DNA from: Octopus vulgaris
Taxonomy: Eukaryota
Length of the DNA stretch: 64,000 bases
Assembly: GCA_951406725.2 (NCBI GenBank)
Contig: OX597816.1
Location: 45,260,001 to 45,324,000 of the forward strand
Direction: 5' to 3'
Shown here: in pieces, positions 1 through 64,000 of the stretch
How the letters are laid out: every line of letters starts with the position of its first letter
Numbering within the stretch: position 1 is the stretch's first letter
Notes under the pieces: generated by a model
The model's input: only the letters and a program-made list of their open reading frames with translations
The model's database searches: none
Told to the model about the DNA's origin: nothing
Translations under genes and position numbers: made by a program

Positions 1-59
1 ACTACACCTAACTTATAATATGTTGTAATAACAACAGAGTAAATAGATCCTCTTCAATC

Positions 60-400
60 AACATGAAACCTGAAATTCGCAAACCACGAAGCAAATTCCA
101 TACAACCAGTGTAACGGACAACTCAAATTGTTACACTGGACACACATGCACAACATTTTCTCATCGATTGACCATGCATTTATAATAAGGAAATAGTGAA
201 GCTCATTATGATACAGAGCACAGAATATAATTAATTAGAAAACCATTAGTTGATAGCACTGCTGTTATATAAAATTAAAATATAAAATCAAAATATTGAC
301 TATGGAAGCTTCTACAAACAATTAGAACTATGGAAGCTTTACTAATAGCAAATACAAATCAAAAATTAAAATAGGTACCACACGTTTATATCATGAAATT
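60..400 (+). mobile_element. Decayed Penelope-like element, GIY-YIG endonuclease C-terminal fragment
   Basis: From 132 reads YTGHTCTTFSHRLTMHL**GNSEAHY...RKPLVDSTAVI and later RTMEALLIANTN, resembling the PLE YIGxTxxxLxxRLxxH...EALLI pattern. Contains stops and frameshifts. Confidence 0.6.
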
Positions 401-414
401 TAGTTAGTCATAGC

Positions 415-1784
415 TCTCTTACTCTTTTACTCATTTCAGTCATTTGACTGTGGCCATGCTGGAGCACCACTTTTAGTCGAGCAAATCGACCCCAGGACTT
501 ATTCGTTGTAAGCCTAGTACTTATTCTATCAGTCTCTTTTGCCAAACCGCTAAGTTACGGGGACGTTAAGATACCAGCATCGGTTGTCAAGCGATGTTGG
601 GGGGGACAAACACAGACACACAAACATATACACATGCATACATCATCATCATCATCATCGTTTAACATTCGTTTTCCATGCTAACATGGGTTGGACATAT
701 ATATATATATATGTAGGCTGGCCAGATTGGAGCAATCTCAAGATTAATCAGCCAAAATTGCGACGATGATCCGGTTCTTGACTGAAGATTGAAAGCTTTC
801 TATGTCCCGTCCGTGTTTTTTGTGTCATCATCAAAATGTTTTGCGTTCTTGTCCCAGTTTGTATTTTTTATACATATTTTTTGTACATATATATATAGCG
901 GTGTACGTACCCTCTCTCTTATATGTAATTACACATTTCTCTAAACTCGGTACAACTCAACAGTCTCTCTCCCCCTCTCCTACATTCATTTGCCTTTCTT
1001 TGCACTTCACTTTGTCTCTGTCCCTTTTTCTCGCTCTCTCTTTTCCTCCTCCTTAATCCCTTGTTCCTCTTTTTCTCTCTCTTCTCCCCCTCCTTGATTC
1101 CTCTGTCCCTCTGTCCCTCTTTTCCTCTCTCTTCTCTTCACACACGACTGACTGACCGACTGCTGGCCTTTCGGGCCTAGCAGCCGTCGCAGTAACACCA
1201 ACATTTATTTTCTCTGCCCCAAGGCATATTCCTAACACGCCAGATAAGCTTAATTCATCCTAGTTGAAAGATGCCTGTTCGTGATGTCCTGTTATTGTTA
1301 TTAATATAATTACCATTGTTTTTACGTATTATCATTATTGTTTTTACGTATTATTTTTGTATTCATATTCGTATAACATCGTCCGTTTTTCTGTCCTTGT
1401 TTTGTATACATTCGAAGCCTTCTTCCAAGGAATCTAATGCACTTAGCTGGGGCTGGCCAGATTGGAGCAATCTCAAGATTAATCAGCTGAAGTTACGAGG
1501 ATGATCCAGTTCTTGACTGAAGATTGAAAGCTTCATATGTCCCGTCCATGTTTTTTGTGTCGTCATCTAAATGTTTTGCGTTCTTGTACTAGTTTGTATT
1601 TTTTATACATATATATATACATCAGGCTTCTTTCAGTTTCCATCTACTAAATCCACTCACAAGGCTTTGGTCAGCCCGAGGCTATAGTAGAAGACACTTG
1701 CCCAAGGTACAACGCAGTGGGACTGAACCGAGAACCGTGTGGTTGGTAAGCAAGCTACTTACCACACAGCCACTCCTGCGCCTA
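415..1784 (-). mobile_element. tRNA-derived SINE family A, split by nested insertions (tail 415-640, head 1620-1784)
   Basis: Both halves match the full-length copy at 28101-28500. About 1 kb of unrelated DNA sits in its central microsatellite. Confidence 0.8.
714..1610. mobile_element. Non-coding element bounded by ~160 bp direct repeats (pseudo-LTR-like)
   Basis: ggctggccagattggagcaatctcaagattaatcagc...gtttgtattttttatacatat occurs at ~716 and ~1452. A related partial copy lies inverted at ~3020-3125. Confidence 0.6.
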
Positions 1785-2314
1785 TCCCATAATTTTTTAA
1801 TCCAGCATAGGTGATTTTACTTGATATAGCAGAGTTATATTTGTTCTATATAACCTAATACAAATCCTGCAAGCTACTCATCATTATTCCCATAACTTCT
1901 TTCTGACACTGCGAAGGGAAAGGTCTTGTAACGTTAATGAACTAATGGATTTGGGAGTACTTCGGTTAAACACAAAACTAAGGAGGTAATATAAAAGTCC
2001 ATAACAAAAAATTTAGACACCAACATAATAACACACACACACACACACATGAACATACACACACATGTGGCAAAACAGGAAAGTGGAAATTTTTTGGTAT
2101 TATTTATATATTCTCCATTCCACTTTCTTGTATTTTTATACAATAATTCTACAAATAATATTTCCATAATTCCCAATTTTAATATGTATTTTGACTAACA
2201 TAACAGCAACAGTGATCACATAATGGATTGTAATAATGGAATAAGCAGAAGTACTTCAAGAGGAAACAGCTAGGACTTACCCTACCTACCTACCCATCCA
2301 CCTACCTACCTACC

Positions 2315-2356
<42 letters not shown>

Positions 2357-2594
2357 ACATATAAGGGATGGCCATAAAAGGACATTCGACTCACTAGAAA
2401 AAGCAGTTAAACTCCAAACCACTAATAGTTGTAATTCTGAAATGGAAAGAGAAATAAAAACGTTTACCCTCTCCTTTCTGGACTATGCATAGTTTCGGCA
2501 ATCTTTTGTAAATAAAATAAATTTATTTACGACTGACATATATATACACACACACACACACAACTGCAGGTTCAGTCCCATTGCATAGCATGCA

Positions 2595-2650
<56 letters not shown>

Positions 2651-2952
2651 CACATATAGACAGAGAAACCAGCAGATAAATATGTTTCTTTATTAGCCAC
2701 ACAGGACTGAACCAGCAGATAAATAAATAGATGAATGGATAGATAAATAGATAGAAGGATGGAAGGATGAATGGATGGACAGATAGATAGATAGATAGAT
2801 AGGCATATATGTCTGTATATATTTGTATATACACACTCACGAAGCTGCAATTGATCTAGGGCTATAGGGAAAGAGTTACCCAAGACCGGCATACAGTGAG
2901 ACTGAACCCGAAACCATGTGATTGAGAAGCAAACTCCTTAACTACGCAGCTA

Positions 2953-3007
<55 letters not shown>

Positions 3008-3136
3008 ACATACAGACATACATAAAATACAAAATGGGACAAGAACGCAAAGCATCCAGACAGTTAGGTGATACAAAAAAGGGACAACAAAACATCCAGA
3101 TAGACAAAACAGAAAACAAGGACGTGCCATATATAC

Positions 3137-3182
<46 letters not shown>

Positions 3183-3219
3183 GCAGGTATGTATTTACAC
3201 GCACACATATGTATGTATT

Positions 3220-3531
3220 CTTTTACTCTTTTACTTGTTTCAGTCATTTGGCTGTGGCCATGCTGGAGTACCACTTTAAAGGTTTTTAGTTGAAGAAATC
3301 AACCCCAGGACTTATTCTTTGTAAGCTTAGTACTTACTCTATCAGTCTTTATTTGCCGAACTGCAAAGTTACAAGGACATAAGTACATCAACATCAGTCA
3401 TCAAGTGGTGGTGGGGGAACAAACATAGTCACAAAAACAAACAAACAAACAAACAAACCAACCAACCAACCAACCAACCAACCTACCTACCTACATACAT
3501 ACATACATACATACATACCTGCCTACCTACC

Positions 3532-3563
<32 letters not shown>

Positions 3564-3722
3564 CGATGGACTTCTTTCAGTTCCCGCCTACCAAATCCAC
3601 TCACAAGATTTTGGTCGGTCTTAGGCTATAGTAGGAGACACTTGCCCAAGGTGCCACATAGTGGAACTGAACCCAGAACCATGTGGTTGGGAAGCAAGCT
3701 TCTTACCACACAGCCACACCTG
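3220..3722 (-). mobile_element. SINE family A
   Basis: Head ggctgtgtggtaagaagcttgc, tail ccagcatggccacagcc...gaaacaagtaaaagag. Confidence 0.85.
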
Positions 3723-3729
3723 TATATGC

Positions 3730-3771
<42 letters not shown>

Positions 3772-3783
3772 GCATATATATAT

Positions 3784-4158
3784 GTAGCTTGTTTACCAAC
3801 CACATGGTTTCGGGTTCAGCCCCACTGCGTGGCACCTTGGGCAAGTGTCTTATACTAGAGCCTCGGGCCGACCAAAGCCTTGTGAGTGGATTTGGTAGAC
3901 GGAAACTGAAAGAAGCCCGTCGTATATATGTATATGTATGTATGCGTGTGTGTGTTTGTGTGTCTGTGTTTGTCCCCTAGCCTTGCTTGACAACCGATGC
4001 TGGTGTGTTTATGTCCCCGTTACTTAGCGGTTCGACAAAAGAGACCGATAGAATAAGTACTGGGCTTACAAAAGAATAAGTCCCGGGGTCGAGTTGCTCG
4101 ATTAAAGGCGGTGCTCCAGCATGGCCGCAGTCAAATGACTGAAACAAGTAAAAGAGTA
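3784..4158 (+). mobile_element. SINE family A
   Basis: B-box-like gggttcagccc, tail ggcggtgctccagcatggccgcagtcaaatgactgaaacaagtaaaagag, then an A-rich run. Confidence 0.85.
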
Positions 4159-5008
4159 AAAAAAAAAAAAAAATTAAAAAAAGAGTATATATGATGATAA
4201 AGCATGTACATAGCTTTATCACCAACGATATGAAAGACATACAATTCTCTGAGGAAATCAATTTAAACTGGTGCATCTGAACAAAGATTCTTCATAGTAT
4301 TTATTCTCTGCAAGTTACACAGCTGCACACTCATGTCACTTTTACCCATCAGAAAGACAACGAACCAGTGCCTGGCTTGCTGGGAACTTATAACCAATTA
4401 TGCTGTCGTCTACAAAAAGTACAGCCTAACACATAAATAAATAAATAAATAAATGAACGAATGAATAAGTGATTGAATAAATATTCAGAATAGGATGTAA
4501 AAAAAAAAAAAAGAAAAAAATGAAGCAGTGAAAACAATTATAAGCCATTGATACACGGCAACAAAGAAACACATTTCTGTCACTCTCTTGTCTTAGCAAG
4601 TCCCAATGAATCTCAACAGACTAAGATAGTTTATGTAACTGACAGATACAGTCGTCTCAGCTGCTACTACTACTGCTGGTGATGATGGTGATGATGATGA
4701 TGGCAGCAATGATGATCATTATCATCATCATCATCACCATGATGATGATGGCAGCAATGATGATAACGGGCACAGGTATGGCTACAGGGACAAGTATGGC
4801 TGTGTGGTAGGAGGTTTGCTTCCGAACCACATCGTTCAGGGTTCAGTCCTACAGTGTGGCACCCTGGGCAGGTGTCTTCTACTAGAGCCCCGGGTTGACA
4901 AAAGCTTCATGAGTGGATTTGGTAAACAGCTACTAAAATAACCCCCCACCACCACCACCCCATTAAATCTGCCTAAATGTATAAATACCAGAACTTATTT
5001 TGACAGTA

Positions 5009-5059
5009 AGCTTCCTGATGATTTCATTTGAATGAAACAGTTCTAGTCCTGTAGAAGCT
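5009..5059 (+). ncRNA. Type I hammerhead ribozyme motif
   Basis: agcttc-CTGATGA-t ttc attt gaa t-GAAA-cag ttctagtc ctg-TA-gaagct. 6-bp helix I, 3-bp helix II, 4-bp helix III, GUA cleavage triplet. Confidence 0.8.
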
Positions 5060-5146
5060 CCTTCTATAAAATAAAATAAATTAATTTACTCTGCTATGTA
5101 TTGAGTACCTTATTTACTGTGGTTAACCCTGACTCAACCCGGGACC

Positions 5147-5187
<41 letters not shown>

Positions 5188-5189
5188 TG

Positions 5190-5524
5190 AGACCATCTTC
5201 GGTCATGACTGACCATGGAATTGCACCTAGAAAGTTACCCTCCCAGGCACAAGTCCAGGAAAGGTTGCTTTTGGAAGACCAACAGTCGCCCATGCATACC
5301 AGCCTTCCCTCACCATGACACCATGTTCTCCAAGGGAAAGGCAAAGGCCGATACAGCTTGCCACCTGTGACGTTGCAACTCATTTCTACAGCTGAGTGAA
5401 CTGGAGCAACGTGAAATAAAGTGTCTTGCTCAAGAACACAACATGCAGCCCAGTCTGGGATTCGAACACACAACCTCACAATCGTAAGCTCGACACACTA
5501 ACCACTGAGCCATGCACCTTCACC
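5190..5524 (-). mobile_element. tRNA-derived SINE family E (CORE-like central domain)
   Basis: Minus strand reads tggctcagtggttag...gttcgaatccc (A/B boxes), then tttcacgttgctccagttcactcagctgtagaaatgag. Confidence 0.75.
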
Positions 5525-5539
5525 ATATATACATAATCA

Positions 5540-5679
5540 TAGACAATGGAAAATGGTATATAAATTAATTATTTATTTAACCATCTATAATATATATATA
5601 GACAATATAAATCTATTATTGTCTATACATATAGATGGTTGAATAAATAACTAATTTATATACCATTTTCCATTGTCTA
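5540..5679. repeat. Near-perfect 140-bp palindrome
   Basis: tagacaatggaaaatggtatataaatta...accatctata pairs with tatagatggtt...taatttatataccattttccattgtcta. Confidence 0.85.
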
Positions 5680-5845
5680 CTTTGATTATTATATTCGCCA
5701 GACCTGAAAGCATCATTAATTAAGAAAAATAATTAATTGGAGAACCTGTTTGTTTGTTCTTTAGTCCCCTTATGAGACATACTGGATATCTATTTGGACT
5801 TAACTCCCAACTTTGTTTTATATATATATATATATATATATATCA

Positions 5846-6032
5846 TGTCGCCATGATAGATCGTTAGCCACTACACACATTTTTTTCTCACCTTGTTTTT
5901 TCTGTGTCCCTTTCTGTAGAAGAGTGTAGGCTCGAAATGTAAAAGACTTTTTCTATTCCTGAGCGTTATACTAATACATCTGTTTGTTTTGTACACCACC
6001 TGTCTTCGTCTTTTGTTTTTTTCATAAACTCT

Positions 6033-6036
<4 letters not shown>
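5846..6036 (+). mobile_element. ~190-bp non-coding element with a variant hammerhead-like motif
   Basis: Same family as 39957-40139. Motif cttt-CTGTAGA-a-gag tgtagg ctc-GAAA-t-GTA-aaag at 5910-5945. Confidence 0.6.
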
Positions 6037-6085
<49 letters not shown>

Positions 6086-6086
<1 letters not shown>

Positions 6087-6476
6087 TAGCAGTATTGCCC
6101 AGCGTTGCTTGGGTTTGTTTCGACCCTTTAGAATTGGAATTTTTGAAAAGTAAAAATTTTGCATTATGCAGCTTGTTATTCTCTTTAAGTGAACATTTTT
6201 CTGGTTGAAATACACCGAAAAATGGTGACACAGCAGTCAAAAAATCGTGAAAATACGGATTTTCAAAGAAAAAAAGCTCCTCTTTGAATTAAATAATTTT
6301 TGGTGTTAACATGGTCTGATTTGAATTTTTTCTTCTACGGAAGGAAGAGCAAGCCTTCTTCTATCATATTCTCAATTTTGGTCTACTTGCATTGCAGGGT
6401 CTCAGAGGAGATAGTGTTAGTTGAAGGCTACCAAACCTGCCATACACAGACAACTTCAGCTTTATATACAGAGAGA
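6086..6476 (-). mobile_element. Non-autonomous Helitron
   Basis: On the minus strand: 5' TC, subterminal hairpin cccaagcaacgctggg, 3' CTAG, inserted between A and T. Termini shared with 24498-25010. Confidence 0.75.
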
Positions 6477-7081
6477 TGTATGTATGTTGTGTGTGTCTTT
6501 GTGTTTGTCCCCCACTACTGGTGTTGGGTGTGTTTACGTCCCTGTAACCTAGCAGTTCGGCAAAAAGGGATGGTTAGGATAAGTATGAGACTTAGGCCAA
6601 AAAAAAAAAAAATTAATACTGGTATCAGTCTCTTTGTCTAAACCATCCAAGGAAGTGCTCCAGCATGACGCAGTCTAATGGCTGAAACAAGCAAAAGATT
6701 AACACATAAGATGGCTGTGAGAATGATGGCAATGGTGATGACGATGACGACGAGGAAATATGGCTCGGCAGAAGGAGACAGCAGTTGTCACAAGATTTTG
6801 GCAATTATTTTGTTGAGCATAATGAAGACACTGTCTGAGATTAGATAATAACAATAATGATATGATAATAAACAGTAAGTAATGATGATGATGATGATGA
6901 GGATGATGATGGTAGCAGACAAATATAATGAAAATTCTGATAATGATGATGATGATGATAACGACTTATGTGAACACTGATAATGTGATGTTGATGATGT
7001 TGACGACAAAAATAACGTGGCTCTTAATAATAACGATGATGATGATGATGATGATAAATACCATGTGGACATTAATCATTT

Positions 7082-7115
<34 letters not shown>

Positions 7116-7393
7116 GACGCGAACAAAGCAGCCATTATGTAAACATCAATCATTTCGGTGACGGTGATCATGATAATGATGATGATGATCATGATAATGA
7201 TGTTGACAAGGATGCTAATCTTCCCAAAACAAAATTAATTTAACAGTTTTGTGATTAAAATTTTATACAAAACACTGGAATTTTGTTTTCTTTTATGTTC
7301 TATTTTCCATTGTCTCCGGTAACGGTGGCTGCTGTTACCATTTCACCGACTGTTACACTTGAGATTTACCTCCTCATTAATAAGTTTTCGAAA

Positions 7394-7441
<48 letters not shown>

Positions 7442-8212
7442 TGTGTGTGTATGTGTGTGTATGTGTGTGTATGTAGGTAGGTAGGTATCTATCAATATCT
7501 ATCTATTATGTATGTATGTATGAATATATGTATGTATGTATGTATGTATGTGTGTGTGTGTACATATATATATTTTATCTTTTACTTGTTTCAGTAAGTA
7601 TGTATGAATGTATGTATGTATGTGTGTACATATATATTTATATATATTATCTTTTACTTGTTTCAGTATGTATGTATGTATGTATGTATGGATGGATGTA
7701 TGTATGTATCTCTCAATATCTATCTATTTATCTATCTATATATGTATGATGTGTGTGCGTATGTGTGTGCGTGTATGTAGGTAGGTATCTATCAATATCT
7801 ATCTATTTATCTTTCTATATATGTATGTATGATGCGTGTGTGTATGTGTGTGTGTGTGCATGTATGTATGTAGGTAGGTAGGTATCTATCTATAGCTATC
7901 TATTTATGTATATATGTATGATGTATTTGTATATATATATATATATATATTTTATCTTTTACTTGTTTCGGTCATTGGACTGCAGCCATGCTGGAGCAAT
8001 GCCTTGAACTGTTTTAGTGAAACAAATCAACACCAGTACTTTTTTGTTTTTATTAAAAGTGGTACTTACACTATTGGTCTTTTCTGCTGGACCTCTAAGT
8101 TGTAAGGACATAAACAAACCAACATCAGTTGACAAGCAGTACTGGGGGACAAATGCAAACACACAGACACACACACATATCCTTAAAATCCTTAAAAATG
8201 TTTTAGCCCAAA

Positions 8213-8398
8213 GGCCGTGGCCATGCTGGGGCACCACCGCTGAAAGAGTACAGCAGGGATCACCACCCCCTGCCGGAGCGTCGTGGAGGTTTTAGGTGTT
8301 TTCGCTCAATAAACACTCACAACGCCCGGTCTGAGAATCGAAACCGCGATCCTGTGACTGCGAGTCCGCTGCCCTAACCACTGGACCATTGTACCTCT
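8213..8398 (-). mobile_element. tRNA-derived SINE family D
   Basis: Reverse complement of the head at 31746 (cagtggttagggcagcggactcgc...gtttcgattc). Confidence 0.75.
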
Positions 8399-8659
8399 TA
8401 TGTATAAGAAAATTTTTTTATTTATAAATTTAGAAGCACACCAAGTGAATTGCTATTTTACAAGAAATAAGTAAATTTCAAACACAGAACAGAGGTGTAA
8501 ACAGTTAAGATTGGGTAAATACCCTTAAAAGATGGAAAAAAAGTGTCTTCTTTCTTGTTAACTCTCTCTCCTTCTCGTTTTCTCTCTCTCTCTCCTTCTC
8601 TCTCTCTTTCTTTCTCTGGCCAGGTTGATACGTACCTCCTCTACAGTAAGACACCTGTT

Positions 8660-9086
8660 TCTTATTTCTTTTTTGCCCATTGCCCACAAGGGGCTAAACA
8701 TAGAGGGGACAAACAAGGACAGACAAAGGGATTAAATTGATTACATCGACCCCAGTGCATAACTGGTACTTAATTTATCGACCCTGAAAGGATAAAAGGT
8801 AAAGTCGACTTCGGCGGAATTTGAACTCAGAATGTAATGGCAGATGAAATACCTATTTCTTTACTACCCACAAGGGGCTAAACACAGAGAGGACAAACAA
8901 GTAAAGACAACCGGATTAAGTTGATTATATCGACCCCAGTGCGTAACTATTACTTATTTAATTGACCCTGAAAGGATGAAAGGCAAAGTCAACTTTGGTG
9001 GAATTTGAACTCAGAGCGTAATGGCAGACGAAATACCACTAAGCATTTAGCCTGGTGTGCTAACGTTTCTGCCAGCTCGGTGCCTT
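8660..9086 (-). mobile_element. SINE family C, tandem dimer
   Basis: Two ~184-bp units plus one head, with the junction at 8852/8853. Confidence 0.85.
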
Positions 9087-9534
9087 CAGCAAGATACCTG
9101 ATTCTGCCTCTCTTTCTCTCTGTCACATTCCAATCATTCGTCATTTGATACAAGATCATCTCCTTCAACATCCCCTCCCCTCACAAAAATTCCTTGTCCT
9201 GCAGGTTACTTGGTGACTCTGCTGGTGCTGGTACCATGTAAAAAGCATCCAGTCCACACTGTGAAGTGGTTGGTATTTGGACGGCCATTCAGCTGAAAGA
9301 AACTGTGCCAAAACTGACCTCACCTGTACTGGTGCCACGTAAAAAGTACCCAGTTCACTCTGCAGGGTGGTTGGTGTTAGGAAGGGAATCTAGCCATAAA
9401 AACCATGGCAAAACAAACACAGAAGACCTGTGCCGTCTTCTGCATGAATAGCTCCTGCCAAACTGTCCAACCATGGAAGATAGACATTAAATGATGATGA
9501 TGAGCCACTACTGAGAATCGAATCCTGTACCTCC

Positions 9535-9932
9535 TCTTTTACTCTTTTACTTGATTCAGTCATTTGTCTGCGGCCATGCTGGAGCACCACCTTTAGTCGA
9601 GCAAATCGAACCCTGGACTTATTTGTTGTAAGCCTAGTACTTATTCTATTGGTCTCTGTTGCCGAACCGCTAAGTTACAGAGATGTAAACACACCAGCAT
9701 TGGTGGTCAAGCGATGTTGGGGAGACAAACACAGACACACAAACATATACACACACATACATATATACAACGGGCTTCTTTCAGTTTCCATCTACCAATC
9801 CACTCACAAGGCTTTGGTCGGCCCGAGGCTATAGTATAAGACACTTGCCCAAGGTGCCACCCAGTGGGACTGAACCTGGAAACATGTTGTTAGTAAGCAA
9901 GCTACTTACCACACACCCACTCCTATGCCTAT
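9535..9932 (-). mobile_element. SINE family A
   Basis: Full-length match to the other copies. Confidence 0.85.
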
Positions 9933-11301
9933 CACCTCTTAAATTCTGGTTGAACACTTTATAACCATTAATCTAAGCAACCCCTGACAACAAATATCAT
10001 CTTTTTCTAGTTTCATAAATATATATTTATATCTAAACACATATATTTATCAAACTAAAGAAAGCAGTCATTAAATGCTTGCATATATATGTTTCTAAAT
10101 CTATTCATGTTTCTTTTCAAAGAAAGAATACCACACACTGAAACAATTGCTTGCGAATGAAATTTAGGAAATGGAAGTATATCAAAGCCAACATGTGTGT
10201 GTAGGTGGTGTACATGTTCACAGAATATGAACAGGAGTAATGTATAATGTGCAGAGCTCATAGGGTACTTGTGTGGATAAACGATGTGTGGATAACGTCA
10301 TTTACATTATTTTATACTAGCTTAAAAGTCACACTCCATCCAGACTTTTAAGCTAGCTCCTGCGGTGGACTAATTGGCTGTGCAGCCCAAAATTGAAGAG
10401 AGCTAAATAGCATGACTATAATACATCTATAATGGTTATATGCCCCAGTGGTGTTTGATCAGAGGTTGTAGACAGATGAGAATTCTATTATACAATTCTA
10501 TTATACAATCAATCTATTGTTCCAGTCCCAAGTTGAATTCCAACTGTTGGCCAATTTGTCCCAAAGTTCTTATCGTGATGTAAAATTAACGAAGCGAATG
10601 TCATTTATCTCCCCCTTGATCTCTGACGTCATCTAACAAATGCCAAACAAAATGGCATGAATCAGCCAAGTTTTACCTGCTAGAAATAGCAACCCATATG
10701 CTTTTAAATCCCAATGCTGGATGTTCAAGAACCAAATGCAGGGCAGATTTTCAATCCCAAGATTATCTTGATTCCAAAAGAGTATAATATGTCTATGTAG
10801 AACAAATGTAGACTGTTATATAGTGGTCTCAGACAGAATTTCACATTTATTATTATTATAGAGGGAAAGGTATTCTATGTGAAACACTCGGTAGCAGACA
10901 GAGACAGACTATAAACTTTCTGTCTCCACCTGCTTAAATCCAGTGCGTACATCTGTGCAAATATGTGTACAGATATGTGTGTGTAAGTGTGTGTGTGTGT
11001 GTTTATATCTTTCTGTATTGCTGAGGTTTTTAAATTTTTCTCTGTATGCATTTATAAATGTGTACACTACAAGCACACAAGTCAAAAAATATATTTTTTT
11101 GTGTGAGCAAATACCAATACAGTAACACCTCAATATATGAATTTGTTCCCAGAGACAACTCGTAAAGCAAAAACTCATAAAACAGAGCAATTATTTCCCA
11201 TAGTAACTATGTTATAAATTGTAATTTGTTCCTCAAAAAATATTCTACCTATAAAATTTATAATACTCATAAATAAATGGCAATAAAACAACAGTAGCAT
11301 A

Positions 11302-11682
11302 CTCTTTTACTCTTTTACTTGTTTCACTCATTTTACTGCAGCCATGCTGGAGCACCACCTTTAGCCGAGCAAATCGACCCAGGACTTATTCTTTGTAAGC
11401 CTAGTACTTATTCTATCAGTCTAATGCCGAACCGCTAGGTTACAGGGACGTAAACACACCACCATCGGTTGTCAAGTGATGTTAGGGGGACAAACATAGA
11501 CACACAAACATATACACACACATACATACATATATATATACATATATATGACAGGCTTCTTTCAGTTTCTGTCTACCAAATCCACTCACAAGGCTTTGGT
11601 CAGCCCAAGGCTATAGTAGAAGACACTTGCCCAGAACCATGTGGCTGGTAAGCAAGCTACTTACCACACAGCCACTCCTGCA
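11302..11682 (-). mobile_element. SINE family A
   Basis: Near full-length match with a small internal deletion in the head. Confidence 0.85.
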
Positions 11683-11986
11683 CTTATAAAAAATATTTAT
11701 AGCATGTAAAGAATATTTTATGTAAAGTAAAAAGAATGTCAAGATCATTAATAATAAAAGATATTATTATTATAATTGTTTTCTGAATCACTTTCACTCG
11801 CACCAGACTGGTGCACACTATTACTTATAGACGTGATCAATTCACAAGCTCTCAAAGACAGACTTGTAGATTTCTCTTTAAAAAAAAAGTCTAGAGTTGT
11901 TTGCTTAGAAGCTTTTTTTTTGCTCTCTATAAATTTCTCAGTAATATGCAGAAGCATTTGTTATGACAGTAGAAACTTTTGCACTT

Positions 11987-12222
11987 AAGGTGGCGAGCTG
12001 ACAGAAACATTAGCACGTCGGGCAAAATGCTTAGTGGTATTTCATCTGCCGCTACGTTCTGAGTTCAAATTCCGCCAAGGTCGACTTTGCCTTTCATCCT
12101 TTCAGGGTTGATTAAATAAGTACCAGTTATGCACTGGGGTTGATATAATCGACTTAATCCATTTGTCTGTTCTTGTTTGTCCCCTCTGTGTGTAGCCCCT
12201 TGTGGGCAGTAAAAAATAAGAA
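11987..12222 (+). mobile_element. SINE family C monomer
   Basis: ggtggcgagctgacagaaacattagc...gagttcaaattcc (B box)...gccccttgtgggcagtaaa. Flanked by an agaaacttttgcactt direct repeat (TSD-like). Confidence 0.85.
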
Positions 12223-12521
12223 ACTTTTGCACTTCATTCAAAATTTGGATCTTGTGCTTGAAAAATAAATCTTGTAAACCCAAGGTTTCGTGAAGTGGGC
12301 CCTCTTAAAATGAGGTATTATTGTACATATTTTAAATATGACCCACATGTGTGTGTATGTATAAGTACATGTGGGTGTACATTTAACATATGAGTGGTCG
12401 TATATGAATGTGTATGTGGGTGCAGTGGAGTGGAGTGTGTGTGTGTGTGTGTTTATTTATGTATTTGTAATTTTTAAGCTGATTTCAAAAAGATTTAATT
12501 AGTATGATTGCCACAACTCAC

Positions 12522-12609
12522 TTGTTCCAAATAGTGCAAGGACAAATTAATATATTTGGCTTCAGTCAACAGCAGGCCATTAGCGCCACTTTTAGCAACT
12601 CGCTCAGAT
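12522..12609 (-). CDS. KIF6: KIF6 exon: (G)SERVAKSGANGLLLTEAKYINLSLHYLEQ
   Basis: 88 nt, atttcag / gtgagt, phase 2/0. Completes DLAGSER and contains EAKYINLSL. Too short for the ORF track. Confidence 0.95.
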
Positions 12610-12844
12610 CTGAAATATAACAAAGGAAATCAATTACCAATATTCTTGCAGACTGCTTTAAAAATAATCCTTTCATCTATTAATACAATTTCTGTTTTAT
12701 TAATATCACGGAATATGCTTTTCTAAGTTACAATGAAAGAAACAAAAAGAGGGCATTCCTGATGCCTTGGAGACGGCAGAGTAATCCGACACTTTTGCGT
12801 GGGTATTTCCTCAATTTACCCAAGGTAGACAGCTACTGGAGATT

Positions 12845-13051
12845 CTCTTTTACTTGTTTCAATCATTTGACTGTGGCCATACTGGAGCACTGCCTTTAGT
12901 TGAGCAAATCGACCTCAGGACTTATTCTTTGTAAGCCTAGTACTTATGCTATCGGTCTCTTTTGCTGAACCACTAAGTTACAGGGACATGAACACACCAG
13001 CATCGATTGTCAAGCGATGTTAGGGGGACAAACACAGACATACAAACATAT

Positions 13052-13111
<60 letters not shown>

Positions 13112-13284
13112 ACATATATACGATGGGCTCCTTTCAGTTTGCGCCTACCAAATCTATTCACAAGGCTTTGGTCGGCCCGAGGGTATAGTAGAAGACACAT
13201 GCCCAAGGTGCCACACAGTGGGACTGAACCCGGAACCATGTGGTTGGTAAGCAAGCTTCTTACCACACAGCCACTCCTATGCCT
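12845..13284 (-). mobile_element. SINE family A
   Basis: Full-length match. Confidence 0.85.
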
Positions 13285-13679
13285 ACTCCACATTTATTTT
13301 ATTTTATTTATTTATTTTGTTTTCATTAATCTTTATCTTTTGCTTGTTTCAGTCATTAGATTGCAACAGCAATAAACTTGATTCTGGCCCTTTCTCTCAT
13401 GCAAAAGTATGACTTTTCAACTTGTATCATAAAGTTGTCCCTTCAGGATTTCTAACCTTGCAAACTACTTGGTAACTGCACCAGTGCTGATGGAAAGGGG
13501 AAAAAAAAGACCCCATTATATGCTATAAAGTGGCATTAGGAAGGCTGTCCAGCTGCAGAAATAATGCCAAAGCAGAGACTGGAGCATAATACAGTCCTTG
13601 ACCCTTTGAATCCTATCAAGCCAACCAACCCAGGCCAGCATGGAACATAGAAGTTAACTGATGATGATTGTGATAATGG

Positions 13680-14310
13680 TGCTTGAGAAAACACGGCAAG
13701 CGCAAGTGAGACCAAAACATTGTGGCCTATGTCAGGAGTGTAACCAGTCCACTTATGTGTGCCTTTCTTTCATTGGACACTAAACTCTGCTTGTGAAGAC
13801 TTGTTGAGGCAAGTGAAATCAAAATCGAAATCAAATTCGATGACTGGCATCTGTGCTAGTGGAGTGCTAAGAGTACCATACAAGTGAGATCTTTGCCAGA
13901 GCAACAAGCTGGCCTCCGTGCCAATGGCATGTTAAAAACACCATTCGAGCGCGATCATCACCTGCATTGCCTTACTAGCACTTGTGCAGGTGGCACGTGA
14001 AAAACATTTGAGCGAGGTTGTTGCCAGTGTCGCTGGACTGGCTCCTGTGAAGGTGGCACATAAAAAGCACCATTTGAGCGTAGCCATTGCCAGTACCGCC
14101 TGACTGGCACTCGTGCCGGTGGCATATAAAAGCACCCACTAAACTCTCGGAGTGGTTGGCGTTAGGAAGGGCATCCAGCTGTAGAAACTCTGCCAGATCA
14201 GATTGGAGTTTGGTGCAGCCATCTGGTTCACCAGACCTCAGTCCAGTCAAATCATCCAACCCATGCTAGCATGGAAAGTGGACGTTAAACGATGATGATA
14301 TTGATGATGA
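13680..14310 (+). mobile_element. Repeat family B (SINE or LINE 3' end with (GAT)n tail)
   Basis: gagtggttggcgttaggaagggcatccagctgtagaaac...ccaacccatgctagcatggaaa..gacgttaaacgatgatg. Confidence 0.8.
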
Positions 14311-14337
14311 TATAGATATATATAAATATATACATAC

Positions 14338-14456
14338 CCTGCGAGGTCAACAAGATGAAGTTTAGATTTTCGGAGAGAAGTTGAACCAATCTGTCGAGAA
14401 GTGAGATGAATTGTAAATATACAGTGTGAGCGAGTAGAAGCTTGATTCATCGGAGT
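14338..14456 (-). CDS. KIF6: KIF6 exon (switch I, switch II start): TPMNQASTRSHCIFTIHLTSRQIGSTSLRKSKLHLVDLA(G)
   Basis: 119 nt, ttttcag / gtatgt, phase 0/2. NxxSxRSH and LVDLAG motifs. Confidence 0.95.
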
Positions 14457-14649
14457 CTGAAAATATAAGAAAAGTAGATATAATTTTGCTCAGACAAAGA
14501 TATCATGATAGAGATGATAACAGATAATGTAATGACAGATATTATTTATCTGATTACTATAAAATTGCTAAGAGTCGATGAGAGCACCTCTATGCATACA
14601 TTTATTGTAATGGAAAGGGCAGCCAAATGGTCTACCAATCATACTCTAC

Positions 14650-15020
14650 ATCATCATCATTGTCATCGTTCAACGTCCGTTTTCCATGCTAGCATGGGTT
14701 GGACGGTTCGACCGGAGTCTGGGAAGCCAGGAGGCTGCACCAGGCTCCAGTCTGATCTGGCAGTATTTCTACAGCTGGATGCCCTTCCTAATGCCAACCA
14801 CTCCGTGAGTGTAGTAGATGCTTTATACGTGCCACCAGCACAGGGACCAGAGGAGGCTGGCAAATGTCCACGATCGGTTGGTGCTTTTACGTGTCACAGA
14901 CACGGACACCAGTCAGGCAGCACTGGCATCTGCCATGTTCGGATGGTGCTTTTAACATGTCACCGGTATCTTAACTACAATTTCCATTTGATTTTCATTT
15001 TGATGTTGGTGTTGACGTCA
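14650..15020 (-). mobile_element. Repeat family B
   Basis: Reverse complement of the family B 3' end with a (CAT)n tail. Confidence 0.8.
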
Positions 15021-15489
15021 ATCTTTAAAAATCTTTAAAAAATAACACAGACGCAGAGTGCGTGAAAAAAAAAGGGGGGAAAAAATGAGTTAGTCATATA
15101 TGGGATCTCATGGTTCATAGGTTTGCTCAATTATGGCTGAACTGAGGCTAAACATCAGCTGATATAAATAGCAGTCAAATCCCCTCAAATCACACACCAT
15201 TGCCTTAGATATGAAATTTTCTATTTTTTACTTGTTTCAGCCATCAGACTGTGGCCATGCTGGAACAATGCCTTGAATAATTTTAGTTGAATAAACTGAC
15301 CCCAGTACTTATATTTTTATGCCTGGGACTTATTTTATCAATCATTTTCACCAAACAATTAAGTTACAGGGGTGTATATCCACCAACACTGCTTGTCAAG
15401 TGGTGAGAGGACAAACACACACCCACACACACACATACATACACACACACACAGAGAAAAATACATGATGGGTTTCTTTCAGTTTCTTA

Positions 15490-16078
15490 CTTTTTTATTG
15501 CTCACAAGGGGTTAAACATAGAGGGGACAAACAAAGACAGACAAAGGGATTAAGTCAATTACGTCGACTCCAGTTTGTAACTGGTACTTAATTTATCGAC
15601 CCTGAAAGGATGAAAGGCAAAGTCGACCTCGGTGGAATTTGAACTCAGAACATAAAGACAGATGAAATACCTATTTCTTTACTACCTACAAGGGGCTAAA
15701 AATTAGAGTGGACAAACAAGGACAGACAAAGGGATTAAGTCAATTACATCGACTCCGGTTTGTAACTGGTACTTAATTTATCGACCCTGAAAGGATGAAA
15801 GGCAAAGTCGACCTCGGCGGAATTTGAACTCAGAACATAAAGACAGATGAAATACCTATTTCTTTACTTCCCACAAGGGGCTAAACATAGAGTGGACAAA
15901 CAAGGACAGACAAAGGGATAAGTCAATTACATCGACTCCAGTGCGTAACTGGTACTTAATTTATTGACCCCCAAAAGGATGAAAGGCAAAGTCGACCTCG
16001 GCAGAATTTGAACTCAGACCGTAAAGACAGACGAAATACTGCTAAGCATTTCGCCCAGCTTGCTAATGTTTCTGCCAG
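15490..16078 (-). mobile_element. SINE family C, tandem trimer nested in a family A SINE
   Basis: Three 184-185 bp units (junctions 15670/15671 and 15855/15856) plus one head. The host SINE A halves lie at ~15225-15490 and ~16078-16218. Confidence 0.85.
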
Positions 16079-16551
16079 TTTCTGTCTACCAAATTGACTC
16101 ACAAGGCTTTGGGCAGACCAAAACTATAGTAGAAGACACTCGCCCAAAATGCCACACAGGGATTCTATACCTTAAACAATGTGGTTGAGAAGCAGACTTC
16201 TTACCACACATCCAGAAGTCCTAAATTCCTCCAAAAAAAAAAAAAAAAAAGTATGATCATGGTAAAAATACATTGAGTTATTGTAACGAGAGCAGATAGC
16301 CAGATGTTGAGATACAATTTGGTGTGACACATTGTCACTACTCTCAAGGAAATTCATTCAAAGGACGATTAAGTAAAATTTGGTTATGTTATATCTTCAG
16401 TACAGCCTTTTTTTTAAAAATCAGATTGAGATTTCTGCATACAGAAATGTTTTATTTCTTTGATTTCGTTAGTCTGTCATTGATTCTGTACGTTTGTAAG
16501 TCTTTGTTGCATTTCTCACCTGATTTCTTGATCAGTCAACCTGAGGCACTT

Positions 16552-16615
<64 letters not shown>

Positions 16616-17678
16616 TACTGCAGGATTAAAGGATGGCTAAATGTCCTTCTTTCTTGGCTGAGTATTTGAAAATACCTTATGGAGCAATAACCATGTCCTG
16701 TATAGTTACGAGCTGCCCTTTGTCAAGGCACAGCACCCATTCAGCCACCCTGCCAGGAATACAGTGGAATCATGGGACTGCAGCATGGCAGATTATGAAG
16801 TGGTAACGGAGGAGCTAAACTGAACCAATGGTGCTTCTTACACTGATATTGAGTGGAGGAATTCTAGAAGATCTCTGGTCAGGGTCATCAAACTCACTAG
16901 AGAGAGTAATGCAACACATCCATAGGGTGACATCTATGGTTGTGTAATCAGCAAATGAAAGATTCATTATGACTCAAGCTTCCAAAACAAATTCATAAAG
17001 AAAAAAGGTTTATTTGAGGGGTGATGTGCATAGATAAAAAAGAGTGTCAGAGGGGCCTGTGCACAGATAAATTTTTCACAAATTATAGTGTGGCTTACAA
17101 TGTGATGCTTACACATGCTTTTTAATTGAACTGAATTAAACTTTGTAAGTGTTTGACTAAAAAAGGATTAGAACCCTAAGTAGATGATAGCTAAAAGTAT
17201 ACTTGATCAATGTCTATGCCAAATGCATATGAGTAAAATAAATAATTATTCAAATAATAATTATGGTTATGAAAAAGAAAGTGAGTGAACAAAATGAAAT
17301 ACTTATAGAAAATATTGCATAGAATTTGAGAAGTGTTTTCAATGTCTTTTGATGATGGCAGGTGAATCAAATGTTCACTGTAGGATATAGATAATATAAG
17401 CACTTGGTTATCAGGAAATTTGTAAGTTCGATTTTTTAAAAAAATTTTTTTCGTTACTTTTAATTTTTTTTTTAAATATCACCATTATAGGTATTTATAC
17501 TTCAGTGAAATTAAAAATTCAACTCATAAATAAACAAAACCTTCAAATCCATCACTGTACACACACACACACACACATGCACACACAGAGTCACATATCT
17601 ATGTATGTATCCTCATGTATCTACGTGTATAGGTACACCATGATTTATACATATGCAGAACAAGGTCAAATAAAATTA

Positions 17679-17726
<48 letters not shown>

Positions 17727-18414
17727 GTACTGTTCTATGATGGTAAGATCAGCAAAAAAAGTACTCCATCTGGTGAGAGATAAACAGTATTCAATAGACA
17801 TAATACATGATTTTATGAGCTAGTAAGAGATTCTTGTGCTGAGAACATACCAAAACAATGCATACCTTGCATGCACATACATTCTTTCGCAAAAAATCTG
17901 CATAGTCAAAACATTTTGATTCACCTGTCCACCAGTTTTGAAGATAATCAAACTAAATTTCCATCATTTTGAACTCCTCATCCAATGAGTATTTCTGCCA
18001 AATTTGGTGAAAATCTGCTCAGCCATTTTCCAGTAATTTTGCAAACACACAGACAATGACAAGTGACTAGAATGCCCTGCTTTCACTTAAGTGAGCAGGA
18101 TAATAATGAAATTGGATGGTGACAGAGAGTCATGGGAATCAGCAAAAAGAGTAAAAATATGTCTTTTGTTCATGGAAGACTAGCAGTCACCCATATATAT
18201 ATAACATTCTCCTTTACCATCCATGTTCCATGTTGGCATGGCCTAGATGATTTGATAGGAACCGTTGTGTCCAAGAACTGCATCAAGCTTCAATGTTTGT
18301 TTGGCATGGTTTTTAGTGCCAGATGCCCTTCCTCATGTCAACCACTTTATAGTGTGGACCAGGTGCTTTTTTACATCACCTACATTACTGTATGTTGAAG
18401 CACTGTTATTGGAA

Positions 18415-19152
18415 ATGTTACATTCCAAGAATAATGCATACTCTCAGTGAAGACGATCTGGACTGAAAAGAGGAGTTTTGCAAGTGGTACTTGATAAGAT
18501 GGTTAGAGGATGCATACTTTCTAACAAAAATTATTTGGAATGATGAGGCTACATTTAAATTAAACAGCTCAATTAATGGCCACAAATGCACTTACTGGGA
18601 ATCTGAGAATTCATATATTACATAGAAACATCATGTTAATTTACTGGAAGTTACAGTAAGGATTAATTGGACTTATTTTTGGATGGTACTGTGACTGGTT
18701 CCATTTATTTGAACTTGATGTGATGATCTGTCATGTCAAACATTCAAAGGGACTTTGAAGATGTGGAGCCTCTACCATTATAATGTAAGAGTCTACCTTG
18801 ATGAGACTTTGCCAAACAGGCGGATTGGATGAAAATGTCCACAGAATAGCTTTTGCATTCCCCAGATCACATATGCCTACAATCATTTATATGGGAATAA
18901 TTAAAAATTAAAGTGTATGGTACAAAAACCACTGACAGTTAATGAACATTTAATGAAGTGTTTCTTGATGTTTGCAGCTCCATTGCTTTGTGTTGTCAGC
19001 AGTGTCTCGACCAGAACTGTTATCAGTTTGAAAAGCAGTGTAAAAATGTAATTCTGTCTGTAGATTCTATTAAATTTTGGAAATGTAAGGTATTCTAAGA
19101 AGCACTGACTTGATAATCCTTCAATATGTGTGTACATTTTGGGCAGACACCT

Positions 19153-19154
<2 letters not shown>
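18415..19154 (+). mobile_element. Decayed Tc1/mariner-superfamily transposon, 3' portion
   Basis: [29 protein letters not shown] and YLDETLPNRRIG motifs resemble DD41D-type transposases. Ends in TIR-like gtgtacattttgggcagacaccttg followed by TA. Confidence 0.65.
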
Positions 19155-19207
<53 letters not shown>

Positions 19208-20252
19208 ATATGATACATAGCTGTGTGTGTGTGTGTGTGCATATGCACATACATACACATATGTATGTGTATGAATATACTTATGGGTACATAAACTTTG
19301 ATATGAAAGATAACAAGAAGGCAAGAAAAATTATCACAAAAAAATCACATAAAAAATGGGCTAAAAGAACACCAAAAATACCAAACCAAAATCAAACCAA
19401 AAAAAAAAAGGATAATACGTAAATAAAAAAGAAAAGAACTTCTGAGCTGAGAACATACAGATTGCCAGTTAGATTTATCAGCAGTGAGCTTAGCAAAACA
19501 TGATTGAACAACATGAATTCAAGACATGAATGATTTATCAACTGCCTGTACAAGAAGAATGCATTCCTCATAACAGTGTACTGTAGTACAAATGCTAATA
19601 ATGCATCATCTACACACTAAAATTCACAAACACATACATACATAACATGCATACAAGGGAATATACATACAGTAAAAAAAAGCAACAAACACACTATCAC
19701 ACACCACGCTGCACCAAAAAATGCATAAATATGAAAGATTGTGATTTGTAATAATTCTTTATTGTTTTTTATTTTTATTAGTTTTACTGTTGATGTGTTG
19801 TGTAGATTTTGGGTTGTTTTTTTTTATTCTTTATTCTTTATGATTTCTAGTGTGTATGGGGATTGAAGACAAAATAGTTAAAGAAATAAATGAAATATAT
19901 ATTTTTGCGGTGTGTGTTTTCCTTGTTTTTATTTATTTATATTTATTTTTTATTGTTGGTGGGGGTAGAAATAGGAATATTTTGAACAGCATCAACATAT
20001 GAAATAATAAAAAAAAAAAAGACCAACTCAAATAAAATAATATGGAAATGGAAGAGATAAATAAATGGCTGTTTCAAGATGTAAATTCATACAAACGTGA
20101 ATAGAATTGAACAATGGAAGCATGTCTTTTTTGTTGTTATTCTTGTTGTTGGGTTTTTGACAGGGGAGGAGGATTCCTTTGTTTTTGTTTCGTTAAATAA
20201 AAATGCGTAGATGTGTGTTTATATCTCTTTCTCCCTCTCTCTCCTTTCCTGT

Positions 20253-20287
<35 letters not shown>

Positions 20288-20353
20288 CACATATATACAT
20301 ACTTAAAATCACATATACATGTACACACACATACATGCATTTATATGTACATA

Positions 20354-20387
<34 letters not shown>

Positions 20388-20649
20388 TGAGTGGACAAAT
20401 GTAAGAGAGAGGCACTCATCACATTTAGTAGGAGTTACAGATGCTATTATTTAAAACAGTTAGGTTCAGCTCCATGCAGCTTAAAGTTTCACAGACTTCT
20501 GACAAAAATCCAGATCGTTCAAGCTCAGATTACTAATTCAATAATCTAATCCTGAACAAACCAGTTTCTGTAAGAAGCCGGCAAAATTATAAATCACACA
20601 GAGCCAAATCAAACTGTTTTAAATAATAATGATATGTATATAAATAGAT

Positions 20650-21045
20650 ATAGATATTGCAATACCTGGGGATGTATGTATAAGTGACAAAGAACTAGAA
20701 AAGATGAAAAGAGAAAATTGCTAGAATGTGAACTACGAAGAGAGTGTCTGTCATCCTAGTAGATGTAAGGGCACTCGAAGCTCTAACAACCAAGTTCAAG
20801 AAATATGTCACAGAAATCAGAATTGACATGAGAGCAGAGTAAGCCCAAAAGACTGCTCTGCAGCGGACAGCTAGGATTTTGAGATTGGTATTTGGGTGTT
20901 AAATGTCTTCAATGATAAATTAACAACTAATTATCAAAGCTTATAATGTACAGAAAAAGACCCTGTGAGACCTCTGACAACAAGCTGTTGTCCACTCTCA
21001 CAAAATCAACCAGAGCAAACAAGAGCAAACACTCTGAGAAGTAAC
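20650..21045 (+). mobile_element. R4/Dong-type non-LTR retrotransposon 3' end (restriction-like endonuclease C-terminus and UTR)
   Basis: DIAIPGD..ISDKELEK...AQKTALQRTARILRLV*, followed directly by (TAA)n. Confidence 0.7.
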
Positions 21046-21081
<36 letters not shown>

Positions 21082-21095
21082 GTAATAATAATAAC

Positions 21096-21148
<53 letters not shown>

Positions 21149-21174
21149 TAATAATAGTGATAATAATAACAATG

Positions 21175-21228
<54 letters not shown>
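21046..21228. repeat. (TAA)n microsatellite
   Basis: Seen directly. TAA repeats are the known target of Dong-type elements. Confidence 0.95.
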
Positions 21229-21230
<2 letters not shown>

Positions 21231-21289
21231 GTATCTATCTTCCGAAGAGACTCTTGTTCACCTTTGTTATTTGTTATAGCTTTGATCTC

Positions 21290-22485
21290 ACTTTCTGTAG
21301 TCCTACACTAAGTCAACAAGCACTATGAGCTGAGAAAGAAGGGACCTCAGCTCAACCACCTTCTCTTCATGGATGATTTAAAACTGTTCACAAAAACAGA
21401 GCCTGTAATGGAGACGCTGGTTGAGACTGTACAGATGTGCAGCAAAGATATAGGGATGGAATTCAGTATCATGAAGTGAGTAGGGCTCACTTTGAAATGG
21501 GGGGAAAAGAGCAGATTGTAAGGGCATAGAATTGTCAAAAGGAGAGAGAATGGAAGACCCATTCTGGAGCTGGACAATATCTTGCACAGAGAAATGAAAG
21601 ACAAGGTTATCACTGCATATTTGAAGTGCGTCAGACTTCTCTTGAAATCAAAACTCAACTCAAGGAACTTTGTGACTGCCATCAACATATAGGCTGTTGC
21701 TGTAGTCCACTATAGTGCACCCATCTGGAAATGGACAAGAGCAGAGATTGACCACCTCAATCGCACAACATTAGGGTGCCCTCCACCCTAAAGTGGACGT
21801 ACACAGGCTCTACATGAAGTGGTGTAAAGGTGGACAAGGGGTGATTAGGCATAGAGAAGTGCATCAACAGTGAAAACATGGCAGAATTTTTGGTAAATAG
21901 CAAACAAGATCTGCTACATTTATGCTGCTATTACTGAAGGATTTACCAAAACTGGACTTGAGAATGCTAATCAATTCTTATCACAAATAGTCAACGAGAG
22001 AGATGAAATTCTACTCCACATAGAATTACATGGTCAGTTCCACCATGAAACTAACAACTTAAAAGCTGAAGAAGCATCAGGGAGGCAGCTCAGCAGGGGT
22101 AACCTAAAAAAGAAGAATGAAAACCTAATCCTTGCTGCCCAGGATCAGGCATTGTATACCAACTCAGTGAAAAAGAGATATACAATATTTATCACACAAG
22201 TACAACGAACCTCTGCAAATGTGTAGGAAGGGGGTCGAAAGCATGACTCACATTGTTAGTGTTTGTGAAAGAGTACAAGTGCACATATAACAAGGTAGTA
22301 CAGAACCTTCATTGGCTACTATGCTGGAAGTATGGATACAAGGTAACAGGTGCTTAATACCAACATACACCAGAAAAGGTAATGGCGGAAAAGGGAAAGC
22401 AAAAGTCCTCTGGGACTTTGACTTCCAGATAGACAAGGTGTTAGAGCACCAAAGACCGGACATAGTGACCTTTAGGATGGACAAA
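21290..22485 (+). mobile_element. R4/Dong-type retrotransposon, decayed RT to endonuclease fragment
   Basis: LNHLLFMDDLKL, LLLKSKLNSRN, LHPKVDVHRLY, ILAAQDQAL, KVLWDFDFQIDKVLEHQRPDIV. Many stops and frameshifts. Confidence 0.85.
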
Positions 22486-22511
22486 CAAGCTTCTTACCAC
22501 ACAGCCACTCT

Positions 22512-22637
<126 letters not shown>

Positions 22638-22701
22638 TACATATTTGTGTATATTCATTCACCCATGCACATACTCAAACACATGTACATATATAATTTA
22701 C

Positions 22702-22831
22702 CTCAGCAATCATTCTATTTGTATCCCCAACAAACAGAAAATTCAGTGCCTCTTCCTCATTGGTCGCTTGTTGGAGACTTAAATTCTTCAGGTGTATATT
22801 CTGTTCTGGGTCCTCAAGCAATGTCACCTTA
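22702..22831 (-). CDS. KIF6: KIF6 exon: (P)KVTLLEDPEQNIHLKNLSLQQATNEEEALNFLFVGDTNRMIAE
   Basis: 130 nt, ttccag / gtaaat, phase 2/0, completes the CC|T Pro codon. Confidence 0.95.
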
Positions 22832-23990
22832 CTGGAATCACAAAAAAATAAATACATCAGCACATGTGCAAGCTGAATTTGAATATGAGTCTAAGAGAGA
22901 CATTTCAAAACAGTAGTTTCACAAACACATATGATGTCATATACAATCATCATCATAAATTTTATATACACTTTTCCATTATTGCATGGGTTGGACTGAT
23001 TTTTACACACAGTCTCTAACTACAAAATTCATTTACAATGCATTGGACAGCCCGGAGGTATAGAATGAATAGAAGACCTAGGTGCTGTGCAGTAGGACTG
23101 AATCCAGAACCTAGTGGCTGGAAAGCAAGATTCTAGTTATGTTGCTTGCTTTGTAACCACATGGTTTCACTTTTTTTTTTAACACTTAGTCAAAGGAAAA
23201 GTTGGTTGTCATGACCCCTTGCAGAGGTCCCTGACACTTGTGGAAGGAAACGAAAGAGAAAGATATCCTAAAACCAGAGACCTAGCTTGAAACCTTGCAA
23301 CAGAATCTTTGCAACCAGACTTGAAGCCTTGCAACAGAATGGATGGTCCCACTAAAGGCATCTAAGAGCTAGTCATTGCAAAGGAATGGATTGCTCTAGT
23401 TAAGGTACCCAAAAGGTAGTCAATGGTTTTAATCCAAACCATGGCTTAAATCTGTTACCCAATTAAGTCACAGTGGAAATTGAGCATTGAATAGGACTGC
23501 AAATCACCAGGACCAATACTGCAAGGTATCCCACCTAATGCTCTAATGATTCTGCCTATCCAATACCTCTGATTAGTACTTTATTTATTGACCCCTAAAG
23601 CATTTTGAAAGGTAAAGCTTTAATGTGTGTGTGTGGGGGGGGTCTATTTGCTTCTACTAATGTGTGTGAGTGTGTGTGTCATTTCAAATAAAATTAAATA
23701 AAATTTTATTACTACTACTATTACTACTACTACTACTATTATCACTGAGGTGAGCCAAAGCCTTGTGAGTAGATTTGGTAGAATGAAATTGAAAGAGCTT
23801 GCAGTATGTATATGTATATATATGTATGTATATATCTCTGTGTGTCTTTGTGTCTGTGTTTGTCCTTCCATCACCACTTGACAACCAGTGTTGATGTGTT
23901 TACATCCCCGTAACTTAGCGGTTTGGCAAAATGGTAGTCATATTCAACTTTTCCCTTTTTCTTCTCTATGCTCGTGTTCTTTATATCTTC

Positions 23991-24120
23991 TTCCCTCTGA
24001 TGAAGTCCCCATTTTTTCAGATCAGTTTTATTACCAAATATTATTAATATTTTTATATACTTTTGCATACCAATGGTAAAATCATACAACATTCGGAGGA
24101 GAAATAGCAGGTAGATGGGA
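23991..24120 (+). ncRNA. Degenerate hammerhead-like motif with long helix II
   Basis: ttccct-CTGATGA-agtcccc...cgggaga-GAAA-tagcag-GTA-gatggga. Core present, helices I and III imperfect. Confidence 0.4.
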
Positions 24121-24217
24121 TGCAGTCTATTTGCATTGAATTAATAAATAATTATTGATGTAAGTCAATTGTTGTTCATCAATACTTGTCCATTTTCTGT
24201 TTTGTGTGTATATATAT

Positions 24218-24440
24218 GTGGAGGCGCAATGGCCTAGTGGTTAGGGCAGCGGACTTGCGGTTGGAGGATCGCGGTTTCGATTCCCAGACCGGGCGTTGTG
24301 TGTGTTTATTGAGCAAAAAAAAACACCTAAAAAGCTCCACAAGGCTCCGGCAGGAGGTGGTGATCCCTGCTGTACTCTTTCACCACTCTAAAGGCGGTGC
24401 TCCAGCATGGCCGCAGTCAAATGACTGAAACAAGTACAAA
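24218..24440 (+). mobile_element. SINE family D head joined to the family A 3' tail
   Basis: gtggaggcgcaatggcctagtggttagggc... then aaaggcggtgctccagcatggccgcagtcaaatgactgaaacaag and poly-A. Confidence 0.8.
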
Positions 24441-24497
24441 AAAAAAAATAAAAAATAATGTGTGTATACATTATATGTAGATGTGTGTGTGTGTATA

Positions 24498-25009
24498 TCT
24501 TTATATATAAAACTGTAGTTGTGTGAGTGTCTGTCCCCTTCGATTTAGATTCCTAACTACTCCCACATTTTGAGGTGCAGTTTAACCAAATTCGAGTATC
24601 TTATAGTCATGATTCATATCGAGCCTGTCTGGCTATTAGCGCGTGTCAACGATGAGTCTACGATTTTAAAAATAATTTAACATAATTTTTTATTCCATTT
24701 TAATGCATAATTTTTCGTGTGTCGATGGCGGCAGAGTTGGCGTCCATGGTCACACCTGCACCTGTTTGCTTCTCCCCCTTCTTCCCTCCCTCGTGAAGCT
24801 GTGGGGAAGGGAGTGTAAGGAAATCAACGTCGTAAAGCGTTGTCAAGGAGACCAGCGTTCTTTTAGAACAACGACTTCATGGCTTGAAGACACCAAAACA
24901 GAAATGGCTAAGAAAGCCCGAATTGGCATCTATAAGGGAAGTAACTCTCTAAAAATGCTTATATAGTTATTTCCCTTACAAACCCGAGCAACGCCGGGCG
25001 ATACTGCTA

Positions 25010-25010
<1 letters not shown>
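24498..25010 (+). mobile_element. Non-autonomous Helitron
   Basis: A|TCTTTATATATAAA ... cccgagcaacgccggg hairpin ... CTAG|T. Confidence 0.85.
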
Positions 25011-25046
<36 letters not shown>

Positions 25047-25063
25047 GCATGTGTGTGTGTATA

Positions 25064-25096
<33 letters not shown>

Positions 25097-25129
25097 GCAT
25101 GTAGATAAATATATATATGTATGTATGAG

Positions 25130-25745
25130 GTGGTCAAGCATGACCTTCAAACGCTGGGCCTCACAGAGGCAATGACAAAAGACTGAGACCTCTGGAGATA
25201 TGCTGTGACTGTGAAGAACTGACAAATAGCGTGAGTTCATGGTTGTTTCCTGCACCAGCTTCACATAGCAGCCCCAGCCCATCCAAAGTACCTTGGATCA
25301 CAGGACGGCCTGCTGTGCTTACCTTGGATCATAGGGCGACCTGCTGTGCTTGAGGAGACCTATTGAGTCAAGTACATCAACATCAAAATATAAATCAAAT
25401 GGAAACTGTAGTTGTGATACCTGTGCCGGTGGCACATAAAAAGCACCATCTGAACATGGCTGATGCCAGCGCCGCCTTGACTAGCTTCCATGCCGGTGGC
25501 ATGTAAAAAAGCACTAACCGATCATGGCTGTTGCCAGCCTCCTCTGGCACCTGTGCCGGTGGCACACAAAAAGCACCCACTACACTCACGGAGTGGTTGG
25601 CATCAGGAAGGGCATCCAGCTGTAGAAGCGCTGCCAGATCAGACTGGGCCTAGTGCAGCCTCCTGGCTTCCCAGGCCCTGGTCGAACCATCCAATCCATG
25701 CTAGCATGGAAAACAGACGTTATATGATGATGATGATGATGATGA
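25130..25745 (+). mobile_element. Repeat family B, long form
   Basis: Collinear with 62855-63372, ends in (GAT)n. Confidence 0.8.
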
Positions 25746-25950
25746 TGGTAATGTATATACATGACATGCTTCTATTCAGTTTCCCCTCTACCAGGTTCAC
25801 TCATAAGATATTGGTCAGCCCGGGGGTATATCACAGAAAACATTTGCCTCAGAGTGCTGTGCAGTAGGACTGAACCTGAAATAACGTGATTGCAAAGCAA
25901 GCCTCTTAACCACGTATGTACACACACGTACACACACACATACACGTGCA

Positions 25951-25983
<33 letters not shown>

Positions 25984-26084
25984 GCTGAACAAGGTTCAAG
26001 GGTTGAAATCATATTGCAAAACTATACATTGAAATTCAATAAACAGAGGAGAAGGAAGGGGAGGAGGTGATAGTGATGATTACA

Positions 26085-26122
<38 letters not shown>

Positions 26123-26503
26123 ACTGACAGCCATGACAAAAACTAAAATGGTGAAGACATAGACAGTAACGTTTTAGTTATAATGCTGGATATTTCACAT
26201 TCATTACTTAGATAAGAACATTGCAGTAGCCACAGCTGTAGCTTGATGATTTGTGTCTAGAAACGTTGCCAGATATTTAGCAGTGATGCAATTAGCAGTG
26301 TTGAGTACAAGTAGTTAGGTTTATTGACGTAAAACATTTCCTTGGCACCAAACATATGGTTGGTTAGCTGGAAGGATGTGCAGATGGGTGGCAGGCTGGC
26401 TGGATGGATGGATGGATGAATGAAAAGATAGGTAAGAAGGTGGCTGACTGGCTAGGTGTGTGAGTGAATAGGTGATAAGATGAAGAAACCAAAAACTACT
26501 TAC

Positions 26504-26613
26504 GGTAGATCTTCCATCTTGGCTGCTTCGTGTCTTGGATCAAGCAAGTCGTATCCATTTTCGTTGTAAATTTCCAGGTATGACACTTGGACAGTGTATG
26601 TGCAATCGGGGTT
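26504..26613 (-). CDS. KIF6: KIF6 exon: NPDCTYTVQVSYLEIYNENGYDLLDPRHEAAKMEDL(P)
   Basis: 110 nt, ttctag / gtaagt, phase 0/2. Contains the kinesin SYLEIYNE motif. Not captured in frame by the ORF track. Confidence 0.95.
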
Positions 26614-26949
26614 CTAGAATTTGGCAAATAAGAGAAATAGGAAACATTATTTATTGGTGCTTCTGTTGGTGTAGCTGATGTTTTGCTTATTGCTGGCAAT
26701 CAACAAAAATAAATTATGGACAAGTAGAATTATGGCATGCAGTTTATCTATTCCACTAGTTGGACTTTTCAAGCATTTAACATCATCTTGCAAGTAAGTG
26801 TGTGTGTGCGTGCACACGTGCACAAGCACACTCTTTTGTAATTCCAAACAATAATTCTTGATTCTTGAGATTATCTTTCTCATCTCATCTGGGTTTGGAT
26901 CCAGTTGCCATAGTTATAATGTACCCAATAGTTATAGATGACTCCAATA

Positions 26950-27480
26950 GACAAGCATATACGAAAATCTTCAAATGATGTTTCACGAATGTTTCCCACA
27001 GCTTTAGCCCAATAAATATCATGTAAGCCAACTAAGATGACAATCACAAACTGCAACTTAGGAACCTAGATATTTGCCCACTAGACCAAACATGCATGGT
27101 TAGAGCAGTAATCTACAATTCTGATATCACCACCGTTCCACAAAATAAGAGAGCTGAAAGAAAAACTATATGGACCCTGCAAAAGTGATTTCAAAAAGAG
27201 ATCTGCCAATCAGTTGTCTTCTTTCAAGTATGTAGACAAAAAGAAAAACACAAATCTAATAAGCCATAAATGGAACTGAAATGGCAGCAATATACCACAC
27301 ATCATCAAAAGGGATGTTACAGAGGGGTCTAGACCATATATTCATGGATAAAAAAAGTGCAGGCCCTGCATAACTAAAAGAATACAATTTTTTATTTCAT
27401 TGAAGAATTTCACCAACCTTCAAAACTTATGATCAAAAATTTTTACAAGATGTATGCACCTCAACATGTTTTTGTTATCA
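26950..27480 (+). mobile_element. Decayed Penelope-like element, Cys-rich linker and GIY-YIG endonuclease
   Basis: NLDICPLDQTCMVRAVIY...(Y)GPCKSDFKKRSANQLSSFKYVDKKKNTNLISHKW...SRPYIHG*KKCRPCITK, matching the PLE pattern CPL..C....VIY...YIG....FK.R..NH..SF...C.LC..EK. Confidence 0.75.
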
Positions 27481-27589
27481 AACTGGAAGATGCCCTTGCA
27501 CCCACCCTTTAGCAGATTAGGCACACAATTTGATGAACTTTAGTCTCTCCTCCATTAAACTACCACCACTAGGCATAGTTTTTTTTCCT

Positions 27590-28633
27590 ATGACAAGGGA
27601 ACAAGAATTATGTAATCAACCTTATTAAGCTTACAGCTGTTTCTATTATTAATGCAGTGCACCCAGCACTGAGTGCTTGTACATTACCTTATGGCTGCTT
27701 TGTAGTTTATAAACGTTTCTGCAAACTACTAAAACTGGTTATGCAATATTTGTTCCCTTATCATTTATTCAATTTTATATTATGTTCTGTATTCGCCTGA
27801 CACCTTATTCAGAAGCATATGTGTGTTGAGTACAAGCACCAGGTTATTAGTATCACTATGCCTAAGCAAAATCATAATGCATATGCATGTGAGTATGTGT
27901 GCGCATGCGCATGTGTGTGTGTGTGTGTAAATGTATATATACATTGTGATTCCACTTAGGCATGGTGATAATAATAACCCACTGTTAAAAATCAACATAC
28001 TTATACTTCTGAATAAGTTGTCAGGTGAACACAGAGTATAATATGAAATTGAATAAATAACAAGGGAACAAATAGTATGTAATCAAATTCATTAGTTTAC
28101 AGGCGCAGGAGTGGCTGTGTGGTAAGTAGCTTGCTTACCAACCACATGGTTCCGGGTTCAATCCCACTGCATGGCACCTTGGCCAAGTGTCTTCTACTAT
28201 AGCCTCAGGCCAACCAAAGCCTTGTGAGTGGATTTGGTAGACGGAAACTGAAAGAAGCCCATCACATATATGTATATGTGTGTGTGTTTGTGTGTCTGTG
28301 TTTGTCCCCCCAGCATCACTTGACAAGTGATGCTGGTGTCTTTACGTCCCCATAACTTAGTGGTTCGGCAAAAGAGACCGATAGAATAAGTACTAGGCTT
28401 ACAAAGAATACGTCCTGGGGTCAATTTGCTCAACTAAAGGCGGTGCTCCAGCATGGCCACAGTCAAATGACTGAAACACGTAAAAGAGTAACAAAAGAGT
28501 AAAACAAGTTTTAGAAGCTACAAAGAAACTATAAAGTGATATACAAGCACTTAGCCATGGGTGTGCTGCACTAATAGCAGAAACAACTGTAAGCCTAGTG
28601 AGGTTGATTACATAATTCCTGTTCCTTTGTCAT
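27590..28633. repeat. Large diverged palindrome (~300-bp arms), right arm interrupted by SINE A
   Basis: 27590-27890 is the reverse complement of 27935-28100 plus 28503-28633. Confidence 0.8.
28101..28500 (+). mobile_element. SINE family A, full length
   Basis: ggcgcaggagtggctgtgtggtaag (A box) ... gggttcaatccc (B box) ... tail. Confidence 0.9.
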
Positions 28634-28650
28634 TTATTTAATTCTATATG

Positions 28651-28714
<64 letters not shown>

Positions 28715-28724
28715 TAGATAGAAA

Positions 28725-29030
28725 TAAGCACCATCTGAACATGGTTGATGCCAGCGCCGCCTGACTGACGTCCGTGTCGGTGACACGTAAAAAGCACCAC
28801 CCGATTGTGGCCGTTTGCCAGCCTCCTCTGGCTCCCTGTGCCGGTGGCACGTAAAAAGCACCCGCTACACTCACGGAGTAGTTGGCGTTAGGAAGGGAAT
28901 CCAGCTGTAGAAACACTGCTAGATCAGACTGGAGCCTGGCGCAGCCGCCTGGCTTCCCAGACCCTGGTCGAACCGTCCAACCCATGCTAGCATGGAAAAC
29001 GGACGTTAAACGATGATGATGATGATGATG
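28725..29030 (+). mobile_element. Repeat family B
   Basis: Family B 3' end with (GAT)n. Confidence 0.8.
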
Positions 29031-30079
29031 GTATATATATATATATATATATATAATTACACATACATACATACATATATATATATATGGATGGATGGAC
29101 AAACGGACAGACGGGCAGACAGACAGACAGACAAATAGATAGATGGATAAACACATACATACAAACACATATACATGCACAAAACTCTGATGTTGAATAA
29201 TGATGCATGTATGCAGATAGGTAGAAATGCATATCGATCGCAGAGGCTATAGCTCTTACCACACAGACACATACAAGCACTTTCCATTAAATAAAAACTA
29301 GTCAATTACATTGCAAACTACACACTAAATATATTTTATGTCAGGTGACTAGGCATAGCATGATGTATGGATTACATAGAAAAAGGTGGGCAATCATAAT
29401 ATTTAAAAGAATTTAATACTTAGTAATGTTTAAATTTGCTCTAGCAGTCACCCATATTTGTCGACTGGGGGTAAATGATGAAGGTAAAAAAAAATGCTAT
29501 TATTGTTTTATATTCAATTTATGCTTCATTACAAACGCTAGTGGAGTGTACACAGGTAATTAGTTAATTTTATGAATTGTTAATTTTTTATTCCTAATGG
29601 GAATAGCAATTTAATGTAGTTCATCAATTAACCTTTGCAGACCCAAATTATATTTTTATGCAGAAAAAAATATTTTCAGGATTTAAAATAGTTGATGCAA
29701 TCAACTGATAATAACAGCGTAATGTATCACGTGCAAAAATATACAGGTTATGGTCAGAATTTTGAAAAATACCATTCCAAGTGTATGTTGTGTAGGTTTT
29801 TTTCATGAGACATCATACAGCAACTGAGATGTGATAAATGTGATGTAATAAAGTAAAAAGGAGAATTGGAATGGATGTTTATGTGTTTGTTTTGCAAGAT
29901 TCTTGATGTGAAAACGTGTGTTGAAACTGATATTGTTATAGTTGGGGATGGTCATTTTGTCAATAAACACACACACTATTTATTTGATCTTCACATTAGC
30001 TTTATCATTATCATTTTAATTTTATTTACCTGTAAGACAAAATGGAATAGGTAGGACAAGAGGGGGCACATGGGACAGA

Positions 30080-30122
30080 GTCACTGAAGAGGTCACAGGA
30101 TGTGTGATGAAACAACTTTGAC
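30080..30122 (+). ncRNA. Minimal hammerhead-like motif
   Basis: gtca-CTGAAGA-g gtcaca ggatg tgtgat-GAAA-caac-TT-tgac. Helix I 4 bp, helix II 6 bp, helix III mismatched. Confidence 0.5.
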
Positions 30123-31429
30123 AGACAAATAAACTAAAAATAGTAAGCCTTTTTACTTATAGACACAAGGCCTGATATTGTAGAGGAGGGGTTTAATCGA
30201 TTATATTGACCCCAGCACATAACTGGTACTTATTTCAATTCCAAAAGGATGAAAGATAAAGTCGAGCTCGGTGGAATTTGAACTCAATATAAGGACAGAC
30301 AAAATGCCATGAAGCATTTTTCCTGGCGTACTAATGATTCTGCCAACTCAACACCTTAAATACTACTACTACTAACAACAACAACAACAGCAACAGCGGC
30401 AGCGACGACGACGACGATAATAATAATTCTAAAGTGAAGATCAAATAAAAACAGCATGTGTTTCATTGGTAAAAGATGACCATCCCCAAGCATAACAATA
30501 ATTGGAATGGAGATATTTAGAAGTAGACAAAGAACAAGATAGTTGGATAATATTTGGTGTCTCAGTTAGTCAGACTTGGGAATCCAGCTGCAAAGTGTCA
30601 AGATATTTGCTTATGTTAGGACCCTATGGAGGAGAACCAGAGGACACTAACTCCATGAACCTCCCAGAAATAGAGAGAAAAAACGATTGGTTGGTTGGTT
30701 GGTTGGTAATGACAGGATTGGCTAAGACACACTTTGTAAAAGTGTAACAGCACTTGTTCATTTTATGGTTAATTTTCTTGATTGAAACATAATATTGTTT
30801 TAAGATATATTATATTGATTTAAATATTGGTTCCAAATTTTGGCATAGGGCCAGAAAGTTCAGTGGGAGGAGATATGTTGGTTACATCGACCCCCAGTGC
30901 TCAATTGGTACTTATTTCATTGACCCCGAAAGTATGAAAGGCAAAGTAACCTTGGTGGAATTTGAACTCAAAATGTAAAGACAGATGAAATACCACTTAG
31001 TTTTTGTCCAGCATGCTAATGACTCTGCCAGCTCACTGCCTTAATATTGCTTTAAATATTAATGTTTGTTTTCATGTAAAATCACAATTAAAACAATTTA
31101 ACATTAAACAGAAGTATTACTTTATATGCTTTAGAGAAGTACATGTTTATTAGACTTTTACAAGAGGGGTCACAGTGATGTCAAAGTTTCAGCCTGCTAG
31201 CCTTTATGGGATTATCCAATGAAGCTTAGATTACTGAAACTTCGAAGTTAATGTCACCTTTCTTCATGTAAAAGTTTAATAAATCTTGCTCTCAAGATTT
31301 TGGTCGGCCTGAAACTAGAGTAGGAGACACATGCTTTTATTTGAAATATCACAATATATTATTACACGAATGCAGATGTAACTGTGGTGATATAGTGCTA
31401 TATTTGTGTAACTGTGGTGATATAGTTAT

Positions 31430-31658
31430 TTGTTTACTACCCACAAGGGGCTAAACATAGAGGGGACAAACAAGAACAGACAAACGGATTAAGTTGGTTA
31501 TATCGACCCCAGTGCGTAACTGGTACTTAATTTATCAACCCCAAAAGGATGAAAGGTAAAGTCGACCTCGGCGGAATTTGAACTCAAAACGTAATGCCAG
31601 ACGAAATACGGCTACGCATTTCGCCCGGTGTGCTAACGTTTCTGCCAGCTCACCGCCA
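31430..31658 (-). mobile_element. SINE family C monomer
   Basis: Full match. Inserted in a gtaactgtggtgatatagtg minisatellite. Confidence 0.85.
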
Positions 31659-31745
31659 GGTGATATAGTGATATAGTAACTGTGTGACTGTGTGATATAG
31701 TGTAACTCAGATGTAACTGTGGTGATATAGTGATATAGTAACTGT

Positions 31746-32127
31746 GTGGAGGCGCAATGGCCCAGTGGTTAGGGCAGCGGACTCGCGGTCATAGGATCGC
31801 GATTTCGATTCCCAGACCGGGCGTTGTGAGTGTTTATTGAGCGAAAACACCTAAAGCTCCACGGGGCTCCGGCAGGGATGGTGGTGATCCCTGCTGTACT
31901 CTTTCACCACAACTTTCTCTCACTCTTACTTCCTGTTTCTGTTGTACCTGTATTTCAAAGAGCCGGCCTTGTCACTCTTTGTGTCATGCTGAATATCCCC
32001 GAGAACTACGTTAAGGGTACACGTGTCTGTGGAGTGCTCAGCCACTTACACGTTAATTTCACGAGCAGGCTGTTCCGTTGATCGGATCAACCGGAACCCT
32101 CATCATCGTAACCGACGGAGTGCTTCC
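31746..32127 (+). mobile_element. tRNA-derived SINE family D, full length
   Basis: tggcccagtggttag (A box), atttcgattccc (B box), CpG-rich and apparently young. Flanked by atagtaactgt repeats. Confidence 0.85.
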
Positions 32128-32482
32128 AAATAGTAACTGTAGTGAAATATAGTGATAGGACCTTATTACACTGTTACATCTTCATTCCTGGTGCATATAT
32201 TTATGATTGTACAAAATAAGTCTTACAGAAAATGAATTTCAACAAACTCCAAGTGTCCAGATAAAATGTTTAACCCAGGTAAGAGGTTACTAAAAGTGTT
32301 GGCAGCAAGAAGGGCATCTGGCTGTGAAACAATATCTCCAAAAGGAAAGCATGATGAGTATGATTACGGTCATTGGTTCAGGGATTACTACAAAGTCCAC
32401 AAAGCTACTCCATGCCTTAGCAGAGAAAAGTCGTTTTAAAATGCTTTTCGTGGTGAAATGTAAGAAATTTTGGAAATGATAG

Positions 32483-33400
<918 letters not shown>

Positions 33401-33915
33401 TTCAGGTACGATACTGTGAGACTGAATCCATGACCACATAGTTGGGAAGCAAGTTTCTCAAGCACACAGTAAAGCCTGCATATATTTATACACATGTTTC
33501 TTATTTATAGATAAATTCATGAGAGAAAGAAAGATAGTAAAAGAGAAAGAGAGGGCAAGAAAGAGAGACTTATTATTCAACATTCAAAGCTCAAATATGA
33601 TAGCCACTGAAGGAAAGATTTCAAGAATATATAAATGTGTGTGGTTATATATATGTATATATATATATGAGTCTCTGTGTGTGTCTCTCTCTTTATATAT
33701 ATATATGAGTGTGTGCGTCTCTCTCTCTCTCTCTCTCTATAAATATATATATATATATATATTTATTTATTTATACACACACACACTTACATACACTTCA
33801 TGTACATATATATGTAAAAATGCATATATAAACACATACCTACATATATAATATATATTATCAAGTATTGCTTGACAGCGAAACTTAAGATCCCAGTCCA
33901 CACAGATTTTGCACA

Positions 33916-33969
<54 letters not shown>

Positions 33970-34560
33970 CACACTCACACATGTTGATATAAATATGTGT
34001 GTGTGCGTGTGTGCATATTTATATGATTTATATATATGAATATATTTTGTGCATATGTGTTTGTGTGTGTGTGTGTATATATGTATATATGTATATATGT
34101 ATGTATGTATGTATACATATATATGCATGTATAAGTATATTTGTATATACACAAGAGAAAGAAAGAAAGAAAGAGGATGATGAAGAGAGGGAGACTTTTT
34201 GTTATTCAACATTCAAAGATCAAATATGATTGCCATTGAAGGAAATATTTCAAGATGATATCTTTTAAACAGAAGGTGACTGACAGTCTGATGTAGGGGA
34301 AAGAAGAAAGGAAGAAAGGAAGAAACAGAAGCAGTATTGAAAGTAAGAAGCAAAAAAAAAAAAAAGAAAGAAAGAAGGAAGGAAGGAAGGAAGGGAAGAA
34401 TGAAGAAAACCAAGAATCAGATGTCAAGAAGTCTTGATAGTTGTTAAGTAGAAGAAAGTCTAAGGAGTTTCCTGTATTGTATTCTTGCTGCACCTCTGAC
34501 AGAGTGCGGACAGTTAATGTATTATAATAGAGACTGTGACAATGTGTGTGCGTGTGTGTG

Positions 34561-34598
<38 letters not shown>

Positions 34599-35439
34599 TG
34601 GGTGTGTGTTCGTGTGTGTTTATGTGTGATATTTATTGGTAGGTGTTTGTATGTGTGCTTATGTATAGTTGTGTGTCAGTATTTGTGGGTGAATGTATTT
34701 AGGTGTGTGAATGTGTACGTATGGATGTGTTGTGTTGTTGGTGAGTGGCTTCAATTTATTGCAGTGTGTGTGTGTGTGTGTGAGAAAAGAGTGAATGTGT
34801 CTATGTCGATTCATGCGCATGAATGCGTAGGCGCCTGTCAACACCTGTACTTCAGACGATGCATTTGTGCAAGTCAATCTGTGTGTGTTTTTGTACATGT
34901 GTGTGCATGTCATGCATCTGAATGTGCACATATGGGTGAATGTGTTTGTGAGTAGATGATGTAATACATTAAAGAATGTGAGTAAAAAAAAAAAACAAAA
35001 AAAAAAAAACAAAAACAAAACAAACAAAGATAAAATAGCTGATGGAGGATTTCAGGATGTTGAACTTTACAAAACAACGTGATGATAGGATGGAGAAGAA
35101 TAAAATTTTGTCAGAGAATGGCGCGTGACAGAGTAGTGTGAAGGGTATCTGTATGTCATACGGCCAAACATGATAGATGATTGAGAAGAGCATTTGTCTG
35201 CTGTTGAGTAAGACATGATGAAGGACTGAAAAGAAAATCAGTTAATCTTTCTTTCTACAATTGGCAGAAGGTCAGCAATTTTGGAGAGCGGGATGGCTAG
35301 TGAAATACATTGACCCCCACCAGTATTCTATGAGTACTTATTTTATCAATCTTGAAAGGATGAAAGACAAGGTCGACACCTGCAACATTTGAACTCAGAG
35401 AATAAAGGTGGAAGAAATGCTGCTGAACATTTTTGCCTA

Positions 35440-35860
35440 CCAGTGCTGTCTTACTGGCACTTGTGCCAGTGCTAGTAGAGTGCCAAGAGCGCCATCCGAG
35501 CGTGATCATTGCCAGAGAGGCTAACTGGCCTCCGTGCCGGTGACACATAAAAGGCACCAATCTAGCATGATCGTTACCAGCGTTGCCTTACTGGCACCTG
35601 TGCCGGTGGCATGTGTAAAAAGATTCGAGCGAGGTCGTTGCCAGTACCGCCTGACTGGCCCCCATGCTGGTGGCATGTAAAAAGCACCCACTACACTCTC
35701 GGAGTGGTTGGCATTAGGAAGGGCATCCAGCTGTAGAAACTCTGCCAGATCAAGATTGGAGCCTGGTGCAGCCATCTGGTTCGCCAGCCCTCAGTCAAAA
35801 TCGTCCAACCCATGCTAGCATGGACAGCGGACATTAAACAATGATGATGGTGATGATGAA
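35440..35860 (+). mobile_element. Repeat family B
   Basis: Collinear with 13850-14300. Confidence 0.8.
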
Positions 35861-36030
35861 TAATGATTCTGCCGGCTTGCCAGCTGATTTTAGTACAGAA
35901 TATGATCAAAAACTAAGAAGAGTGTCAGTTACAGCATACAACATGATGACAGAATTTTGAAGACTTAATATATTTCTTGAAAGGATGCATACAAAATATT
36001 TTGTATACATCCTTTCTAGAAATACATTAA

Positions 36031-36250
36031 CCCTTTTGTTACCAACCCGGCTGAAACCGACTCTAGCTCTGGGTACAAATGTCTTGTTTTCATAAGATTT
36101 GAATTAAAATCTTCCTCCAAACCTTAGTTACTATTTTTGTTCCTAACTTCAGTTTCATGATAACTAAGTTATTTACTAAATTCTTTGTTATATTAAAAAT
36201 CAATTGAAAGAAACACATAGCATCTCAAAATAAATATGGTAACGAAAGGG
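36031..36250. mobile_element. piggyBac-type MITE family 1 (opposite orientation)
   Basis: TTAA TSDs at 36027 and 36251, same TIRs, 220 bp. Confidence 0.9.
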
Positions 36251-36275
36251 TTAACCTTTGTTCTGTAAACTCATA

Positions 36276-36388
36276 AAAACCCTGATGAGGTTCTAACCTA
36301 TATAGCTGAAAATGATACCATTTCTTAGAATATAGCCAAATACAGAGAATTATGTAGGGGCATGAACTGAAACATATATGTAGGTTTT
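36276..36388 (+). ncRNA. Type I hammerhead ribozyme motif with 80-nt helix II domain
   Basis: aaaacc-CTGATGA-ggttc..cctatata...tatgtagg..gaact-GAAA-c atatat g-TA-ggtttt. Complete core, GUA triplet. Confidence 0.8.
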
Positions 36389-36678
36389 CACATCTGCCAT
36401 TTCTTTTTGAGCTTTACAACTTTATAATTTATTTGTATTGCTATATAAAAGACTTCAACATCTTTATAACATACAAATAAATTCTTCATACATACATATC
36501 TCTCCATTTTCTTTCTTTCAATATTAATAATATGTATTCCTACAATAATCCCTAACATATCATCAAGGATTTCTCCTTACATGATAGTGCTTAACCAATA
36601 GAATTTTAGATTATATAATATCTAATGTGCATCTAACATCCTCAAGTTGACAGAATATATATGTACATGCATACATAA

Positions 36679-36728
<50 letters not shown>

Positions 36729-36786
36729 ATATATATATATATATACACATATATATGTATGTATGTTTTTATATATGTATATATAT

Positions 36787-36946
36787 CCTTTTATCCTTTT
36801 ATTTGTTTCAGTCATTTAACTGCGGCCATGCTGGAGCACCGCCTTTAGTCGAACAAATCGACCCCAGGACTTATTCTTTGTAAACCTAGTATTTATTCTA
36901 TCGGTCTGTCTTGGGGAGACAAGCACAGACACACAAACATATACAT

Positions 36947-36987
<41 letters not shown>

Positions 36988-37153
36988 CACAACAGGCTTC
37001 TTTCAGTTTCTGTCTACCAAATCCATTCACAGGGCTTTTGTCAGCCTGAGGCTATAGTAGAAGACACTTGTTCAAGGTGCCATGCAGTGGGACTGAATCC
37101 AGAACCATGTGGTTGGTAAGCAAGCTACTTACCACAAAGCCACTCCTGCACCT
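36787..37153 (-). mobile_element. SINE family A
   Basis: Match with an internal deletion. Confidence 0.85.
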
Positions 37154-37259
37154 ATATATATATATATATACATACATACTTATATACACTCATACATAGT
37201 TTTATGCAAACATAAATACATACATAAATATACATACACACATATATATATACATACAT

Positions 37260-37421
37260 AAGCATAGGAGTAGCTGTGTGGTAAGTAGCTTGTTTACGAA
37301 CCACATGGTTCCAGGTTCAGTCCCACTGCATAGCATCTTGGACAAGTGTCTTCTACTATAGCCTCAGGGTGACCAAGCCTTGTAAGTGGATTTGGTAGAC
37401 AGAAACTGAAAGAAGCCTGTC

Positions 37422-37479
<58 letters not shown>

Positions 37480-37690
37480 GTATACGTTTGTGTGTCTGTG
37501 TTTGTCCCTGCCAACATCACTTGACAACCGATGCTGGTGTGTTTATGTCCCCGTAACTTAACGGTTCGGCAAAAGAGACTGATAGAAAAGGTACTAGGCT
37601 TGCAAAGAATACGTCCTGGAGTCGATTTGCTTGACTAAAGGCGGTGCTCCAGCATGGCCACAGTCAATTGACTGAAACAAGTAAAAGAGT
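37260..37690 (+). mobile_element. SINE family A
   Basis: Full-length match. Confidence 0.85.
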
Positions 37691-37691
37691 A

Positions 37692-38021
37692 CTAAGCAGT
37701 GACCTGTCTTCTATCCAACCTGACCTATAGTCCCAAATTCTTCATTCCACCGTTTTACTATCCCTACCCCCTCTCTCTGCCCCTCACTTAGGCTCTATCA
37801 CTACATACCCGTTTACAATAGTTGATTTATGGAAAAGATTGTAATGTTAAATTTTTGAAATCCAAATATGTGAATGGAAATTAAGTTTAATTTGTAGCCA
37901 AAATAGTCCTGAATCATTCGATACCCCATATGTCAAAACCAGTAACTCGGTTTTGGAATGCACAAAGAATATATATATATCACATCACAATAGAGACATA
38001 ATACTGAAATAGTGTAAGAGA
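37692..38021 (-). mobile_element. Possible old Helitron-type element
   Basis: Minus strand starts A|TCTCTTACACTAT and ends ...gacaggtcactgcTTAG|T. Hairpin is degenerate. Confidence 0.4.
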
Positions 38022-38376
38022 TAAGAGATTTCTCTGGGCCCACATTGGGCAAGAAGTTGGAAATATTTTTGGCCCATGATACTGCATGGACCTTGGCCTT
38101 TATAATTGACGACTGTTTAAATAATTTATTTTGATTTTCACTGTCGTAGTGACAAGAACAACAGGATACGTGACAGTAGTTTCAAATAAAAATAAAATTG
38201 GAAGTTTTAATCATCTGATGGACAGGCAAAAATAGCGATTCTCACTCTGAAACTGAGAATTTTGAAAATCTTTTTAAATTACGAAATGCATGAACAGATG
38301 AACGATACTCGAGTTATAAGCACACAGACAGAATGGGATTTATATATTGGATATGTGTGTGTATATATATATGCAA

Positions 38377-38440
<64 letters not shown>

Positions 38441-38564
38441 GATGCAAATATATATATATATATGCAAATATATGTATATATATATATGTGCTTATATATA
38501 TACATATATATATGTGCTTATATATATATATATATGCACATATTCTTTATTTATTCTCTATATC

Positions 38565-39733
38565 TAGCTTCAGCTCATGAGCTGTGACCATGCTGGGGCA
38601 CTGCCATTTGGTGTTGCTACATAATTTTACTTCACGAATGCTTTTTAGGAATTGACATTTGGTGCATGAGGGAGCTTGATGCCGTTGCCCTCACCCTGCC
38701 GCAAAGTTGGTTCATCTAGGACACTTGACAGTAAGAGTCCAGCTTTATTTTGAAGATACATATATCCACCCCATGCAGGTCTCTCAGGTCCTTCGGGAGG
38801 ATACTGAAGAGCTGTAGACTTCTGAAGCCCAGGCTATTGCAGTATCTTGTCCTACATCTTGATGGCAAATTTGGAGTCCTTGCCACTATTCAGTGGCACC
38901 CAATTCTATTATTTGTGTAACTCTCAATGCCTAAGTTTGGGACAAGTCCTTCCAGGATCTTCCAGGAATATATTATGGTATATCTTTCTCGCCTATGCTC
39001 TAAGGAGTAGAGTCTTAATGTCTTGAGTCTTATATGCTGCATAGAGGCTATCTTCTTCATGTAGCTTCGTTGGATTGCCTCAAGTCCTGAGATTAATTTG
39101 ACACTTGTTGGTGACCATAGCTAAGAGTAATAGTCCAAGTGGCTTAGGACAAGTGTCCCCCAGAGGACCATCATGGTTTCCTGCTCTCTTGTTCTAAAAG
39201 TTCTAAGAATCCACCCAGCCAGCAGCCTGCATTTCATTGCCAATTTAGCAACATGCCCATGGAAGGATGCCTTATTACTCATGGAATGCCCAGGTCTCAC
39301 AATGACTGTGCCCTCCAGGTCCAGTGTATTTAATTGGTATGGCATTTAGTTTTGCATGCTGACAGCACAAGGCTGGAGACTTAAACTGGAGACTTAAACT
39401 GCATGCTATTCTTTTCAGCCCACTTGTATATTTCATCCAGCTCACATTGCAGGTGCATAGTGTCATCAGGGTTCTGTATTACCTGTGAGACTTTTGTATC
39501 ATCTGCATAACTTGTGAACATGACTCTCTGTGTGGCTGAGGGCATGTCTAAGAGTGCCATTATGAACAGTAGTGGTCCCAAAATAGTGCTTTGTGGAACA
39601 CTGCTTGCTATTTGTGTGTCATTGGATGTGGCCCCATTGGCTACTACCACCTGATGTCTATCCTTCAGAAAGTCATGAAGCTGTTCTCCCAATTTTCCGA
39701 CTATGTCAAGGCCACGCAGTTTGTGACATATCA
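38565..39733 (-). mobile_element. CR1/L2-group LINE, 5'-truncated and decayed RT
   Basis: SSVPQSTILGPLLFI, SYADDTK, LAGWILRTFRTRE, LVLSHLDYYS. Frameshifted. Confidence 0.85.
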
Positions 39734-39956
39734 TTCCAAATTAATGAAGCAAATGCCATTTAACTCCCCTTGATCTCTGATGTCATTTGACAAACACTAT
39801 CCAAGATGGCATGCATCCATCAAGCTTTATTTGCTAAAAATAGCAACCCAAATGCTTTTAAATCAGATCCAAATACTAGATGCTGAAGAACCTAATGAAG
39901 GGTAGATTTTCAGTCCCAGGATCATTCTGATTCCAAAAGGGTATAATATGCCTATG

Positions 39957-40139
39957 ATAGATCGCTAGCCACTGCATATTCTTTATTTTCTCTCCTTGTT
40001 TCTTTCTGTGTTCCTTTCGATGGAAGAGCATAGGCTTGAAATGTTAAAGACTTTTTCAATTCCCGAGCGTTATACTAATACATCTGTTTGTTGTCTACAT
40101 CACCTGTCTTCGTCTTTTGTTCTTTTGTGAATTCTCCTC
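39957..40139 (+). mobile_element. 183-bp insertion with an 11-bp target-site duplication
   Basis: atatgcctatg (39946-39956) and atatgtctatg (40140-40150). The host repeat has a single site in its paralogue at 10787-10797. Same family as 5846-6036. Confidence 0.75.
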
Positions 40140-40367
40140 ATATGTCTATGTACAGCAAATGTGGACTGAAATACATGGGTCCCAGTCAGTCAGAATTTCA
40201 TGTTTACTAATATAGATAATATTTATGTATGAGAGGTACTAGTATCTAGAAGACCCAAAGAGTGGCAGGTAACGCTAATTAAGTGCTATAGGCAGACCGT
40301 AGTTAAACTCTTGGTCCGATAGTGATACGAGTGAGGGGTCTAATGTGGGTCATGTATTAGCATTCAT

Positions 40368-40554
40368 TTATATATTAGACAAAATGAGATAACAAAGCCA
40401 AGTCTGTGAGGAGGTTTCACATCATCTCTAATGAAGGAATATCCATAATATCCCAGAAACAGCTGTAAGACTATATCTGTATCTTTTTCCTTATAAATGT
40501 CCTGAAAACTCCTCATAGCATTGGCTTTGTTGTCTCATTTTGTCTAATATATAA
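40368..40554 (+). mobile_element. 187-bp hairpin element with 52-bp inverted repeats enclosing a hammerhead motif
   Basis: Arms 40368-40419 and 40503-40554 (5 mismatches). The loop holds tct-CTAATGA-aggaatat ccata atatccca-GAAAC-agct-GTA-aga. Confidence 0.75.
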
Positions 40555-41558
40555 TATGTATGTATACACACACACACACATACATATTAAACAAGCTTCA
40601 ATGCAGTTTCTGTCCATCAATTTTACTTTTCAGGAATTAGGTAGCCAAAGATAAAACTGGAAGACTCTTACTTATGCTAGGTGCAGTGCTGTAGAACTGA
40701 ACCTAAAACTTCATGGTTACAACGCAAATTCATTTAGTTACACAGCCAGGTCATACCATAAATGTAAAACAAAATATTTGACTAGACTACCAATATCAGT
40801 CTATCTCAGGTCGACATTTTCAGATGATCTGATATCAATTCTTGACAGTTAAATGAATTGAAGTGAGTAGAATTTACGACACTCTATATTTGAACTAAAC
40901 ACTCATTTGTTGTTGTGGTTATTGCTTTTGGCTTTGTTCTTTCAGTTAAAAGCACCACAAAGAATCCCTTGACACACTGCTGCTAAATTGACCTTTGTCT
41001 CAGACCCTCAACCATAAATGTTTTATTCTTTGCTTTGGTCTATTCTTACATCATAATTTGGTGTCATTTTAGGAATGGAAAATAAAACCAGCTGGAAAAA
41101 AAAAATGGATAAAAATTTGGAATCAAAACTTGAGATGTTAGTTCTACTACGTTATTATCCACTCAGGCACCCATGCTAATGCCATGTAAAAAGGACCCAT
41201 GTTGGTGCTGTGTAAAAAGCACCTGCGCCGGTGCCACATAAAGATCACACATGCTGGCATCAAATAAAAAGCACCCGTGCTAGTGCCACATAAGGGGTGC
41301 CCATGCTGGTGCCATGTAAAAAGCACACATGGTGGTTTCACATACAAAGCACCCAGTACACTCTGTGTAGTGGTTGGCATTAGGAAGGGTATCCAGCTGT
41401 AAAAACCATGCCAAAACAGACAATTAGATCCTGATGCAGCTCCTCAGCTTGCCACCACCTGTCAAACAATCCAACTCATCCCAACATGGAAAATGGATGA
41501 TAAATGATGATGATGATGATGATGACGACAACGATGATGATGATGATGATGATATGTA

Positions 41559-42408
41559 CAGGATGTGGTGAATAAACTGTCATCTAAATTAAGGCAAAAA
41601 TGAAAATAACACTGACATCTCATTTTAACAAATATATTTACCAAAATTACTTTAACCCTTTTGTTACTGTATTTATTTTGAAATGCTCTGTGTTTCTTTC
41701 AATTACTTTAAATATTACAAAGAATTTAGTAAAATAACTTAGTTATCATTAAGCTGGTGTTAGGAACATAAATTGTGACTACGGTTTGGTGGAAGATTTT
41801 GATTCAAAACTTATGGAAACAAGACATTTGTACTCAGAGCCGGTTTTAGCCAGGTTGGTAACAAAAGGGTTAAAATATCTTGAAATACTAAAGAGTAAAT
41901 TTATTCAATAAAATCGCCATTGGCTTCAACCACAGCCTCCAGATAACTTTGGAATCTCCTGAAACTCTTCTGGATGGTCTCCTTGCTTAAGCTGGTGAAT
42001 GCTGCTATAATCCTTGCCTTCAGTTCATCTTTGGTGTTACAAGGAGTTTTGTTGGTCTCTCGCTCAACTGCACCCCACACATAATAAGCAAGGGGTTTGC
42101 AGTCTGGGGAGTTAGGTGGTCAGATGTTAGGGGTGGTGTTGTCACAGAAATTGTCTGACACCCATGATTAGTTTCTCCTGCTTGTGTGGCATGGTGCAGA
42201 GTCCTGTTGCCAGATATAGGATCTTCTAGCAGTCACCCTCTTGACCCAGGGCAATACTACCTCCTCCAGACACCTGATGTAGGCCTCCATGTTGAGTCTG
42301 AGGCCATGTGAGAAGATGAATGGAGGCATAATGTTGCCATCACTAGTGGCCACTCCAAACACCATGATGTTGACTGGATATTTGATTTTTATCATTCTTG
42401 GTACATGT
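41559..42408 (-). mobile_element. DD37D (maT-like) transposon, 3' half
   Basis: IMVFGVATSDG, WQQDSAPCHTSRR, PPNSPDCKPL(A)YYVWG, EAVVEANGDFIE*. 37-residue spacer with the third Asp mutated. TA plus TIR-like end at 41557-41585. Confidence 0.8.
41656..41869. mobile_element. piggyBac-type MITE family 1, nested in the DD37D element
   Basis: TTAA TSDs at 41652 and 41870. Confidence 0.9.
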
Positions 42409-42943
42409 CCTCTTTACTTGTTTCCCCAGTTTTTGCAGAAAATTGAAAATTAATGTCATTCATTTACAATCACGAGATGCCACAGTTAAAGTTTTGGTTA
42501 GCCCTTTTTGTTCATGAACAACCATGGGATTGCTCAACTAGAAAGTTACCCTCAAAGGCACAAGTCCAGGCAAGGTGTTTACAGAAGACCAGCAGTCACC
42601 CATGCATACCAATTTCCCTTCTCCACACCACCAATGTTATCCAAGGGAAAGGCAAAGACTGATATAGTTTGGCACCAGTGACATCACAACTCATTTTGAC
42701 AGCTGAGTGAACTGGAGCAACATGAAATAAAGTGCCTTGCTCAAGAACACAAAGCACAGCCCGGTCTGAGAACTGAACTTGTTACTTCGAGATTGTAAGC
42801 CCAATGCTATATATAATCATTACAGATATAGGGTAAAGAATTATTAATTTGATAAATTAATAAATTTTACCAAGTAGTTTCAGTATGGAAAAGAACCATA
42901 ATCGGTAAAAACTTATACAAAAAGTTTTTTATATAATTATAAC

Positions 42944-43119
42944 AATAATTAAGGGTTTAGCAACAAGCTGCTTCACCACATACCGAAAATTTAGAAATAG
43001 TAGCCAAAAAACCACTTTTTTCTTTTATTTCTGTGGAGACATATTTTGTAAGAAAAAGAAATAGCAGTCTTTTGGCTGCTATTTCTAAATTTTCGGTATG
43101 TGGTGAAGCAACCCTTAAT

Positions 43120-43123
<4 letters not shown>
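42944..43123. repeat. Inverted repeat, ~55-bp arms
   Basis: tgcttcaccacataccgaaaatttagaaatagtagccaaaa versus ttttggctgctatttctaaattttcggtatgtggtgaagca, plus aataattaagggtt / aacccttaattatt. Confidence 0.85.
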
Positions 43124-43175
<52 letters not shown>

Positions 43176-43279
43176 GTAAATTGCACACAGTGTGTGCATG
43201 CCTCTGTGTCAGTGTGTGTGTGTATATGCACACATGCACACAAACAACTATATATGTGGAGGTGATTACACAAGTTTAA

Positions 43280-43499
43280 TCCTTTAGCATTTAAACCTGT
43301 CATATCCAGCCCAATATATTCTACCTGTTTTATTTTCAAACTGACCAGCCTCTCACTCCCATCTTATACAATGTCATTCTGAAAATAAACAATCGCATCA
43401 TCAAAATCTTTGATAAGAAGCCATGAGATAATGCATGATTAATCCAAAATAATGTGAATCAATAAACATTACATTTGACAGAGTAATCGGAATGCTAAC
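43280..43499. mobile_element. piggyBac-type MITE family 2, right end eroded
   Basis: TTAA-tcctttagcatt ... aatgctaa. Reverse complement of 56704-56923. Confidence 0.65.
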
Positions 43500-43573
43500 A
43501 GTATGCAGAGGGGAGACATTCCGAATGTGTTTACATTTCTGTATTATGAGTAGCTGTTGTCATAGTAATATAT

Positions 43574-43805
43574 ATTTCTTTACTACCCACAAGGGGCTAA
43601 ACACAGAGGGGACAAACAAGGACAGACATAGGTATTAAGTCGATTACATCGACCCCAGTGCGTAACTGGTACTTTATTTATCGACCCCAAAAGGATGAAA
43701 GGCAAAGTCGACCTCGGCGGAATTTGAACTCAGAACGTAGCGGCAGACGAAATACCGCTAAGCATTTCGCCCGGCACGCTAACGTTTCTGCCAGCTCGCC
43801 GCCTT
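43574..43805 (-). mobile_element. SINE family C monomer (young)
   Basis: CpG-intact copy flanked by a ttgtcatagtaata direct repeat (TSD). Confidence 0.9.
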
Positions 43806-44019
43806 GTCATAGTAATAGCAGTAGCAGCAGCTGTTCAAGAATTTAGACCTGGAGATCTCCATTTCCAGCGACTTCAAGGGCCACCTCCCAGTGGTGTCGG
43901 GCGTCAACAAGACGACCAAAGTTTTCTTTTTTCCAAGGTCTGGGGTCTCCCGCCCCTAAGCCCTAGACCATCACCTAATCACACCTACCCATCTTGTTGC
44001 TTAACAACAGCAACAACAA

Positions 44020-44050
<31 letters not shown>

Positions 44051-44321
44051 GTGGAGGTGCATAGCTTAGTGATTAGAGTGTTGGACTCGTGAGCAAAAGA
44101 TTGTGGTTTCAATTCCTGGATTGAGCGATGCAAAACACTTCATTTCATGTTGCTTCAGTTCACTCAGCTGGCAAAAGTGAATAACCCTGCAATGGACTGC
44201 CACCACATCCAGGGCGGAATATATATATACGACAGAGAAACCAGTAAACCAGCCCTATGCTCCTTAGGGAGTAATGCAGACTAACTAGCAGTAGCAGCAG
44301 CAGCAGTAGTAGTAGTAGTTA

Positions 44322-44361
<40 letters not shown>

Positions 44362-46299
44362 TCTTTTTTTATCACTAAGTCAGAAAGGAAAGGAGTGGTT
44401 CTTCACAGGGCCTTTAAAATTTGTGGGAAGGAGGATAGAGGCAAGCTCTCTTCAAACCAGGAGCTGAGCCCAAGTGCTTCAACTGAATGGACTCTGCTAA
44501 AGGCACCTAATGACCAGTTAGTGATGTCAAACAGCGATGGATCTAAAGTCTACCACCCTTGACAGCAGGATCTGAATTCAGAACACAAAGAACTTATAAT
44601 ACCATATGGTATTGTAGTGCTTAATGTTTGGCGAATCAACTGGTACTTTTTTTATTGACCCTGAAAGGATGAAAGGCAAAACTGAATTTGATGGAATTTG
44701 ATTTCTTGGTGCAGAGAGTTGGACCAAACATTGAGTAGCAGTCTACTTCATATGCAAAAGACTCTGCGAATTTGCCCCACTAATGAAGCAGATTATTTAT
44801 TCTATCTTTTATTGTCTCATTTATTCTCATCTTTTATTCTCACACAGTGAATCTAGAATCTAGAAAGCAGCAAAACAAATATTTTTTTAATGCACCTCCT
44901 GCTCCTAGAATCGAACTCGCAATCATAAGGTCGTGAGCACAACATCACTAACCACCAGGCCATTCGTCCTCACAAACTTGAACTACTAGAGAGGAAAAAT
45001 ACAAATGCATAAAGATAGCTCACCACCGAAAGGTGAAGAACAATAGAGGAAAAAAAATTACAGGTGTACTTGTAATAGAAATGATATAGAAATGAATGAT
45101 AGGATTCAAAGAGACAGGGCATGTTATAAAGGTATATTCAACAGGTGTTGAATATACCTTTATAACATACCTTTATATACCTTTATTCAAAAGGTATATT
45201 TATCCAATGTGTCCAACCATTTTTTTAAGGTAGCTGACTATGAATTCAGGGATATTTGGCTGCTATTTGTAGTAGGTTGAGCTGCCATGTAGAGATTTCC
45301 CTGATTTCGTTTGTGATTTTGCTTGCTCTTGTTGTTGCTCGGTTAGGTCACATACAGATGTACCTGTGCAATCAATGGCACGGAGATAAGACATCAAATG
45401 CTGAAGAACAATCTGCTAGTCAAGAACTCAATCAAACATGCAGAGCAGATATGGAAGGCTTCACCAGTGCATTCTGGGTTGAGCTGTGAGATTTTAGCCA
45501 ATATCTTCTATGGTAAAAGTTACCTTCTCGAGTCATACAGACTCATAAGAGCTGGTTTCCCAGTTTCAGGGTCTATATATTCCCCACCTTGATAGGACAC
45601 CGGTCCATTGCGGGATTACCCATTTTTGCCAGTTGAGTGGACTGGAGCAATGTGAAATGAAGTGTTTTGCTCAAGAACACAACACATCACCCAGTACAGG
45701 AATCGAAACCACAATCTTACAATCATGAGTCCAACACCCTAATCACTAAGCCGTGCACCTCCATGGTAAGCCTCAGATAGATCTTCTATGATAAGCCTCA
45801 GATCAATCTACTCAGAGTCAGGGAAATTTAGTAGACATAAACTACATAGAAGTCTATTAACCTGTATTTGTCCTTAAAAAGCAAAGTGTAATCAGTGGCT
45901 TGGTTGAAGTTCACTATCTGTCCTTTGACTGCTTTAAACAGAGTCTATTCCTTAGAATCTATTGCTCAAAAGCCCTACACAGATCTAATTGAGCAAACCC
46001 ATGGTATGGAAATAGCAGATCAAATGTTACAAAACATTCCACAAAATTTGGTCTCAACTAAAGCATCCAGACTCAAGTCTTAGCTCTAAGAATAACTTGG
46101 TATATGATATTCTGCCTCCTATAGCACCAATGCAGGATCAAAATTTCTAGCTTGTTCACTCTGACAATTTTCAGAGACCCTAGCATAAAATTATCTTTGG
46201 CACAGCCCATTCTAACCCCACTTAGTCATAGAAATATAAACTATTTAATCACTATTTAATTTGCAGCCATTTTATTTTTAGTAAGATCATTAGCAGCAT

Positions 46300-46550
46300 G
46301 GTGGAAGCGTGTGGCTTAGTGGTTAGGGTGTCAGCATCATGATCGTAAGATTGTGGTTTCAATTCCTGGGCCAGGCAAAGCATTGTGTTCTTGAGCAAAA
46401 CACTTCATTTCACGTTGCTCCAGTCCACTCAGCTGGCAAAAATGAGTAATGCTGCGATGGACTGGCGCCCCGTCCAGCTGGGGAACACATACGCCATTGA
46501 AACCAGGAAACCAGGCCCATGAGCCTGGCTAGGCTTTAAAAGGATGCATT
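46300..46550 (+). mobile_element. SINE family E
   Basis: tggcttagtggttag, gtttcaattcc, then tcacgttgctccagtccactcagctgg. Flanked by attagcagcatg repeats. Related copies at ~44050-44265 (+), ~45535-45765 (-) and ~42515-42810 (-). Confidence 0.8.
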
Positions 46551-46889
46551 TATTTTTTTTATTTTATTAGCAGCATGAGTTAATGAGGTTTACTCTACAT
46601 GGTAGTTATGGCTTGTTAAAAACAGACAGCCAAATCTCCATTATTGCACTTAAAAACAGAAAAACACACTCATGTTGTCATTGTATTACAAACAGACAGA
46701 CTGGTCACCCACCTGATCCTTTATCATAGGTCTACTTGAGGGGGTCTGATCTGGGAGTTAACCAACAACATGCAATAAGAATTGGCACTCCTTTGGTTAT
46801 AAGAACAAGGGTTCCATTTGATTCAGTCAATGGAACAGCCTGCTTATGAAATTAATATGCAAAGGGTTGAGCACTCCACAGCCACATAT

Positions 46890-47123
46890 ACCTATTTCTT
46901 TATTACCCACAAGGGGCTAAACAAAGGGGGGACAAACAAGGACAGACATAGGTATTAAGTCGATTACATCGACACCAGTGCATAACTGGTACTTATTTTA
47001 TCGCCCCTGAAAGGATGAAAGGCAAAGTCGACCTCGGCGGAATTTGAACTCAGAACGTAACGGCAGACGAAATACCGCTAAGCATTTTGCCCGGCGCGCT
47101 AACGTTTCTGCCAGCTCACCGCC
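46890..47123 (-). mobile_element. SINE family C nested in an older SINE
   Basis: Flanked by a gccacatatacc direct repeat. Host halves at ~46780-46890 and ~47124-47352. Confidence 0.85.
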
Positions 47124-47592
47124 ACATATACCCTTAACATAGTTCTCAGGGAGATCCAGCATGGCACAGAGCGTGACAAGGCTGGACCTTTGAAATACAG
47201 GTGCAACTCATTTTTGCCAGCTGAGTGAACTGGAGCAATGTGAAATAAAGAGTCTTACTCAAGGTCACAACACACAGCCTGGTCTAGGAATTGAACTCAT
47301 GACCTTATGATCACGAGCCAAATATCCCAACCACTAAGCCATGCGCCTTCACCAGCAATAAGAACTATACACTGTAGAGTTGTAGATTTATCTTGAATGG
47401 TGGATTGGGATCAATATAGTTAGAATGCCGTGGATCAGGGGTCTGCACAATCAGAATAGACCTGGGACTTAAACAACAGCAACAACAATTAACAATTACC
47501 AGCACCTTCGTATCAAAGAAATGAAATGACTACAATGGCAAATTGAAACTGGGTCACAGGTTTTGCTTTGTCAAAAAAGTTTACTTCTAAAT

Positions 47593-47627
<35 letters not shown>

Positions 47628-48502
47628 GGATGATAGAATATAAATCTAACATTGACTAACACAAAAATGCAACAAAAATTACAACACTTGAAAGGTTAAA
47701 GAAAAGAAAAATTGCAGAGCAATTTCAAATAAATTTTTGAAAAACCAAAAAAAAAAAAATACAAAAAACAGGCAATATATAACAAATAAAAGAATAACTT
47801 ATATAAAGATAAGAAAGAAGAAAGGAAGAAAGAAAGGAAGAAAAGGAGAGGATCAGAAGAGAAGAAAGACAAAGAAGAAAATAAATTTGTTTTAACAAAT
47901 TTCTTCCAAGTTTAATGAAAGAAGAAAGTAAAAAAACAAAACACACACATTAATACACATCAACAGACAAAACCTAAGAATAACAAAAAATAAATACGTT
48001 AAAAAAAACAAACAAAAACAGTTTTAAAAGAAAACTTAAATAAAGCAAATAAATTAATAATTATAAAAAAAAAAAAAATTTTAAATAATTACCTGGTATT
48101 GTAAACACACGTAGAAAAGAAAAAAAAGTTAACAGCAACAACAAAAACAACAACAACAACGACAACAACCACCATAAACAAGCAATTATAACAATGACAA
48201 CAACAAACATAAGAGACAACACTGCAATCCAATTAAAAGTAGTAAAAAGATATATAACGAGTGGCGTCAAATTATTTCTTCAGTCAGTGTATTCTAATGT
48301 TCCACAACTGTCATTTTCTATTGCTGTTCTCAAGCAAAGGCTATTCAGTTTATTACAAAAAAAAAAAAAAAAAGAGGGGGGGAAATGCTTCACTACAATG
48401 TATGTTTACATGCAAATGTGTGTTTGTATATGTATGCCCATCCACATATAATATATCATACACACACACACACACGTATATGAATATATACACATGTGTG
48501 TA

Positions 48503-48552
<50 letters not shown>

Positions 48553-48605
48553 CATGCACACACACATTTTGTGTGTGTATGTGTATGAATACATATGATG
48601 TATAA

Positions 48606-48646
<41 letters not shown>

Positions 48647-48729
48647 TGTGTGTGTGTGTGCGTGTATGTATGTATATATATACATATTCATTATATACAT
48701 ACATATATACACTATATACATACATATAC

Positions 48730-48767
<38 letters not shown>

Positions 48768-48805
48768 TGTATACATATATATACATTATATACATACATA
48801 TATAC

Positions 48806-48859
<54 letters not shown>

Positions 48860-49331
48860 TGGTAATGGCAGTCAATTTTCCAGTCAAACCAAGGCAACCA
48901 TTTTCACCATTGGTTTTCAAATTGTTGATTTACTCAGTGTTGTTAGTCACATCTCCTGACGGAGTCATCGGAGCTTCATTTTTTTTTTTCTTTAGTTTTC
49001 TTTTTCTTTTTTTTTTTTTTTTTTTTTAGCTTTTACTGTTATTTTTGTTTTATTGGTGACAGTGTGGAATTTGAACTCTGAATGCAGAGAGGTGGAACAA
49101 ATACTGCAACGCATCCTGTCTAACATTGTAAAAGTTCCACAAGCCTCACTTTCTGGGACCAGCACATGGGTTTAAAAAATAACAAAAACACAATAAAATT
49201 TTAGTTTTGAATAATCTCAACCATTGTCAAAACAGTCTAGCAAAGTTTCAGGAACGGAGCAAAACATTTCTGTGATCTAAGCCTGGAACAAACAGATTAA
49301 CCAGCGCTTTTAAATTACTAATCCTGATTGA

Positions 49332-50083
49332 CTGATGATGACGATGATGATGATGATCATCATCATCATAATCATCACAACCTATCCCATCACCACCAGC
49401 AACAACAATGCTATCATAATCATTGCTATCATTGTCATCGATGTCACCATTGTCATCATCATCATCATTGCCATGTTGTCATCATCATCATCGTTTTCAT
49501 CATTGTCATCGTCATCATCATCATTGTTGTTGTCTTCATCACTGACATCATCATCATCAGTCATCATCATCATTGTTGTCATCATCATCATTGCCATCAT
49601 CATCATCATTGTCATCATCATCATTATTGTCATCATCATTGTTGTTGTTTTCAACATTGCCATTATCATCATCATCATCATCATCATTGTCGTTGTCATT
49701 GCTATCATCACTGTTGTTGTCTTCATCATTGCCATCGTCATCATCATCGTCATCGTCATTGTCATCATTGTAATCGTCATTGTCATCATTGCCATCATCA
49801 TTGTCATTATCATCATCATCATTGTCGTTGTCATTGCTATCATCACTGTTGTTGTCTTCATCATTGCCATCGTCATCATCATCGTCATCGTCATCATTGT
49901 AATCGTCATTGTCATCATTGCCATCATCATTGTCATTATCATCATCATTGCCATTGTTATCCTCATTTTCATCATTGTCAACATTGTCATCATCCTTGCC
50001 ATCATCATCATCATTGCCATTGTTGTCATCATTGCCATTATCATCATCATCATCATCATCATTGTCGTCGTCATCATCATCAT
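49332..50083. repeat. Complex (CAT/CGT/TGT)n microsatellite with a ~135-bp higher-order duplication
   Basis: gctatcatcactgttgttgtcttc recurs at 49701 and 49836. Confidence 0.9.
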
Positions 50084-50605
50084 TTTGTTTATGCTTGCTT
50101 TCTCCATGCTGGCATAGTTTCGATGAGTCTCTACAAGGCAGTGTTCTACAGCCAGATGACATTCCTGATTTCTGACACCAACCCTTCTTTGTTCTTCACG
50201 TAAGGTATTTTATTTCTCATCTTTGCATGCTGAAGACTATTTGTTTATACAGGATATAAACAAAAACATCATTGACAATCCACAGATAGCTTAGACTGAA
50301 GAAACACAAGCATGTCAAAAAATCTTAAAGTCCCCCTTACATCACTGAATCAGCTGAAGGGAAAAGTTGATGTCCGAAGGCAAAACACTATAGTGATTTG
50401 CATATTCACATTCAGAGTTCAAATTGGCCAGAACCTGTTAAGAACGAATATAGTTGTCATTGTTTTGATTCTCATTTTTTTACATGTTTCTGAGAATTTA
50501 TCAACTTAGCAAACATCAGTACATATCAGCAAATAATTTGGTTGCTAAATTCTATAAACAAGAACAGTCTTTCTTGTTTGGCTTTAATGATCGCATGGAT
50601 GGGTA

Positions 50606-50654
50606 GCTTTTACTGAAGAGACACAATAAGTTTGAAACACTGGTGTAACAAAGT
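50606..50654 (+). ncRNA. Hammerhead-like motif in a ~317-bp diverged tandem unit
   Basis: gctttta-CTGAAGA-gacacaataagttt-GAAAC-actggt-GTA-acaaag. Core and helix III intact, helices I and II eroded. A more decayed sister lies at 50296. Confidence 0.55.
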
Positions 50655-50802
50655 CCTCCTACATCACTGAATCTCTTGTGTTGTCAACACACATTGTATG
50701 AATGAAGTTGTTCTCCAAAGGTGAACTACAACAGCAATTAGCATATCTAAGTTCAAATCTGCTGGAACATATTACAAATGAATATTCTCTTCATATATAT
50801 AA

Positions 50803-51310
50803 GTTCAAATAGAAAAATAGAATGTGCTTTCTGTGGCTAAAGAATCTATGACTTCTTTCTAGCAATGCTGGTACTCCCTGCGCCTTTGGTCACTTTTAGC
50901 GACTGTGAATGATTTTCTTTTTGGTTTTAAATCGTGTGTAGCCACCTTAATTATTTTATAATTTTCACATTACCATTTTGCAGAATCAGCCACTGATTTC
51001 GACGATAAGTTCTATAATAGTGACAGGTGAAAATTCAGCTTCACCACTTGCAATGGAGAAAGCATTACTGATGAGTATTAATTTCAATATGAAATTAGCG
51101 TGGTAATCTAATGCACCTCACTTGCAGTGGGGAGGTTGTCTCCCCTGTCAGTTCAAATAGACCATGTTCTTTCTGTGGCTAAAGAGTCTGACTTTTATTT
51201 CTAGCAATGCTGGTGCTCCCGGCACTCTTGGTCACTTTTGGTGACCGTGAATTATTTCCTTTTTGGTTTTAAATTGTGTCTAACCACCTTAATTATTTTA
51301 TTTATATATA
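50803..51310 (+). mobile_element. Retrozyme- or pseudo-LTR-like element: ~150-bp direct repeats (348-bp period) around a hammerhead rod
   Basis: gttcaaatag...ctttctgtggctaaaga...ccaccttaattattttat occurs at 50803 and 51151, in a TA-repeat context. Confidence 0.7.
51062..51114 (+). ncRNA. Type I hammerhead ribozyme motif
   Basis: gcatta-CTGATGA-gtatt aatttc aatat-GAAA-tta gcgtgg taa-TC-taatgc. 6/5/4-bp helices, AUC triplet, helix I extends to a rod spanning 51021-51150. Confidence 0.85.
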
Positions 51311-51312
51311 TA

Positions 51313-52577
51313 CAGGGGTCGGACAAAATAATGGAAACACCTAGCGTGATAGCATCATAATTTTGAAATATCTATAAAACCGTCAAAAGCTTGTTTATTT
51401 TTATGTTTTTTGATTTATTAATAGTGTTGCTTAATATGTCTTTCAAAAATTGCTGTTTCTTTTCAGATATTACCAGAAAAAAGTAATTAAAATTCATTAA
51501 AATGACAGGTCTATTGGACTGTCAAAGAGGTCAAATTGTTGGTGCTTGTATGGCAGATGCAAGCGTAATGAAAACAGCCAAAATGTTTGGTGTATCAAGA
51601 AGTACTCTCTCAAAAGTAATGACAGCCTTTGAGAAAGAAGGAAAAACCTCCTCGTTGAAAGAAAACTCTGGAAGAAAACCAAAACTTTCAGATAGGGACC
51701 ATCAGATTCTTATGTGAATTGTTAGAAAGGATCACAAAAGTACAACTCCCAAAATTACTGCAAAGCTTAATGACCACTTTGAGAACCCAGTTTCCACAAG
51801 AACTGTTCACCAGGAGCTGTACAAAGCCTGATTCCACAGGAGAGCTGCAATTAGAAAATCACTACTTTCAAAAACAAACGCTGCAAAGCATTTAGAGTGG
51901 AGTAAAACCTGCAGAATTGTTCCCTATAGCAGTGGAAAAATGTTATTTTCTTGGACAAGTCATCCTTTACCTTATTTCCAACCACCAGTCAAGTATATGT
52001 GTGGAGACAGCCAAAAGACGCTTTTGATCCAGACTGCCTTCTTCCAAGTGTTAAACATGGAGGAGTATCTGTGATGATCTGAGGGGGCTATATCTTGGAA
52101 ATTTGCCAGCCTAATGGTTTCCCTTCATGGCAGAATTAATAGTCAAGACTATTTAAGTGTTTTATCTGATCAAATTCATCCTATGTTTGCAGAACTGTTT
52201 CTGGGGAGAAAAGCAATCTTTCAGGATGATAATGCACCAATTCACACAGCTAAAGTTGTATTGAATGGCACGAGGAACATTCTAGTGAAGTTGAACATTT
52301 TATTTGGCCACCACAGTCCCCAGATCTCAATATTATTGAACATTTATGGTGCACTTTAGAAAAACAAGTAAGGAGTTAATATCCTCCGCCATCATCACTA
52401 CAAGAACTGGAGACTGTTTTAGCTGAAGAATGGACAAAAATTCCTTTGGAAACAATTCAGACTTTGTATGAGTCCATACCTCACAAGCTGTAATTACAGC
52501 CAAAGGCAGTCCTACCCCATATTAAAATAAATTTGTTTGAAATTTTAAGGTATTTCCATTATTTTGTCCAACCCCTG
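51313..52577 (+). mobile_element. Full-length Tc1-family transposon (DD36E type) with a decayed transposase at 51502-52525
   Basis: TA TSDs, 30-bp TIRs caggggtcggacaaaataatggaaacacct / aggtatttccattattttgtccaacccctg, 1265 bp. HTH N-terminus, GRKPKL, VIFLDKSSF, FQDDNAPIH, WPPQSPDLNIIEHLW. Stops and frameshifts present. Confidence 0.92.
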
Positions 52578-52825
52578 TATATATATATATATTGTGTGTA
52601 TATATATATATATATCTTTTAATGTGTTTCAGACATGTAATTCTGGCCAAGCTGGAGCACTGCTTTGAGGAGGGTTTTAGTCAAATCGACCCCAGGACTT
52701 ACTTTTGAAAGCCTAATACTTATTCTATTGGTCTCTTTTGCCGAACCACTAAGTTACGGGGAAGTAAACACACCAACACCAGTTGTCAAGTGGTGTTGGG
52801 GGACAAACAGAGACACAAAGACACA

Positions 52826-52867
<42 letters not shown>

Positions 52868-53626
52868 GGCTTCTTTCAGTTTCTATCTACAAACCCACTG
52901 ACAAAGCTTTAATTGGCCCAAGGCCATGCAAGCTTCTTACTACACAACCATAAGAATTTAGAACTTCGAGACGCATTAAATGATTTGTCTTTTTTAATTG
53001 CAGAACTTGAAGTAGATAAAGCTATAGATAATAGTATGTAATTATTGGCTTAAAAACCATTTGGATAGAAAAGGTCAAAGTGCAAAAGGGAGAGGCAAAC
53101 AGTCAGATAATCCTATGTATGCAACTGAAGAAGTATTAAATTTAAATAGCCCTCTATGAATCATACTTAATGTATATACATGGTTAACAAATTACTGAAG
53201 TTTGTGTCCGAGAGAGCTTGGAGTATGTTTAAGGGAAATTTGGTAGCTATTTCTAGTACTAATTTGTTTAGCATCAGGTTTGTATAGTTATTGTTGTATA
53301 GACATAGCTCAGGTCTGACTGAAGACACTTATGATCATGGGCATTCCAGTTATGACATTCACATCAGGCAACTTGGGATCACATCATACATGCTTTTTTT
53401 TAAGATAATGGAGTACGTTTAAGAGAAATTTGGTAGCTATTTCTAGTATCAGCTTGCTTAGTGTTAGGTTGTTGTTATTGCTGTTGTATAGACACAGCTT
53501 AGGTCTGACTGAAGAAACCTATGATCAAAGGGGATTTAACCATGACCATCCAGTATCTTTTTTAAGATGGAAGAGTGTGATTTTGAGTTATAATGGAGTT
53601 TTTATTTCTAGCAGGTTAATTAGAAA

Positions 53627-54119
53627 CCTGTAATGACATGCATAAGATCTGGTCATCAAATCTAAGTAGAGACTTCAAACTTGAAATATTCAAAGCCACA
53701 GTCGAACCAATTCTACTATATGGTTCAGAAACCTGGACGTTATCAAAGAAGCTTGAGAGGCGGTTGGATGGAACCTACACTCGCCTCCTTATGAGAGCTC
53801 AAAATCTCTCATGGAAGCGCCATCCAACCAAAATGCAAATATATGGGAAACTACCACCTGTGTCATCTCTTGTGAAAGGTAGGAGAGTCCAGTTTGCTGG
53901 ACATTGTTGTAGAGCTGAAAAAGAAGTAATTTCTACTCTTCTCCTCTGGAAGCCATCTACTCGCAATACCAGAGGGCGCACACTCTCCTACCCTGATGTA
54001 ATCTCCAGGGATACAGACATCCAGCAACAGGACCTCCGTAATGCCATGATGGACCGTGAAGTCTGGCGTAGCATGGTAAATTCCATTGTCTCGACCACGG
54101 TCGAACAATGATGATGATG
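53627..54119 (+). mobile_element. RTE-clade LINE, 5'-truncated 3' end with an uninterrupted ORF
   Basis: PILLYGSETWTL, RRVQFAGHCCR, DREVWR. The stop runs into a (TGA)n tail. Possible agaaa TSD. Confidence 0.85.
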
Positions 54120-54759
54120 AGAAATATATAGGCTTCTCTGGTGGCCCAACTGTTTAGAATCAAAAATATATGTAGGTGTTGTTGTTGGTGGTGGTGGTGC
54201 TGATGTTACTGCTGCTGCTGTTGGTGGTGGTGATGGTGGGGGGGCATTGTGGTAGTGGTGGTGATGTTAGTGATGGAGTTTGTTGTAGTGGTACTTATTG
54301 GTGATTGCTGATGGTGATGTTTAGCCCCAGGTCAACTCACACAGATCAGGCAGACTGTGATTGACTGATTGACTGATGGTGCAACTGGAATGATTTGTAA
54401 CCATCCAGTTGTGACTATCCCATCCATCTTTGTTTTTATTTTCTTTCACCCCACCCCCACCCCGAGATCTCAAGATCTCACTATCAAATATATCCTTTTC
54501 TGAGACAGTTGTATGTGAATTTCAGAGAGATTTCGCTACTGTTTCTACCATGACAAAGTGACCATATTGAGGTTCCACAACTGCCTTAACTAGAGGATGT
54601 ATGAATGCATGGAGTATAACAGTGCTGGAAGTAGTAGCAGCAGCAGCAGCAGCAGCAGGTGGTTGCAGACCATTTTCAAATTCATTCTATTACCCCATTC
54701 AACATATCCCAATTCAGCAACAACATGCCGCAGACATAAATAAAGAAATGTTGGTCTAA

Positions 54760-54763
54760 TTGC

Positions 54764-54812
<49 letters not shown>

Positions 54813-54912
54813 TGTGTATGTGTGTATATATATATATGTAGATATATGTATATATGTATGTGTATGTATATATGCATGTGTATGTATATATATATATAAA
54901 TATATATCTATG

Positions 54913-54943
<31 letters not shown>

Positions 54944-54966
54944 ATAAATATATATCTATATATATG

Positions 54967-54999
<33 letters not shown>

Positions 55000-55010
55000 G
55001 TGTATATATA

Positions 55011-55058
<48 letters not shown>

Positions 55059-55501
55059 ATATATGTATATTTGTTTGTATATTTTAGAGTACAACACATG
55101 CATATATAAATGTATGAATGTATGTATGTATGTATGTATGTATGTATGTATGTATGTATGTATGTATGTATGTATGTATGTGCATATGCATGTACTTAAG
55201 CACAATTGCACACCTGCTAAGAAACATCAATATCCATCTATTTGCAGAAATGCTAATGTATATACGCATATATACTGCACCATAATGACAAACACAAATA
55301 CATACATACGGACTCGTGTTGCACAGACACACACACAAACAATAAACATGCAATTTTTACACCAACACACATACACACATGCATTCATATATTGCATTGA
55401 TACATATATAAATAGAAACATATATATACATACATATGCACAAATATATATATATATATATATATATACATACATATGTATATATATATATATACACATA
55501 C

Positions 55502-55537
<36 letters not shown>

Positions 55538-55632
55538 GTATATACATATATATATATACATATATACATATATATATACATATATACACACACATATATA
55601 CATATACATATATATATGTATATATATATGTG

Positions 55633-55706
<74 letters not shown>

Positions 55707-55710
55707 TATT
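54760..55710. repeat. Compound (TA)n/(TG)n/(TATG)n microsatellite field
   Basis: Seen directly. Source of the YI/CV-rich ORFs. Confidence 0.95.
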
Positions 55711-56175
55711 GAAACCATCATCGAAATCCTGACATATTCAGAAACCAAATACTACCATTACACTATAACTTACAAAAAATAAATAAAAAATAAAATAGTA
55801 AGGACAAGGTGGAGGTTGAGGAGGAGGAGGAGGAAGAAGAAGAAGAAGAAGAAGAAGAAAGAAGAAAGAAGAAAGAAGAAGAAGAAGAAGAAGAAGAAGA
55901 AGAAGAAGAAGAAGAAGAAGAAGAAGAAGAATGAATGAATGAAAAGAGCAACGGAAGAAAAACAGTTTTAAAGAAAATTACATTTCACAGCAAAACACAG
56001 TCAAATTAACCTTTTGTGATGCATGAAAAGCTGCAGTCATTGCACATAGAAAAACACTGCAGAACTGCAGTCACTCCATAACCTATACTTTTCTAAAACC
56101 ACAGCCACTGAAAAATAGAATGGTGACAAAAGATTCCAATTCCAACTGAAAGCAGCCAATCAATTCCTTTCGGCT

Positions 56176-56231
<56 letters not shown>

Positions 56232-56703
56232 GCTGTTGTTGTTGTTAAATTTTGGTTTATTTTGTTCGGTCTTTTTTGGGGGGAGGTATTTTTTTCTTTG
56301 TCTTCTAGGTCTTACCATTCTCATAGTTATCGTCACCATCATCGACATCATGATCATTATAATGGTTTTAAAAGACCATGCTGGTATTCATTGGATAGGT
56401 CTGGCCTTAATGCAGCACATCTCCCGTCTGTCTAGCTAGCGAGTCAGCTCACAGCCAGAGTTCAATGTTCTCAGATCAAACACACACACACAGACACGTG
56501 AAAACACACACACGCACACACTCATACACATACATCTCCTAAATATTTTCTTAGCCTACATCTCCTGCAGATATCGTCCCTCCATCATCGACAGTACTAA
56601 AATTAAAATGGCCAAGTCAATATCATATACGTGTACAAGGTCACAGGTTTTAAGTTCAATCTTACAGCAAGCGTTTTATTGTGTATTTTAAGGGCAGACT
56701 CAA

Positions 56704-56923
56704 CCCTTTAACATTCACATTATTCTGTCGAAATTAATGCCAATTTATTCACATTGTTTTTAATTAATTGCTTATTGTCTTGTAGCTTTGAGATTTCGAT
56801 AAGGTAACTATTAATTTTTAGAATGACAGTACAGGGTTGGTGTGAGAGGCCAAATCTGGCCACTTTGTACATAAAACGGGTAGAATATTGTGACTGAATT
56901 TGGCTGGTTTAAATGCTAAAGGG
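56704..56923. mobile_element. piggyBac-type MITE family 2
   Basis: TCAA|ccctttaacatt ... aatgctaaaggg|TTAA, 220 bp. Confidence 0.75.
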
Positions 56924-57884
56924 TTAAACCAACATGCTTTTATCCATCTAGATGTCAGGATTAGAGTCCTAAATGATCTACGAATGCTACCTGAGAAAGA
57001 CTGGCATTTTATCCACAGAACATTTGCCTCTCATCCATTCAATAACTTTAAGAATAGGTGTGGCTGTGTGCATATGATAACAAAGTTTGCTTTGTAACCA
57101 GCTGTTTTCGGGAGCCAATCAACTCTGTGGTACCTTAGGAAAGTGTCTTCAACTATAGATGACCAATACCCAGTGAGTGAAATTGGCAAAGAGAAACTGC
57201 ACGAAAATTCATCATACACACACACTAACAAAGAAACACATGCACACACTAACAAACAAACATACACGCACATACACACATACATATGTTTGTCTATGTG
57301 GTAAGAAGTTTTCTTCCCAGCCATGTAGTTTTGGATTCAGTTTCACTGCATGGAACCTCGGGCAAATGTCTTCCACTATAACTCCAGGCTGATAAAAGCC
57401 TTGTGAGCAGATTTGGTCAATGGAAACTGAAAGAATCCCATGTATGTGTGTGTATGTGTGTGACTGTCTCCCTGCTTTGATTTAACATCAAAGAATTGTT
57501 GTAAACGAGTTTCCCCGTCATGCAAGTGTATATAGATAGCTAAGAGTACAAATAGTGATTACAATAACAGGATCTGAAATCTTATTGGTCTGTAGTTTCC
57601 CATAATTAGCTACACAACCAACATAAAGAAATGCTATGTGATTGCTCAAACTGCTAGAAATAGCATCTGTATTCAAAAAGGGAAGTCACAATGGAAAATG
57701 TAAGTCTAGACATTTCAAGGATATTTTCCTTTTTTCGTCCTGCTAACCACAGAAAAAAAACAAATAATGAAAGACAGATTAGTCATAGCTGATCATATAA
57801 TTGACCAATCAAGGATTAGGGGTTACCTGTGACTAAACAAAAATAATACATCCATCTTGCCTCTCTAAGAAATTTAGTACTAAC

Positions 57885-57989
57885 CTTGCTGAATTCCTGA
57901 AAGATGTAAGATAGAGTTCTTGGAATAATGCCTCTGTCAGCATATTTCTCAGCCCCTCCTGTGATTGTAAATGTTTTTCCACTGCCAGT
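57885..57989 (-). CDS. KIF6: Kinesin KIF6 exon (P-loop tail): TGSGKTFTITGGAEKYADRGIIPRTLSYIFQEFSK
   Basis: 105 nt, ttttacag acceptor and gttagt donor, phase 0/0. Peptide matches the KIF6 signature TGSGKTFTITGGAE.Y.DRGIIPRTLSYIF and not KIF9. Confidence 0.95.
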
Positions 57990-59499
57990 CTGTAAAATTA
58001 AATCAAAACACAAAGTTAGCAAATAATTAACACTTAAAAACCCTTAAATCAATGTTTCATTAGAGAACAAGGGACACCATCATTTGATGTTTCATAGTGA
58101 ACAATGGACATCATCAATTGAAGCTAGGATTGCATATGGGTAGGAGTTTGCAAGAGTGCATAGTGGGGGAGATATAGGGTAAATGAGAGAGAGGGAGGGT
58201 GGTAAGTAACAACCATAAAGATTGGGAGAAATTGAAGGGAGGAAGTGCATGAATTGGGGAAGGTAGAGGGATGCCAGCATCAAGATAGTAATATTGATAC
58301 AGGTGGCAAGCTGGCAAAACCATTAGCACACGGGGCGAAACGCTTAGCGGTATTTCGTCTGCCGTTACGTTCTGAGTTCAAATTCTGCAAATTGGACAGT
58401 TCGACCGGGGTCTGGGAAGCCAGGAGGCTGCACCAAGGTACAGTCTGGTCTGGCAGTGTTTCTACAGCTGGATGCCCTTCCTAACACCAACCACTCTGCA
58501 AGTGTAGTGGGTGCTTTTTATGTGCCAGGCAAGGCTGGCAATGGCCACGATCGGTTGGTGCTTTTTACGTGCTACCGGCACAGAGGCCAGAGGCCAATGA
58601 AAAAATAAGTAATATTGATACAGTTAGCAGGTGGAGAAGGGAGATAAGATGATTGGGTAGGCTGCAGGAGCAGAGTAAAAACATAGTGCATGATGAGGAA
58701 TAATTTGGTGGTTCTAAGGGGGGGATGGAATGGTCACTGTAACGAGGGTGTAGAGAATAATATTAATGGATAAAGAATGGCTAACAAGAGAAATGATTCT
58801 GGATAGCAAGGAAGAAAAATAGTATCAGAAGTGGAGAAGAGCTACAGTGGGAGAGATGTGGGGAGGAAAGACAATGTGAGAAGGAGATTGATTGATTACC
58901 TTTTTTTGTTTATGTACAGTTATATATATGTAAAGACATATATAAAACATATATAAAAGTAGTCAAACATCAACTGAATGATTATTACTCAATACATTTA
59001 AGTAAACGCATCACTTTTATTTTTATGTTTCAAACTTGTACAAATCAATGGTTTTGTCAGATTGTTGGATGAAGCCAGCAACTAGTGAAACTTTGAAATC
59101 AGTTTTCCTGGTGATATGTAATATATATATATATATTTTCCATGCTAGCATGGGTTGGACGGTTCGACCGGGGTCTGGGAAGCCAGGAGGCTGCACCAGG
59201 CTCCAGTCTGATCTGGCAGTGTTTCAACAGCTGGATGCCCTTCCTAACGCCAACCACTCCGTGAGTGTAGTGAATGCTTTTTACGTGCCACCAGGACAGG
59301 AGCCAGGAGAGGCTGGCAACGGCCACAGGGAGGCTGAATATATATATATATATATATATATTAGGGAGTAAATCTAAACTTACAAGGAAAAATTAGATTT
59401 AGGATTAAATCCAATTTTATATTTGCCTAATAATGGTCTTATCTCTAATTTAATATATATATATATATATAGAAGCCTTTTCTCTCTAATTCACATGTA

Positions 59500-59537
<38 letters not shown>

Positions 59538-59994
59538 TACAAGCTGTGAATTTCCGATTGCGAACAAGATAGGTGTTTTGAATTGCTATTTTCAACTCTT
59601 TACTGACCATTCATAATTTTATCAAATTTCTCTGTCTATCTTTGACCATTCATAATTTTATCAAATTTCTCTATCTGTCTATCTTATCTAATCTTATTCA
59701 TTTCATATCATTTCTCCTCGTATTAATCAACATTCGTATCTTCGCGGTGCACCCGCCCTACCCACCCCCACCACCAATACTGGATATCTATATTTTTGCT
59801 CCATCTATACCGGATGTCGCTTCTCCCACCACCATTATAGGTGTCTACTCTTCGAACCCCCCTCTTCAATACGCTATTTCACCATGCATTACCCCTCTCT
59901 CGATATCCTACGTTCTACTTGCCTAGAACCTGTCATCATTTCTCTGAACCACCCCTCCCCACTGGTGCTTCCCTATATTTCTGCACCCCCCCCC

Positions 59995-60240
59995 ACATAA
60001 AAAGCACCATCCGAACGTGGCCGATGCCAGACCCCTCTGGCACCTGTGCAGGTGGCACGTAAAAAACACCCACTACACTCGCGGAGTGGTTGGCGTTAGG
60101 AAGGGCATCCAGCTGTAGAAACACTGCCAGACTAGACTGGAGCCTGGGGCAGTCCCGAGCTCCCCAGACCCCGGTCGAAACCGTCCAACCCGTGCTAGCG
60201 CGGAAAACGGACGTTAAACGATGATGATGATGATGATGAT
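59995..60240 (+). mobile_element. Repeat family B (young copy)
   Basis: Family B 3' end with (GAT)n. Inverted copies at ~58395-58590 and ~59135-59330. Confidence 0.8.
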
Positions 60241-60451
60241 ATATATATATATATATACTTCTAATGTAGGATAAAATTTTTTTCCAAAATAAGTTTCATC
60301 AAAGTGGTGAGTATATTAAAATACCTTTAAAGGTGAAAATTATAAACAATTATAAACAAGGGCAAAAGAAAAAAGATTTCTATGGCAATATGCTGGGAAT
60401 ATACTTTAAATTGTCAATCACCACATTACAATATACATTCATATAGTTATA

Positions 60452-60483
<32 letters not shown>

Positions 60484-60679
60484 CGCCATGACATCAGAGC
60501 TTGACATTAACATTTAACCTTGATACAGTTCTGCAGCTCCTCACATCCTGTCCAACTGTCCAAATCCACCAACATGGAATGTGTGTGTGTGTGTGTGTGT
60601 GACTCAAAAAGAGAGAGGGAGAATCAGAGAAAAAATCTGTGAAGTTTTCAGCTTTCAGTAAACATACCATATATCAATA

Positions 60680-60714
<35 letters not shown>

Positions 60715-62034
60715 CGGGGACACACATATATATGATAACAAAGTATTTTACAATATTTTGCAATATAATTTTTTACACATTTTAAAACACTTTTAAATCT
60801 ATTTCCTGTAAGGCATATATCGGAGTGATTAAGTATATTTAGAATTTCATATAAACTTCTATAGAAATGCAGCATAACTAAACCTTGGTCTGAAACAACA
60901 CATTTTACCAACTGGAGTGGTGCCTAGCTCCCGCATGTTAGAATACAACAAGACAATATCCTTTGCCTAGGGATGCAGTGAAGTATCAATAACAGGATTC
61001 AAATTTATGAGTTAAGGTGCCGTAATTCCCTACCCTGGACAACACAAATTATTTTCTATATTGCTTTGAAAATTATTTCAATAGAATTTAATCCCAATTG
61101 TGTGGAATTGTTGAAGATCATTGACACCTCTTACAACGTCGTCTTTCATGTCCTCGCTTTACGTTATGAGGCTTAACTATCATTGAAAACAGGGCCTAGA
61201 GAGAGATTGGAAGAATTCAAAAGAATTAGTTCCATGAATATAGCACAGGCAAATTCAAAAACTCAGTGTTTGAAGGATTCATTTGTCTTAATATTAACGA
61301 ATGACAATAATTAATCTTAGAATTTTAAAGCTCCACCAGCCAGGTATTTATTATTTCAGTGTGAAAGGAAGCAAAAATGGTCAAAACGGTTGACAAAGTA
61401 CAGCTAAAAAAATGAAAGGAGACCAATCATTGAGGTTAATTACTAACAGAAACCATCCGCATAAGATGCAATAGTTAATTATAATTAATATAATTAATGA
61501 ATTAAGTGTTAAATATCTAATTATATACATTTATGCAGTGAGGAAAAGACAGCGTTAAGCTCTATGATTAATATTATTTCATTATTTTGATAACAACCCC
61601 AGGCCCTGACCAAGGCCTTGTGAGTGGATTTTGTAGACAGAAACTGAAAGAATTACACATATATATATACATATGCATATGTGTATGCATGTGTGTGTGT
61701 GTATCTTTGTAAGGACAACATGCGATAGTTGTAAACGAACATCCCTGTCATACAAGTAATGTTGTTAATTTCCAGCCTACGTCTGGCAATGCAGAAACAT
61801 TATCTTGCTTGGAAACAGGTGAAGGTTGTCAGCGGGAAGAGCATCCAGCCATAGAAAGTCTGCCTCAGCATATTCCATTTGAGCCATGCAAGCATTTAAA
61901 TGATGATGGCAACAACAACAACGACGATGATGATGATGATGATAATGGTGATGAGGATGATAGTTTTTCATACCTATTCTCAGACAGCCGTGTACATCGA
62001 AATAGTGGCTCTCTTATCACTACTTTGGGAAGTT

Positions 62035-62815
62035 TAGTGAAGTCTATGCTTTGCTGAGGAGATCTAATAATACTGAAATATGTTCAGAGTTGTCTTTTAT
62101 ATTTGGCCAAAATAGTTAAAATGATATTAATCTCCAATACATAATTATTTATAAGTACTTAATTATCACTATACTAAAAGTGGTAGCACAAACTTAAACA
62201 CATGTTAAGTCTGTGTTAGTATATTTAATGCATAGAGAATTAAAATGCTGACTAGAAATAATTATTCAATGGCTGGAATGGGAGACAACTTCAGACATTT
62301 CAGTCTTATAATGACCTTATCAGCAAAACACAGACTTCATCATACTTTACCTTCTAAGTAATTTTAGTTTTTATTAACCACCCCTTATACGATTTTATAC
62401 ATTTACTTAATGATTTTTTTATCATTTCTTTGATATGTAGTGACAAGTAGATGTTTTGCTAAAGAGATCATAATAAGAATGGAACAGTCATTGCCTATTC
62501 ATTTTTTTTCTCACCACATAATTGTTTTTAGTTAGCTATTTAATTCATTATTCTTCACAATTTCATCACACTTTATACTTATTAACAAAAATGTATTTAG
62601 TGATCAAATTATTTAAAGTGGCTATATGATGAATGATAATAATGATAATAATTAAGTTAGTGTTAACATATTTAATACGAAATAACTAAGCAGTGTAAAA
62701 AACTTTACTTAATGGTTAATATCATTTTTACTTTTTCAGCTAACATGAGAGGCAATTCTAAACAGGTTTTCATCTTATTCAGACCTTGTCAGCAAAGGAC
62801 AATCTTCACCATACT
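62035..62815. repeat. Three diverged copies of a pseudo-LTR-like unit with minimal hammerhead motifs (one +, two -)
   Basis: + 62049-62089 ctttg-CTGAGGA..GAAA-tat-GTT-cagag. - 62289-62328 ttttg-CTGATAA-ggtc..gact-GAAA-t-GTC. - 62756-62797 ctttg-CTGACAA-ggtct..GAAA. Confidence 0.55.
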
Positions 62816-62854
62816 AGTCAATGTAGTGATAAAAGAATTAGTAAATGTGTCAAT

Positions 62855-63372
62855 CATGACCTTCGAATGTTGGGCCTCACAGAGGCAATGACGAAAGACC
62901 AAGACCTCTGGAGATATGCTGTGACTGCGAAGACACGACAACTGAAGTGAGTTCATGGCTTGCAGGACGGCCTGCTGTGCTTGAGGAGACCTATTGAGTC
63001 AAGTACATCAACATCAAAATAAAAATCAAATGGAAATTGTAGTTGTGACACCCATGCCTGTGGCATGTAAAAAATACCATCTGAACGTGGCCAATGCCAG
63101 CGCCGCCTAGACTGGCATCCATGCCAGTGGCACGTAAAGAGCACCAAGCGATCATGAATGTTGCCAGCCTCCTCTGGCCCCTGTGCCGGTGGCACATAAA
63201 AAGCACCCACTACACTCACAGAGTGGTTGGCATTAGGAAGGGCATCCAACTATAGAAACACTGCCAGATCAGACTGGAGCCTGGCGCAGCCTACTGGTTT
63301 CCCAGACCCCAGTCGAACCGTCCAACCCATCTTAGCATGGAAAACGGATGTTAAACAATGATGATGATGATG
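62855..63372 (+). mobile_element. Repeat family B, long form
   Basis: Collinear with 25130-25745. An inverted older relative follows at ~63520-63940. Confidence 0.8.
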
Positions 63373-64000
63373 GTATTGTATATTTGTTATAGTAAATAAT
63401 AAATAGAATCCTTTAGAAGTTAAGTAATACAAATACACCATCCACATAAAAGACAATGGGTACGTTAGTGTTAGCATCGTACAGAACATACACATACATA
63501 TACATAGATACATATATCATCATCATCATCATCATCACTTACCATCCATTTTTCCATGCTGGCATGGGTTGGATGGTTTGACAGGACCTGGACAGCTGAA
63601 GAGCTGTCCGAGTTCCATGTCTGTTCTGGCACGGTTTATATGGCTGGATGCACTTCCTAATACCAACCACTTAACAGAGTGTACTGGGTGCTTTTACACA
63701 GCATTGGCATGGGTGCGTTTATGTGGCACCAGCACAGGTGCTTTTTATGTGGCACCTGCACCCACAAGCCTGCAAGGTTAGGATTGCTCAGCTGAAGCAA
63801 GACATAGGGGATATGCCTATATGCAAGGACAACCACAATTTTACTTAGCTTAACATGTCTTTTCAAGCACAGCAAATCACCAGAGGACTTGGTCCCTTGT
63901 CATCCCCTCCGTGAGGTCCAGTGTCTGAAGATCCTTTCACCAATGTCTGAAGATCCTTTCTATATACACACATACGTATACATGCATACAAGCATATATA

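What the first reader, a model, noticed from the sequence alone, without database searches (positions are those of the whole stretch)
50803..51310. Retrozyme-like unit: complete hammerhead at the tip of a 130-nt rod between 348-bp-period direct repeats
Seen: the HHR at 51062-51114 has a perfect core and an AUC site (predicted cut after 51108). Helix I continues past a small internal loop through gag/ctc, tgcaa/ttgca, ccac/gtgg, cagcttc/gaggttg and tgacagg/cctgtca (51021-51150). About 150 bp is duplicated at 50803 and 51151, giving roughly 1.45 monomers with no ORF. Established: animal non-LTR retrozymes are tandem monomers of a few hundred nt with one type I HHR each. Inference: this is a partial-tandem insertion copied from a ~348-nt circular or multimeric RNA.
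Basis: partly seen in the sequence, partly recalled or inferred. Interest (0 to 1): 0.8.

Follow-up and report, generated by a model that had tools for sequence, protein, structure and literature searches.

The report
Decayed hammerhead retrozyme-like repeat copy
This is an aged, one-and-a-half-unit copy of a multi-copy ~345-base repeat that carries a hammerhead self-cutting RNA motif at the tip of a long hairpin; it is likely an animal retrozyme (a mini-retrotransposon moved by Penelope-like elements) in what is likely an octopus genome, and this particular copy is predicted to misfold.

Summary
A type I hammerhead (51062-51114, AUC site, cut predicted after 51108) is the only descriptor hit in the window, with 0 hits in 300 shuffled windows. 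It caps a rod that extends to about 50981-51190 (z -4.3). Positions 50802-50959 recur at 51150-51301 (88% identity, period 342-348), with no ORF and (TA)n on both sides. Contigs from three organism labels show many diverged relatives carrying both unit junctions. So this is a circularly permuted, multi-copy, ~345-bp non-coding unit, not a single copy and not a local Penelope ORF end. Corrections: the copy is decayed (G·U at 10.1-11.1 where most relatives have G-C; helix III altered), and its catalytic fold is predicted 10.7 kcal/mol above a blocked hairpin. No array with two hammerheads, no expression and no cleavage were shown. Best reading: an old partial-tandem insertion of an animal non-LTR retrozyme, a known kind of non-autonomous Penelope derivative (PMC7229834; bioRxiv 10.64898/2026.07.22.740005). 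It would be a new member, in a probably octopus host (recalled, not shown), next to a second decayed hammerhead tandem. Modest interest.

The parts
50802..51301 (+). Whole insertion, about 1.45 units of a ~345-bp non-coding repeat
   Evidence: nothing of the unit beyond the Tc1 or elsewhere in the window
50802..50959 (+). Segment copy A (5' partial unit)
   Evidence: 132 of 150 ungapped columns identical to copy B
51150..51301 (+). Segment copy B; the insertion ends 193 nt downstream of the predicted cut
51062..51114 (+). Type I hammerhead: helix I 51062-67/51109-14, CUGAUGA 51068-74, helix II 51075-79/51086-90, GAAA 51091-94, helix III 51094-97/51104-07, AUC site with cut predicted after 51108
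   Evidence: most relatives have C at 51090 and A at 51100
51079..51097 (+). Predicted 8-bp hairpin (loop 2 pairing with GAAA and the 5' strand of helix III) that blocks the catalytic fold in this copy
51021..51150 (+).
   Evidence: z -4.97; pairs listed
50981..51190 (+). Full predicted rod, including pairing with the start of copy B
   Evidence: z -4.28
50794..50801 (.). (TA)4 left flank
   Evidence: sequence
51303..51312 (.). (TA)5 right flank, interrupted by a Tc1; more (TA)n from 52578
   Evidence: sequence
51313..52577 (+). Decayed Tc1/mariner DNA transposon in the right (TA)n; unrelated insertion
   Evidence: 44-nt inverted arms including TA; broken transposase frames (Tc1 label recalled from the motifs)
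50218..50794 (+). Adjacent decayed tandem of a second, separate hammerhead-type family (about 1.8 units, CUGAAGA cores at 50296 and 50613, 317 apart)
   Evidence: unit 1 vs unit 2 score 100 vs shuffles 28.7±4.9, 0 of 200; vs the finding's unit 41 of 200 shuffles as good; multi-copy with go-back joints

Best explanation
This is an aged 1.45-unit genomic copy of a multi-copy, ORF-less ~345-bp repeat with one type I hammerhead per unit, likely an animal non-LTR retrozyme that was probably pasted into a (TA)n run by the enzyme of a Penelope-like element. Shown: the hammerhead elements, the predicted rod, the duplication, the (TA)n flanks, multi-copy relatives with both junctions, and decay of this copy. 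Inferred steps: (1) tandem or partial-tandem source loci are transcribed on the + strand; (2) hammerheads one unit apart cut at the AUC site and release ~345-nt monomers with 5'-OH and cyclic-phosphate ends; (3) a host RtcB-type ligase would circularise them, as shown in vitro for mussel and axolotl (PMC7229834); (4) a Penelope RT/GIY-YIG protein nicks AT-rich DNA and starts reverse transcription internally, here about 190 nt downstream of the cut. Internal initiation at AT-rich nicks was shown for an anole Penelope (PMC11167929). Copying past one full round of a circle or multimer would give 1.45 units. (5) The two copies of the segment then decayed independently. With a single hammerhead and a predicted blocked fold, this locus would not by itself release a circle.
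For: Descriptor hit unique, 0 in 300 shuffles. Rod z -4.97 and -4.28. Circular fold of 50960-51302 z -3.23, 0 of 100 shuffles, 65% paired, GC 38%. laid 4 of the 24 listed runs on 50110-51325: 735, 579 and 914 contigs in the three DNA runs, most under 90% alike. 19, 22 and 27 contigs carry the majority letter at 51059, just 5' of helix I. Of 32 listed pieces, 6 diverged ones bridge the segment-to-hammerhead junction (50959/60) and 13 bridge the rod-to-segment junction (51150/51) by at least 31 letters on each side. One piece (X1 record 2, 50897-51269, 68 differences) bridges both and exceeds one period. Relatives mostly carry the canonical C11.1 (summed depth 598 of 1105, 73 of 113, 1430 of 1745) and A at 51100 (1037 of 1118, 111 of 111, 1390 of 1599). 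No GIY-YIG hit in 86 of 100 long ORFs scanned. (TA)n targets and partial tandems are Penelope traits (PMC8557442, passages). Xenopus retrozymes are pLTR-related (bioRxiv 10.64898/2026.07.22.740005).
Against: No listed contig holds two hammerheads, so tandem arrays of this family are not shown; an element with 150-bp terminal repeats would give the same two junctions. This copy's catalytic fold is -35.6 kcal/mol against an MFE of -46.3, with pair probabilities of about 0 for helices II and III. The other phase (50803-51150) folds no better than shuffles (z -1.2 linear; -1.26 circular). Rfam gave no hammerhead hit. 29-49% of contigs laid in the DNA runs run on into unlike sequence of unknown content, so some relatives may join a Penelope ORF. 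No partner Penelope was identified. A target-site duplication cannot be told from the microsatellite. 8 of 9 predicted Xenopus retrozyme dimers did not cleave in vitro (bioRxiv 10.64898/2026.07.22.740005).
Confidence: 0.72

Rival explanations
1. Remnant pseudo-LTR region of an autonomous Penelope-like element, or a short non-autonomous Penelope derivative with 150-bp terminal repeats that never forms arrays or circles.
For: Partial tandem in (TA)n with a 3' end downstream of the hammerhead fits Penelope insertions (PMC8557442, PMC11167929). Penelope-like elements make up 6.83% of the O. vulgaris genome (PMC13282606 supplement). No two-hammerhead contig was seen, and 29-49% of laid contigs run on unlike. 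Retrozymes and pLTRs form a continuum (bioRxiv 10.64898/2026.07.22.740005).
Against: Both junctions recur at other loci, so the 345-bp closure is a family trait, not two chance truncations. No Penelope ORF was found at the locus. The hammerhead is canonical (6-bp helix I, 4-bp helix III, no extra base between positions 9 and 10.1), unlike the minimal motifs of most metazoan pLTRs (PMC4209133).
Confidence: 0.17
2. A hammerhead-bearing satellite unit, born once from a pLTR and spread by DNA-level duplication or unequal crossover, with no RNA circle intermediate.
For: This model of local amplification is discussed in bioRxiv 10.64898/2026.07.22.740005. Copies A and B differ at 18 of 150 columns, which could predate insertion. 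No RNA evidence here.
Against: Relatives run into unlike flanks, and the locus is a lone 1.45-mer bounded by (TA)n. A long rod with canonical core letters in relatives suggests selection at the RNA level (inference).
Confidence: 0.07
3. An endogenised viroid-like circular RNA that replicates RNA-to-RNA and was reverse-transcribed by accident.
For: Size about 345 nt, a ~210-nt rod, and a hammerhead predicted to be blocked in the monomer, as in viroids.
Against: No hammerhead on the minus strand and no other ribozyme family at E<=10. Many genomic relatives in three organism labels. No match in viral or metagenome contigs with four exact patterns.
Confidence: 0.03
4. Chance resemblance in AT-rich DNA.
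For: Rfam models miss it; the isolated 53-nt motif folds only at z -1.7 and not as a hammerhead.
Against: 0 descriptor hits in 300 shuffled windows; relatives are closer to the canonical motif than this copy.
Confidence: 0.01

Closest known systems
Animal non-LTR retrozymes, closest the Mytilus galloprovincialis family (PMC7229834; results and discussion read, parts 2-4 of 6; supplement unreadable)
   Same: One type I hammerhead per short AT-rich non-coding unit; unit size (345 vs 350-390 bp); multi-copy; self-paired predicted RNA; some mussel circles also do not fold the free hammerhead.
   Different: Here there is a single decayed 1.45-mer; arrays, cleavage and circles are not shown. The hammerhead caps a ~210-nt rod, and helix III has 4 pairs with a near-palindromic strand. 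Sequence homology to the mussel units was not tested.
Retrozyme monomer derivatives of Penelope pLTRs in vertebrates (bioRxiv 10.64898/2026.07.22.740005; parts 1-3 of 5 read, supplements closed)
   Same: Dispersed monomer-type copy of a hammerhead repeat family; unit length within their 51-972 bp range.
   Different: Fails their 'active' criterion (two consecutive units with complete hammerheads) at this locus; no partner pLTR was identified; their 35 genomes include no mollusc.
Penelope-like element pseudo-LTR hammerheads (PMC4209133, parts 1-2 of 4 and supplement passages; PMC11167929, parts 1-2 of 4; PMC8557442, passages)
   Same: Partial-tandem layout, AT-rich/(TA)n target, 3' end downstream of the hammerhead, palindrome-like helix III.
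   Different: No RT/GIY-YIG ORF; the period is 345 bp rather than kilobases; the hammerhead is canonical rather than minimal.

Membership tests
Animal non-LTR retrozyme | Type I hammerhead in the unit | tested here: met
   Rfam models did not hit
Animal non-LTR retrozyme | Short unit (150-450 bp), GC below 50% | tested here: met
   period 342-348 bp, GC 37-38%
Animal non-LTR retrozyme | No protein-coding frame | tested here: met
   longest stop-to-stop frame wholly inside is 51 aa
Animal non-LTR retrozyme | Multi-copy family in the genome | tested here: met
   19, 22 and 27 diverged contigs at 51059 in three DNA runs; both junctions recur
Animal non-LTR retrozyme | Family forms tandem arrays with two or more hammerheads | tested here: inconclusive
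   This locus has one hammerhead (1.45 units). One other contig exceeds one period, and go-back joints of 340-343 occur, but none of the 32 listed pieces holds two hammerheads; 2480 pieces not shown.
Animal non-LTR retrozyme | Stable self-paired monomer circle | tested here: inconclusive
   circular z -3.23 for 50960-51302 but -1.26 for 50803-51150
Animal non-LTR retrozyme | Self-cleavage and circular RNA in vivo | not testable with these tools
   Only contigs were available; this copy's catalytic fold is predicted disfavoured.
Animal non-LTR retrozyme | Target-site duplication longer than 4 bp when present | tested here: inconclusive
   (TA)n on both sides cannot be told from a duplication
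Animal non-LTR retrozyme | No PBS or PPT | not tested
   not examined
Penelope-like element pseudo-LTR | Flanks an RT plus GIY-YIG ORF | tested here: not met
   No GIY-YIG hit in 86 of 100 ORFs of 90 aa or more (14 microsatellite frames dropped). One sub-threshold RVT_1 hit lies 11 kb away. Badly broken ORFs would be missed; relatives' flanks were not readable.
Penelope-like element pseudo-LTR | Partial tandem in an AT-rich target | tested here: met
Penelope-like element pseudo-LTR | Minimal hammerhead (little or no helix III, extra base between 9 and 10.1) | tested here: not met
   4-pair helix III, no extra base (definition from PMC4209133)
Viroid-like circular RNA | Ribozyme in both polarities | tested here: not met
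   no minus-strand hammerhead, no ribozyme family at E<=10; limited sensitivity

The most novel reading that the evidence does not exclude
A still-active cephalopod retrozyme family whose ~345-nt circle carries a built-in switch. Loop 2 pairs with the GAAA core to lock the monomer as a viroid-like rod, while a long near-palindromic helix III lets multimeric transcripts cleave as double hammerheads. That would be self-pairing control of the kind PMC7229834 says most animal retrozymes lack, and a long double-stranded RNA in animals known (recalled) for heavy A-to-I editing.
Probability: 0.1. Interest if true: 0.6.

Novelty: new member of a known kind. Interest (0 to 1): 0.27.

Why it matters
If confirmed, it extends animal retrozymes to a further lineage (probably cephalopods) and gives a tidy example of Penelope-type insertion geometry: a partial tandem in (TA)n whose 3' end is not the ribozyme cut site. 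Searches for octopus + hammerhead ribozyme, cephalopod + Penelope + ribozyme and octopus + retrozyme listed no paper describing such a family. The 2026 O. vulgaris repeat annotation has no occurrence of hammerhead, ribozyme or retrozyme in its text or held supplement. The supplement of PMC7229834 could not be read and may list one. The class and its likely mechanism are already described, so the gain is incremental unless the blocked-monomer switch proves to be family-wide.

Tried and rejected
No whole genome is held, so the genome-wide search for arrays was impossible. Rfam: 0 hits at gathering score in 64 kb; 18 chance-level hits and no ribozyme at E<=10 in 50000-51400. Exact-pattern scans of viral contigs and metagenome contigs: 0 loci, so no relatives could be aligned and no covariation test was run. 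No RNA holder listed: no evidence either way. One run guessed to be RNA (X23) gave 11 short pieces, none 95% or more alike, one reading into a diverged hammerhead; RNA status is a guess, so it is not used as evidence of expression. Summed depths are not used as copy numbers. Loose ends at 51301 (17 contigs in X11, agreement 0.47) do not show a shared 3' end. Host taxon: a protein search with the RT-related fragment at 53620-54108 gave no informative names, and a text search with a short SINE motif found 0 papers; 'octopus' rests on recalled SINE and microsatellite character. Homology between the finding's unit and the upstream tandem was rejected (41 of 200 shuffles as good; unit 2 alone 9 of 200). 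The idea that the Tc1 cut a longer array was rejected: no unit sequence lies beyond it. Four look-ups of earlier scan findings returned nothing.

Full report
Observation. The hammerhead is present as described. Helix I (51062-67/51109-14) has 6 Watson-Crick pairs, CUGAUGA lies at 51068-74, helix II has 5 pairs beginning with G·U, GAAA lies at 51091-94, helix III has 4 Watson-Crick pairs, and the AUC triplet puts the predicted cut after 51108. A type I descriptor finds only this site on either strand of the window at four stringencies, and none in 300 shuffled windows at the two stricter ones. Rfam does not find it, so the call rests on the descriptor and on relatives. Positions 50802-50959 recur at 51150-51301 with 132 of 150 ungapped columns identical, 11 transitions, 7 transversions and 10 gap columns. 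The period is 348 at the 5' end and 342 at the 3' end. No frame wholly inside exceeds 51 codons.

Surroundings. The window is repeat-rich animal DNA. Its SINEs and microsatellites look like Octopus from recall; two attempts to confirm this gave nothing. The 500-bp element has (TA)4 on the left and (TA)n on the right. A decayed Tc1 (51313-52577) sits in the right-hand run, and nothing of the unit lies beyond it. Directly upstream, 50218-50794 is a decayed tandem of a different family, with CUGAAGA cores 317 bp apart (unit 1 vs unit 2: 0 of 200 shuffles as good; vs the finding's unit: 41 of 200). Of 100 ORFs of at least 90 aa, 86 were scanned against Pfam (14 microsatellite frames dropped). There was no GIY-YIG hit, one sub-threshold RVT_1 hit 11 kb away, and two C2H2 zinc-finger fragments. 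A fragment at 53620-54108 has RT-bearing relatives and looks LINE-type from recall.

Relatives. No genome is held. Twenty listed runs under five organism labels hold words of the element, none on record as RNA. Four of the 24 listed runs were laid on 50110-51325 at 80% likeness: 735, 579 and 914 contigs in the three DNA runs, most under 90% alike, across both families. The locus itself is recovered with 0 differences in X1 (50110-50968 and 50962-51146) and with 3 differences in X7 (50110-50968, bridging the left junction), so the insertion occurs under at least two labels. At 51059, 19, 22 and 27 contigs carry the majority letter; this is a lower bound on distinct relatives, not a copy number. 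Of the 32 pieces listed (2480 not shown), 6 diverged ones bridge the segment-to-hammerhead junction and 13 bridge the rod-to-segment junction by 31 or more letters on each side. One (X1 record 2, 50897-51269, 68 differences) bridges both and is longer than one period. Go-back joints of 340-343 occur in all three DNA runs. The ~345-bp closure is therefore a family trait. No listed piece contains two hammerheads, so true arrays are not shown, and 29-49% of laid contigs run on into sequence I could not read.

State of this copy. Relatives mostly have C at 51090 (summed depth 598 of 1105, 73 of 113, 1430 of 1745), giving the conserved G10.1-C11.1 pair, and A at 51100 (1037 of 1118, 111 of 111, 1390 of 1599), which brings helix III towards a 14-nt palindrome (228 further rows not shown). 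The change at 51090 is a CpG-type transition. Both segment copies carry private differences from the majority (9 and 8 positions among the rows shown), consistent with independent decay. Eighteen differences in 150 give a Jukes-Cantor distance of 0.13 (my arithmetic), or 0.065 per copy. This would be about 18 million years on the O. vulgaris clock of PMC13282606 (passage), if the host is an octopus and the copies began identical. In the energy model the catalytic fold is -35.6 kcal/mol against an MFE of -46.3, and helices II and III have pair probability about 0, because loop 2 pairs with GAAA and the start of helix III in an 8-bp hairpin (51079-51097). Such models ignore tertiary contacts. 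Whether this block is family-wide or private could not be read.

Mechanism. The best reading (0.72) is an old partial-tandem insertion of an animal non-LTR retrozyme. Inferred from the literature and not shown here: multimeric transcripts self-cleave to monomers, which an RtcB-type ligase circularises (PMC7229834). A Penelope protein then nicks AT-rich DNA and starts reverse transcription inside the RNA, downstream of the hammerhead (PMC11167929), and more-than-unit copying yields a partial tandem (proposed in PMC4209133). The anatomy fits: the insertion ends 193 nt past the cut rather than at it, begins 42 nt past the equivalent cut, and lies in (TA)n. Against it: arrays, circles and cleavage are unshown; one of the two circular phases folds no better than shuffles (z -1.26 vs -3.23); and in the anole Penelope, hammerhead cleavage was not needed for insertion in vitro (PMC11167929). 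Rivals are a pLTR remnant or terminal-repeat derivative (0.17), a DNA-amplified satellite (0.07), an endogenised viroid-like RNA (0.03; no minus-strand ribozyme) and chance (0.01).

Comparison and novelty. It works like an animal retrozyme and meets the tested features of hammerhead type, unit size, GC, lack of ORF and copy multiplicity. The defining feature of multi-hammerhead arrays is inconclusive, so it is filed as retrozyme-like, probably a monomer-type copy. It fails two tests for an ordinary Penelope pseudo-LTR (no linked ORF, non-minimal hammerhead). Retrozymes of 350-390 bp are known from mussel (PMC7229834), and their derivation from Penelope pLTRs is argued in bioRxiv 10.64898/2026.07.22.740005. 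Three literature searches and the O. vulgaris repeat paper with its held supplement showed no cephalopod family. The PMC7229834 supplement could not be read, one PMC4209133 file was not searched, and the preprint's supplements are closed. Also seen as passages only: PMC7761336 and PMC8967140. Verdict: a real feature, a new member of a known kind, interest 0.27. The boldest reading not excluded is an active family with a self-blocking monomer and dimer-activated cleavage (probability 0.1).

Noticed in passing
window 50218-50794 (+): Second, separate decayed hammerhead-type tandem (cores at 50296 and 50613, 317 bp apart). It is multi-copy in three DNA runs, with go-back joints (50785 to 50498; 50774 to 50456; 50694 to 50365). 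Relatives mostly have C at 50647, giving a GUC site, with a short self-complementary helix III. It ends at the same (TA)n in which the finding's element starts, and both families carry the word AGTTCAAAT.
   Followed up: partly
window 53219-53560 (+): Direct repeat of period 190 (80% over 91 nt), each copy followed by CUGAAGA (53319, 53509); no recognisable GAAA or helix III. Possibly a third, badly decayed hammerhead tandem.
   Followed up: no
window 36282-36330 (+): CUGAUGA, 4-pair helix II, GAAA and a near-palindromic 3-pair helix III, but no helix I; possible lone decayed hammerhead.
   Followed up: partly
window 51313-52577: Near-full-length but broken Tc1/mariner element inserted in the (TA)n at the right end of the retrozyme-like copy; three mobile elements share this TA-rich spot.
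   Followed up: partly
window 32486-33216 (-): Two frames with C2H2 zinc-finger hits (E 4e-14 and 1e-12), in pieces; a zinc-finger gene fragment or pseudogene.
   Followed up: no
window 53620-54110 (+) and 39384-39740 (-): Reverse-transcriptase-related fragments; the first ends in a short (GAT)n tail and looks LINE-type from recall.
   Followed up: partly
window 49330-50090: About 760 bp of degenerate (ATC)n repeat giving long open low-complexity frames on both strands.
   Followed up: no
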